Below, piece by piece: positions 1 through 51,058 of a stretch of DNA of 51,058 nucleotides (positions within the stretch are counted from its first letter, which is position 1; each line of letters begins with the position of its first letter). Under the pieces are notes generated by a model. The model saw only the letters and a program-made list of their open reading frames with translations. It was not told the origin of the DNA and ran no database searches. The position numbers were made by a program, and so were the translations under genes. The stretch is from Myxococcota bacterium (GTDB lineage Bacteria > Myxococcota_A > UBA796): NCBI GenBank assembly GCA_038520555.1, contig JBCBLB010000002.1:1-51058 (forward strand), given 5' to 3'.

Positions 1-1075
1 GCGCCATGCTCGCTTCACCGCCTCCTTGAACGATGAGATCGTTGATGTTCTGGGCGATGGACCCTACCGCATCGAAGGACATGTTTGCCGCGTCGATGCG
101 CGCCTGGGCTGCTTCTGCGGACTGCTGCTTTTCGAAGTCGAACATCTGCTTGTTGAAGGCCATCTCCGCGGCGGCCCGCGCCTGGGTGGCCAGCGCTGCG
201 TTGCCGCTCTTGGCCTCCAGCTCGTCGATGAGCTCCAGCCGTGCAGTGAAGGCGTCGACGATGCGCTCTTCGTCGCTGAGCAGTTGCTGCTGGGATTGCT
301 GCTGGACCTGGATGAGCTGCTCGAAGGCGGTTCGCTGTTCCCGAAGGGCGCGCTCTCGCTCCCGCTCAGCGTCTCGTTGCTCCTTCGTCCTCTTCTGGAC
401 AATGACCTGGCGCCCGATCAGCTCATCAGCCTCAGCCAGATACCGTCGAATGAACGTGATCCCCTCAAGGGATCCGAACAAGCTGTCCAGCAACCCGAAG
501 CCCAGCACCTGGTTGATGAGCTGGGCGATGGCGCCGCTGTAGTCTTCTGCGGCCAGGGCGGCGGCTGTGGTGAATCGAAACACCTGCTGCAGCTGCGGCG
601 CGAACTCCTTGCCGAGCGCAACTGCCGCCCGCTCTCCAGCGACCCCCACCGCCTGGAAGCCCTGCTGGGTTTCTGGAAGCTCCTTGCTGATCTGCACCAG
701 CCCCCGGCCTGCAGCCGCCACCCCTGCACCAACGGCGACGAATCCGGCCAGAACCCCACCGAGCGCCAGCGTGGACGCCGACGCCGACGCACCGAGCGTT
801 GAGAACACGGTGGTCAACCGCCCTATGGTGCGCACTGCCCGACCAGCCCGACTGTTGACGCCGCTGAAGGCGTCTCCATAGGCCCGAAGCGCCCGGCCGG
901 TCTGCTTCGCCCGTCCAGAGAGCGTCCGCGTGGTCCGGCTGAACCGCTTAACCTCCCTCTCGGAGTCGTCGGCCTTGTCCTCGACGTCCTCGAAGGCCTT
1001 CTGGAACTCACGCAGCGTGCGGAGCGTCTCCCGCTCCCGCTCGATGAAGTACTCCAACAGGATGCGATCAGACAT
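1..1075 (-). CDS. Tape measure protein, N-terminal part (runs off window)
   Basis: Not in ORF track. ATG at 1075 reads MSDRILLEYFIERERETLRTLREFQKAFEDVEDKADDSEREVKRF, followed by an Ala/Gly-rich helical stretch; lies directly after the tail chaperone. Confidence 0.8.
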   Translation of the reverse strand, partial: MSDRILLEYFIERERETLRTLREFQKAFEDVEDKADDSEREVKRFSRTTRTLSGRAKQTGRALRAYGDAFSGVNSRAGRAVRTIGRLTTVFSTLGASASASTLALGGVLAGFVAVGAGVAAAGRGLVQISKELPETQQGFQAVGVAGERAAVALGKEFAPQLQQVFRFTTAAALAAEDYSGAIAQLINQVLGFGLLDSLFGSLEGITFIRRYLAEADELIGRQVIVQKRTKEQRDAERERERALREQRTAFEQLIQVQQQSQQQLLSDEERIVDAFTARLELIDELEAKSGNAALATQARAAAEMAFNKQMFDFEKQQSAEAAQARIDAANMSFDAVGSIAQNINDLIVQGGGEASMA

Positions 1076-1331
1076 GGCTCACCCCTGGGTTGTCTCGCTG
1101 CCACTGCTTTCGTCGCACGCGCTTGAGCCCCACCCGCCGCTTCGCCTCTCTCTGGCGGGCGGTGAAGGCTTTCTGGTCGCGGATCAGCGCCCGCAGGTTG
1201 TCGAGCGCCATCAGACGCTCCTGCTCGACGCGGGGGAGCTGGTGGTAGGAACCGATCGGGAGCGCCCCCTCTTCGAGGCGAAGATCGATGCGGAGGTCCG
1301 CTAAGCCGCGGTCGGTTCCGAGGTAAAATCC
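1068..1331 (-). other. -1 frameshift extension of the tail assembly chaperone (gpGT-like); slippery GGATTTT at 1331-1325
   Basis: The -1 frame is open from the slippery site to TGA at 1070-1068 (FYLGTDRGLADLRIDLRLEEGALPIGSYHQLPRVEQERLMAL...), has no obvious start of its own and overlaps the TMP ATG. Confidence 0.75.
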
Positions 1332-1699
1332 TCCTGCTCCCGGATGCCCTCCGCAGTCGGCAGGCTCTCAGCGATCCAGTTGATGAGGTCAACGTAGGTT
1401 TTTCCGACCACGATCCCCGACACCCGCTGCGCCATCAGCACATCCATCACCGCCCCACCGTAGCCGAGCACGTTCGGCTCCGCGCGGTTGTAGGCCGGCA
1501 GCTTGATGGTCTCCTCCTGCTCGTCATCAAGCACGACACACAGCCCCACGACCGCGAAGGCGACCCGCCCGAGGTGGCCGCTGTTCCCTTGGTTGACGGC
1601 GGTGTTGTAGGCCGCGACCAGGTCGTGCCGGATCGCGAACGAAGCGGGCATGCGCACCGCCAGTTCGCCCAGCGGCGGCAGCAGAATCTTCTTCATCAT
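1301..1699 (-). CDS. Tail assembly chaperone (gpG-like)
   Basis: 132 aa between tail tube and TMP, ends ...EQEDFTSEPTAA with a slippery site; AGGAG RBS. Confidence 0.7.
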   Translation of the reverse strand: MMKKILLPPLGELAVRMPASFAIRHDLVAAYNTAVNQGNSGHLGRVAFAVVGLCVVLDDEQEETIKLPAYNRAEPNVLGYGGAVMDVLMAQRVSGIVVGKTYVDLINWIAESLPTAEGIREQEDFTSEPTAA

Positions 1700-1705
1700 G
1701 ATCTC

Positions 1706-2254
1706 CTATGCGGCCAGCGGGCCGGTGTAGACGATGCGGTCGAAGTCGGGAATCGTACCGGTGACGTCGACGGTGGTCTCGCCGTTCGTGGTCTCGCCCC
1801 AGTCCCAGGTCCAGATCGCCCCGCGGGCGGTCCAGGTGTGCGAGGCCGCGTCCCCGGTCGCGGAGGCAGAGAACTGCACGCCGGTGTTCCACTCCTCGAT
1901 GGTCTCCAAATCCTTCGTCCAGTTGCTGCCCGCCGCACGGGTGATATTGCCCCGTCCGTTGAGCACATCGAGCAGGGAGTCCTGGCCTTCGTTGGTGAAC
2001 TGGAAGAAGGGGACCTGGAACGTGACCTCGATGATCGGATCGTCGCCTTTGAGGGTGGCGACCCACTTTCCGCGGATGCGGACATGGACCATCTCTGGCT
2101 TGGCGCCCAGGTTGCCGGACAGCTCTTTCGTCTTCGCGCCGGCGTAGGTCGCGCTCGGTCCTCCGAAGGTGTTGCTGCCGCCGGGGCCAGCATTGTCGAA
2201 GAACAGCACCGATCCATGCCGCGGCACCTTGGGGATCACACTAGGGTTCGCCAT
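1706..2254 (-). CDS. Putative tail tube (major tail) protein
   Basis: Thr/Gly-rich, beta-rich-looking ~180 aa protein (MANPSVIPK start after GAGGAGG); position before chaperone and TMP. Confidence 0.65.
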   Translation of the reverse strand: MANPSVIPKVPRHGSVLFFDNAGPGGSNTFGGPSATYAGAKTKELSGNLGAKPEMVHVRIRGKWVATLKGDDPIIEVTFQVPFFQFTNEGQDSLLDVLNGRGNITRAAGSNWTKDLETIEEWNTGVQFSASATGDAASHTWTARGAIWTWDWGETTNGETTVDVTGTIPDFDRIVYTGPLAA

Positions 2255-2255
2255 C

Positions 2256-2600
2256 TCAGCCTCCTCGCATCGTCTCAATGAGGTTTTTCTGCAGCCGCTG
2301 AGCGATCTGCCAGCTCCGACGTCGAAGCTCCTCGGTCACCTCAGCCTGTACGGTCTCGTCTTCACCCACCCGCCGAACAAAGCCGCCGTAGCCGCCCCGC
2401 CTGTCGCGGGCGGTGTTGATGAGGGTGAAGCCCTGCTCGGTGAACGAAAGCTCCCATGAGCCCTTGAAGTTCCCCGTTCGAACCGGACTGCGCTCTTCCG
2501 CCCACTGCTGCAGCGCTTCCCCTTCTTCCTTGAGGATCTGCTGCTGCCGCTGCTGCGCACGTTGGAAGCGCGCCACATAGTCGGGGGTCTGCCGGCTCAT
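2256..2600 (-). CDS. HK97 gp10-like tail completion protein
   Basis: SPVRTGNFKGSW motif and later YGGFV, neck-module position. Confidence 0.65.
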   Translation of the reverse strand: MSRQTPDYVARFQRAQQRQQQILKEEGEALQQWAEERSPVRTGNFKGSWELSFTEQGFTLINTARDRRGGYGGFVRRVGEDETVQAEVTEELRRRSWQIAQRLQKNLIETMRGG

Positions 2601-3019
2601 GGGCGCCCTCCCTGGACCACCCGGAGCATGAAGGGTTCAGGGTGGGCGGTGTGTCCAGCAGGCGCCAGACGCGCCGAGAGCGCGTCCCAGACCGCCCCAG
2701 GCAGCATCACCATCAGATCCGCCACCAGCTCCTCGAACAAGGTCGGCTCTGCGGGCTGGCCTGCGCGATGGACGTGGGCCGCATAGGGGGTGGTGTTGGT
2801 GATGAGCCAGCCGATCCGGTCATCAGCCAGGGGCTCGACGGCAAACGCTCGCGCGCACGCCCCGCTCCGCTGTGGCCACTGCAGGAAGAAGAACTCCTGA
2901 ATAAGCGCCGCATACTCCGCGATGACCTGCCGCTCCGGGCCCGGCAGCACCACCTCACGCCCCCGCGCAGTCTTGAGGCGGGCAGAGACGGAGGGCAGCA
3001 GCAGCGTGTGTCGGATCAT
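2597..3019 (-). CDS. Second, divergent gp10-like neck protein
   Basis: WPQRSGACARAF ... ITNTTPYAAHVH resembles the gp10 PVxSG ... NxxxYAxxV pattern. Confidence 0.5.
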   Translation of the reverse strand: MIRHTLLLPSVSARLKTARGREVVLPGPERQVIAEYAALIQEFFFLQWPQRSGACARAFAVEPLADDRIGWLITNTTPYAAHVHRAGQPAEPTLFEELVADLMVMLPGAVWDALSARLAPAGHTAHPEPFMLRVVQGGRP

Positions 3020-3474
3020 GCGTCCAGCTCCGTCCCGAGGCTGCCGACGCGACTGACGGTGAACTGCTGCACGATGACGTAGTGCTCAGCGTCAACCCGT
3101 CGATCGGTCGTCCCCGCATAGGTGACCTCTTCGACGCCCGCCGCAGAGTGCCAGGGGTAGTGGGTGAGGTGCTTGCGAACCCGTGTCTCCAACGCCACCG
3201 CCCCCCGCCGACTCTCCCGCTGCCCGTGGGGGTTGATCCGATACGAGAGCCCCACCGTGAGCGTGTCTGTCATTCGGGTGTCGTGCCGCTCTCGGCGCTG
3301 CCCTGCGTTCGTGGTCGGGCCCAGGATGATCCACACCCCCTGATGCGCCAGCCCCTTTGGGGTGCCCCGCGGCTGCACCAGGCGGTTGATGAACGTGAGC
3401 CCGAGCGCGCCGTCTGCCAGACGTGCCTCGAACGCGTCAATCACCTGCTCCAGCTCAGTGGTGGCCATCACCAC
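3016..3474 (-). CDS. Putative tail terminator / head-tail joining protein
   Basis: ~150 aa alpha/beta pattern in the neck module, translationally coupled. Confidence 0.45.
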   Translation of the reverse strand: MVMATTELEQVIDAFEARLADGALGLTFINRLVQPRGTPKGLAHQGVWIILGPTTNAGQRRERHDTRMTDTLTVGLSYRINPHGQRESRRGAVALETRVRKHLTHYPWHSAAGVEEVTYAGTTDRRVDAEHYVIVQQFTVSRVGSLGTELDA

Positions 3475-4229
3475 CCCCCGCCGTAGTCATGACCGAACCG
3501 GCCCCGCTGAGGCGCCGCCGTGAGCAGCAGCGGCCCCTGCCCTGCGGCCGGCGTCTCCTCAACCTCATCAAGGGTGCCGTCCTCATCACCGTCATAGCGG
3601 AAGGAGAGATCGCCCATCTCCGCCTTGTACTCGTCGAGCCGCGCCTTGTATTCCTCCATGTACCGGGTCTGACCACCCATCTTGATGGCTGCATCCCGGT
3701 AGGCGTACGCCAGAGACAAGGCGACGTGCGCGTCGGTCAGGTCGTAGCTGTCGAAGATGAGCCATGGCCTGCGCCCCTTCTTGAGCAGGTCGCGCTGGAT
3801 CTTCTCGATCGCCTTGATGCGGTACTTACCGAGATCGTTGACGCCTGACGGCAGCAGGGAGAGCAGATCGCTGTCGGCGTAGGTGAGGTCGGTGTCGATG
3901 ATCGTGGGTGTGAACAGCTGCCGGACCAGGTAGCCCGCGCGCTGGAAGGTGTGTGCGGCGCCGTCGAGGGTGACGCTCCAGGTCTCCAGCCATCCATCGT
4001 GTGGCACGCGCCCTTCGGTCGCTGTCGAGGGCAGCGTGTAGCTCGCCGGTGGGCCGAGCGTGGTCGCGGCAGCAGCAGCCACGATCTCTTCGCCTCCAAG
4101 ACGGACCGTCACCGTCGCCGCGGTTGCGGTCAAACGACTGCTGGCGACGTCGTAGATGTCCAGGTCCAGCGCTGTCTCACGACCGATCTGGACGAGCCGG
4201 GGCAGGCGCTGGCGGACCGTGTGCGTCAA
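3468..4229 (-). CDS. Putative head-tail adaptor
   Basis: Helical C-terminal half, neck-module position, coupled to neighbours. Confidence 0.45.
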   Translation of the reverse strand: MTHTVRQRLPRLVQIGRETALDLDIYDVASSRLTATAATVTVRLGGEEIVAAAAATTLGPPASYTLPSTATEGRVPHDGWLETWSVTLDGAAHTFQRAGYLVRQLFTPTIIDTDLTYADSDLLSLLPSGVNDLGKYRIKAIEKIQRDLLKKGRRPWLIFDSYDLTDAHVALSLAYAYRDAAIKMGGQTRYMEEYKARLDEYKAEMGDLSFRYDGDEDGTLDEVEETPAAGQGPLLLTAAPQRGRFGHDYGGGW

Positions 4230-4573
4230 CTGTTCGGCTTCGGGGACGTTGGCTGAGGGGCCTGCTGCGGTGTCTGCCTTGGAGTCGACGGAGGCAGCGA
4301 GTGAAGGACCTGCTTGAGCACCTCGTCGACCTTCTGGGCGGCGTTGTGCAGCACCTTGACCTGCTCAGCGAGGTCCTCGCTACGCTGATCCGCAGCCTGC
4401 CGGACGGCATCGGCCAGGCCCACCAGGTCAGAGGCGTATCGGAGCAGCCCGGACGCCTGCCGAGACTTCTCGGGGTCACGAATCAAGGCGGGAATGTGGG
4501 AGGCGATCCGGTCGACGGCCTGGTGAGCATCTTTAATCGCGATGAGGTGAGTGTCTACAGTGAAGGGCATCAA
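4226..4573 (-). CDS. Phage hypothetical protein (helical, Pro/Gln tail)
   Basis: ORF overlapping both neighbours by 4 nt. Confidence 0.55.
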   Translation of the reverse strand: MMPFTVDTHLIAIKDAHQAVDRIASHIPALIRDPEKSRQASGLLRYASDLVGLADAVRQAADQRSEDLAEQVKVLHNAAQKVDEVLKQVLHSLPPSTPRQTPQQAPQPTSPKPNS

Positions 4574-4761
4574 TCTCTCCGGTCTGAGGGGCGCCGAGGG
4601 CGGTTCGGTCTGCCGTTGCGCTTGTTGTCTTCGCGAATCGCGACCTCACGGGCTCTTTTGTCTGCGCGGTCCGCGGAGTAGCCGCTCTCCCGCAGCCGCC
4701 GCTTCAGATCGTCCATGGCGGCGCGGCCGTTGGGGTGTTCGCCGTTTCCGAGGCCCATCAC
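4570..4761 (-). CDS. Small basic phage hypothetical protein
   Basis: 63 aa ORF, coupled, GGAGG RBS. Confidence 0.5.
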   Translation of the reverse strand: MMGLGNGEHPNGRAAMDDLKRRLRESGYSADRADKRAREVAIREDNKRNGRPNRPRRPSDRRD

Positions 4762-5561
4762 TCCTCCGTGGTCTTGGAAGTCTTGCTGCCGCTGCTGCGG
4801 CTGGATTTCTTTTTGAGGGTGGGCCCAGCGGTAGGGGGACCGCTTTCGACCGGCAGCTGGGGAACCGGTGTGGGACTCATCTCCACCTCGCCCATCTCCA
4901 GAACGGTGGGCTCCACCTCCTCACCGCCCATCCGTGCCCACTCGGCCTTCATGGCTTCAATGCGCGCCTTCTGGGCGTTGATCTTTTCAGGAACCGGGTT
5001 CGCCTTGTTGCGCAGCCGGTCGAGGCGGTTCCCTTCGACGTCGAGGATGTCGGTGTAGCTGCTGTGCGGCATCTCCGGACACAGCTCCGACTCGTCTCGG
5101 TAGTACTTCACGAACGCCCACCAGGACGCAGAGCGGTCGAGCTGTCGGGCACCACGGCGCCCCAGGATCTCGAAGGCGTCTCCGACAAAGCAAAAATGCT
5201 TGCCGGTCTTCATCCCGAGGTTGGTTTTTTGGTGGCACAGATAGAATTGCCACTCCCCAAGGGCGGGCTCGCCCACCGGGAGGATGCGCCCGCCCTTCTG
5301 CTGGATGCGCAGCATCGCACCGGCCGCGTTTGGGACCTGGCCGGGGATGCCTTCGACGCCGTTTCCGCCCGGGTTGTGATTGATGCGGCCGATGTCGGGC
5401 ATAAACCCGTGCTCATCGTGCCAGACCCACGAATCTGGGAAGTGGAAAAGCGTGAACCGCTCTGAGCGGAACTGGCTCGCCGGCAGCCGGGTGTCACCGG
5501 CCGGCGAGCTGTGGGGACGTTCGATGGTCGCCGAATCGCGACCGATGATGTTGGGGCGCAT
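4758..5561 (-). CDS. Phage hypothetical protein directly downstream of the capsid gene
   Basis: 267 aa, GGAG RBS, aromatic-rich core, disordered Lys/Ser tail. Confidence 0.7.
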   Translation of the reverse strand: MRPNIIGRDSATIERPHSSPAGDTRLPASQFRSERFTLFHFPDSWVWHDEHGFMPDIGRINHNPGGNGVEGIPGQVPNAAGAMLRIQQKGGRILPVGEPALGEWQFYLCHQKTNLGMKTGKHFCFVGDAFEILGRRGARQLDRSASWWAFVKYYRDESELCPEMPHSSYTDILDVEGNRLDRLRNKANPVPEKINAQKARIEAMKAEWARMGGEEVEPTVLEMGEVEMSPTPVPQLPVESGPPTAGPTLKKKSSRSSGSKTSKTTEE

Positions 5562-5615
5562 CTGCTCTCCATGTATGCCCAGATTCGGGTGTGCCTAGAT
5601 CCGGGTGTGCTCGAA

Positions 5616-6551
5616 TCAGGCGTCGGTGGTGATCTTTACGGCGCGCAGGTCCTCGGCTTCTGTGACCGCAGGGTAGGCCTTCGCGTAGAAATCGGTCTGG
5701 CTGTTGCCGGCGTCGCGGCTGCGCTCGATGAACATCTCGTTGGTGCCGGCGATGATGTCCTGGGGGTTGACCATCTCCTGACCCAGAAGCGCCACGCCGC
5801 CGAGGGTGTATGCGAACGCGCCCGGCGCCATCACGCAGCCTTGCCGATCTGCACCGGCCGTAGCGGTTGGAACCGAGCCGCACTGGTAGACGTCGACGCC
5901 GGCGTGGCTGAACGCGTAGCCGGTCTGCCCATCGCGACCGGTGGCCTGGACAGCGTTCTGGGTCTGCTGGGTGTACTCGATGGCCCCGCGCTCGTTGCGG
6001 ATGCTCTCTTGGAGGTTGTTGACCTGCTGGCCGTGCAGGATGGCCATTCGATCCTGGGAGATGTTGTTGTTGAGGCGCAGGTAGTAGACCGCGTCGTACA
6101 GGTCATCTGCGCTCGCATCGACACCGGACTGACCGACATTCCCGGAAACCGAGGCGAACAAGCCAGCCATCAGGTCCGTCAGCGTGAGGTCCAGGCTCTC
6201 CAGCAGCAGCGAGAGCAGGTAGTCGACGTCCAGCGCTGCGCCAGGACCGGTCACCTTGAACAAATCGGTCGCCCTCATCAGCAAGCCGTGCAGGGCGACG
6301 GTGAGCTGGAACTGGTTGGCGGTGGGATCGGTCGCAGTGAAGCCGCCGCTCGTCTCAGAGCTGGCCGCGGCCATGGAGTAGCCGCGGGTGACGGTCGTGA
6401 CGTTCATCGTGGTCGAGCCGCCCGCAGTGTACGGGTAGAACGTCATGAACCGCCGCAGACCGACGGCGTCATAGAGGTTTTCATGAAGCAGCGGGTTCAA
6501 GATCGCGGCGATGCGCCCGCTGTTGACATAGTCAGCGTAGGTAACCGGCAT
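5616..6551 (-). CDS. Major capsid protein (HK97 fold, inferred)
   Basis: 311 aa after the scaffold; C-terminus IERSRDAGNSQTDFYAKAYPAVTEAEDLRAVKITT is typical of capsid C-termini; strong GC3 bias. Confidence 0.8.
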   Translation of the reverse strand: MPVTYADYVNSGRIAAILNPLLHENLYDAVGLRRFMTFYPYTAGGSTTMNVTTVTRGYSMAAASSETSGGFTATDPTANQFQLTVALHGLLMRATDLFKVTGPGAALDVDYLLSLLLESLDLTLTDLMAGLFASVSGNVGQSGVDASADDLYDAVYYLRLNNNISQDRMAILHGQQVNNLQESIRNERGAIEYTQQTQNAVQATGRDGQTGYAFSHAGVDVYQCGSVPTATAGADRQGCVMAPGAFAYTLGGVALLGQEMVNPQDIIAGTNEMFIERSRDAGNSQTDFYAKAYPAVTEAEDLRAVKITTDA

Positions 6552-6713
6552 ACAGGGTCCAGGGGCTGGGCTCTCTTACCACGGCAACAGAGCCTGAGTG
6601 GCTCCAGCACCCTGCCCCTGTGCGCCGGGTGCCGCGATGGCCTGGATAGATGCGCGCATCCTCTTCCCTGTACGCCGGAAAGCCGCGAGCAGATGCGCAT
6701 GTCGGATAGGCTA

Positions 6714-6742
6714 TCTATACAGATTTATCATTGACACGTCAA
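6714..6742 (-). promoter_or_regulatory. Sigma70-like promoter for the capsid operon (TTGACG-N17-TATAGA) with palindrome TTGAC-GT-GTCAA over the -35
   Basis: AT-rich island between scaffold stop and capsid gene; the same 12-mer recurs at 11398-11409. Confidence 0.65.
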
Positions 6743-6758
6743 CCGATTTGCGTCAGCG

Positions 6759-7703
6759 CTACGCCCGCAGGGCTTCCAGTCGCTTCAGGTTGGCCTCGCT
6801 GATCTTGATGTCCCCCCGCTGGAGAGCTTCCTGGGCGATCTGATGGGCGTAGCCGCGGCGGGTCGCCTCGTCCATGCGCTGGATCTCTTCGCCGGTGAAC
6901 TGGCGCTGACTGCCAGATGGGGGCGCGCCGCGTCCCTGGTTGGGCCGGCTCTGTCGCCGAGTCGGCGGCTGCCCAGGCGTTCCACCGGAGCCGCCATTGG
7001 CGCCCGCTGCGTTACCCTGACCCTGTTCGCCCCCTCCTCCCTGACCACCACCTCCTCCATCACCCTGACCGTCGCCCTGACCATCGCCAGCAGGGGCAGC
7101 AAAATGGCTCTTGTAGAGCGGGTGGTTGCGCTGCTCGGAGAGCCACGACTCGAAGTCCGGGGGGCTCTCAGCGCCCTCGGAAGCCTGCGCATAATCCCGC
7201 AGCAGGTACTTCTGAACCGTCGGATCGGTGATGCCGATGTCCTGCCGTCCCATCCGCTGCTGCCGCTGCAGCTCGGCGTTGCGCGACTGCTCTGCCGCCA
7301 GGGCAGTCGACATCTCAGTCATCTGCTCGTGCATGGCGCTGAGCTGCTTCATCACGGCAGCCATCTCAGGGTTTGTCGCAGGGGTCGTCTGAGGGGTCTT
7401 CTCGGGCACGGTGGCCTCCTGGGCGGGCGCAGGGTTGGGGGTTGATGATGTCGTTGCAGATTGTGCTGCGGGCTCTGCTGCGGGCTTTGCTGGCGGCGAT
7501 GCTTTGAGGCGCTCGATCTCGGCTTTGACGCGGGCCAGCTCTGCTTGTGCGTCCTGGTAGGCCTGGCGTTCGCCGACGAGCTGCGCCTTGGTTTTGTTGA
7601 ATCGGTCCCAGGTGCCTTTCGTCCAACCGGAGCCCTCAAAGCCTCCGGGCGGCTCTGCAGGCCATGGACGCTCGGTGGCGCTGGTGTTCTGGGCTGCGCT
7701 CAT
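6759..7703 (-). CDS. Putative capsid scaffolding protein
   Basis: Coiled-coil segments, Pro/Thr and Gly-rich linkers, short C-terminal helix; between portal and capsid; GAGGAG RBS. Confidence 0.7.
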   Translation of the reverse strand: MSAAQNTSATERPWPAEPPGGFEGSGWTKGTWDRFNKTKAQLVGERQAYQDAQAELARVKAEIERLKASPPAKPAAEPAAQSATTSSTPNPAPAQEATVPEKTPQTTPATNPEMAAVMKQLSAMHEQMTEMSTALAAEQSRNAELQRQQRMGRQDIGITDPTVQKYLLRDYAQASEGAESPPDFESWLSEQRNHPLYKSHFAAPAGDGQGDGQGDGGGGGQGGGGEQGQGNAAGANGGSGGTPGQPPTRRQSRPNQGRGAPPSGSQRQFTGEEIQRMDEATRRGYAHQIAQEALQRGDIKISEANLKRLEALRA

Positions 7704-7706
7704 GGT

Positions 7707-9362
7707 CTACTCCTCTTCGTTGTGCGGGCTCAGCGGCGGCAGCGGATTTTCGGCTTCCTTTTCACGGGCGAGCGCCTCCAGGTTTTCATCCTCATCGAGG
7801 AACCCGAGTCGCTGCAGGTGCCGCAGATAGGTCAGGTACGGGATGTCTGCCTTGATGGTCTGCAACGCCTTCAGCTCGGCGAGGCGGTCGGTGGGCGTGG
7901 CCGCGGCAGAGAGCAGCCGCTGGCTTTGTCGGATGTCGAGCAGCGCCTGCAGGGCTCCTGGCTGGTCTGTGCCAGGATGCAGCCGCATGTACGCCTCGAC
8001 GGGATTGATGAGGCCCGCATCCAGCATGCGGATCACCTCATCGATGGCCGCCGCTCGCTCTGCGGGGCTCTGCGGGATCGGTGCGTAGGTGATCTGGTAG
8101 TCGTCCGGATCGGTGGGCAGGTCTGCGCCAGCGTTGACGTTGAGCAGCCGGGCGGCGATCGAGAGCAGCTGTCGGTCGCCCAGGCGGTTGGGCAGTCCCT
8201 GGCGGCGCCGCACGGCCCGCTGGCCGTCTCGGCTGACGACGATGGCGTAGCCTGAGCGGTTGGTCGAGCCCAAGGTGATGTCGGAAGGAGAGACGCCCGC
8301 ATACAGCGCGAGCCCGGCCATATACTGCTCGATGGCCTCTGCGGTCGCCTTGACGTTGAGCGTGCTCCGCCAGGCGTCGATTCGGCCCTGGACCCCGTCT
8401 TTGGTGCTCTTGATGGGCAGGATCATCCGTGGGTCGGCGACGATGCCCTGGGCTCCCTGGTTGTCATTGCCCGATTTCCGCGGGGACGCGCCTTCGACCT
8501 TGCCATCGATGAGGACGCGGTTGTCGTAGCTCGCATCCCGAACGCCCATCCCCCAGAAGGTCCAGAACGCACTCGCCGTCAGGGTTCCCTCATACAGGCC
8601 CTTCTGTGGCCAGGGGTTCCACAGACTGTTCGCGACCCGTCGGTGATAAATCACATACGGCAGGATCGGCTGGCCATCGTCGAAGTAGGCATCTGGCCAC
8701 GGCATCTCGACGACGTTGCCGACCGTCTTCCCGGTCCGCTCATCGACGAAGCGATCGTAGCGCCGGGGACTGCCTGGATCCGAGAGGTCCCAGCCCTCAA
8801 TGACCCACTGCGACTTGCTGTTTTCAGCCTCTGGATCTGCAGGCTTCCAGCGCAGCTCTTCGACACCGACGAGCTTGTCTGGCCGCTCCGGGTGAGAAAT
8901 GGCACGGGTGACGAGGTGGGGGTAAACGACCCGATACGCCAGCCCCTCTGGGGCCTCCGCTGCCTCCTCCCCCTCATCGATCCAGTCCACCCGCATCAAG
9001 CACTCGTTGATGCCCTCGGTGAGGTAGTGACGCTCCTGAGACAGCGCCCAGAGCAGCTCCAGCTTCAGCCGCGGCTCTTCGAGCGGCCCGCCAGACAGAC
9101 GCACCGTGGGCGCTTCATCGTAGAGGGTGGCGAGCTGGCTGACGACCATCACCGCAGGATTGCGGCTCAGATCCGGGTGAGGCATCGACTCGATGAGCTG
9201 GCTGTTGAAGAACGTCTCCTCACGCCAGCGCGCGTCCTGCATCCAGCACTCGTTGAGCACCCGCCAGCGCATCGCCTGCTGCTGGATGCGGTAGCCCTCT
9301 GCGCCCACCTGGACCGGCGGATAGCGCACCTGGTGCTCTTTGCCGACGTAGCTGTAGGTCAT
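7707..9362 (-). CDS. Portal protein
   Basis: 551 aa between terL and scaffold; RSGYAI segment resembles the SGxA motif of portals. Confidence 0.75.
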   Translation of the reverse strand: MTYSYVGKEHQVRYPPVQVGAEGYRIQQQAMRWRVLNECWMQDARWREETFFNSQLIESMPHPDLSRNPAVMVVSQLATLYDEAPTVRLSGGPLEEPRLKLELLWALSQERHYLTEGINECLMRVDWIDEGEEAAEAPEGLAYRVVYPHLVTRAISHPERPDKLVGVEELRWKPADPEAENSKSQWVIEGWDLSDPGSPRRYDRFVDERTGKTVGNVVEMPWPDAYFDDGQPILPYVIYHRRVANSLWNPWPQKGLYEGTLTASAFWTFWGMGVRDASYDNRVLIDGKVEGASPRKSGNDNQGAQGIVADPRMILPIKSTKDGVQGRIDAWRSTLNVKATAEAIEQYMAGLALYAGVSPSDITLGSTNRSGYAIVVSRDGQRAVRRRQGLPNRLGDRQLLSIAARLLNVNAGADLPTDPDDYQITYAPIPQSPAERAAAIDEVIRMLDAGLINPVEAYMRLHPGTDQPGALQALLDIRQSQRLLSAAATPTDRLAELKALQTIKADIPYLTYLRHLQRLGFLDEDENLEALAREKEAENPLPPLSPHNEEE

Positions 9363-9838
9363 GCCTCTGCAGCCTCAGCGTGCGCAGGCGTCAGGGGCTG
9401 GTGCAGCGCGATGGCACTGTTCGCCCACCACCGCGCCTCACACAGCCGCATCGCCGCGTGGGTGTACAGCTGCCGCATCGCCTGCTCGCGCTGGGCGGGG
9501 ATGGCGAAGCTCCCCCGCATCGAGACCCACTCGTTGGCGGCGTTCCGGACCGTGCGGATCGCATCGAGCGACAGGCTCCGCTCTCGACAATCCGGGACGT
9601 GCCGCAAGAGCATCTCCGCGAATCCGCGGGTGATCTTGTCGACGTTGTGTCGGCCGGCCTGCCCCCCAAACGCCTGACCCAGCACCATCGAGACGGCCGC
9701 CTCTGCGGTGCGCACCGCGCTGTAGTGCTCCGCCTGGTCAGGTCGGGGCGGGTGCCAGGAGAAGAGGCGGTCGAGATCGTGCTCAGTCATCAAAGGGTGC
9801 TCCTCGTGCAGCAGCGGCAGCAGCAGATTCAAATCCAT
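9359..9838 (-). CDS. Acb2/Tad1-hairpin-like protein (putative nucleotide-signal sponge)
   Basis: LDRLFSWHPPRPDQAEHYSAVR ... PDCRERSLSL ... LCEARWWANSAIA matches the FxYHxP...Q..Y..R / PxxRExSLA / LEEAxxWANxxIA pattern. Confidence 0.6.
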   Translation of the reverse strand: MDLNLLLPLLHEEHPLMTEHDLDRLFSWHPPRPDQAEHYSAVRTAEAAVSMVLGQAFGGQAGRHNVDKITRGFAEMLLRHVPDCRERSLSLDAIRTVRNAANEWVSMRGSFAIPAQREQAMRQLYTHAAMRLCEARWWANSAIALHQPLTPAHAEAAEA

Positions 9839-9839
9839 C

Positions 9840-11261
9840 TCAGCCCCTCACAATGGGTTGTCCAGCGGCCTCCTGCCAGGACAGCAGCTCGTCAAGAATG
9901 CCGTAGCGCGCGCCGTCGACCGCGTTCTTCAGGTCCGACTCGCGCTTGAGGGTGTAGTGGCGGCCCGCCCGGATGAGGCGCCGGCAGGACTGGTGAACGA
10001 ACCATCGTCCCTCCCGCATCGCCGTGTTCATCCCCGACTCCCCCGCCGCCACCGAGCCTGCGCGCTTGGCGGGAAGCTCAATCTCGAACGGGCAGGCGGA
10101 CAGACCGAGCCGATCGGCCAGGGCGCGCTCGATGAAGGCGTTGTACTTCGCGCCCCCGCCGAGCAGGCCGGCAGAGTTGGCGTCTCCGAAGGCGCGCTTG
10201 ATGTGGTAGGGCGAGAGGCCGTACTCGTCGAGGCCGTTGAGGATGATGTCGACGATGTCGTCCGGAGTCGCGCCCGCCTTCTCCGGGCAACCCTCAAAGA
10301 AGGTCCAGTAGCGGCGGCTGCGGCGGTTTCCGGTGAGCAGGTGCAGGTAGATGAGCTGGTTGGCGTCGCCCTCGCCGTGGTCCATCGAGAGGCGCAGCTC
10401 GAAGCCCTTCTCCGGCAGATCCTCATCGTCGACGATGAGCCCCTCGTGGAAGTGCGGGAAGCGGCGACCGGTGGTGTAGCCCTCCCACTCCGCGCCGATG
10501 CGCTGGGGCCGCTCGTGCTCTTCCACCTCGGTGGCCATCACCTCGAGCTTTTCGTCAGAGAGGTGCGGCGCGTTCTCCTTGGTCAGCGCCCAGGGCTTGT
10601 GTGCCCCCCACCAGTCCGGCTCGCGCGCCGGGAAACCCTGATCCTCCAGACCCTCGACGAGCAGCTGGAGCCACTCAACCGGGCGGTTGATGGGCGTGAG
10701 CGTGATCCAGACCGGGCCAAGGGTACGGTTGACGCGAGACCGACACGCGTTGAAGTGGCCGATCTTCGGGGGCTCATCGCACCAGAACCAATCGATGCGC
10801 TCGCCTTCGAGGCTCATCAGATCCTGCTTGCAGCCTTTTCCGACCAGCTTTCCGCCGCCCAGCTCGTCTTTGATCTTCACGATCTTGCGAGAGTGGAAGG
10901 TGTAGCCGACGCCGTCGACGTACTTGCACCGGGGATCCAGGACGTCAGGCGGCTCCAGCTCCTGCAGGACACGCGAGATGTTTGGCCAGCCCGCGGTGAG
11001 GTCCTGGCAGAGCACCCAGCCCGTGCCGGTGGTGCGCCGCGTCTGTCGATGCGGGTGCGCGTTGAGGAGATGCCACCACGCCTCCGCGGCGCCCGCATAG
11101 CTCTTGCCGAGACCGTTGGCCGCCCGGAAGATGCGCTTACGATCTGTGGACGTGTGAAACGCCTCCTGGGCCACGCTCATCCCACCCCAGCCCGGCGGCT
11201 CCTCCGCGTACAGCCGCAGCGGGTCTCGGGTCAGCGCATCGATGGCAGTCCCCCAGACCAT
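9840..11261 (-). CDS. Terminase large subunit
   Basis: Walker A AANGLGKS, Walker B WFWCDEP, coupling motif TLTP, nuclease acidic residues SMDHG and NAVDGARY. Confidence 0.92.
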   Translation of the reverse strand: MVWGTAIDALTRDPLRLYAEEPPGWGGMSVAQEAFHTSTDRKRIFRAANGLGKSYAGAAEAWWHLLNAHPHRQTRRTTGTGWVLCQDLTAGWPNISRVLQELEPPDVLDPRCKYVDGVGYTFHSRKIVKIKDELGGGKLVGKGCKQDLMSLEGERIDWFWCDEPPKIGHFNACRSRVNRTLGPVWITLTPINRPVEWLQLLVEGLEDQGFPAREPDWWGAHKPWALTKENAPHLSDEKLEVMATEVEEHERPQRIGAEWEGYTTGRRFPHFHEGLIVDDEDLPEKGFELRLSMDHGEGDANQLIYLHLLTGNRRSRRYWTFFEGCPEKAGATPDDIVDIILNGLDEYGLSPYHIKRAFGDANSAGLLGGGAKYNAFIERALADRLGLSACPFEIELPAKRAGSVAAGESGMNTAMREGRWFVHQSCRRLIRAGRHYTLKRESDLKNAVDGARYGILDELLSWQEAAGQPIVRG

Positions 11262-11380
11262 CAGGCAGGCCCACCGGCAGCAGCAGCGGCTGCCACTTTT
11301 TGTTCAGTGCTTTGTTCAGGGTACAGTGTCATGAATACACTGTCTGTGGTCATCGGCATGGACTCAAAACCTCCCCACGG

Positions 11381-11409
11381 GGAGTACGCGAGTGCTCTTG
11401 ACACGTCAA
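11381..11409 (-). promoter_or_regulatory. Sigma70-like promoter upstream of terL (TTGACG-N17-TACTCC) with the same palindrome
   Basis: TTGACACGTCAA at 11398-11409 is identical to 6731-6742. Confidence 0.55.
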
Positions 11410-11429
11410 TACCTGAACAGCCCATCAGT

Positions 11430-11609
11430 CTATTCCTCCCACGCATCGAGGCTGTCCAGGTAGGCGATGCCCTCCCAGTAGTCCTCGTCATAGATGGGCT
11501 CAGGAATGCGGGGCTTCACGTGAGGTCGACGTCTCCGCGCTTCTCGCATCGCCTTGATGCGCTCGTGGGCGGCCTGAATCCGCGCCAGACGCGCTTCGTC
11601 TGCGGTCAT
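11430..11609 (-). CDS. 59-aa phage protein (MTADEARLARIQAAHERIKAMREARRRRPH...DAWEE)
   Basis: Below the ORF-track cutoff; ATG overlaps the terS stop (ATGA), GGAGG RBS. Confidence 0.6.
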   Translation of the reverse strand: MTADEARLARIQAAHERIKAMREARRRRPHVKPRIPEPIYDEDYWEGIAYLDSLDAWEE

Positions 11610-12268
11610 GCCGTCCTCCGCTCAGCCATCCGCAGCGCCTGCTCCAGCCGCTTGGGGTGAAGGCGCGCCAGGATGTGGATCGGCAGACGGGTAAGCTCTG
11701 TCTCCACGAAGTGCTCGATGCCCGCCTCGGTGGTTAAATCCAGCCGCTGCTCGGGCTCGGGCTCCGCCATGACGTCCTCGACCTCCATCAGCACTCCGAG
11801 CTTGTCGAGGTTCATGTGCAGCGCCTTGGTATAGGCGAGGTAGTCTCTGGCTGCGATGCGCTGGCTGCCCTCCTCACAGGTCGGACACAAGCACCCCTGC
11901 TCCTGGATTCGGACCAGACGCCGGATCGTCCGCTGGATGCGCAGCCGGGTCACCTCGTCGAGGTGCTTGGCGGTGAGCTGCTGCTTGCGTCGCTCCTCAT
12001 TGACCCAGGCGATCTGGTTCTCTCTCCGTCGAGAGAGCCTGGGGTCAGGAGGAGCTTCGGCGGCGGCAGCGGCCCTCTCTTCCTGATTGAAGGGCATCAC
12101 CTTCCCCGGCTCAGCAAGCCGCCCCCCTCCAGCCCTGGACCGCTCTCGGCTCATCGCAGACCGCCAGGTTCCAGGGTTCACGCCGTGGGCCAATCGAACC
12201 GTCTCCTCCGGGTGTCCAGCCCGGAGGTCTCTGAAAATACTGTCCCAGTCGATCTTCAAGCGTGGCAC
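11606..12268 (-). CDS. Putative terminase small subunit
   Basis: N-terminal HTH-like IDWDSIFRDLRAG...LAHGVNPGTWRS, helical remainder, upstream of terL. Confidence 0.7.
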   Translation of the reverse strand: MPRLKIDWDSIFRDLRAGHPEETVRLAHGVNPGTWRSAMSRERSRAGGGRLAEPGKVMPFNQEERAAAAAEAPPDPRLSRRRENQIAWVNEERRKQQLTAKHLDEVTRLRIQRTIRRLVRIQEQGCLCPTCEEGSQRIAARDYLAYTKALHMNLDKLGVLMEVEDVMAEPEPEQRLDLTTEAGIEHFVETELTRLPIHILARLHPKRLEQALRMAERRTA

Positions 12269-12379
12269 GTCAGCAACCTACTGCAGACGTTGCGACGTTG
12301 CAACGTATTTTGAGACACTCTGTTTCACAGGTGGAACAATCCCGACCCAGACGCGCAGAGACATGTTGCAACACCTGTC

Positions 12380-12757
12380 TCATCCCCACTGGACGTCCCC
12401 GACGGTGCGGACCAGGCGCACCTGGTAGGCGCTCACCTCTGCGGTCAGGCCATGGGTGTCGTCGCAGTACAGGCGGATCTCCAGATCATCCCAGACCGCG
12501 CTGAAGCGGAGGTAAGAGTCATCGTCGCCGTCGTCGCGGCGCAGACCCGGATGACAGCCCTCCAGGAGGCCAACCCAGGCGCTCACCTCTGCGAGGACGT
12601 CTGGGGGGTGGCCCTGGAAGCAGGGCGGGGGGGCAGGCAGGGCGCGCTCGGTGGACAGCAGGGCGTCTCGGAGCGACGAGAGCCACTCCTGGATGGTGTC
12701 AGCAGATGGGAGAGGCTCCAGAGGCTCTGAGGGGCTGATGCGTGGCAATGCGCTCAT
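12380..12757 (-). CDS. Phage hypothetical protein
   Basis: Coupled ORF with AGGAG RBS. Confidence 0.55.
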   Translation of the reverse strand: MSALPRISPSEPLEPLPSADTIQEWLSSLRDALLSTERALPAPPPCFQGHPPDVLAEVSAWVGLLEGCHPGLRRDDGDDDSYLRFSAVWDDLEIRLYCDDTHGLTAEVSAYQVRLVRTVGDVQWG

Positions 12758-13083
12758 CGTGACGCTCCTTCTGCAGCGGCAGCAGCCTCTTCTTCATCTT
12801 CCCAGATCTCAAGGGCCGCCTCTGTGTACCGACGCAGGGCATCGAGGGCGATCACCTCTGGGATCATCTCGGTGTTGATGTGCAGCGACGCGTGAGGGTG
12901 GACCTCGATAGCCAGCCCCACCGCCTCACCTTCCCCAGAAGCAGCCAGGGCCGCTTCATAGCGCTCGACCTGGGGCCAGACCGATCCGTCGGCGTGGAGG
13001 CGCAGGGTCAGGGTGGCGACGGGCGGCGTGGTCTCAACGATGTGGTCAGCGCGGACTTCGCCGAACTGGATGATCTTGTCCAT
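12754..13083 (-). CDS. Phage hypothetical protein
   Basis: Coupled ORF. Confidence 0.6.
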   Translation of the reverse strand: MDKIIQFGEVRADHIVETTPPVATLTLRLHADGSVWPQVERYEAALAASGEGEAVGLAIEVHPHASLHINTEMIPEVIALDALRRYTEAALEIWEDEEEAAAAAEGASR

Positions 13084-13943
13084 CAGCCCACCCCCTCGAC
13101 CAGCTCAACGATCACCTCTTCGACAGCCCGGCTCTCGACGACCGCCTCTGGCTCGGCGATGGGCCACCACTGCCCTGCAGACAGCCCCCTCGGCACGTCG
13201 TAGCCCCGCACCAACGGGTACGCGGGCGTGATGGTGCCCTCCGTCAGGCGCAGCTGCCGCTCCAGGGCGCGGTGGACCGCAGGATCACGCGGGATCGAGA
13301 TGTGCACCTCAGCCCGATCCTGGGCATCGACGGCGACGATGGTGCACGGCTGACGGCGCTTTTCGCCATCGAGCATGAAGTGGTAGCGGCCGTGCGTCTG
13401 GCTGGCGGGCATGGCGTCCTCCGTGAGGATGAGCGTGAGGTTGGTGTGGGACCCAGACCGGGTTTCAGCAGTCATCTGGGCGCACAGACCCAGCACGTCG
13501 ATCATCAGCCCCGCCCCGCAGGTCTGCAGCGTGCAGCGGTGACCGACGAACCGACGGTTGAGATCAGCCAGAGACAGCAGGGCCCGCTGGCTGTGGTTGC
13601 ACTCCGGACAGGTCAACAGGTGCGTCGGGTAGACCTCCGCCGAGAACCGGGCCTCTCGGGTGATCGTGTACCGGCGGTTCCGCCACCGCTCGGACTGGTG
13701 GTAGTCGGCGTCGAGCAGAGGGTAGGTCTGCAGGATGGCCCGGTCCGCCCGACACTGGGGGCAGTGCAGATCGACGCGCAGGAGCCTCGAAGCCCGAAGG
13801 CTCGACGGGATGTCGACGAGGAGGTCCGGGTGCTTCGGGCAGGGCTCCTGGGCCTCGGCGTGGTTCCAGGGGTTGTCGTAGGTGGTCGAGAGGACGGGAT
13901 CGGGCGGCAGCGGCTGCTTTTTATCGAAGCGGTCGATGTTCAT
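13083..13943 (-). CDS. Phage protein with several CxxC/CxxH zinc-ligand pairs
   Basis: CPKH, CPQC, CPEC, CTLQTC; GGAGG RBS. Confidence 0.6.
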   Translation of the reverse strand: MNIDRFDKKQPLPPDPVLSTTYDNPWNHAEAQEPCPKHPDLLVDIPSSLRASRLLRVDLHCPQCRADRAILQTYPLLDADYHQSERWRNRRYTITREARFSAEVYPTHLLTCPECNHSQRALLSLADLNRRFVGHRCTLQTCGAGLMIDVLGLCAQMTAETRSGSHTNLTLILTEDAMPASQTHGRYHFMLDGEKRRQPCTIVAVDAQDRAEVHISIPRDPAVHRALERQLRLTEGTITPAYPLVRGYDVPRGLSAGQWWPIAEPEAVVESRAVEEVIVELVEGVG

Positions 13944-14356
13944 TGTGCAGCCTCCAGGGCTACGACCAGCGCCTCAGCTTCAGAGGTGTAGAAGTCTTCC
14001 TTGGTGAAGATGGGTTCTTCACTCAGGTAAGCCCCCAGCATCCACCCAAAGTGACCAGCAAAGAACACATGCGCAAAGTCCTCTTCCCACGCATCGCGTA
14101 CCAGCGCGAGCAGGCATCCGAGAGTGGCGGGGTCAGAAAAGTCAGCAACCACCCGGCCATCTGTGGCCAGATCCTGCCGATCTTCGTCGGAGAGGATTCG
14201 ATTCTCCCAGAAGGTGCCATCCGGTCTCGGAAAATCAGGGTGCCAGACGTAGCGCATCCCCGGCATCCATCGCCAGCCCTTGCAGGCGACTGCGCGACGG
14301 CCCAGCGCGATCAGTTCATCGGTCACCACAGGCCCCCCGGATGACGAGTTCGTCAC
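13940..14356 (-). CDS. Conserved phage hypothetical protein (WRWMPGM ... DxSDPATLGCLLALVR type)
   Basis: Motifs recognised from recurrent uncharacterised phage proteins. Confidence 0.65.
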   Translation of the reverse strand: MTNSSSGGPVVTDELIALGRRAVACKGWRWMPGMRYVWHPDFPRPDGTFWENRILSDEDRQDLATDGRVVADFSDPATLGCLLALVRDAWEEDFAHVFFAGHFGWMLGAYLSEEPIFTKEDFYTSEAEALVVALEAAQ

Positions 14357-14618
14357 GCCCGGCAGCCGCGGCGTAGGTCTTCAAGAGCAAGAGGGCGACC
14401 TGTCTGGCCACGGCCGGAGAGACATCGAGGACAACATCTGCGACCGTGACCACCCGATCACCCGCCACCATGCTGACCAACGGCGCCTGCACCACGATGC
14501 GCTCGCCCGCGCGCGGACGCGGCGAGATCTGGACGGCAATGCAGCCGATGCCGAGGCTCTTGCCGGTGCCGCGCCACTCCGCATAGCGGGTGTTCTTCCA
14601 TACAAGCTCCGCGCCCAT
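14316..14618 (-). CDS. Phage hypothetical protein
   Basis: ATG at 14618 overlaps the stop of the upstream ORF. Confidence 0.45.
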   Translation of the reverse strand: MGAELVWKNTRYAEWRGTGKSLGIGCIAVQISPRPRAGERIVVQAPLVSMVAGDRVVTVADVVLDVSPAVARQVALLLLKTYAAAAGRDELVIRGACGDR

Positions 14619-15013
14619 CACATCACCCCCTTGCGGCTGGGCTCTTCGATGATGGCGTCGAGCGTGGCATCGTCGATGCTGTGGAGCACGCCCGGACACG
14701 CTGCCGCCGGGTCTTCGGCGAGCTGGCGCATCTGCTCCGGGCGCAGGTAGGGGATCCCCTGAATCGCCTTCAGGGTATCGACCTCCAGGATGCAATCCCG
14801 CACGCCAGGGTGCAGGTCCCGGATCGCCTCACAGGCCTGCTTCATCGAGCCGGTCACCGGCGCCGCTCCCTCGCACAGCCAGGCCGTCGGGTCGGGCATC
14901 GGTGGAATCGTCACCACCAGATCGGGCCCGCTGTCCGCCCTCTGACCGACGATGACGCCGCCGGAGAATGTACCGAGCAGCAGCAGAATCGTGAAAAGTT
15001 TCTGGATCATCAT
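14618..15013 (-). CDS. Phage protein with N-terminal signal/anchor
   Basis: KLFTILLLLGTFSGGVIVG hydrophobic N-terminus, several Cys. Confidence 0.55.
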   Translation of the reverse strand: MMIQKLFTILLLLGTFSGGVIVGQRADSGPDLVVTIPPMPDPTAWLCEGAAPVTGSMKQACEAIRDLHPGVRDCILEVDTLKAIQGIPYLRPEQMRQLAEDPAAACPGVLHSIDDATLDAIIEEPSRKGVM

Positions 15014-15215
15014 CCTCTCCTTCGAACAGGTTCATCAGCCGATCGGTCGGCCAGCTCATCCACAGCCACCACGCCCCCATCAGCAGGGCGGCGTTTTGCA
15101 GCAGGGGCCACGGGTCCAGCCGGGCGTCGACCTGGGCGCCGGCCAGCCACCACAGCAGCACCAGCCACCCCAGAATCGTCGGGAGATCGACGGGCCGCAT
15201 CTGCTCTCCCTGCAT
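14829..15215 (-). CDS. Two-TM small membrane protein (possible holin-like; boundaries uncertain)
   Basis: Two Trp/Leu-rich hydrophobic segments; overlaps neighbouring ORFs. Confidence 0.35.
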   Translation of the reverse strand: MQGEQMRPVDLPTILGWLVLLWWLAGAQVDARLDPWPLLQNAALLMGAWWLWMSWPTDRLMNLFEGEDDDPETFHDSAAARYILRRRHRRSEGGQRARSGGDDSTDARPDGLAVRGSGAGDRLDEAGL

Positions 15216-15437
15216 CGGTAGAGACGCCCGCGCAACAGCAGCAGCTCTCGGTTGTGTGCGTCAGCCTGCCAGGAGTCTCGGCTGCCGCTGCTGGCGGGTC
15301 GAATCGGGTGTTGGCGGCAGCCGAGCCGTCGGCGGGCACCGGGTGGGCGCGGGCGGCCTGCTCAGCCTCGAAGTGAGGCGCCAGAAGCATGGCCCAGACC
15401 GGGTCGTCGGTGGCGTTGAATTCGTCGAGGATGCTGC

Positions 15438-16082
15438 TCATCCCTTCCTCCTCTTCCGGCCTTGCCGGCTGTTCCAGGTCGCGCGATCCCAGCAGGCGAT
15501 GCCCGCCGCCTCGGCGAGGTGATGGGGCTTTCCAAGCACCTTGAGCGCCCCCTGGAGCCCCACCACCCGAGCCGGCATCAGCTTCAGCGCCTGCTCCTTG
15601 GCCGTCTCGGTGCTCCAGGTGTTCGCGGTCGAGTGCAGGACCTGGCACCGCCAGACGGTCGCCAGCACCTCTGAGAAGCCCACATGAAGAACCGACTGCA
15701 CCCCGCCAACCATTCGCCCCGTGTCATGGGCGAGGGTGAGGCTGCCCTTGGGGTTGGGGCCGACGAACAGCTCTTCGACACACAAAGACACCGGCACGGA
15801 GTGGCTGGTGAGGTGCACCCGGTCGCCGAGGGTGTCGCCGAGCGCCCAGAACTCCGGCTCAACGAACAACTGCGTGAGGTTGTGGCTCATCGCATTGTAG
15901 GAGGAGACCTCGAAGCCATCGGGTCTGCTCTTCCTGCCCACCCGAAGCACCCAGGTGACCGCGAGGAGCAGGCGACCCCTCTCATTGAGCAGCGCCAGGG
16001 CGCCGGTCTGTCCAGGGTCGATCCCCACCCACAGGGCAGGGCGATCGGAGCGCGGCAGCAGCGGCTTCTGAAGACTGATCAT
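15438..16082 (-). CDS. RuvC-like Holliday junction resolvase
   Basis: WVGIDPGQTGALA, CVEE and HLAEAAGIA acidic motifs. Confidence 0.8.
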   Translation of the reverse strand: MISLQKPLLPRSDRPALWVGIDPGQTGALALLNERGRLLLAVTWVLRVGRKSRPDGFEVSSYNAMSHNLTQLFVEPEFWALGDTLGDRVHLTSHSVPVSLCVEELFVGPNPKGSLTLAHDTGRMVGGVQSVLHVGFSEVLATVWRCQVLHSTANTWSTETAKEQALKLMPARVVGLQGALKVLGKPHHLAEAAGIACWDRATWNSRQGRKRRKG

Positions 16083-16648
16083 TCCTCACCTCGCCGTGAC
16101 GACACCCACTGATCGCAGATGAACCGCAGAGCGGCGTCCATCTCGCCTTCGTCGACGCCGTAGGTTTCCATCGTCTGCTCGACGCCTTCCAGGGCGACGC
16201 TGTAGGCGATCGTCTCGATGGTGAGATTGCGGCCGACGAGGCAGTGATCACCCACGTTCAGCACGTCGCCCTGCGCTCCTGAGCGGCGCCGAATGCGCGG
16301 GTGCCTGATGTGCTGCATCCGGTAGGTCTGTGCACTTCGAAACGACCGGGACACTTCCAGGAGCTTGCTGGGGCGAGCCCAGTCCCGCCCACGCAGCCCC
16401 TTCATGAAGGCCAGCGGGTCGAAGTCGTCCATCGAATCACCAACGGCGTCGTGGAGCCGTTCGAGCCACTGGGCAGGTGAAGCCGAAGGCGGCTGTTCAG
16501 GCAGCCGATTCTGCACCGCCTCCATCTGCGCCTCGATGCGGCCCTGGCGCCCAGACAGCGCCCGATACTTCTCCAGGAGATCGTCATAGGCGCGTTCAAG
16601 TCGCTTGATCTCACGCGTGAAGCGAATCGACAGGTCAGGCTTGATCAT
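16079..16648 (-). CDS. Coiled-coil protein with C-terminal DUF433-like HTH
   Basis: GDHCLVGRNLTIETI...G..QTMETYGVDEGEMDAALRF. Confidence 0.55.
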   Translation of the reverse strand: MIKPDLSIRFTREIKRLERAYDDLLEKYRALSGRQGRIEAQMEAVQNRLPEQPPSASPAQWLERLHDAVGDSMDDFDPLAFMKGLRGRDWARPSKLLEVSRSFRSAQTYRMQHIRHPRIRRRSGAQGDVLNVGDHCLVGRNLTIETIAYSVALEGVEQTMETYGVDEGEMDAALRFICDQWVSSRRGEE

Positions 16649-16989
16649 GACGCCCCCAATGAAGACAGCAGGAGATGAGTTGCGTCCCCGAGGGTCAGCG
16701 AGGCGCTGAACGCCTGCCCGATCAGCAGATGGACCCTCACCGCGTCATCCTGGATGAAGAACTCCGCTTCGATGCTGGTGTCGTGGTGATCCCACTCCAA
16801 CTGCACCCCACCTGCAGGGGTCGGGTAGACGAACAGCTCATCGAGAAACGCCCCATCACCGCCCCATCGCCCGACACACATGGCGGCGGTCATGACGATC
16901 CGCGGGTTGACCGGCTCGGGGAGCTGATGGCCGCAGGGCTGGGTCTGGAGGACCTCGACGAGACGGCGATCGATGTTGCCGATGCTCAT
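16645..16989 (-). CDS. Phage hypothetical protein
   Basis: Start MSIGNIDRR after GGAGG; VYPTPAGGVQLEW motif. Confidence 0.55.
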   Translation of the reverse strand: MSIGNIDRRLVEVLQTQPCGHQLPEPVNPRIVMTAAMCVGRWGGDGAFLDELFVYPTPAGGVQLEWDHHDTSIEAEFFIQDDAVRVHLLIGQAFSASLTLGDATHLLLSSLGAS

Positions 16990-17309
16990 GACGCCTCCTT
17001 CGACTGGTAAGGAGGAATCACCGTCCCGGTGTACTGATGCTTTCGCCGCCACCGCAGGCGCTGCACCAACTCCCGCCGAGAGACCACCTGCACTCCAAGC
17101 CGCTGAGCCTGGGCGATCTTGGTGCTGCTTATGAGATCGAAGTGCTCTTTGGGGGTGCCACAATGCTGGATCCAGCTCGCCTTCAACCCCAGGGCCTGGG
17201 CAAGCTGGAGCAGCTCTTCGGTGCTGTCCGCCATAAGGTGGCAGGACTTGGCCGGACGGCCGTACAGCTGCGCTCCTTGATGGCGAGGGGGTTCCATCCA
17301 TGCGCTCAT
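16986..17309 (-). CDS. DUF4031 family protein
   Basis: CHLMADSTEELLQLAQALGLKASWIQ...HFDL signature. Confidence 0.8.
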   Translation of the reverse strand: MSAWMEPPRHQGAQLYGRPAKSCHLMADSTEELLQLAQALGLKASWIQHCGTPKEHFDLISSTKIAQAQRLGVQVVSRRELVQRLRWRRKHQYTGTVIPPYQSKEAS

Positions 17310-17488
17310 GACGCCTCCATCGACTGCTTGACCCTCAGCCATCGATCGAAGAGGGGCAGCGCCGGTTCCGGCCGTCCGGCCAGCTCCATCTCCAGATCAG
17401 AGATCCGCTGCTGCAGCCGCTGCTTGTCTTTTTGCAGCCGCTGGACGTGCTCCAGGAGGCTCCTGATGACGGGGTCGTGTACGTTCAT
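17306..17488 (-). CDS. Small coiled-coil phage protein
   Basis: 60 aa coupled ORF with heptad pattern. Confidence 0.55.
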   Translation of the reverse strand: MNVHDPVIRSLLEHVQRLQKDKQRLQQRISDLEMELAGRPEPALPLFDRWLRVKQSMEAS

Positions 17489-17835
17489 CGGATCGCCTCC
17501 TCGTCGAAGGGTGAACCCAGCATCTCGGCGAACTGCTCCCGATGCTCTTGGCGGGCGCGAGCGCGCTGTTGTGGAGTGGCGTGCGCCTTGAGGGCGGAGG
17601 ACTCCGGACAGTGCGGATACCGCCCCTCCCGATACCTCTCGGCCGCCTGGGCAGCGTTCATCGCCTTGTGGAAGTGCTTGTCGTCGAGGAACTTCAGCCA
17701 GGCCGTGTCGATGAAGATGATCTTCTGACAGCCGCCCGCCGCCACCGGCCCCTCGGGGGTGCGCCCTGGCGCAGATCGCAAGTGCGCGCAGCTTCGGCAG
17801 TCCGGGTACGGGCTCATCACCACGTGAGAGGTCAT
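17485..17835 (-). CDS. Cys-containing phage hypothetical protein
   Basis: Coupled to the dnaB stop; CRSC...C...C. Confidence 0.5.
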   Translation of the reverse strand: MTSHVVMSPYPDCRSCAHLRSAPGRTPEGPVAAGGCQKIIFIDTAWLKFLDDKHFHKAMNAAQAAERYREGRYPHCPESSALKAHATPQQRARARQEHREQFAEMLGSPFDEEAIR

Positions 17836-19199
17836 CGCATCACCCCCCGCTGGCGCATCGGGTTGTAGGGGCCATCGAGGACCGCGCCCTGGCTGCCGAT
17901 CCAGTTGAGGTCGAGCGTCCGGGTGTTGCCGTGCCGGTTCTTGCCCACGATCAGCTCCAGCAGGCCCGGCTGTCGATCCTCCCAGTAGTACTCTGGCCGG
18001 AAGGCCAGCAGGATGGCGTCGCTCGCCTCCTCGACCTCGCCAGAGTCCCGCAGGTGCGAGATGTTCGGCACCTTGTCTTTGCTGTCCTCGACCTTGCGGT
18101 TGAGCTGAGACAGCATCATCACGCCCAGCTCGCGGTCGACCGCCATCTCCTTCAGGCCGCGGGCGTTCTTGCTGACCTGTTCATAGCGACCCGCAGAGCC
18201 CGACTCGTCCTTCAACAGCCCCAGGTAGTCGATGACCAACGCCCGGAGCGGGTAGCCGTCCTGGTGCGCCATCGCCTCGAGGCGCCGGGCCGCCGCGGAG
18301 ATGCTCTCGATGGTGCGGGCGCCCTTGATGAGGTATAGCGGAAGCGCGCAGACACCGTTGGCGGCCTGCTCGATCGGTCCCCGCATTCCGCCCAGGTCGT
18401 GGCTGCGCATGCGCCCATAGGGCACCCCGCCGAAGGGGGCGGCCAGCTTGGCGAAGATCTGGGCTGGCGGCATCTCCAGACTGATGACGCCGACCGCGTG
18501 CCCCTGCTGGGCCATGTTGACCGCGATCGTGCAGGCCAGCGAGGTCTTGCCCATGCCCGGACGACCGGCCACGGTGACCAGGTCGCCGGGATACAGCCCG
18601 CCGGCCAGCGTGTCGTCAAGCATCCCGATCCCCGTCGAGGTCGCCGGCGCCGCCCGGCCCTCGTCGAAGGCCGCCTGGCTGGCGAACCACGCCCGGCCCA
18701 CCTCGCCGATGTGCAGGACCTCGCTGGCGCGAGTGCGCCCCGAAAGCTCGATGGTCGCCCGCTGCAGCTTGTCGAGGATCACCGCTGTCTCTTCGGCGAG
18801 GTCGCCGTGCTCGGTGCCCATCTCCGAGACCCGGAGCAGCCACCGGGCCAGCGTCTGCGCCTGACGACGGGCCGCATACGCCCGGACCCGACGGGCCGCG
18901 TCCGCCGCGGAGCCCTCCGGCATCGTGCCCAGCAGGGACTCGATGTGCGCCCAGCCGCCGTACTTCTCGACGTTCTTGACGGTGGTCAGCGAGCCCCGGA
19001 CCGCCGCCCGGTCGACCGGCTGACCGCGCTGGTATCGCTCCCGCATCAGCGAGAAGATCGCCCCGTTCGCCGAGCTGTAGAACTCTCGCGGCTCGATGCC
19101 GGCGGCGACGACCTCCGCCATCTCGCTGGCGTGCCACATCGGGCCGGTCAGCACGTACTCCTCATCGCGGAGACTGTGCAGGGTCTTGAGCGTGCTCAC
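17832..19199 (-). CDS. dnaB: Phage DnaB-like replicative helicase
   Basis: GRPGMGKT Walker A, VIDYLGL, LSQLNR, LRDSGEVEEASD, GKNRHG. Confidence 0.95.
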   Translation of the reverse strand: MSTLKTLHSLRDEEYVLTGPMWHASEMAEVVAAGIEPREFYSSANGAIFSLMRERYQRGQPVDRAAVRGSLTTVKNVEKYGGWAHIESLLGTMPEGSAADAARRVRAYAARRQAQTLARWLLRVSEMGTEHGDLAEETAVILDKLQRATIELSGRTRASEVLHIGEVGRAWFASQAAFDEGRAAPATSTGIGMLDDTLAGGLYPGDLVTVAGRPGMGKTSLACTIAVNMAQQGHAVGVISLEMPPAQIFAKLAAPFGGVPYGRMRSHDLGGMRGPIEQAANGVCALPLYLIKGARTIESISAAARRLEAMAHQDGYPLRALVIDYLGLLKDESGSAGRYEQVSKNARGLKEMAVDRELGVMMLSQLNRKVEDSKDKVPNISHLRDSGEVEEASDAILLAFRPEYYWEDRQPGLLELIVGKNRHGNTRTLDLNWIGSQGAVLDGPYNPMRQRGVMR

Positions 19200-20407
19200 G
19201 CCGCCTCCGATGCCAGGGCGGCTCGGGTGTTGGCGGGGGTGTTGGCGGGAGCTGGCGCTGCAGGTCGATCGGAGACCGCCGCCCAGCAGGTGGGCCAGTG
19301 CTTGCGGATGCCGGCGTTGACAAACCGCACCGCGGACTCCGAGCCCGCCTTTCGGAGCTGCTCCCAGGCCCAGTCGTGGTCCGACTCGTCGAAGACCGCG
19401 CAGATCGTCGCCATCATCGCATCGTGGACCCGGACGTCATCGGTCCACAGCCACCACCGCCGGCCAGGCGCCTGTCGGGTGTCGGTAGGGCCTTCGAAGA
19501 CCCGGTCCAGGTGAGTGATGACCGCATCGGCGTCCATCGGCGCCGGCGTCTCGCTCAACGGATCCGCGCCCTCTAAGGCGAACTCCAGATACCCGCTGAA
19601 CTTGCTGGGACGGAGGATCGTATTGGCCGTGAAAGACTTGCTTCGGAGGAAGGTGGCGCGGTCATGCAGCGAGTGCTGCCACCACCGCCATACGGTGACG
19701 ATCGCCTCCTCGCCGTGCTCTTTGACCCGAGCAGACAGGGCGCGTCGGTTGCGTCCGAGCGGAGCCCTTCTGGCCTTGGCGCCTCGAGCACGGGCCGCCT
19801 CCAGGCGGATCTCCTCCAGCCGTCCCCACAACACCTCCAGCGGATCCACTTCTGGGACCTCGAGCCCTGAAGCCTCGAAGAGCGATCCAGAACCCGAACC
19901 CCCCTGGGGGGCTTTGGGGGGAATTGAGGAGGGTTCAATTGAGGAGGGTTCAGTGAGGAGGGTTCGGTGCTCATCATGAGCAGGGGGTATGCTCACCGTG
20001 AGCAGGGTACCCGTCTCATCATGAGCAGGGTGCTTGTCATGAGCAGGGTTACGGTTTTTATTGTCGGACCGCTTCCGCTTGCGGGCCTCAGCCTGGCTGT
20101 CCTTCCAGTCTTGAACTGTCTGGGGATCTGGAAGGGCCTCGAGATGCAGCCGACAGATCATTCCACCGCGCTCTGTGAAGCCGACCACCTCCAACACGCC
20201 CCACTCCAGCAGGGCTGCACGGTGGCGTTGGGCTGTGGCTCGGCCAACACCTGCCTTCTCTGAGAGCTTCTTCAGGCCAGGGTAGGCGAGCCCCGTCTTG
20301 TTGTCCGCATGGCGCAGGTAGGCAAAGAGAAGGAGCTTCTGGGTACCCGTCAGATGGGAGTCGATGATCGCATCTGAGAGCTGCCCTTTGTTCAGAGGGG
20401 CGTTCAT
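19196..20407 (-). CDS. Phage replication initiator (N-terminal winged HTH)
   Basis: KLLLFAYLRHAD...AYPGLKKLSEKAGVGRAT HTH; TILRPSKFSGYL C-terminal motif; internal iterons; upstream of dnaB. Confidence 0.8.
   Translation of the reverse strand: MNAPLNKGQLSDAIIDSHLTGTQKLLLFAYLRHADNKTGLAYPGLKKLSEKAGVGRATAQRHRAALLEWGVLEVVGFTERGGMICRLHLEALPDPQTVQDWKDSQAEARKRKRSDNKNRNPAHDKHPAHDETGTLLTVSIPPAHDEHRTLLTEPSSIEPSSIPPKAPQGGSGSGSLFEASGLEVPEVDPLEVLWGRLEEIRLEAARARGAKARRAPLGRNRRALSARVKEHGEEAIVTVWRWWQHSLHDRATFLRSKSFTANTILRPSKFSGYLEFALEGADPLSETPAPMDADAVITHLDRVFEGPTDTRQAPGRRWWLWTDDVRVHDAMMATICAVFDESDHDWAWEQLRKAGSESAVRFVNAGIRKHWPTCWAAVSDRPAAPAPANTPANTRAALASEAA
19925..20048. repeat. Iteron cluster (putative phage origin) inside the initiator gene
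   Basis: Four 16-mers of consensus CTCATCATGAGCAGGG at 19970, 19992, 20015, 20033; three TGAGGAGGGTTC at 19925, 19940, 19954. Confidence 0.75.
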
Positions 20408-20694
20408 CGCTCACCCCCCTCGACGACGCGCCACTCGTTCATGGTCCACGTCCCACCCCGGCGCATCCCGATGCTTTGAGCGAGAACTATGGTTCGCCGC
20501 CGCTCAAGGAGGCCCATCTGTTCGAGCCTTCGGAGCGTTGTGTGGGCAGTCTGCTTACTACACCCAAAGGTCTCTCTCTGCCAGTTATGTAGATCAAAGC
20601 TGCCCAACCAGCCTTTTCCAGCCATGTACTCGATGAGGTGTTGCCGGCACTGATCGGAGGACATCTGTCGGGGATCGATGGGGGCGGCGTTCAT
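20404..20694 (-). CDS. Winged-HTH phage protein
   Basis: FGCSKQTAHTTLRRLEQMGLLERR. Confidence 0.55.
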   Translation of the reverse strand: MNAAPIDPRQMSSDQCRQHLIEYMAGKGWLGSFDLHNWQRETFGCSKQTAHTTLRRLEQMGLLERRRTIVLAQSIGMRRGGTWTMNEWRVVEGGER

Positions 20695-20939
20695 TCCTCA
20701 CCCCCTTCCCACTGGGGCGATACGGGGGTGCTCTCGAAGAAACTCGACGACAGCACATCGAACGTGCTATCTGTTCGTTGATTCACAGTCGTTTCCTGTG
20801 GTTCATTGACCGCCGGTGGTGTGCCTGCACCCCGGCGGTCGCTCGGTGTTGGGGTGGTCCAGGCGACAGACGCCGCCCAGACCGCGATGGGCGCAAAGAA
20901 GAGCAGCGCCCAGAGGCGGAAATCAAAGAGGAGGATCAT
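20691..20939 (-). CDS. Small membrane-anchored phage protein
   Basis: Hydrophobic N-terminus, coupled ORF. Confidence 0.5.
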   Translation of the reverse strand: MILLFDFRLWALLFFAPIAVWAASVAWTTPTPSDRRGAGTPPAVNEPQETTVNQRTDSTFDVLSSSFFESTPVSPQWEGGEE

Positions 20940-21235
20940 CTGGCCTCCATCAGGTGCCGGCGGAATCGGGCCTGGACCTCGCTCAGGACCCGGATGGGCG
21001 CCTGGTACTCCTCGCGGAGGAGCTGGAGGATCAGGTGCATCTGCGGCAGGCAGTGCGGGTAGCCGGTGTGCCAGTCGACCAGCCGAGAGAAGGGAACACC
21101 CATCGAGACGCTGACCTCGTCGAGGGAGAGGTCAGCGCGCGCGCGCTCCTTCTGCAGGACGCCCGCGAGCCACTCCGAAAACGGGATGGGCTCGGTCATC
21201 TCCTGGAGATCAGAGAGATCCTGCTGCTGCATCAT
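20936..21235 (-). CDS. XRE-type HTH protein
   Basis: LQKERARADLSLDEVSVSMGVPFSRLVDWHTG. Confidence 0.6.
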   Translation of the reverse strand: MMQQQDLSDLQEMTEPIPFSEWLAGVLQKERARADLSLDEVSVSMGVPFSRLVDWHTGYPHCLPQMHLILQLLREEYQAPIRVLSEVQARFRRHLMEAR

Positions 21236-21392
21236 CGATTCGCCCGGTCGGTGAAGATCAAGATCGCGGCGACGCCGAGGACGGCGATGAGCATTCCGAG
21301 GATGGAGGGGGTAGGCACGGGGCCTCCGGGAGGGAGGAGGCGGCCGGGATGCGCAGGAGGGAAGATCAGCGCGGGCCGCCGGGTGGGAGGGG

Positions 21393-21656
21393 TCAGGCGG
21401 CGGCGGTCTTCGCTTCCTTGCGGGCGAGCAGCTCACCGCGATCGGCTGCTGCATTCATGAGATCGACCGGGTCGACGCGTAGTGCCTGTGCGAGCTTCCG
21501 GCGATGAGCGTCGGAGACGTTCCCACCTCGCAGCCATGCATACACGGCAGGCCGGGAGACACCGACGCGCTTGGCGAGCCGTTGGTGGTTGTAGTCGAGA
21601 TCGTTGAACCGTCGGCGGATGAGGTTCGTCAGCGGGTTGTCTGCGACCGACTCCAT
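21393..21656 (-). CDS. Cro-like XRE regulator
   Basis: HQRLAKRVGVSRPAVYAWLRG; divergent from the repressor. Confidence 0.85.
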   Translation of the reverse strand: MESVADNPLTNLIRRRFNDLDYNHQRLAKRVGVSRPAVYAWLRGGNVSDAHRRKLAQALRVDPVDLMNAAADRGELLARKEAKTAAA

Positions 21657-21672
21657 GGAATGCCCTCGCTCA

Positions 21673-21731
21673 TGTTAATACAGCTTACGTTACTTGTATT
21701 AACAGAGATCGGGATGTCAAGCGCCTTAACG
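21673..21731. promoter_or_regulatory. Lysis/lysogeny switch region with operator-like palindromes and a leftward TTGACA -35
   Basis: TGTTAATACA (21673)/TGTATTAACA (21695) inverted repeat; AT-rich; between divergent HTH genes. Confidence 0.65.
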
Positions 21732-21754
21732 TGTGAATGAACTAATCTTGGCGC

Positions 21755-22120
21755 GTGAGCGACAAAAACAAAGAGCTGAATCCTGACTACGTGCGTGTAG
21801 GTGCAATCCTCCGCAGCGCACGTGAGAAGCGCGAGATTCAGCAACAGGACCTGGCGAAGGTCCTGGGCCGCTCTCATGGATCCCTGTCGCTCATAGAACA
21901 CGGGAAGAGCAACACAACCCTTGACCTGCTCCAGAGATATGGAAACAAGGTCGGGGTTTATGTCACAGTGGTTGCCTCAGATGGGAATCATCCGGCAGAG
22001 GATTTGGCCGCACGCATCTTGAGGCTGGGGGAAGGCCTCACGAGGGAGCGCGCCCTCTCCATCAGCGCCTTACTGACCGTGTGGGAACAGCAGGACAACA
22101 TCGCCAACACGGCGGGTTGA
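21755..22120 (+). CDS. Prophage repressor (XRE HTH, no S24 peptidase domain)
   Basis: LRSAREKREIQQQDLAKVLGRSHGSLSLIEHGK. Confidence 0.85.
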   Translation: MSDKNKELNPDYVRVGAILRSAREKREIQQQDLAKVLGRSHGSLSLIEHGKSNTTLDLLQRYGNKVGVYVTVVASDGNHPAEDLAARILRLGEGLTRERALSISALLTVWEQQDNIANTAG

Positions 22121-22312
22121 TTCACGTAGTCGGTCCAGCTCTTCGCGTATTGCCTTGAGCAAGGATGGCGCCTCCGCTGGGTGGATCTTCATCTTCCGCA
22201 GCTCCTCGTAGAGTTGAGCGCAGCATATGGCGCTTTCTTCTACAGAAGCTGGCTGGATAACATCAAGCGCCCGACGCTTTTTTTTGGGAATCTCTGTTAC
22301 TGGCATTGACAT
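22070..22312 (-). CDS. Hypothetical protein convergent on the repressor
   Basis: Open frame from ATG 22312 in a lower-GC stretch. Confidence 0.35.
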   Translation of the reverse strand: MSMPVTEIPKKKRRALDVIQPASVEESAICCAQLYEELRKMKIHPAEAPSLLKAIREELDRLRESTRRVGDVVLLFPHGQ

Positions 22313-22363
22313 GGGTGGGTGCTCTGCATAGCCTGTTAATGTCATTAACAAGGGAGACACTCG

Positions 22364-22996
22364 ATGAGCGCGCCCCTGAAAAAGGCGAATGAATTTCACG
22401 CCTTCACCCCACGGAGTGGCAGCGGCGATTTTGGCCACGGTTCACATCCTCTTGACAATACCGGTAATACACCAGTCAAAGATGCCTCCGATGAAGGTAA
22501 TGAATCGACCGGACACGCGGCAGCAGCATTTTCTGAGAATTCTTCTGACGGGCTGAATTCAACCCCAGCGGGCCGATACGGCTGCGGCTGCGGCAGCAGC
22601 GGCAGGGAACGTGAGAGTTATCAGACCGCTTTCATCCCTGACGAAGACACCGACCTTGACGCCCTCTATGCCGACGACCCAGAGCGGCTGAGCGCGGACA
22701 TCAAGGCGCTCGTGGCTTTGATCGACCCCGACGACCCGGGGGAAGAGCAGCTCGACGCTCTTGATGAGCTGGAGAGCTACCAGCAGATGTGGCACCCCGG
22801 GGACGCCACCGGTTCGCTCTGGGTAGATGCAGGGACCGACCAGGGGCGGCTGGTCTGCCCGGACTGCGAGGGCTGCGGGACGACCTTCGATGTGTGGCCC
22901 GAGAGGACGACGATCTGCACCACCTGCGCCGGCACCGGATCGATCGATGAAGCACCTTATAGCCGGCACCCTCGCGTTCACAGCGAGGTGGCGTGA
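22364..22996 (+). CDS. Early phage protein with C-terminal CxxCxGxG zinc finger (start uncertain)
   Basis: CPDCEGCG ... CTTCAGTG. Confidence 0.55.
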   Translation: MSAPLKKANEFHAFTPRSGSGDFGHGSHPLDNTGNTPVKDASDEGNESTGHAAAAFSENSSDGLNSTPAGRYGCGCGSSGRERESYQTAFIPDEDTDLDALYADDPERLSADIKALVALIDPDDPGEEQLDALDELESYQQMWHPGDATGSLWVDAGTDQGRLVCPDCEGCGTTFDVWPERTTICTTCAGTGSIDEAPYSRHPRVHSEVA

Positions 22997-23211
22997 TGGG
23001 CTCGCTCAAGAAGGGCCTTACGCAGACGCGTGACGTCGACATTTGCAACCTCCACGGCCGCATCAGCAAAGCCGCGATGATGGACGTGCTCATCGATCAG
23101 GCGCGCATTGCGCACGGTGACGAAGATCTCGATGGCCGAGCGCTCTACCTCGCTCTCAAAGAGATGCTCAACCCTATCCTCTCCGCCCGTGGTGATCGGG
23201 AGGTGAAGTGA
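22993..23211 (+). CDS. Phage hypothetical protein
   Basis: Coupled ORF, GAGG RBS. Confidence 0.55.
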   Translation: MMGSLKKGLTQTRDVDICNLHGRISKAAMMDVLIDQARIAHGDEDLDGRALYLALKEMLNPILSARGDREVK

Positions 23212-23768
23212 TGAGTCTCTCTCAGAGCCAGACGATCCGCGCCTGCTACCTCGACTACAACGCCGCCATCCAGCGCGAAGAGGTGGGACCTTTGATGGTC
23301 ACCGACCTCTACCTCTCGCCCGGTAAGATGGCCATCCGCCGCGCGGGCTTGAAGGTCCAGCCCGCGCTCTCGACCAGAGAGGCCGACGATCTGATCGCCC
23401 GGTTCCGTCACCGCGCCCAGGTCGAGCAGGAGATGACCGATGCGGGTCAGACCTTCCGCCGGGCCGCCCATGAGGGCATCCTTCAGTGCATTCGGTGGTA
23501 CACCGCCGCCTTCGCCGTCCACCAGTGGCTCACCGAGCGCCGCCGGATGGCCGACTACCCCCGCGATGGCTGGTACAGCCCGGCAGACGTCGGGGCGCTG
23601 CGCTGGAGCGTCGTCGAGCGCCTGAAGACCCGCGCGGTCTACGACCAGCACCTGACGCAGTTGTACCGGCTCCTGGACGTCTACGAGGAAGTCCAGGGCA
23701 AGCCCTGCCGATGCGCGGCCCAGCTGGACTGGCTGCTCGGCGAGGAAGCGGTCGAGGTGGCGGCATGA
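23208..23768 (+). CDS. Phage hypothetical protein
   Basis: Coupled ORF, GGAGG RBS. Confidence 0.6.
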   Translation: MMSLSQSQTIRACYLDYNAAIQREEVGPLMVTDLYLSPGKMAIRRAGLKVQPALSTREADDLIARFRHRAQVEQEMTDAGQTFRRAAHEGILQCIRWYTAAFAVHQWLTERRRMADYPRDGWYSPADVGALRWSVVERLKTRAVYDQHLTQLYRLLDVYEEVQGKPCRCAAQLDWLLGEEAVEVAA

Positions 23769-24208
23769 AGCCCCGTCCGGTCCCGCCCATCCCCACAACG
23801 CAGGCGCTGCTCGCCTCGACCCTGCAGCTGTACGCCGTCACCGCGGCCCACTACGCCGACGACCTGTCCCTGCTGCTGTGGTCGGCCAACCACACCCAGG
23901 AGCTGCGCGCCCTGTTCGATCGGTTCCTGGGTCTCGTGATCGATATCGATGAGCATATGCCGCTGCCGCTGCTCATCGCTGAACACGCCCCCTACATCCG
24001 GGCGATTCGCCAGCAGTGCCCGAGCATCCACCTGCTGCTTTCGCGGCTGAAGCACCAGGCCGCACGGCTCAAGGACCTCGCCGCCGACGTCTACGGCAAG
24101 GACGCCCACATCACCCGAAGCGCTGTCGAGGCGTACGAAACCGTCGATTCGCTTTGTTCCTACTACCGACTCTCGAACTATGAAACCCGCCAGAGGAGAC
24201 TCGCATGA
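23765..24208 (+). CDS. Phage hypothetical protein (MKPRPVPP start)
   Basis: ATGA overlap with the upstream stop. Confidence 0.55.
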   Translation: MKPRPVPPIPTTQALLASTLQLYAVTAAHYADDLSLLLWSANHTQELRALFDRFLGLVIDIDEHMPLPLLIAEHAPYIRAIRQQCPSIHLLLSRLKHQAARLKDLAADVYGKDAHITRSAVEAYETVDSLCSYYRLSNYETRQRRLA

Positions 24209-24393
24209 GCGCCGCACATCAGGGCGAGCACGCCCCGTGTCGAGACACCACGATCCTGCAGTTGAGGATCCAAATTGAAGAGCTGCGGCGGCAGCTGCTG
24301 AACTACCAGGAGATCAGACGGATCCTCAATCACCCGACCGTCGCCCCGCGCGTCTGCGCCATCCTCGACGAAGAGGGGGTGAGCTATGGGTGA
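24205..24393 (+). CDS. Phage hypothetical protein
   Basis: Coupled ORF, AGGAG RBS. Confidence 0.5.
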   Translation: MSAAHQGEHAPCRDTTILQLRIQIEELRRQLLNYQEIRRILNHPTVAPRVCAILDEEGVSYG

Positions 24394-24664
24394 TCGCTGG
24401 TGGCATCACGACTCGCCTTTCTTCTGCCTCGTCGCGCATGACGACATCACCGGATGGGGATTCCTGATCTTCGAGTCCTGGGATTATGCCGGAGGTGCGA
24501 CCGATGAACAGCTGGACACACTGTCCAGGCTGCATGTCTGCGATGACGGCTACGGATACACCCCGGCAGAAGTTCACTTCGAGGGCGTCGCTTCTACGAT
24601 CAAGCGCAAAAACAATCTGACCGAAGACCTGCTCGCTGGCTATGCGGAGGTGTCGAATGGCTAA
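24386..24664 (+). CDS. Phage hypothetical protein
   Basis: Coupled ORF. Confidence 0.5.
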   Translation: MGDRWWHHDSPFFCLVAHDDITGWGFLIFESWDYAGGATDEQLDTLSRLHVCDDGYGYTPAEVHFEGVASTIKRKNNLTEDLLAGYAEVSNG

Positions 24665-24863
24665 GACCTACCCTATCTCCCACAGGCTGCTCAATCAGGC
24701 CATCCGCACGCTCCACAACGCGATCCCTCGCCGGAATGAGGGGTGTCCGGTGTGTGGTTCTGAGCGATTCAGGCCCTGCTATCAGGGTTGTGAGGCGGCC
24801 GATGCGGTCGAGCTGGTCAAGGAGCTGCGTGCACTGAAGAAAGCGAAGGTGTCGAATGCGTAG
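24657..24863 (+). CDS. Small Cys-rich phage protein
   Basis: MAKTYP start after GGAGG; CPVC...C...C. Confidence 0.5.
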   Translation: MAKTYPISHRLLNQAIRTLHNAIPRRNEGCPVCGSERFRPCYQGCEAADAVELVKELRALKKAKVSNA

Positions 24864-25065
24864 CCACTACCAGAACGGTGAGATCGTCGACATCAGCTCT
24901 GAAGACGGGCTCGTCCAGGTAACGATCCGCCAGCCCCACGGCGTCCATGGCCATGTCACCGCACGGGTGGTGTTGACGACCCTGGAGGCACGCGAGTTGG
25001 GGCGGATGCTCGGCTGCGCGGCAGACCATGCGCTCATACAACAGCGGTTCGGGGGTGAGCGATGA
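24856..25065 (+). CDS. Phage hypothetical protein
   Basis: Coupled ORF. Confidence 0.5.
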   Translation: MRSHYQNGEIVDISSEDGLVQVTIRQPHGVHGHVTARVVLTTLEARELGRMLGCAADHALIQQRFGGER

Positions 25066-25616
25066 GTATCACCCGCCAGCAGCGCGCCCAGCTCGGCCGA
25101 CTGCTCAGGGGTGGTCACATCACCCAGGCGATCGAGCTGGGCCAGGCGCTCACAGAGATCCGGCCGCTGGTGCTGGAGGCCATCAACCACGCCATCTCGG
25201 GCTCCGGTGCCTACTGGCTCCACCTGCGCGAGAAGCGTTGGTGCATCGAGTGGGCCACGCTCCCGCCATTTCATGCAGACTCAAAAACCAGGTTTGCGCT
25301 GATACATGCCTCGCAACAGCTTCGACGGTTGCGAGATCATGGCGGTTCAATAGATTATTGCGAATTCGCCAAGAGACGGCGACTGTTCAACAAGGCACGG
25401 GGCTTGTTGGCAGGAGCTGCCCTCACAGATCTGAGCCTGGGTCGTGAGATTCCCCTCAATGTCGCCGGATATCTTGCCGTCTGTTCGCAGAGCCGGCCCA
25501 AACACCCCCGCCTGCGTCGGTTCAACACCGTGCTTCTGGACGCGCTGTGCGGTGATTTGGGCTGGCTCGACGCGTATACGCAGGTGCCGTTGTCTCGCGG
25601 AAGGCGGGCGTCATGA
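25062..25616 (+). CDS. Phage hypothetical protein
   Basis: Coupled ORF. Confidence 0.5.
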   Translation: MSITRQQRAQLGRLLRGGHITQAIELGQALTEIRPLVLEAINHAISGSGAYWLHLREKRWCIEWATLPPFHADSKTRFALIHASQQLRRLRDHGGSIDYCEFAKRRRLFNKARGLLAGAALTDLSLGREIPLNVAGYLAVCSQSRPKHPRLRRFNTVLLDALCGDLGWLDAYTQVPLSRGRRAS

Positions 25617-25939
25617 GCGGCCCGACCACCACCGATCGCCCCTGGCAGCCGCCCCGAGGCAAGCGCCATCATGACCACGTCAAGCACGGCTATCGTGTCG
25701 CGTACAGCTACGCGCGGCATCACCACACCGAGGATGATGAGGTCGAACTACTGGAATGGGCGGCAGCGTATTGGCACATCGACCATGCCTATCATGAGTT
25801 TCAGATGCAGGTGGCGCAGCACTGCCGCTGCTGCCCGGACTGTTCGGAGGTCCCCTGCTCTGGCGTGCTGACCAGTGGTTTCTGCGAGTCGTGGATCTGT
25901 GTGTGTGGAGGGGACGAGGATTGGGAGGGTGAGCCATGA
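25613..25939 (+). CDS. Cys/His-rich phage protein
   Basis: CRCCPDC...PC...C...CVC cluster. Confidence 0.55.
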   Translation: MSGPTTTDRPWQPPRGKRHHDHVKHGYRVAYSYARHHHTEDDEVELLEWAAAYWHIDHAYHEFQMQVAQHCRCCPDCSEVPCSGVLTSGFCESWICVCGGDEDWEGEP

Positions 25940-26361
25940 GCACCCAGTCCGGCCGCCCCAGGATGAGCACTGCGCAGGCCGCCGCCCACCTCGGTATCTC
26001 CAAGCATACGCTCTTGCGATGGGCGCGGTGGTCTGAGAAGGAGGCCCGGATCCGCGTGCCTCGACGGTACAGGAGCCAGCGTTTTATCGTCTGGGGACCT
26101 CCGGCGGCGCTTGATCGGTGGGAAGAGGAGTTCAGCGAATGGCGTCTATCAGTCGCAAGAGAGGGAAGCGGATCATCCGCTGGCGATGCCCCGTCACCGG
26201 GAGGAACCGAAGCTACCAGCCGAAAGACCAGCGGCTCGACAACTGCCGGACGCTCAAGAAAGACATCGAGCGCGCCTGCGACGCCGGGATCAAATGGGTC
26301 CACCCGAGTGAGAGAGCACCTGCGATCCCTTCTCTCAGCCAAGCAATCGCCGACGTCCTGA
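25936..26361 (+). CDS. Excisionase-like HTH protein
   Basis: MSTAQAAAHLGISKHTLLRWAR; immediately upstream of and overlapping the integrase. Confidence 0.7.
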   Translation: MSTQSGRPRMSTAQAAAHLGISKHTLLRWARWSEKEARIRVPRRYRSQRFIVWGPPAALDRWEEEFSEWRLSVAREGSGSSAGDAPSPGGTEATSRKTSGSTTAGRSRKTSSAPATPGSNGSTRVREHLRSLLSAKQSPTS

Positions 26362-27365
26362 CCAACCGGGCCCGGCGACTCAAGGCGAGCACCCTGCAGC
26401 GCGTCGGCATCACCTATCTCCAGCTCCTGCAGTCTCTGGAAGAGGCCCATCCCGGCGAGCGCATCACGGTCCAACATCTCAGCCGCCAGGCGCTCTCGAA
26501 TCATTTTCAGTGGCTGCTGCAGCCGCGGCCGACCGAGTACACCGACCCCACGACGGGTCGGAAGCACACCCGGACCCGCACCTGCAGCCCGGCCACCGCA
26601 ACCAACCGGATCCGGGACCTGGAGGATCTGTGGCTGCGCATCCATGACCATGACGAACACGGCAAGCACACCCCCCTCCCCCGCCGGCTTCGGGATCTGC
26701 CGATCGTCAAGCGCCAGCGCCGGCCCGCCCCGAGCTGGGCACAAATGGACCAGGTGATCGCGGTGAGTCGCCCCGGCCGACAGGGTCGGGGGCGCTTCGG
26801 ATCCGAGGCGCTGTACCGGCAAGTTGTCCTGCAGCGCTTTCTTGGGCTGCGCGTCGACCAGGTCCAGCGGCTGCGGTGGACCGACCTGGACTGGCAGGGC
26901 CGGACGCTGACCATTCGGCCCGAGCTGGGTAAGAGCCAGCAGGAATCCCAGGGCCGCATCGTGCCTGTGAGCGCCCACCTGATCACAGAGATGGCGACGT
27001 GGGGGACACGCACGGGCGAGATCGTGGGGCGTCGAAGCAAGGCAACCGTCAACAAATCGACGCGGGCCGCGTGGAGGCGCGCGGGGGTGCCACCGGAGAT
27101 CTGGGATCGGGTCGGCGATCGGAAGGGTCAGCCCACCCACGCGTTTCGTCGCGGCTTCATCACGGGCCTGCGATCGGTCGGCGTAGACCTCACGCTGATC
27201 CATTATCTCGTGGGTCATCAAGACGACGACATCACCGACACCTACACCTATTGGGCGGCCATGGGCGAAATACTGCGGGGTGTAGTCGACCGCATACCAC
27301 CGCTCACTCAAGAGGAGGCGGACCAGGTGGTTCCGCTGACGGTCCGCAGAGGGGGTGCCGAGTGA
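26139..27365 (+). CDS. Tyrosine integrase
   Basis: GLRVDQV (R), HAFRR (HxxR), VGH, TYTY (Y); ATG 26139 after GAGGAG. Confidence 0.93.
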   Translation: MASISRKRGKRIIRWRCPVTGRNRSYQPKDQRLDNCRTLKKDIERACDAGIKWVHPSERAPAIPSLSQAIADVLTNRARRLKASTLQRVGITYLQLLQSLEEAHPGERITVQHLSRQALSNHFQWLLQPRPTEYTDPTTGRKHTRTRTCSPATATNRIRDLEDLWLRIHDHDEHGKHTPLPRRLRDLPIVKRQRRPAPSWAQMDQVIAVSRPGRQGRGRFGSEALYRQVVLQRFLGLRVDQVQRLRWTDLDWQGRTLTIRPELGKSQQESQGRIVPVSAHLITEMATWGTRTGEIVGRRSKATVNKSTRAAWRRAGVPPEIWDRVGDRKGQPTHAFRRGFITGLRSVGVDLTLIHYLVGHQDDDITDTYTYWAAMGEILRGVVDRIPPLTQEEADQVVPLTVRRGGAE

Positions 27366-27366
27366 G

Positions 27367-27423
27367 CTTGTTCCCCACCCGTTCCCCAAACGGCAGATCT
27401 GGGCCCGAAAAGTGGGGAACAAG
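27367..27423. repeat. Putative integrase arm-binding repeats
   Basis: GTTCCCCA at 27370 and 27381; perfect 12-bp inverted repeat CTTGTTCCCCAC (27367)/GTGGGGAACAAG (27412). Confidence 0.6.
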
Positions 27424-27618
27424 TCTCGTCAAAACAAAGGTTCAGGGTACCGAATCAGTGGATATTTTTGGGTTTGAGCCTACTACTGTGGCCAGCAGTT
27501 CGCCGTCACCATGCGCCGACACGCATCATGAGCGTTGGCGGTCGGCTACGACTCCATTAGTCCGGGAGTAGCTGGTTGCGCCAAACGCAACGAAGACCCC
27601 CTCACGCTCGGAGAACCG

Positions 27619-27711
27619 ATGGACATCACTGTTCTTCTCATTGCGGCGCCCGCCGCCATTATCATGCTTATCGGTGCGTATCGCTATTACCAGGATCAGA
27701 CCAGGTCCTGA
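27619..27711 (+). CDS. 30-aa single-TM peptide MDITVLLIAAPAAIIMLIGAYRYYQDQTRS
   Basis: GGAGA RBS; hydrophobic core then polar tail; below the ORF-track cutoff. Confidence 0.5.
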   Translation: MDITVLLIAAPAAIIMLIGAYRYYQDQTRS

Positions 27712-27763
27712 GATCTGCCGTCTGGGGCGCCGATGCGTCCGCTGACCGATACAATCGCATGCG

Positions 27764-29116
27764 ATGGACACGGCGCACCTCCGGGACCCGATCTGGCTAT
27801 ACCACCGGCTGACCGCCCTGGTCCTGCTCATCGCCTGGATCTCGCTGGGCAGCCAGATCCAGCTCCTGATCGGCGCCGATGGGCTGGCACCGATCGGAGA
27901 CCTCCTCGATCGCCTCCGTGACCATCCGGACATTGGCTTCTGGCGGTTCCCGACCCACCTGTGGCTGGAGCACAGCGACGCCACCCTGGTCGGCGGGTGC
28001 GTCGTCGGAGCGGTGATGGCGGCAGTCGCCCTGGTCGGCGTCCGTACCCGGCTGATGTTCGCCCTGAGCGCCCCGCTGTACCTGGGCCATCTGTACGGCG
28101 CGCAGACGTTCTTGAGCTTCCAGTGGGACAATCTGCTGGTCGAGATGACCGTCCTCGCCGCGATGCTGCCCGAAGACCGGCGGCGCCCATGGGCCCTCTG
28201 GGCGCACCGGCTGCTGCTGCTGAAGATCATGGTCGAATCGGGCATCGCCAAGTGGCAGTCCCACCTGGGCGACTGGCAGGACGGCTCGGCCATGGGCTTC
28301 TACTACGAGACCGCCCCGATCCCCGCCGCCCTGGGGTGGTGGTTCCACCACCTGCCCGCCGGGTGGCACCGGTTCGAGTCCTACTGGACGCTGTTTTTCG
28401 AGCTGATCGTCCCCTTCTTCGTCTTCTTCGGTCCCCTCCCCCGCAAGATCGCCGGCCTGATTTTCTTGGGGTTTCTGGTCGTGGACACCGCGACGGCCAA
28501 CTATGGATTTTTCACCCTCCAGACCGTCGCCCTCTGTGTGCTCCTGCTGGAGCCACCGCACCACACCGATCCCATCGAAGATCCGCCATGGAAGCGGTGG
28601 CTGGGGCGTGGGGTGTTCGGGCTGTGGCTGGGGCTGTCGGTGTTGGGGGGGCTGGCGCGATTTGCAGAGATCGATCCGTTGCCCGCGGTGCGAGAGGGCG
28701 CGCAGGTCTGGCGCGTGGCGAACAACTACCACCTGTTTGGCCACATCACCCAGAAACGAATCGAACCCGAGTTCCAGACGTTTGATGGTCAGGATTGGAC
28801 GGCGCACCACTTCTGGTATAAGCCGGGGCCGCTCGATCGGGCGCCGCCGTATGTGGCGCCGCATCAGCCACGGGTCGATTTCCGGCTCTGGTTCTACGGC
28901 CTGGGCTTCCAGCGCGGCGCGCCGGGCTATGTCCAGCGGCTGTTGGAGCAGATGTGTAGGAAGCCGTCAGCGGTGCAGCGGCTGTTTCCAGAGCCCTTGC
29001 CCGACGATCCCGTCGCAGTGCGGATCGTATACTGGGAGTACCAGTTCACGGAGACGGGACCGGACTGGTGGACCCGGACAGAGCGGGCGAAGACGGGCGT
29101 CATCGGCTGCCGCTGA
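27764..29116 (+). CDS. Lipase maturation factor (LMF) family membrane protein
   Basis: QIQLLIGADGLAP, FLSFQWDNLLVE, YYETAPIP, TANYGFF, APHQPRVDF motifs. Confidence 0.92.
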   Translation: MDTAHLRDPIWLYHRLTALVLLIAWISLGSQIQLLIGADGLAPIGDLLDRLRDHPDIGFWRFPTHLWLEHSDATLVGGCVVGAVMAAVALVGVRTRLMFALSAPLYLGHLYGAQTFLSFQWDNLLVEMTVLAAMLPEDRRRPWALWAHRLLLLKIMVESGIAKWQSHLGDWQDGSAMGFYYETAPIPAALGWWFHHLPAGWHRFESYWTLFFELIVPFFVFFGPLPRKIAGLIFLGFLVVDTATANYGFFTLQTVALCVLLLEPPHHTDPIEDPPWKRWLGRGVFGLWLGLSVLGGLARFAEIDPLPAVREGAQVWRVANNYHLFGHITQKRIEPEFQTFDGQDWTAHHFWYKPGPLDRAPPYVAPHQPRVDFRLWFYGLGFQRGAPGYVQRLLEQMCRKPSAVQRLFPEPLPDDPVAVRIVYWEYQFTETGPDWWTRTERAKTGVIGCR

Positions 29117-29812
29117 TCAGATCACCCAGTGATACCAGGCCCAGAGCAGATAGAGATGTCCGGCGTAGAAGCCGTAATAAAACCACCCGGGTGGCCTGGG
29201 CACGGCCAGCGGGCGGGCGAGCAGGCGCCATGCGACCGGGGCCGCGAAGAGGGCGGCCAGGTTCAAGACCATGATGTCCGGGTCGAGGTTGAGGTTGGCG
29301 ACGAGGGCGAGCGGCCCACACGCCCCGGCGGCGGCGAGGGGTCGCCTTCGGGCGATGGCGGCGAGGGTGGGGACCATCAGGACGCCGGGGACGCCGAACT
29401 CACAGAAGGGGCTCACGGCAACGGCGATGAGGCCGGGGAGCAGCGCGCGTTGTTGAATCAGCGCATCGATGGCTGCGCCGGCGGCGAGGGTAAACAGGAT
29501 GTTCAGCGTCCACCACTCGACGTCGGCGACGACGATAAAGGCGGGCTGCGCGAGCAGCCCCCAGGGCAGCATCCGGCGCAGGTACTTCGACCACAGCGGC
29601 GGGCTCTGGGCCAGCCGCAGCCCGGCGATGAGGGCGAACAGCGGCAGGGCGAGCCGCCCGGCGGCATGCAGCGGCTCCATCCACCACCACAGCACGATCT
29701 TACCGAGGTGATCGAGGACCATCGACGCCAGGGCGAGGACCTTGATGGCCTCCAGTCGTCGATGGATCGGTGCGGATCGGATACCTTCATCCTTCGAGGA
29801 GGAATCGATCAT
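29117..29812 (-). CDS. TraX-family membrane acyltransferase-like protein
   Basis: EAIKVLALASMVLDH, GRLALPLFA, NILFTL, FYYGFYAGHL. Confidence 0.8.
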   Translation of the reverse strand: MIDSSSKDEGIRSAPIHRRLEAIKVLALASMVLDHLGKIVLWWWMEPLHAAGRLALPLFALIAGLRLAQSPPLWSKYLRRMLPWGLLAQPAFIVVADVEWWTLNILFTLAAGAAIDALIQQRALLPGLIAVAVSPFCEFGVPGVLMVPTLAAIARRRPLAAAGACGPLALVANLNLDPDIMVLNLAALFAAPVAWRLLARPLAVPRPPGWFYYGFYAGHLYLLWAWYHWVI

Positions 29813-30218
29813 GCAGAGTCGTCGCTGGTTTCTGGGAAGTGTGGCCGCAATGGCCCTGATGGCGCCGCGGTGGTCGTTCGCCATGCAGAATATCAAGTGC
29901 GTCGTGGTCGATCGCAAGCTGCGGGCGGAGTGGACCGAGGGCGCGTCTGTGTTTTTGGAGCGGACGACGGGCGCCATCGAATCGGTGAAGACCGAAGCGG
30001 GCCTGCCCCCCCGGTACTCCGACAGGCTCCAGGGCTTCATTCAGACGACGCGAGAGACCGGCGAGCGGATCGAGACGCCGGAGCTTCGGGAGACGTTCGG
30101 CCGGGTGGCGCGCAACCTGTCAGAGAACGCGGAGCGGTTGAAGGGTGCCCGTCAAGCAGCGGGTCGGCTGGAGGCGCTCCAGAACATTCGGCGCATCCTG
30201 AAAAAGCACATCTCCTGA
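29811..30218 (+). CDS. Secreted protein with Tat-like signal
   Basis: MQSRRWFLG twin-arginine motif; GAGGAGG RBS. Confidence 0.65.
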   Translation: MQSRRWFLGSVAAMALMAPRWSFAMQNIKCVVVDRKLRAEWTEGASVFLERTTGAIESVKTEAGLPPRYSDRLQGFIQTTRETGERIETPELRETFGRVARNLSENAERLKGARQAAGRLEALQNIRRILKKHIS

Positions 30219-30222
30219 TCCC

Positions 30223-32682
30223 TTACGGGTTGGAGACGACTTCTCCGTCGGCTTCGATGGCTTCGGGCTCCGGGACGTCGAGGAGCTGGCCGGGCAGGGG
30301 CGGACCGTTCTTGACGAAGTCGGGCAGATCGTCGTCTTCGCGGGCGGCCTGGTACCACTGATACATGGCGCTCTGGGCGTGGTAGACGTAGTCGATGCGC
30401 ACCTTGGTCTCGTTCATCGCATAGCGGATGCCGCCGTTATGCTCGTCGGGGCGGGAGAATCCGTAGGTGTTGTACTGGTTGTACTGCATCTGCAGGGCAA
30501 ACCGCATGGTCTCGCGGGTGGCCTTCTCGAAGAAGGGGGACTGCTCGGGGGCCATCCGCTCGGCCATCTGGTAGGCCGCGGCGGTGCCTTCGGCGTAGCA
30601 GAAGGCCTGCATCGCCGGCAGCTCCCCCTCCATCTTGTAATATCCGCCCACATAGTCGGGGAAGGGGGCGTTTTCCGCGGTCCACTCGTATGACTCGATC
30701 ATCCAGCGGGCGACGTCCAGGCCGAACTCGGCGACGTCCTCATCGCCGGTGCGGCGGTGGTAGGCGTTGGCGGCCATGACGGTCCAGGGCCCGAACTGCA
30801 CCAGCTCCAGCCGGGTCTCGTTGGTGTACAGGTGCATCGGAGCCGGAGCGTCGGGGGCGGACTTCGCTGCCCGCTCCGCAAACCAGGGCTTGTAGTAGGT
30901 CCAGTACGCCGGCAGCCGGTTGATCCAGAAGTCGTCGTCGAAGTAGTCGGCCAGCGTGACCAGGGCGAGCGCCGCCTCGCCGGGGACGATGTCGTTCTTC
31001 TGCTCATAGTAGGGGTGGTTCTCAGGCACATAGTACGCCCGGAAAGTGCCATCCCGAAGCTGCATAAACTTGATGAACCGCCCCATCTCGATGAGCTGCT
31101 CGTCCCACTCGTGCGAGCCGGTCATCCGGGCGAGGTCGATCATGCCGAGCATGTTGACGACGACGCTGCCGAGCTTCTGGTTGTTGTTGTAGGTGTAGTA
31201 GGCCATCTGCCCCTCGACATCGAGCAGATCAGACTCACACCACGCCATCCGCGCGCAGGCCTGCTGGACGTCTTCCCGCTTCAGGTGGGCGTTGGTGAAG
31301 GCGAGCGCCCGCTTGGATCCGTCCAGAAACTCCGGCCGGGGGTCGAGGTCATAGGCCTGAACCAGGTTCCAGGTCGCCAGGGTGTGGCGGACGAAGTTGT
31401 ATTCGTTGGAGTACCGGTTCTCGGACGGCCAGACCTTATAGGTGACCTGTCCGTTGTCCTTGAGGTTGGACAGATACCACTCGCCCGCGGCGACGATCCC
31501 GTCCCGGACGGCAGCGATGGAGACCCGCTCATAGGGGATCATCGTGGCGCCGCGGTACAGGGCGGTGACCTGACCGTCGGCGTTGAGCCGATAGTGCTGG
31601 GTGCGGAACAGCTCGAACCACGCTTCACGCGCCCGCCAGGGGCGCTTCTCGCTCATGTGCCCCACGTCCGCGGCGTGCCGGAGGAACCGATCGGGCTCCC
31701 GGATGGCGCGGGTGTAGGCCGAAGCACCGGGCAGCACCCCCCGCTCGATCTTCTTCTTGCCGCCGTTGTCCAGGGTTCGGAGGATATAGGCCCCGTCGAT
31801 GCCCACCTCCCACAGGCGGGTGATGGTCGCGTCATCGCGCGGCTCGATGTAGGCGCGCTCGTAGACGTAGTGCAGCTCGATGGTCAGCCCATCGTTGATG
31901 TGCTGCTCGATCGGCGGGAAGCCCAGCAGCTCAATGTTGCGGCGGTAGCCGACCTCCAGATCGTCGGCCAGCTCGTTGAGGGCGCCCTGAAGCCTCGGGT
32001 GCCGGGCAAGGGCGGTGACCATCTCCTTGCCCTGCCCACGCAGCGTCGCCACCAGCGTCCAGGCGCCCAGCGGCGGCTGGATGTTCGGGATCGTCGGTGT
32101 GGGCCTCCCCGATATCCGGTTCTTGAGGTACTGGAAGCTGAGCGCGGCAAGCTGCGGCGGGAAGCTCGGCGCCTGCTTGACAACCAGATACGCATACAGC
32201 CCATCGGTCACCCGCAGCAGCCGGAAGTACGACAGGTGGTGGTGGTTGTACAGCCGCGAGACCACCGACGCGTCCCGATCCAACGTCGCCGCGATGTCCG
32301 AATGGAGCAAAATGATCCGGGCGTTCTTCTCGATCAGGAGCTTCGCGGCCGCTTCCTCATCCGTACCCATCAGCGCTTCGCGCACCGCCGGATCCTGGAA
32401 CAGGGCCCCGCTCTTCATCGCATCGGGCAGGCCCTGGACCTTGTCGGGGGCGTCGATGAACACCGCGGTGTCCGTCCCCTTCATCGCGGACTGGAGGACC
32501 TCAACGGCTTCGTTGGAGAGCATCGGAGCCCCGACCCCAGCGATCGCTTGCGTCAGGCGATCGCTGTTGTCGGCCCCTTCATAGATCTTGCCTTCTTCGG
32601 TATACGCCGTGACGTTCGGATCGCAGGCCGAGAGATGCGTCAAACTGGCCAGCGCGGTCCAGAGGAGGAGCTGTGATTTCAT
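30223..32682 (-). CDS. Large lipoprotein with C-terminal alpha/alpha-toroid-like domain
   Basis: Signal ending LSAC; YNFVRH, QKLG, PGEAALAL, VRIDYVYH motifs. Confidence 0.7.
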   Translation of the reverse strand: MKSQLLLWTALASLTHLSACDPNVTAYTEEGKIYEGADNSDRLTQAIAGVGAPMLSNEAVEVLQSAMKGTDTAVFIDAPDKVQGLPDAMKSGALFQDPAVREALMGTDEEAAAKLLIEKNARIILLHSDIAATLDRDASVVSRLYNHHHLSYFRLLRVTDGLYAYLVVKQAPSFPPQLAALSFQYLKNRISGRPTPTIPNIQPPLGAWTLVATLRGQGKEMVTALARHPRLQGALNELADDLEVGYRRNIELLGFPPIEQHINDGLTIELHYVYERAYIEPRDDATITRLWEVGIDGAYILRTLDNGGKKKIERGVLPGASAYTRAIREPDRFLRHAADVGHMSEKRPWRAREAWFELFRTQHYRLNADGQVTALYRGATMIPYERVSIAAVRDGIVAAGEWYLSNLKDNGQVTYKVWPSENRYSNEYNFVRHTLATWNLVQAYDLDPRPEFLDGSKRALAFTNAHLKREDVQQACARMAWCESDLLDVEGQMAYYTYNNNQKLGSVVVNMLGMIDLARMTGSHEWDEQLIEMGRFIKFMQLRDGTFRAYYVPENHPYYEQKNDIVPGEAALALVTLADYFDDDFWINRLPAYWTYYKPWFAERAAKSAPDAPAPMHLYTNETRLELVQFGPWTVMAANAYHRRTGDEDVAEFGLDVARWMIESYEWTAENAPFPDYVGGYYKMEGELPAMQAFCYAEGTAAAYQMAERMAPEQSPFFEKATRETMRFALQMQYNQYNTYGFSRPDEHNGGIRYAMNETKVRIDYVYHAQSAMYQWYQAAREDDDLPDFVKNGPPLPGQLLDVPEPEAIEADGEVVSNP

Positions 32683-32908
32683 CGTCGCCTGTGGATGAGG
32701 ATGGGGTGCCCGATGCGTAAGCCTATCCGAACTATCCCCACCACCGCATCCCTTCAATCCACTCCACGGATCATGCTCACGGCAACGCGATCGGATCACC
32801 GTCCAGGGTCCGCGTGACGTTCCCCATGATGCCCACAGGTCAAGCCATCACGCTGGAGAAGGATCCTTGACGGTCTCCGGAAGAGCCAATAAGAGTCGAA
32901 GGCCTTGT

Positions 32909-33412
<504 letters not shown>

Positions 33413-33428
33413 CGGCCCTACATCTTCC

Positions 33429-33887
33429 TCAGTCGTTTTTGGACTGATAGGGGTTGGTGAGGACGATGCGTTTGAAGTCGGCGATTTCGCGGCGCAGCCT
33501 GACGAGGCGGCCGCGAAGGTCACGGAGCTGTGAGTAGTCGATGGTCCGGGTCGGCCGATTGGCTTCGTTGAGGACGCGGCGGGCACCGGCGATGGTGTAG
33601 CCTTCTTCATGCAGCAGATGCTTGATGCGCATGAAGGTCGAGACCTCGATCTTCCGATACAGGCGCTGACCTGAAGCGGAGCGGTGAGGGTTGAGCTTGA
33701 ACTCGCTCTCCCAGTAGCGGACGACGTGGGTGTCGACCCCCAACATCGAGGCGACTTCACCGATCCGGAAGTACAGCTTCTCTGGAGGGGCCGGTGTATC
33801 GGCGTTGCGCTGCGATCGTTTGGTTGGGTCCGCCACGTTCCGGCGCTCCTTGTCGGGTTGCCCTTCAGGAGGCATTGTAGCCGACAA
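33429..33887 (-). CDS. MerR-family regulator (ihfA-associated type)
   Basis: PEKLYFRIGEVA...HVVRYWESEF...IKHLLHEEGYTIAGA. Confidence 0.92.
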   Translation of the reverse strand: MSATMPPEGQPDKERRNVADPTKRSQRNADTPAPPEKLYFRIGEVASMLGVDTHVVRYWESEFKLNPHRSASGQRLYRKIEVSTFMRIKHLLHEEGYTIAGARRVLNEANRPTRTIDYSQLRDLRGRLVRLRREIADFKRIVLTNPYQSKND

Positions 33888-33902
33888 CGCCCCAACGTCG
33901 AG

Positions 33903-34202
33903 TCATCGATCGGGGTTGAGGGCCTGGCGCAGCCGCTGGGAGGGCTTGAAGGTCAGCACCCGCCGGCGGGCGATGATCAGCTTCTCACCGGTATGAGGGT
34001 TCCGGCCGCGACGGGCCGACTTGTCGCGGACGACAAAGCTGCCGAAGGCCGGGATCTTGACCTTCTCCCCCTCCAGCAGCGCCTGGCGCATCAGGTCGAG
34101 GACGTCGTCGACCAGCTCGCCGGCGTCCTTCTTGGAGATCCCGATCTGGTGGTTGATGTGGTCGGCGAGAGAGGCTTTGGTCAGCGTGGGTCCGCTGCTC
34201 AT
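33903..34202 (-). CDS. ihfA: Integration host factor alpha
   Basis: TLTKASL...FGSFVVRDKSARRGRNPHTGE...RRVLTFKPSQ. Confidence 0.92.
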   Translation of the reverse strand: MSSGPTLTKASLADHINHQIGISKKDAGELVDDVLDLMRQALLEGEKVKIPAFGSFVVRDKSARRGRNPHTGEKLIIARRRVLTFKPSQRLRQALNPDR

Positions 34203-34203
34203 G

Positions 34204-34677
34204 TCATTGACCTGTGTCTTCTCCGGTCACGATGATCGTCCCGACGAGTTGTTGCAAGACCACTTCAAATGTGTCGGTTCGAACTTCGTCTTCCGCGCCC
34301 TGGCTGACGAGGGTGAGCTGCCAGAACCCTTCGTCAGCGCTGTCGCCCTGAAGGGAATAGGTGTCGTTGCCCCGGTCTGGCGAAGCGGTCCGGACCTGGA
34401 CGCGCTGGACGGCGTCTTCATAGTCATCGAACACTTCAACGGACAGGGTGTGCTCAGTGCCCACCGGCCCGCCGCTGGGATCAACCGTGGCCTGCCCCAC
34501 AACAACCTGCCCGGTCGAGCTGGTCAGCTCGATCGTAGACGGGTCCATCAGGGCTGCCGCACCGACTTCGATGCTCAGCGTGGGATCATCGACATTGTTG
34601 AACCGCTCGTACTCCTCAACGGTCTCGGGGGTGCAGCCCCCGAGGGCGAGCAGCGAGAGCAGCCCAGCGCGTGCCAT
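34204..34677 (-). CDS. Hypothetical lipoprotein
   Basis: MARAGLLSLLALGGC lipobox; start overlaps the rplT stop. Confidence 0.7.
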   Translation of the reverse strand: MARAGLLSLLALGGCTPETVEEYERFNNVDDPTLSIEVGAAALMDPSTIELTSSTGQVVVGQATVDPSGGPVGTEHTLSVEVFDDYEDAVQRVQVRTASPDRGNDTYSLQGDSADEGFWQLTLVSQGAEDEVRTDTFEVVLQQLVGTIIVTGEDTGQ

Positions 34678-35036
34678 CACGCCGCCAAAGCTTCCCGGGC
34701 GCGCTCGACGAGGGCGCCAAACGCAGCCTGATCGTGGATGGCCAGCTCGGAGAGCATCTTCCGGTTGATCTGGATGTTCGCCTTGTCCAGGCCGTGGATG
34801 AGCCGGCTGTACGACAGGCCATGCATCTTGGTCGCCGCCGAGATGCGGGTGATCCACAAGCGACGGAAGTGGCGCTTGCGCTGCTTGCGGCCGACGTATG
34901 CGTTGGTGCGTGCCTTGATGACCGCTTCGGTGGTCTGGCGGATGGTGTTGTTGCGCGCGAGGAAGAACCCCTTCGAGCGACGAAAGAGCTTCTTGATGCG
35001 GCGCTTGCGGATCTGTGCGCGCTTGATGCGTGCCAT
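34677..35036 (-). CDS. rplT: 50S ribosomal protein L20
   Basis: RKQRKRHFRRLWITRISAA...YSRLIHGL...NRKMLSELAI. Confidence 0.98.
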   Translation of the reverse strand: MARIKRAQIRKRRIKKLFRRSKGFFLARNNTIRQTTEAVIKARTNAYVGRKQRKRHFRRLWITRISAATKMHGLSYSRLIHGLDKANIQINRKMLSELAIHDQAAFGALVERAREALAA

Positions 35037-35143
35037 GGGTGACTCCTTGTCTCATCAAACCGCTTCCCAGGTGTTCGGGTTCAGCCTTCTGACCCGTCAA
35101 CGGTGGCGGTGAGTCCGTGAACAGTTGAGGAAGAGGGTGTGGG

Positions 35144-35341
35144 CTACTTCTTGCCCAGCATGCGCTTGACGTGCTCAGCGTCCTGCGGCTGAAGGTAGCC
35201 GGTCTTGCGGAGGTTCCGCTTCAACTTGCTGTTCTTCTTGGTCAGGATGTGGCGCATCTTTGAGCGCTTGAACTTGACCTTGCCGGTGCCGGTCAGCTTG
35301 AAGCGCTTCTTGGCACCCGAGTGGGTCTTCTGCTTCGGCAT
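35144..35341 (-). CDS. rpmI: 50S ribosomal protein L35
   Basis: [23 protein letters not shown]. Confidence 0.98.
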
Positions 35342-35378
35342 TGTTTCGATCTCCAGGGGGCGTCCTGTGACGTAAGGG

Positions 35379-35405
35379 AGCCCGGTAGCGTTGCACTACC
35401 GGGCT
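35379..35405 (-). promoter_or_regulatory. 10-bp hairpin in the rpmI leader (possible L20 leader element or tRNA processing/termination stem)
   Basis: AGCCCGGTAG/CTACCGGGCT inverted repeat. Confidence 0.35.
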
Positions 35406-35445
35406 GCCTGAGAAGGGCTCCGGGAGGGTGCCCTCGTCGAAGGAG

Positions 35446-35519
35446 TTGGAATGAGCGGACTTGAACCGCTGACCCCCGCCGTGTCAGGACGGTGCTCTAG
35501 CCAACTGAGCTACATTCCA
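35446..35519 (-). tRNA. tRNA-Val (GAC)
   Basis: TGGAATG/CATTCCA acceptor, CCGTC-CTGACAC-GGCGG anticodon arm, AGCGG-TTCAAGT-CCGCT T arm. Confidence 0.95.
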
Positions 35520-35558
35520 TCAGACGTTCCGTCATCTAATCCCTTCCAGACCAAACCG

Positions 35559-35860
35559 TCAAATCTTTTCCGCAACTCGTCGGCCCACGCTCTCCCACAC
35601 CGCTGCCGCCGCCCGCACCTCTCCCGTTTGCGCTGCCACGCTGGTAAGGCGACACCATGTTGGGCGAAGACCGCAGGCGACGGCGTTCCTGGGGCTGGTC
35701 GTCGGCCGACCGTGACGACCGGCGGGTTGTGCTCCAGAAGCCACAGCGCTTCGTCGGCTTCGCCCTGGATGACCTGCTCGCGGCGGGCGGCCTGGCGGTC
35801 GAGCATGGCCTGATACGCCTGTGTCCCCAGCCACTTCGGCTCAATCGTGGTTGAAGACAT
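35559..35860 (-). pseudogene. lipB: lipB (octanoyltransferase) with internal deletion and frame change
   Basis: N-terminal WLG...Y...Q...LWLLEHNPPVVTVGRR present; RGG/TYHGPGQ core absent; LipB-like C-terminus LTSVAAQTG...KI in another frame. Confidence 0.7.
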
Positions 35861-37130
35861 CGCTGTCGAAGTAGGTCTGGAGCCACTCCGCGCCGAGGAC
35901 GCTGAGGATGGCGGTGATGGGGATGGCGAGGAGCATCCCCCAGATCCCCATCAGGCTGCCGCCGACGATGAGGGCGACCATGACCACCAGCGGGGACAGC
36001 CCGACCTGATCGCCGACGATCTTGGGGGTGAGGACGTAGCCTTCGAAGGTCTGAACGATCACAAACACGAGCATCGTCCAGACCAGGTTCATGCTGACCC
36101 CGAACTTCATGATGGACAGGATCCCTGCCAACACGACGCCGATCGCGGTGCCCAGGTAGGGGATGATGAACAACACCCCAGACAGCACCCCGACGGGCAC
36201 GGCCAGATCGATGTTCACGATGAGCAGGCCGGCGCTATAGAGCACAGCGAGCGCCAGGCTGACGGTGATCTGGCCCCGAACGAACGCGGCGAGGCGGGCG
36301 TCCACCTCGGTCATGACGCGGGTGACCCTCGGCCGAAACCGGAGCGGAATGAGCGAGCCCACGGAGGCCACGATCTCATCCCAGTCCCGGAGCAGATAGA
36401 AGATGAACACCGGCATCAGGGCGATGTTGATGCCTGCGGTGATGATGTCCATGCCCCGCACGAACAGCCCCTGCCCGGTGCTGAAGGCCACATCGCGGAT
36501 CTGGCCGGCGTACTCTTGAACCAGGGGGACGAACCGCTTCAGATCATCGAGCCCATCGGCGAAGTTGGGATGCAAATCCCAGCCGGTCAGCGCCTCGATC
36601 TGGGTGAGCAGCGGATCGATCTCCTGGTCGAGGTTCTGGAAGAACGGGGCGACTTCGTTGGCGAAGTTGACGCCCTGGTTGACAAAGGAGGGCACGATCA
36701 GCAGAAAGAAGAGCAGCGTAGAGACGATGAGAGCGGTAAACACGAGACCGATGGCGCCTTCTCGGGAGAACCGATGGTCTTCGAGCCAGTCGACGACCGG
36801 GTCGAGGACGTAGGCGATCCCGGCGCTGCCGGCGAGGACGGCGAGAACCGGCCGAAGCAGCCAGAGCAGAGCGAGGCCAACGATCACAAAGGTCGAGCCC
36901 CACAACATCTGCCGAAGGAGGGTGCTCTGCGTCGTGCGCGCCCGAGAGCGGAGCGCGTCGACGACCTCACCGAGGGGCCGGGTCCGAAGCGCCGATCGCC
37001 GCCGTCTTCGGGCGCCGGGGGTGGCGGAGCTGCTGTGGGTTCGTCGTTGAATCACCGGTCTTCCTGAAAAGAGGTCGTCATTGTATGACGATGACGACGT
37101 TGCCTGTATTGGCGACGGCGTCCAGGGCAC
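35841..37130 (-). CDS. AI-2E family transporter (true start probably downstream of 37130)
   Basis: IAYVLDPVVDWLE, FYLLRDW, FVRGQ, IIPYLG, EGYVLTPKIVGDQVGLSP, GMLLAIP. Confidence 0.92.
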   Translation of the reverse strand: MPWTPSPIQATSSSSYNDDLFSGRPVIQRRTHSSSATPGARRRRRSALRTRPLGEVVDALRSRARTTQSTLLRQMLWGSTFVIVGLALLWLLRPVLAVLAGSAGIAYVLDPVVDWLEDHRFSREGAIGLVFTALIVSTLLFFLLIVPSFVNQGVNFANEVAPFFQNLDQEIDPLLTQIEALTGWDLHPNFADGLDDLKRFVPLVQEYAGQIRDVAFSTGQGLFVRGMDIITAGINIALMPVFIFYLLRDWDEIVASVGSLIPLRFRPRVTRVMTEVDARLAAFVRGQITVSLALAVLYSAGLLIVNIDLAVPVGVLSGVLFIIPYLGTAIGVVLAGILSIMKFGVSMNLVWTMLVFVIVQTFEGYVLTPKIVGDQVGLSPLVVMVALIVGGSLMGIWGMLLAIPITAILSVLGAEWLQTYFDSDVFNHD

Positions 37131-37893
37131 CGCTCTGGGTGAGCCTTGCGCTCGTTTGTGGCGACAGGATCAGCGCGCCGCTGTCTTCATCGACGCGTTC
37201 GGCGCGGACCAGGACCGGGTTGTCGCCCGCGCGGGCGGCGGCGCGCGGATCTGCCGGATCGGTCACATAGAGCACCGGAGCCCGGCGGCGGGCCGCCTCC
37301 TCGCTAAAGTCTTGCGCCTGCATCAGCGGGCCAGACGGCCCCGCGACCACCGGGCTGATGCTCAGCGGCATCGCCAGCCCCCGGGCGTCGATGACCAGTC
37401 CGGTCGCCTGGGCGCCCTCCAGCGACAGCTGCCCCGCCTCGGTCGACATGCTCGCCAGGGCCGGCCACAGCCAGGTCCGAAGATCCAGGGTGCCGACCAG
37501 CTCGACCCCTCCCCGATTGTGGTAGCGGGTCTCCTCGACGCTCCAGCGCCGCAGCCCTGCGGTCAGCCGATCGCCCAGATCCCCGCCATCATCGATGAGC
37601 TCGCCGGCCGTCACCGTGGGTGTGACGGGAACCTTGCGGGCGATGGCGGTGATCTGGCGGTTGAGCCGATCGAGCGCGTCCTGCTCCTGGAGCTTGCGGT
37701 CCTGCCATGCACCTCGCGATAGCTGGCTTTTGACAACAACTTCCAGCTTCAGGGTGCTCCAGTCGATGGTCCCACCGCTGACCCGCTGGACAACCGGCGG
37801 GGTGATCGGCGGGGTGATCGGCGGGTCGGCGTGGCCGATGGAGCCAAGCGGCGGCCCCAAAAGCGCAAAGAGCCCGAACATCACGACCTCCAA
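37078..37893 (-). CDS. Exported hypothetical protein
   Basis: Hydrophobic N-terminus; TGLVIDARGL motif; adjacent to the dnaE stop. Confidence 0.7.
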   Translation of the reverse strand: MEVVMFGLFALLGPPLGSIGHADPPITPPITPPVVQRVSGGTIDWSTLKLEVVVKSQLSRGAWQDRKLQEQDALDRLNRQITAIARKVPVTPTVTAGELIDDGGDLGDRLTAGLRRWSVEETRYHNRGGVELVGTLDLRTWLWPALASMSTEAGQLSLEGAQATGLVIDARGLAMPLSISPVVAGPSGPLMQAQDFSEEAARRRAPVLYVTDPADPRAAARAGDNPVLVRAERVDEDSGALILSPQTSARLTQSGALDAVANTGNVVIVIQ

Positions 37894-40800
37894 TCAGCGA
37901 AGCTGGGGGACATCCGAGCGCCGGAACAGCGTCTCCAGCCCCTGCATGAAGTCCTCATCGGGGACCACCCGGATGCTATCCGGAAGGACGATGCGTGCGC
38001 GAACATCATCGGGGTACCGGAGCATCAGCTTGACCGGGCACCGCCCCTGGCTGCCCTTGAGCAGCGCTTTGAGCTTCACCAGCCGCTCATGGTTGATCTC
38101 ATCGGGCTCAAGCACCAGCTGCACCTCGCGGGTGCGGCGCTCACGAACCTCCGCGAGCAGCTCGATGCTCTCGGCGAGGATCTTGGCGCCCTCTGGTTTC
38201 TTTTCGAGCTTTCCATGGATGATGAGGGGCTGCCCGGAGCCCAGCGCCCGCTGGCTCCGGGCGTAGGGATCGGGGAAGAAGACACACTCGACGCCGCCGG
38301 TCTCATCTTCGAGGTTGGCGAAGGCCATCTTGGAGCCCTTCTTGGTGGTGATGGGCTTATACGAGGTGACCATCCCTGCGACGACGACCGTAGACTCGTT
38401 GGACTGCTCACCCAGCCGGTCGACCTTACAGGTGGTGACGCGGGGGACGATGTCCTGGAAGGCTTCGAGGGGGTGTCCGGTGATGAACAGCCCGAGCGCT
38501 TCACGCTCGCGGGACAGCTTCTGTGCGATCGGCCACTCGCCGGTGTCGGGCAGCTGCAGCTTGGGCGGCGCGACCGACGCCGGCATCAACCCGAACAGGC
38601 TGGTCTGCCCGGCGGCCTTGTCATCCTGAATCTGCTGGGCGGTCTTGATGGCACCGGCCAGTCCTTCGAGCATCGCCCGCCGGGGGTTGCCGGTCCAGTC
38701 GAAGGCCCCGCACTTGATCATGTTCTCCAGGACCTTTTTGTTGACCCGCTTGTAGTCGAGCCGCTCCAGGCAGTCCATGAACGAGGAGAACGCCCCGCCG
38801 GCGTCCGCGCGGGCTTCCATGACTGCGTTGATGGCGTTGGCGCCGACGCCCTTGATGGCAGACAGGCCGAAGCGGATGGTCCGGCGGCTGTCGGCGGGGA
38901 CGTTGAAGTTTCCGAGCGACGCGTTGGCATCGGGGGGCAGGATCTCGATGCCTGCGCGCTTGCAGTCGCCGAGGTAGGGCAGAACCTTGTCCTCGGTCTT
39001 GTCGGCCTCGATGGTCATCAGGGCGGCCATAAACTCAGCCCGATGGTGGGTCTTGAGCCATGCGGTCTGGTAGCTGACGAGCCCATAGGCGGCGGAGTGC
39101 GCCCGGTTGAAGCCATAGCCGGCGAAGTAGGCGAGCAGATCGAAGACGTCGGCGGCGAGCTGCTTGTCGTAGCCCTTCTTCTGGGCCCCCTCGACGAAGA
39201 TGATCTTCTGCTCGGCCATGACCTCGACCTTCTTCTTGCCCATCGCCCGGCGGAGCTTGTCGGCGCCGCCGAGCGAGTAGCCGGCCATCTCCTGGGCGAT
39301 CTTCATGACCTGCTCCTGATAGACGATGGAGCCATAGGTGTTCTTGAGGATCGGTTCGAGGTCGGGGTGGGGATACTCGATCTGCTTGCGGCCGTGCTTA
39401 CAGTCGATGAAGTTGTCGACCATGCCCGAAGAGAGCGGGCCGGGCCGGTACAGGGCGAGCAGGGCGATGAGGTCGTCGATGTTGCTGGGCTTGAGCCGGG
39501 TGAGCAGCTCGCGCATGCCGGACGACTCGACCTGGAAGACCCCCAGCCCGTCGCCCTTCTGCAGAAGCGTATACGTCTCTTCGTCGGCGATGTCGATCTT
39601 GCTCATGTCGATCGTTTCGCCGGTATTCCGCTCGATCATTTTGACCGCGTCGCGGATCTGGTCGAGGGTCTTCAGACCGAGGAAGTCGAACTTGATGAGG
39701 CCGACCTCTTCCGAGGACTTCATGTCATACTGAACGACGGGCCCGCCCTTGGGGCCATCTCGATACATCGGCGCGTGCTCGACGAGCGGTCGGTCGGCGA
39801 TGATGACGCCAGCGGCGTGGACGCCGGTCTGCCGGGTCATCCCCTCGATGCGGAGGGCGAGCCTGGCGACGCGCCCGACCAGGGGGTCGCCGTTGGCCAG
39901 GGCGTCGAACCGCTCCTCCTTCAGGGCGTCCTTCAGCTTGATGTTGAGGACCTTCGGCACCTGCTTGGCGATATAGTCGGCCGCGGTGAATTCGAGGCCG
40001 AGGACCCGGCTGACGTCCTTGAGCGCTGCCTTGGCCTGCAGCTTGCCATAGGTGATGATCTGGCTGACCAGATCGCGGCCATACTTCTGGCGGACGTGCT
40101 CGATGGCTTCTTCGCGGCGGTCCTGGCAGAAGTCGATGTCGATGTCCGGCATCGTGACGCGCTCAGGGTTCAAAAACCGCTCGAAGATGAGCTTATACCG
40201 GATGGGATCGATGTCCGTGATCCGCATCACATAGGCGACCAGGCTCCCGGCGGCGGAGCCACGGCCCGGGCCGACCGGGATCTCGTTGTCTTTCGACCAG
40301 TTGATGAACTCGGCGACGATGAGCATATAGGCGGGAAATCCCATCTGCTCGATGATGCCGATCTCATACTTGAGCAGGTCCCAGTACTGAGGGTGGTCAT
40401 CTCTGGGAATGCCGTCGTCTTCGAGGCGTGCGATCAGCCCGATGCGGCAGTACCACTCGAAGTAGCCGTTGATGTTGCCGCCCCCTTCGACGCGCGGGGG
40501 GACCGGCTCGCCCTTGTCGGGGTTGGGCATGCCGAACCGGGCCGGCGGCGGGAAGGCGCGGTAGAAGTAGTCCCAGTTGGCGTCGGTATCCGCGCGTTCG
40601 TCTTTGGACGGATCGGGATCTGGCGGATCGGTGGCGGGGAAGAAGTACGGCGGCGCGGTCTTGTAGACGAACTCGCACCGCTCGGCGATCTCAACGGTGC
40701 GGTCGATGGCATCTTGATCGTCGGGGAACAGCGCCCGCATCTGTTCTTCGGTCTTAAAATACTGCTGGTCGGTGGGGAGCATGGCTCGATCGGGCGAATC

Positions 40801-41490
40801 GACCAGATCCCCCCGAGAGATGCAGTTGAGCAGATCCAGGGTAACCGCCTGGGCGGGCTTCAGATAGCGGACATCGTTGGTGACCACGGTCTTCAGCCCG
40901 AGGCGCTTCGCGAGCCGGCGGGCGCGCTCGTTGGCCTCGATCTGTCCGGGGAAGCCGTTGTCCTGCAGCTCGACGAACAGGTGCTGCTCGCCGAACATCT
41001 CAGCGAGCCGGGTGAGGTTGTCGTGGGCGACCTGTTCGGGATCGGGCTGCTTGCGTCCCCGATGCAGCGGACCGTTGAGCCCGTTGGTGAGGACCATCAG
41101 GCCTTCTTTGTGCTTGTCCAGGAGGGCATAGTCGATCCGGGGCCGGTAGTGCATCCCATCGAAGATGGCGGTGGTGATGAGCTGACAGAGGTTCTGATAT
41201 CCGGTGCGATTCTCGATGAGGAAGACGAGGTTCCACCCCGCATCGGGCTGCTCCGCGCGGAGAGTCTCCAGGCCGGGCGGCCACATCCAGATCTCCGCAC
41301 CATAGATGGCTTTGATCCCTTTCTTCTTGGCATACTTGTATAGCTCCACGCCGCCATAGAGGTTGCAGGTGTCGGTCATCGCGACCGCGGGCATCTCCAG
41401 CTCGGCGGCGCGCCCGCAGAGTTCGGCGGGGCTGACGGCGCCGTCGAGGATGCTGTACTGGGTTCGATTGTGAAGGTGTACGAAAGCCAT
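37894..41490 (-). CDS. dnaE: DNA polymerase III alpha subunit
   Basis: GPGRGSAAGS, FERFLNPERVTMPDIDIDF, HAAGV, KFDFLGLKTL, YGFNRAHSAAY, OB domain. Confidence 0.99.
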   Translation of the reverse strand: MAFVHLHNRTQYSILDGAVSPAELCGRAAELEMPAVAMTDTCNLYGGVELYKYAKKKGIKAIYGAEIWMWPPGLETLRAEQPDAGWNLVFLIENRTGYQNLCQLITTAIFDGMHYRPRIDYALLDKHKEGLMVLTNGLNGPLHRGRKQPDPEQVAHDNLTRLAEMFGEQHLFVELQDNGFPGQIEANERARRLAKRLGLKTVVTNDVRYLKPAQAVTLDLLNCISRGDLVDSPDRAMLPTDQQYFKTEEQMRALFPDDQDAIDRTVEIAERCEFVYKTAPPYFFPATDPPDPDPSKDERADTDANWDYFYRAFPPPARFGMPNPDKGEPVPPRVEGGGNINGYFEWYCRIGLIARLEDDGIPRDDHPQYWDLLKYEIGIIEQMGFPAYMLIVAEFINWSKDNEIPVGPGRGSAAGSLVAYVMRITDIDPIRYKLIFERFLNPERVTMPDIDIDFCQDRREEAIEHVRQKYGRDLVSQIITYGKLQAKAALKDVSRVLGLEFTAADYIAKQVPKVLNIKLKDALKEERFDALANGDPLVGRVARLALRIEGMTRQTGVHAAGVIIADRPLVEHAPMYRDGPKGGPVVQYDMKSSEEVGLIKFDFLGLKTLDQIRDAVKMIERNTGETIDMSKIDIADEETYTLLQKGDGLGVFQVESSGMRELLTRLKPSNIDDLIALLALYRPGPLSSGMVDNFIDCKHGRKQIEYPHPDLEPILKNTYGSIVYQEQVMKIAQEMAGYSLGGADKLRRAMGKKKVEVMAEQKIIFVEGAQKKGYDKQLAADVFDLLAYFAGYGFNRAHSAAYGLVSYQTAWLKTHHRAEFMAALMTIEADKTEDKVLPYLGDCKRAGIEILPPDANASLGNFNVPADSRRTIRFGLSAIKGVGANAINAVMEARADAGGAFSSFMDCLERLDYKRVNKKVLENMIKCGAFDWTGNPRRAMLEGLAGAIKTAQQIQDDKAAGQTSLFGLMPASVAPPKLQLPDTGEWPIAQKLSREREALGLFITGHPLEAFQDIVPRVTTCKVDRLGEQSNESTVVVAGMVTSYKPITTKKGSKMAFANLEDETGGVECVFFPDPYARSQRALGSGQPLIIHGKLEKKPEGAKILAESIELLAEVRERRTREVQLVLEPDEINHERLVKLKALLKGSQGRCPVKLMLRYPDDVRARIVLPDSIRVVPDEDFMQGLETLFRRSDVPQLR

Positions 41491-41598
41491 GGAGGGACCG
41501 GGTTGAGGACGCAGAAGGAGCGGACGCAGACAGCGTGGTGGGACAGAACGGAGAGGAGTTCAAGCTATCGTGTCGCCGACTTGAGATAAAGGGGCCAC

Positions 41599-42726
41599 GT
41601 GAACCGCTCCCCTTCTCTGCCTTACCTCGCCGCCGTGAGCGCTGCCTCGTTGGCGGTGGCGGGAGCGGTGGTTCCGTATATGGCGCTGGAGCTGAGGACC
41701 CGCGGCCTGTCCGGCGCCCCGATGATCCTGGCGATGGCTGCGCTGCCCACCGGCCGCCTGCTCGCCGGGCCGCTGTGGAGCGTGCTCGCCGACCTCACCC
41801 GGGCCCAGCGCTGGCTGCTGCGCATCGCCGCTGTCCTTGCGATCATCGGCCTCTCGCTGGTGCCGCAGGTGGGCCGCTTCTGGGCGCCCCTGGCGGTGCT
41901 GCTGTATTCGGTGGGCCGGGCGCCGATGACGCCTCTCCTCGATGCGCTCACCTTAAACGCCCTCGACGGCGATCGGGGACGGTATGGTCGGATTCGCCGC
42001 TGGGGCTCGGCGGGGTTTCTGCTGTCCAGCCTTCTGGTGCCGGTGCTGGTCCAGCAGCTCGGCCTGGAGCAGCTGACGCCTGGTTTTTTCCTCTGTGTGC
42101 TGGTGTTGATGATGGTCTGGTGGCTGCCCGAGGGCTCCCCCCCACCCAAGCTGCCGCTCGGACCGGCGCTCCGAGCGCTTGGCCGGGACGGACCGATGCG
42201 CTGGATCCTGGCCGCCGCGGCGCTTCACTTCTCGGCACACGTGGGAACCAACAGTCACCTTGCGGTGCATATGCGATCCCTCGACGCTCCCGACACCCTC
42301 GTCGGGGTCGCGCTGGCCCTGGGCGTCGCCGTCGAGATCGGCGTGATGAGCGCGGGGAAGTGGTGGCTGGAGACCTTCCGGCCCGACCGCCTGTTCCTCA
42401 TCGCCATCGCCGCGGCCATCGCGCGGTGGGCCCTCGCATCGGTGGCCACGGAGGGATGGCACCTGGTCCTCATCCAGCTCAGCCATGGCTTCACCTTCGG
42501 CGCCTTCTGGATCGCCGCGGTCTCGCTCGTCTCTGAGCGGGCGGCGCCCGCGGTGGCCACCTCAGCGCAGGGGATGCTCGCCGCTGCCGTCGGCGGCGTC
42601 GGTGCGCTCATCGGGATGGCTGGCGCGAGCACCATCGCCGACATCGCAGATACGCGGGCCATCTTCGTCTGCGCCATCTTCCTCGCCGTCGGCGCGACGC
42701 TGTGCGCCCTCAACGTCCAGCGATGA
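41599..42726 (+). CDS. MFS transporter (HcaT/MFS_1-like)
   Basis: Multiple TM segments; YGRIRRWGSAGF, QLSHGFTFGAF. Confidence 0.88.
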   Translation: MNRSPSLPYLAAVSAASLAVAGAVVPYMALELRTRGLSGAPMILAMAALPTGRLLAGPLWSVLADLTRAQRWLLRIAAVLAIIGLSLVPQVGRFWAPLAVLLYSVGRAPMTPLLDALTLNALDGDRGRYGRIRRWGSAGFLLSSLLVPVLVQQLGLEQLTPGFFLCVLVLMMVWWLPEGSPPPKLPLGPALRALGRDGPMRWILAAAALHFSAHVGTNSHLAVHMRSLDAPDTLVGVALALGVAVEIGVMSAGKWWLETFRPDRLFLIAIAAAIARWALASVATEGWHLVLIQLSHGFTFGAFWIAAVSLVSERAAPAVATSAQGMLAAAVGGVGALIGMAGASTIADIADTRAIFVCAIFLAVGATLCALNVQR

Positions 42727-43406
42727 CCGTGCTCCTTGGCGAAACCGACCGTTGGCTGTTTTTAAACAAGCCCGCCGGCCTGTCGGTCTTTCCCCTGCAC
42801 AACCACCCGGACAGCGACTGCCTGCTCGCGCGGCTGCGCCTCGCCATGCCGCAGCAGCACCGTTCGGATTGGCCCCGGGGCTTCGAAGGCGGAATCGCCC
42901 ATCGGCTGGACATCCCCACATCGGGGCTGGTCATCGCCGCCAGGACCCCCGACGATCTGTCTGTCCTGCGCACGTGGTTCTCTTTGCGACGGCTCACCAA
43001 GACGTATCAGCTGCTCACCGCGCGGGATGTCGCCTGGGATAGCCGCGAGCTGAGCGTAGAGATCGGGCACGATAAGCGTCGAAAGAAGCGGATGATCGTC
43101 CGAAGGGGCAAGAACACGCCGCACCGGGGGCGGTGGTATTCTGCGCAGACCGCGTTTCGGCGGCTGGGTCGATGCGGGCCATTGTGGTGCTGGGAGGCCA
43201 TCATGCACACCGGGGTGACCCATCAGATCCGGGCCCACGCCGGCTTCGCCGGCCTCGCCCTGGTCGGCGATCGGTTGTATGGCGGGGGGGACACGCCCGC
43301 GCCTTTCCCCGTGCCGTTCGCCCTCCATCACGTCCAGCTGACCGGCCCCGGGATCCGCCCTCCGTCGGCGCCGCTGCCCGATTGGTGGCCGGCACCATCC
43401 CCCTGA
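42723..43406 (+). CDS. RluA-family pseudouridine synthase
   Basis: NKPAGL, HRLDIPTSGL, TGVTHQIRAH, GDRLYG. Confidence 0.92.
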   Translation: MTVLLGETDRWLFLNKPAGLSVFPLHNHPDSDCLLARLRLAMPQQHRSDWPRGFEGGIAHRLDIPTSGLVIAARTPDDLSVLRTWFSLRRLTKTYQLLTARDVAWDSRELSVEIGHDKRRKKRMIVRRGKNTPHRGRWYSAQTAFRRLGRCGPLWCWEAIMHTGVTHQIRAHAGFAGLALVGDRLYGGGDTPAPFPVPFALHHVQLTGPGIRPPSAPLPDWWPAPSP

Positions 43407-43503
43407 CGAGATGGGTTGAACGCCGGTTGTGAAGATGTATAAAAGTCTGCGGGCATCGGATGAGTAGACTGGAGGCGCTTCAAATTTCCACGCGGAGATT
43501 CCC

Positions 43504-45744
43504 TTGCGCTCAGCTCTGATTTGTTTGCTGATCTCTGGCGGCCTGACGGCCTGTGACGACGCCAACGGGCCAAGCCGGCCCAGCGACGACGCGAGAGCAG
43601 AAGACTCGGCGGTCATCACGTCGCGCTGTGGGGACGCCGCTGGCACGCTCCCAGAGGGGCTCATCGAGCTGAGCTGGGACGATGGCCAGGGCTTCAGCGA
43701 CATCGCCCAACAAGACTTCTCGGTCGTCGGGAACTCTCTCCAGGACAACCCCATCCATGAGGCGGTGCGGTTCGAGCTGGAGCACCCGGCGCGAATCCAT
43801 GGCTTCTCGGTCCAGTATGGCACGCTCCCCGCGAGCGGAGCCGTCGCTGCGGGGCTGTACCCTGACTTTGGCCACAACGGCTTCGACTTCTGGCAGTGGG
43901 ATCCGCTGTGGAGCGGCGATCACTGCGCCGAAGACCTTTCCGCGGGCGAGTGGGTCACCTACGTCTTCGACGCCCCCGTCGAGGTCCCCCACCCCGAGCT
44001 CGTCTATGTCGCGCACCGCCGCGAGGCCGGCCCGGACGACGCCGCCTGGTCGTTCGACGGGACGATCATCTCTGAGAGCTGCGAGCGGTTCGACGACTGC
44101 CACTCTGCGATCAACCTGCCCGAGCTGACCCAGTACACGGTCGGCGGGGCGGTCTACTACGCCTACAACGGCCTGAGCTTCAGCTTCGCCCAGGATTTTC
44201 TGGTCCGCCTTCACGTCGAGTACACCGACGACGTCGTCCCGGAAGAGCGGATCTTCCAGAAGGTCGACGGCATCACTCCCTCCAGCCGACAGTCCTGGGC
44301 CGACTACGACAACGACGGCTTCGACGACATGTTCGGCAACGGCGCGACCCTGTGGCGCAACCAGGGCGACGGCACCTTCATCGACGCCTCTGCGCAGGCC
44401 GGGCTCCTCGACATCGGGCTGGCCGCCCACGGCGGGGTCTGGGGCGACTACGACAACGACGGCTGCATCGACCTGCTCGCCTTCGCCGAGAGCGGCACCG
44501 TCTCGGAGACCTTGCTCCAGAACAACTGCGACGGCACCTTCACCGACGTCACCACAAGCTCGCGGATCTCTGACGCGCAGAGCTACAACGCGTGCGCCAA
44601 CCGGGGCTACACCGTCTCCCCGACCCCAGCCGCGGCGTGGTGGGACATCGACGGCGACGGCTTGCTGGACTTGTATCTGAGCAACTTCATCTGCTGGGAC
44701 GACTACTCGTACTACCAGGACAAGGTCTTCCACAACAACGGGGACGGGACCTTCGTCCGGATCGCGGAGGAGCGGGGCTTCACCGATGAGCCCCTCGCCG
44801 GGCGGGGCGCGACGCCCATCGACCACGACCAGGACGGCGACGTTGATCTGCTGGTCAACAACTACGTCCTCCACCAGAACCTGTTCTATGACAACCAGGG
44901 CGACGGGACGGTCCTGGAGTCCGCCGCGGATCGGAACCTCGACGGCAACCCCGATCTGTTCGGCACCACGACCTACTACGGCCACACCATCGGCGCCGCA
45001 TGGGGAGACATCGACAACGACGGCGACTTCGACGTGGTCCAGGCCAACCTCGCCCACCCGCGGTTCTTCGACTTCTCCGACAAGACCCAGGTGCTCCTCA
45101 ACGACGGGAGCGGAACCTACACCGACATCCAGGGCGACTGGCGCGCTCCGGTGGCCGACACCGGCCTCCGGTTCCAGGAGACCCACTCGGTGCCCGTCCT
45201 GGGCGACTTCGACAACGACGGGCACCTGGATCTGACCATCAGCGCCGTCTACGACGGCCGCCCCACTGACTTCTACTGGGGCAACGGCGACGGCTCCTTC
45301 ACCCTGGACAGCTACCACGCCGGCATCACCCGGGAAGGCGGCTGGGGCATGGCCGCCGTCGACTTCGACAACGACGGCGACCTGGATCTGTCGACCAACG
45401 GCCACGTCTTCGAGAACACCCTGTCGGAGGACGCGCGGGGCGCGTGGCTTCAGATCAAACCGGTGGGCAACGTCGCGAGCAACTGGGCAGCCATCGGCGC
45501 CACGGTCCGGGTCTACGCCGGCGGCGCCGTCTGGCTGCGGCACATCTCGGGCGGCTCAGGGCAGGGCAGCCAGGACAGCCTCACCGCCCACGTCGGCCTG
45601 GGCGACCTCTCGGCCGTCTCCGCCGTCGAGGTCGACTTCCCCGGCGGCGGCACCGTCCGCTACGACGGCCCCTTCGACACCAACCAGCGGCTGTGGCTGC
45701 TCGAAGACGGCCAGGTCGCTTCGGGATGGACCCTCGACCGCTGA
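43504..45744 (+). CDS. CRTAC1-like lipoprotein with FG-GAP/VCBS repeats and C-terminal ASPIC/UnbV domain
   Basis: LTAC lipobox; repeated DxDNDGxxDL and NxGDGTF; AIGATVRV...HVGLG. Confidence 0.9.
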   Translation: MRSALICLLISGGLTACDDANGPSRPSDDARAEDSAVITSRCGDAAGTLPEGLIELSWDDGQGFSDIAQQDFSVVGNSLQDNPIHEAVRFELEHPARIHGFSVQYGTLPASGAVAAGLYPDFGHNGFDFWQWDPLWSGDHCAEDLSAGEWVTYVFDAPVEVPHPELVYVAHRREAGPDDAAWSFDGTIISESCERFDDCHSAINLPELTQYTVGGAVYYAYNGLSFSFAQDFLVRLHVEYTDDVVPEERIFQKVDGITPSSRQSWADYDNDGFDDMFGNGATLWRNQGDGTFIDASAQAGLLDIGLAAHGGVWGDYDNDGCIDLLAFAESGTVSETLLQNNCDGTFTDVTTSSRISDAQSYNACANRGYTVSPTPAAAWWDIDGDGLLDLYLSNFICWDDYSYYQDKVFHNNGDGTFVRIAEERGFTDEPLAGRGATPIDHDQDGDVDLLVNNYVLHQNLFYDNQGDGTVLESAADRNLDGNPDLFGTTTYYGHTIGAAWGDIDNDGDFDVVQANLAHPRFFDFSDKTQVLLNDGSGTYTDIQGDWRAPVADTGLRFQETHSVPVLGDFDNDGHLDLTISAVYDGRPTDFYWGNGDGSFTLDSYHAGITREGGWGMAAVDFDNDGDLDLSTNGHVFENTLSEDARGAWLQIKPVGNVASNWAAIGATVRVYAGGAVWLRHISGGSGQGSQDSLTAHVGLGDLSAVSAVEVDFPGGGTVRYDGPFDTNQRLWLLEDGQVASGWTLDR

Positions 45745-46170
45745 CAAGAAGTCGGCCAGCGCGATCTGACTGTTAAACGGACGGCTTCGCTTGATCCAGA
45801 GCACCCGGCCGACCACGTCCCCGCTGATGGTCAGCGCCATCGACGCCGGATCCTGGGAGAGCAGCACCCCCAGGCTGCGGCCGGCGGAGACCGTGGTTGG
45901 AATCAAGACTTCCGCGGGGCGGTTGTTCTTGAGCCGGACGGGGGTGTCGGTGAAGCCCTCGCCGACGACGGTGTCCTGGAGGCGGATCTGATAGCGGACG
46001 CCGTTGAGGCGCATGGGGAGAAGCCCTTCGCGGGTGACATGGGCGCGGACGGTGAAACGCACCCCGCCCAACCCGATGGAGAGGTCATCGATCCCGACGA
46101 CATCGGTGGTGATGCGCGCGGCGTGCGCCTCTGGCATACTGAGCGCAGCGATGAGAAGCAGAGCAGACAT
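45556..46170 (-). CDS. LEA_2/WHy-like exported protein
   Basis: Signal peptide after GGAGG; PMRLNGVRYQIRLQDTVVGEG pattern. Confidence 0.6.
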   Translation of the reverse strand: MSALLLIAALSMPEAHAARITTDVVGIDDLSIGLGGVRFTVRAHVTREGLLPMRLNGVRYQIRLQDTVVGEGFTDTPVRLKNNRPAEVLIPTTVSAGRSLGVLLSQDPASMALTISGDVVGRVLWIKRSRPFNSQIALADFLSAVEGPSRSDLAVFEQPQPLVGVEGAVVADGAAAGEVDLDGGDGREVAQADVGGEAVLAALP

Positions 46171-46257
46171 CGACCCTCCCGGCGGTTGGTTGACCCCATG
46201 GCGGTCCAGGGTATTCCAGACGCGCCGAATCCGTACGAGCATGTGCAAGGAATAGCG

Positions 46258-47070
46258 ATGAGTTGGTTTCAACGACAGGGAATGGGCAACAACGAGCGCG
46301 AGATCGCGGCGAACCAGGGCCGCTATCTGCGGGCGGCGGGCGTCGACGCGGCCCTGGGTGCCCTGGCCGGCCCGTTCGGGGTGCGCCGGTTCGCGGTCCG
46401 CTTTGCCGCTCGCAACGGACGCGTCCAGATTCAGGCGATCGAAGCGATGCCGCTTCGAGACGGCGGCGGCCCGCCCCCTCCAGATCCACGAAAGAAGCAT
46501 CAGGATGCCCTCGCCGCTGCGCTGACGAAGCTGTGGAAGAACATGCAGGTGGGGCCGCGTTGGAGTCGCGGGGTGATCGGCTACCTCCGCGACCGCACCG
46601 ACGCCGTCCAGATCCACCCGCTGTTCGACGAAGACGCCGACGTGGCGACGCTGGAGCGGCTGCCGATGCCGCTGGGCGGCGGGCACCCGCTAGAGTCCCC
46701 GGCGTACCAGTCGATGCGCAACAATAACGAACACCACATGACCCGACTGATGTCACGGACGGCGATGATCGGCGGGGACTGGGACGTATGGGAGCTGGAC
46801 GGCGGGCAGCTTCGGCTTCACCTGGACCAGGAAGTGCGGCGGCACCGCTGCCAGGTGCTCGGCGTGCTGGAGGTCGATCCGGGGCGGTTCACCTGGGTGG
46901 TCGACAACCCCCTGTTCGGTGAGCCCGACGTGTTCACCGAGCCGAACTTCAGCGCAGACTGGAACGCCGCCAACGAGCTGGGCTTGTTGACCGCGGCGCG
47001 GCTGGAAGCCGATTGGCTGTTCGTCGGAGATCTGGAGGATGGACGGGTGTTGTTCGCCGCAGTGTACTGA
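46258..47070 (+). CDS. Hypothetical protein
   Basis: ATG after AAGGA; good GC3 bias. Confidence 0.7.
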   Translation: MSWFQRQGMGNNEREIAANQGRYLRAAGVDAALGALAGPFGVRRFAVRFAARNGRVQIQAIEAMPLRDGGGPPPPDPRKKHQDALAAALTKLWKNMQVGPRWSRGVIGYLRDRTDAVQIHPLFDEDADVATLERLPMPLGGGHPLESPAYQSMRNNNEHHMTRLMSRTAMIGGDWDVWELDGGQLRLHLDQEVRRHRCQVLGVLEVDPGRFTWVVDNPLFGEPDVFTEPNFSADWNAANELGLLTAARLEADWLFVGDLEDGRVLFAAVY

Positions 47071-47096
47071 CCCACCCGCTCCCAGCCCCCGATAGC

Positions 47097-47475
47097 ATCC
47101 GTTCTTGCGTTCTTTCTGCGATTTGCCTTCGTGAAGGCAATCGTCGCCCTGTATCCAGCGGCGTCTGCTTCTACGACGAGAACGCAGATGTCTTCGACAC
47201 CGGAGCGCCGACTGCATCGTTCTGAACCGTTCCGGTTCAGAACGATGCAGTCGGTGAGGTGTTTCCCTTCGTTTCACCTCAGAGAACGCCAGGATCGGTC
47301 ATCGATGGGGGATTGGTGCCTGATGGGAATCACTGGTTCCCATCAGGCACCAATGAAGAGAAGCATTCGATGACCAGCCATCATCACAACCGCTCGCATC
47401 CTTCCGCCCTGGCTTCGCCTCGGCAAACGGGGCCGTTTGTCTACAGACACCGAGGCCTCTACAGACAGCGGTGAT
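47097..47475 (+). ncRNA. Candidate large structured RNA of unknown class
   Basis: Multiple nested stems including perfect 22-bp and 18-bp hairpins; G-U pairs favour the plus strand. Confidence 0.5.
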
Positions 47476-47491
47476 AAAGACGTCGAATCGG

Positions 47492-49288
47492 TCAGCGTTC
47501 TCGTTGGACCTTGACGAGGCTGTAGCTTTCGACGATGCGCGCGACCCAGAAGCCCAGAAACGCTGCGATGATCGCAACAAACCAGCCGTTGACCAGCCAC
47601 CGGATGGCTCCCTCGATGAAGTCGAGGTGGGTGCGATGGAGGAAGGTGTTGAGGGTCCCGCCTTCGCGAAAGTCGATGGTGATCCATCCCCAGTCGATGC
47701 CCAGGCTGACCAACGCCAGGGCCAACAGCGCCCAGCACGCGGTCCGGATGAGCCCAGCGGCGATCCGGGGCAGGCGGTTGAAGCGGCGATAAATTGATCG
47801 GGTGGTTTGTTGGTAGAGGATGACCTGTTCTTTGATGAGGTCTGGCAGGCGCAGGACGAACAGGGTGGTGTTCAGGGCGCGGTCGAGGGCCTGTCCGGGC
47901 TGGGTGAGCTTCTCGATCTGGCGCAGCCGGACGACGCGGAGCGACTGGGCGATCTCGGCGTGGTAGTCGAGGTCAGGGACCAGCCGGAGCGCGCTCGCAT
48001 CGACGCTCATCAGGGCCTTGAAGTAGAGGATGGTGTTCATCGACAAGGTCAACCCGATCGCGCGGGCGAGGTCCATGGTGGCGATGACGAGGTTGGTGAC
48101 GCTCTTTTCATCGAACGCAGCGCCGGGGTTATCGCTGGCATCGAGCCATGCGTCCGCCGCATCGGAGAAGGTCTCGAAGAAGTCGGTGACCAGCAGCCCG
48201 CGGGGCGCGTCGAGGAGATCGAGGACGGCGACGAACAGGCGCTCGATGTCCCTGGCGACGACGGCGTCGAACAAGGCGAGCTGCTCGCGGAGGTCCTCGG
48301 GGTGCATCCGCCCCATCAGCCCGAAGTCAACGTACCCGATGACGTTGTCGGGCATCACGATGAGGTTGCCGGGGTGGGGGTCTCCATGAAAGACTTCTCC
48401 GACGAAGGACTGGAGGAAGTGGTTCTGGAGGATCTGGGCGGCGATGTCTGTGGGGTCGCAGTTCATCATCTCCAGGTCTTCATCAATGGTCGAATCCCCG
48501 CGTTCCAGGCGCCGGATCACCTCTGCGACGGAGATGCCATCGAGGTACTCCATCGTGACGACGCGCCGCCCGGTGAACGCCCAGTAGATGTAGGGGATCC
48601 GCTGCTGATCGTTCCACTCGGTCTCTTCATAGACCCGGTCGGCGTTCTTGGCCTCAAGGGTGAAGTCGGTCTCTCGCCGGGTCCATCGGACAAAATCCCG
48701 AAACACCGGGCGCAGCTTGAGCTGACCGAGGACCCGGGAGGCGTCGACCAGGGCGCCGAGGATCAGCAGCCAGCGGGCGTCCCGGTCGAAGTCTTTCGCG
48801 GCGCCGGGGCGCTGGACCTTGATGACCGCCCGCCGCCCCGTGTCCGGCCCCTGCCCGATGACCACGCGATGGATCTGGCCGAAGCTCGCGGCGGCGAGCG
48901 GTGTATCCTCGAAGGCTTCAAACAGCGCTCCGATCGGCTGGTTGAGCTCTGTCTCAATGATCTGGCGTGCTTGCTGGGCGGGGAACGGCGGCACGCGGTC
49001 ATACAACGTCTCCAACGCCCGGCAGTACCGCCGCGGCAGGACGTCGTAGCGCATCGAGAGCAGCTGGCCGAACTTGACGAAGGGCCCGCCCCGGGCCTGG
49101 AGGAACCCGGCGAGCCGCCTGGGCCCCCGTGTGAGGAGCTGGGCTCTTTGCTCGTCGGACGGAAACGGCAGGCGCGCGACGGCCTCGAAGAACAGCGTGG
49201 GGAGGAAGAAGGCGCCGAAACCGACCACGACCTCGAGCCCGCGAGGGACCCGACGCGAAGCCGGGGCGCGGACCTCCTCTTCTTCCAA
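47492..49288 (-). CDS. ABC1/UbiB (AarF) family kinase
   Basis: FVKFGQLLSMRYD, PLAAASFGQIH, IKVQRP, FHGDPHPGN, VDFGLMG; C-terminal TMs. Confidence 0.93.
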   Translation of the reverse strand: MEEEEVRAPASRRVPRGLEVVVGFGAFFLPTLFFEAVARLPFPSDEQRAQLLTRGPRRLAGFLQARGGPFVKFGQLLSMRYDVLPRRYCRALETLYDRVPPFPAQQARQIIETELNQPIGALFEAFEDTPLAAASFGQIHRVVIGQGPDTGRRAVIKVQRPGAAKDFDRDARWLLILGALVDASRVLGQLKLRPVFRDFVRWTRRETDFTLEAKNADRVYEETEWNDQQRIPYIYWAFTGRRVVTMEYLDGISVAEVIRRLERGDSTIDEDLEMMNCDPTDIAAQILQNHFLQSFVGEVFHGDPHPGNLIVMPDNVIGYVDFGLMGRMHPEDLREQLALFDAVVARDIERLFVAVLDLLDAPRGLLVTDFFETFSDAADAWLDASDNPGAAFDEKSVTNLVIATMDLARAIGLTLSMNTILYFKALMSVDASALRLVPDLDYHAEIAQSLRVVRLRQIEKLTQPGQALDRALNTTLFVLRLPDLIKEQVILYQQTTRSIYRRFNRLPRIAAGLIRTACWALLALALVSLGIDWGWITIDFREGGTLNTFLHRTHLDFIEGAIRWLVNGWFVAIIAAFLGFWVARIVESYSLVKVQRER

Positions 49289-49294
49289 CGCGGC

Positions 49295-49816
49295 TCAGTC
49301 CTCTTCGCGGGTCTGGGCTGCGCGGCGCTTCCGCTCACCGCGGGCCGGGCTCTCCTGACGACGGGGCACAGCCTCATAAAACCGCTCATTGAGCCGATCG
49401 GGCATCTGCCCCACACCATCGATGACATCACGGGCAGCGTCGCTCAGATCGCCGCCGACGCCGCGGACCAGATCGCCGGGCTGCCGGTACCGACCGGACA
49501 ACGAACGATCCACGGCGTTGCGCAGCACCCCGCTCGCGGTGTCTACGGTGGCCGCGATGGCTTCAATGCCCGCATAGAGCACGCCGCGCTGCAGATCCAT
49601 GACGTCGCCCCGCAGGTCCCGGGGTCCCGCTGTGGGAGCGGCGCCCTCTGCCCGCTCGCGACGGTTGCGCCGACCTTCACGCCGGAGGGAGCCGCGCCCG
49701 TCCGCGTTGAGATCGTCTGCGTTGAGGTCGTCTGCGTTGAGGTCTTCCCGTCGGATGACGCGCCCCGTCCGTCGGACAGGCGCCTCTCGACTCAGCCGCT
49801 TTGATGAATCACTCAT
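49295..49816 (-). CDS. Amphipathic helical hypothetical protein, co-transcribed with the ABC1 kinase
   Basis: ATG after AGGAGG; EDLNA-DDLNA-DDLNA 15-bp tandem repeat. Confidence 0.65.
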   Translation of the reverse strand: MSDSSKRLSREAPVRRTGRVIRREDLNADDLNADDLNADGRGSLRREGRRNRRERAEGAAPTAGPRDLRGDVMDLQRGVLYAGIEAIAATVDTASGVLRNAVDRSLSGRYRQPGDLVRGVGGDLSDAARDVIDGVGQMPDRLNERFYEAVPRRQESPARGERKRRAAQTREED

Positions 49817-49964
49817 CGAATCCTCCTGAAGGGGGAACCTATTAACCGGCTCTCTGCACGGTATTCCGCACCTCCACCGGCGCTGATCAGATCTTCGCCT
49901 GTTCGTCCAGGGGCTGTCATCGGGCCATGATGTTGTCGATATCCAGCCACCGTGGAGGACACAG

Positions 49965-50834
49965 ATGGCAGAGCTGTTGATTCGACACCATGGCCGTGGG
50001 CACATCTCCCTCACGTTGGCTGATCGTGTGCGGGTCGATGTCGATCCGGGGCGCACACGGGGAGCGGACTATGTGCTGCTGACCTCAGATGCGACGGATC
50101 GGTTTGAGGACGCGTTGGATGTCCTCTCGTCGAGCAGCGCGGCCCTGATCGCGACGCCTGCGCTCGCTGACGCCGCAGCGCGCACGCTGTCTCTGGGCGA
50201 CCGGGCGGTGGATCTGGACGACTTCGAGCGCGTCCGCGACGCCGATGTTCGAATCACCGCCCTGTCGGCTCCGCCGCGCCCACGGGGGCCGCGGATGTTC
50301 TCTCCGATCACAGACAACCTCCCGATGGACCCCATGAACGCGTCGGTGATGGGAGTCGGCCCCCGGATGATCCTGGACGCGGCGATGGGCCTGCCGGTCT
50401 TCGGCGAGATGGTCCGCGCCGGCGGACAGATGCTCAACACCCCGGGGGGCGATACCGCGCGGGGCTACACGCTGGAGTTCTTCAACGGCGGCCCCACCGT
50501 CTCGGTGATGGGCGCGTCCCTCATCGGTTGCCCCGACCGAAGCTGGCTGGACACCCTCAACGACGCCGGGCGCCCAGATGTGATGCTTGCCACGATCGGC
50601 GGCGACGCGGTCGAAGGGGTTGTTTGGGCGGTACGCGCCATGGCGCCGGCTGCGGTGGTGCTCTTCCGCGACCACGACCCATATGACGGCCAGGGCGACA
50701 ACCTCCCCGCGCAGCGATTCATCGACGCCCTGCGCGAAGACGCGCCGAACGTCGAGGTCAGCTTCCTGCGCCGCGGCGACGGATATGCGATCCCGCTCAC
50801 CCCACCCAACACCGACGCGGCCGCCTCTGCGTAA
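49965..50834 (+). CDS. Degenerate metallo-beta-lactamase-fold protein
   Basis: VDVDP...ADYVLLTSDATDR aligns by eye with the DP...D.ILxTHxHxDH pattern but lacks the His ligands; GGAGG RBS. Confidence 0.55.
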   Translation: MAELLIRHHGRGHISLTLADRVRVDVDPGRTRGADYVLLTSDATDRFEDALDVLSSSSAALIATPALADAAARTLSLGDRAVDLDDFERVRDADVRITALSAPPRPRGPRMFSPITDNLPMDPMNASVMGVGPRMILDAAMGLPVFGEMVRAGGQMLNTPGGDTARGYTLEFFNGGPTVSVMGASLIGCPDRSWLDTLNDAGRPDVMLATIGGDAVEGVVWAVRAMAPAAVVLFRDHDPYDGQGDNLPAQRFIDALREDAPNVEVSFLRRGDGYAIPLTPPNTDAAASA

Positions 50835-50937
50835 GGTCCGCGCGTCACCGTGAGCCATCCGCCGATCCCGATCCCGATCCAGCAGGTCGTGGCCAGACGC
50901 CACGGATCCGGCCGCAACCATCAAAACACGCTCCGGT

Positions 50938-51058
50938 TCAGGCTCGGAGCAGCGGGCCGATGGCAAACGGGGTGTACGCCGCATCCTCGCGGCGGGGTTG
51001 GAAGATCCAGGCCGGCTGATCGGCGGTCAGCCGGATGTCTTCATCGGTATAGGCTGCA
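50938..51058 (-). CDS. 3' end of an unidentified gene entering from the right edge
   Basis: Open frame AAYTDEDIRLTADQPAWIFQPRREDAAYTPFAIGPLLRA-stop. Confidence 0.35.
   Translation of the reverse strand, partial: AAYTDEDIRLTADQPAWIFQPRREDAAYTPFAIGPLLRA

Follow-up and report, generated by a model that had tools for sequence, protein, structure and literature searches.

The window, a 51,058-nt stretch of DNA, is contig C725 of the assembly of an uncultured marine bacterium (9.52 Mb, 976 contigs, 64% G+C). The assembly has a completeness of 92.6% and a contamination of 6.35%, and the counts of repeat copies given below are therefore approximate. The region of interest is a 421-nt spacer (positions 47071 to 47491) bounded by two convergent ORFs, and the ORF list bore out the first-pass annotation in that the spacer has no credible ORF (Table 1). 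The protein encoded by the upstream gene matched Pfam DUF6882 with 23.5 bits, just below the cutoff of 23.9. Homologues of this gene were present in 13 of 15 genomes of the same family, at an identity of only 35 to 42%, and the tblastn alignments extended to the C terminus (residue 342 to 344) in the 11 genomes with stored loci. No ABC1 gene was found within the ∼1.5-kb flanks of the upstream-gene homologues in these 11 genomes, and the spacer is thus without an orthologous comparator. A search of metagenome_contigs for related loci confirmed no relative. The sole RNA genes detected in the window by Rfam and ARAGORN were those for tRNA-Pro(GGG) at 32909-32983 on the plus strand and tRNA-Val(GAC) at 35445-35519 on the minus strand.

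Table 1. Features of the spacer and its flanking genes, and folding of the parts of the spacer. Parts were folded separately, with 200 shuffles each; z values are given for the plus (+) and minus (-) strands.
Feature	Position	Strand	Details
Upstream convergent gene	46039..47070	+	343 aa; stop codon forms the spacer edge; weak DUF6882 match
GATAGCAT box	47091..47098	+	GATAGCAT or GATACCAT is the 5′ boundary of family-1 copies elsewhere; weak lead only
Unique stretch with small hairpins	47106..47186		Closed by TGCGTTCT/AGAACGCA (47106-47113/47179-47186); no second genomic copy
Closing stem of "domain 1"	47107-47113/47283-47289		GCGTTCT/AGAACGC; inverted-repeat scan
8-bp hairpin	47123-47130/47133-47140		Inverted-repeat scan
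Family-1 core	47187..47254	+	Small hairpin (GATGTC TTC GACACC), then GGAGCGCC, then long hairpin
Perfect 22-bp palindrome	47208-47229/47233-47254		3-nt loop; inverted-repeat scan
7-bp hairpin	47255-47261/47275-47281		Locus-unique; not above chance (z -0.53/-0.65 for 47255-47296)
Outer degenerate palindrome	47292..47378		Left arm 47292-47309 is 72% like 47310-47327; 9-bp stem 47297-47305/47367-47375
Second palindrome	47312-47329/47337-47354		Perfect over 18 bp; 21 bp if one T.G pair is allowed
"Domain 3"	47376..47491		Unique; short nested stems GCCTCGG/CCGAGGC and CAAACGG/CCGTTTG; TCTACAGACA direct repeat
Downstream convergent gene, ABC1 atypical kinase-like	47492..49288	-	598 aa; Pfam ABC1, E 1.4e-54
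Fold of 5′ part	47091-47186		z -2.35 (+), -2.38 (-); 4 of 200 shuffles equally good (for -2.35)
Fold of family-1 core	47187-47254		z -9.3 (+), -9.6 (-)
Fold of 7-bp hairpin region	47255-47296		z -0.5 (+), -0.65 (-)
Fold of second palindrome with 9-bp outer stem	47297-47375		z -8.0 (+), -8.3 (-)
Fold of "domain 3"	47376-47491		z -0.03 (+), -1.94 (-); + strand equals chance
Fold of spacer with both palindromes cut out			z -2.34 (+), -1.21 (-)

Every stem listed in the first-pass annotation was present where it had been placed. However, the reading of some of them changed. The stem said to close "domain 1" exists, but it is ambiguous, as the segment 47106-47113 pairs equally well, with eight perfect base pairs, with 47179-47186; the sequence GAGAACGC occurs again at 47178 and 47282. 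The nested stems and the direct repeat of "domain 3" were likewise found, but on the plus strand the domain folds no better than chance; it may be a 3′-end hairpin of the minus-strand gene. The bias of G-U pairs toward the plus strand held for single stems (47161-47168/47184-47191 and the apex of the second palindrome) but not overall. For instance, the best stem of "domain 3" requires G.U pairs on the minus strand, and the total minimum free energy (MFE) was slightly lower on the minus strand.

The dense base pairing claimed for the spacer stood up against shuffled controls. The whole spacer had an MFE of -197.1 kcal/mol on the plus strand (z -9.71) and -202.7 kcal/mol on the minus strand (z -7.78), in each case beating 100 out of 100 dinucleotide shuffles. 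However, the excess was concentrated in the two palindromes, and little of it remained when these were cut out (Table 1). The two perfect palindromes thus supply nearly all of the folding excess of the spacer. The 5′ part (47091-47186), which is not repeated, retained a modestly above-chance structure. Genome-wide, 47 perfect palindromes with a stem of at least 18 bp and a loop of at most 9 nt were found, and two of the 47 are in this spacer, less than 150 nt apart. What is real and unusual here is a pair of palindromes in an otherwise ordinary spacer.

Several of the 47 palindromes, located at position 1 of their contigs, look like artifacts of assembly. Zero-loop perfect palindromes with 40 to 71 bp per arm start contigs C745, C811, C41, C193, C395, and C661; they are probably artifacts, inflating genome-wide palindrome counts. 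Another one, a 46-bp perfect palindrome at C459:1527-1620, has an arm resembling a tRNA T-arm plus the acceptor 3′ end and could be an attachment-site duplication or an artifact.

BLAST and nhmmer searches of the window's own genome showed that only two parts of the spacer recur, 47187-47254 and ∼47310-47356. The demonstrably repeated share is therefore ∼115 of 421 nt (27%), and the remaining ∼73% is unique in this assembly; across the whole assembly, the segments 47071-47190, 47250-47300, and 47376-47495 matched nothing other than themselves. Dispersed copies, which the first-pass annotation had named as evidence that would refute its reading, were thus found for the core hairpins (at 14 and 4 loci), although without any visible target duplication. 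The first of the two parts, the core of what we call family 1, was 93 to 98% identical over 47187-47239 to copies on contigs C917, C968, C605, C217, C677, and C490. A profile of the core, built from 10 copies (C605, C217, C917, C677, C490, C725, C937, C380, C968, and C91), found 14 loci on 14 of the 976 contigs, with those on C237, C115, C733, and C181 lying beyond the set used for building it. Six of the 14 copies are at most 450 nt from a contig end, and the summed contig depth over 47164-47257 was 54 to 128 compared to a baseline of ∼9 to 10 in the probable source metagenome. Both observations are consistent with a multicopy repeat. The sequencing runs linked to this stretch were three DNA runs of one marine-metagenome study, of which one is probably the source; the two nonsource runs gave no cover of the unique spacer parts upstream of 47399.

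A full-length family-1 copy is ∼130 nt long and consists of a TGATA(C/G)CAT box with a 5′ hairpin module, a 10-bp hairpin, the self-complementary GGAGCTCC, an imperfect long hairpin with a 3×3 internal loop, and the end sequence CCGTATGAG. A good example of this is the C217 copy, in which three consecutive hairpins fold with z values of -5.2 and -7.2. The parts of the repeat also occur separately. The 5′ module was found at four loci without a match to the core profile (C180, C32, C341, and C495), the C677 and C968 copies have the core but lack the 5′ module, and on C180 a short start and a short end of the core are joined. The copies on C605, C217, and C490 are near-identical over ∼130 nt in unrelated flanks, which points to recent copying. 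The box at 47091 in the window, GATAGCAT, or alternatively GATACCAT, is also found at the 5′ edge of the copies on C917, C380, C91, C341, and C180, and GATAGCAT has 49 occurrences in the genome when both strands are counted. However, the segment 47071-47186 gave zero matches to a profile of the 5′ module, even with filters off, and the 8-mer is all that they have in common. For this reason, 47091-47283 is not claimed as one repeat copy.

Copies of the repeats were found in every kind of genomic context, after a stop codon, before a start codon, and between convergent or divergent genes. The genes downstream of them, as judged from N termini read by eye with no Pfam check, are functionally unrelated (LysR, HemB-like, peptidase, AAA ATPase, SulP-like, PKS-like, and methyltransferase-like), and a shared regulon of the downstream genes was rejected on the ground of these unrelated functions. 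The varied contexts and the unrelated downstream genes make a specific cis-regulatory leader unlikely. Some copies have peculiar surroundings. On C733 (positions 1 to 142; L067), a 15-nt tandem array with the unit GGCTTCGATGTCAGA runs from the contig start straight into a diverged family-1 copy, and on C605 the copy lies before a LysR-type gene. Elsewhere in the assembly, C267:1-140 and C265:1-140 are identical, representing either assembly redundancy or a further repeat.

The second palindrome belongs to a smaller family, with three other copies at C612:7421-7466, C405:6437-6483, and C556:597-647, or four loci in all. In this family the arms are conserved and the loops are different. The degenerate palindrome that surrounds it in the window (47292-47378) looks like an older copy of the same palindrome. 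The copy at C612:7421-7466 (L072) lies immediately next to the ribosome-binding site and the start codon of a gene on the minus strand that reads as LysR type.

An alignment of 13 family-1 copies showed how the perfect 22-bp stem of the window differs from the rest of the family. The window copy matches the family up to CGGTTCA, and what follows is exactly complementary to the left arm of the same copy. In 9 of the 13 copies, CGGTTCA is followed by (A/G)(T/G)CTCG instead; the hairpin is imperfect in most copies. It was perfected from the left arm in the window and on C181 and, as a mirror image, from the right arm on C91. Judged from this alignment, the perfect stem of the window was derived locally from the imperfect hairpin of the family. 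What stands out most in the spacer is therefore a mutational product of this locus and not a conserved design. The imperfect hairpin may have been "corrected" against its own left arm by quasipalindrome template switching during replication, a mutational mechanism described in PMC7202029 and PMC8794818 that would be expected to leave such a pattern. The three independent copies are a clear example, found in nature, of an imperfect hairpin becoming a perfect palindrome.

Little conservation was found beyond this genome. Among 40 related genomes, 15 of them from the same family, 39 gave no match and one (G033) gave a marginal match of 33 nt at 85% identity (E 0.005). The exact degenerate pattern of the family-1 hairpin matched nothing in either genome_contigs or metagenome_contigs, and the family-2 18-mer had 37 single nonpalindromic matches in 596 Gb compared to ∼70 expected by chance according to our own arithmetic; these scans count exact matches, in collections that may omit records of the genome to which the window belongs. 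No covariation was detected among the 13 aligned copies, in which the score was 0.075 compared to 0.071 for shuffles, 163 of 500 shuffles scored as high, and one pair had double changes. RNAalifold found no common fold of the copies (-5 kcal/mol). In addition, the diverged copy on C937 has lost its fold stability (z -0.9), in contrast to the young copy on C217, which fits decay and not structural selection. The spacer matched no known RNA family in Rfam at the gathering score. Even at E values up to 5, only miRNA and snoRNA models appeared, with 15 to 25 bits against thresholds of 44 to 103, and the other repeat copies yielded one subthreshold miRNA match and nothing else. Both repeat families appear undescribed, judging from the lack of an Rfam match and of copies in those public collections that were searched, and they break the assembly at several contig ends.

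Taken together, these data make it probable that the spacer is a mosaic, in which two lineage-specific palindromic repeat modules of a MITE-, BOX-, or REP-like kind sit in otherwise unique noncoding DNA, and that it is neither one large RNA gene nor a retron msr-msd. Module 1 (47187-47254) belongs to the modular, ∼70- to 130-nt, three-hairpin intergenic family and module 2 (47312-47354) to the four-copy palindrome family; both were copied to several intergenic locations in this genome and are presumably selfish or nonautonomous repeats. The first-pass annotation had favored a single structured noncoding RNA of ∼380 nt with a retron-like layout. This is unsupported, since the two elements with a strong fold are dispersed repeats (14 and 4 loci) whose other copies lack the "domains," there is no reverse transcriptase (RT) in the window, and Rfam found no match. 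Of the alternatives it had offered, a nonautonomous hairpin mobile element came closest, but as two modules of ∼70 and ∼45 nt and not as the whole 380 nt. At the present site, the hairpins would form in the 3′ untranslated regions of both convergent genes and may block read-through or protect 3′ ends; any function that they have here is probably incidental. Neither long palindrome is followed by the T run of an intrinsic terminator, and a terminator scan gave one weak plus-strand site at 47417-47433 and one minus-strand site at 47599-47583, inside the ABC1 gene.

The traces that mobile elements often leave were also looked for. No consistent target-site duplication was seen by eye in the flanks of a few full-length copies (C217, C490, C937, C917, and C380), and the only terminal inverted repeat was a weak 6-mer, TGATAC...GTATGA, with 5 of 6 positions complementary. 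No empty site and no cognate transposase were seen. A single match to Y1_Tnp, IS200-like and scoring 41.6 bits, was found at ∼3284 to 3898 of contig C780 (L011:1291-1905), in an assembly that is 92.6% complete and from which a RAYT or Y1 gene could be missing. By reading, this ORF seems to lack the middle and C-terminal portions of the domain, and there is no repeat copy on C780; the ORF is probably a remnant. REP-type elements usually come in more copies than the 14 and 4 counted here.

Several other readings of the locus were weighed against the mosaic. The spacer, or its 5′ two-thirds, might be an independent structured RNA that recruited repeat modules as domains, in the way that composite RNA structures can arise from BOX elements. 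Such an RNA would account for a very stable fold on both strands in a spacer with no credible ORF, for the z of -2.35 in the nonrepeated 5′ part, and for a promoter-like GATAGCAT box at 47091, which other copies of family 1 also have at their 5′ edge. In addition, the TGATA(G/C)CAT box of family-1 copies is similar to an extended -10 element, making transcription from inside the repeat possible. However, the region 46900-47700 contains zero sigma-70-type promoter sites and, on the plus strand, a single weak terminator-like site; the nonrepeated parts have no homologue anywhere in the genome; and the lack of an Rfam family, the lack of covariation, and the chance-level plus-strand fold of domain 3 also argue against it. 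The box itself was rejected as a general promoter motif. Its two forms, TGATAGCAT and TGATACCAT, occur 6 and 8 times genome-wide compared to ∼20 expected from base composition, meaning that the box belongs to the repeat; comparison of flanks placed four of the six (C917, C380, C91, and C341) and three of the eight (C217, C490, and C937) in repeat copies. We therefore regard an independent structured RNA as unlikely. Quite unlikely, too, is the proposal that the ∼130-nt three-hairpin family, from the TGATA(G/C)CAT box to CCGTATGAG, is an undescribed small mobile or expressed element, either a single-stranded DNA hairpin moved by an unrecognized enzyme or a multicopy, promoter-bearing structured leader RNA. 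If it were, the window copy, with its perfected hairpin and extra stems, would represent a composite RNA that is expressed, and in a remoter variant the element would serve the type XIII retron RTs of the genome in trans.

The palindromes could instead be operators or other cis sites for dimeric DNA-binding proteins of one regulon, in keeping with family-2 arms that are conserved around variable loops like two half-sites, with the C612 palindrome directly before the ribosome-binding site of what reads as a LysR-type gene, and with the self-complementary GGAGCTCC of family 1. This is very unlikely, since half-sites of 18 to 22 bp far exceed usual operators, several copies lie between convergent genes or after a stop codon where there is no promoter to regulate, and the neighboring genes are functionally unrelated. 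Furthermore, the ∼70 to 130 nt common to the copies indicate copying of a unit and not convergent conservation of a site. The least probable of the readings, to the point of being hardly credible, is that domain 1 is an orphan msr-msd reverse transcribed in trans. The genome does encode two retron-type RTs (PF00078, whole assembly), on C267 (∼2456 to 3838) and C574 (3762-5105) (L012 and L013), and none is on C725, which agrees with the claim that the window has no RT and answers the suggestion that the genome be searched for retron RTs. Both were best matched by PADLOC RT_XIII (E 2e-109 and 3e-152), with NAxxH and VTG motifs present. The C574 RT gene lies directly after a SWIM_XIII gene, and the C267 RT gene is preceded by a divergent HEAT-like ORF and followed by an FGE-sulfatase-like one. 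Beside neither RT was there an obvious msr-msd; inverted-repeat and sliding-fold scans of these short contigs were unconvincing and Rfam gave nothing, and C574 ends 134 nt past the RT gene in an apparent partial tRNA gene. Both the two RTs, one with its SWIM_XIII partner, and the missing msr-msd would favor a trans arrangement, as would the superficially similar layout of a closing inverted repeat, short hairpins, and a long hairpin. However, the RT genes are on other contigs, whereas passages of PMC7736814 describe a retron noncoding RNA that is contiguous and cotranscribed with its RT and has terminal inverted repeats (a1/a2), one to three msr hairpins, and a long msd stem. In addition, the would-be msd belongs to a dispersed repeat with 14 loci, and the other copies have neither the closing repeat nor the "msr" hairpins; the perfect 22-bp form was derived locally, the closing stem of 7 to 10 bp has an equally good alternative partner, and the spacer has no sequence similarity to the RT contigs.

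The mosaic reading carries a caution for the annotation of G+C-rich metagenome-assembled genomes, in which exceptional folding of a spacer can be due to one or two selfish palindromic repeats rather than to an RNA gene. According to passages of PMC7736814, type XIII retrons are typical of myxobacteria, which is no more than a hint at the taxonomy of this genome. The layout of the spacer bears a superficial likeness to their msr-msd (e.g., the Mx162 type), with an inverted repeat that surrounds short hairpins followed by a single long hairpin. In the window, a 7- to 10-bp closing stem (47104-47113/47283-47292) encloses short hairpins and the 22-bp hairpin. Unlike in a retron, however, there is no adjacent RT, the long hairpin is a dispersed repeat, an extra hairpin comes after it, and the closing stem is both short and ambiguous, its 5′ arm pairing equally with 47179-47186.

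REP and BIME sequences resemble the present repeats in being extragenic imperfect palindromes, sometimes mosaic in one spacer, without terminal inverted repeats or target duplications. The differences are that the units here are longer (47 to 130 nt) and low in copy number, with no conserved 5′ tetranucleotide recognized, and that where REP elements are associated with a RAYT (Y1/HUH), this genome has one apparently truncated Y1 ORF without flanking repeats. REP hairpins stabilize upstream mRNA. MITEs with structured transcripts, such as Correia/NEMIS of Neisseria and ERIC/IRU of enterobacteria, are ∼100- to 150-nt intergenic elements that form mRNA hairpins and can carry promoter-like boxes. 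Like MITEs, the repeats described here are short, noncoding, and multicopy and have unrelated flanks; in place of the terminal inverted repeats and target duplications of MITEs, they have TGATAC/GTATGA and no duplication.

The BOX, RUP, and SPRITE families of Streptococcus pneumoniae have far more copies than the ∼14 to 18 loci found here. With BOX in particular, which is likewise small, noncoding, intergenic, modular, lineage restricted, and rich in secondary structure, the present repeats have no sequence relationship, and the likeness is one of analogy and not homology. The modules here would be the 5′ module, the small hairpin, the long hairpin, and the 3′ tail, some of which are missing from some copies. 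Both BOX and the present repeats are probably cotranscribed with neighboring genes. In PMC3049150, the pneumococcal repeats are read as parasitic and not as host RNA genes, affecting cotranscribed genes through their secondary structure. By architecture, the modular BOX family would be the closest analogue of the repeats in this spacer.
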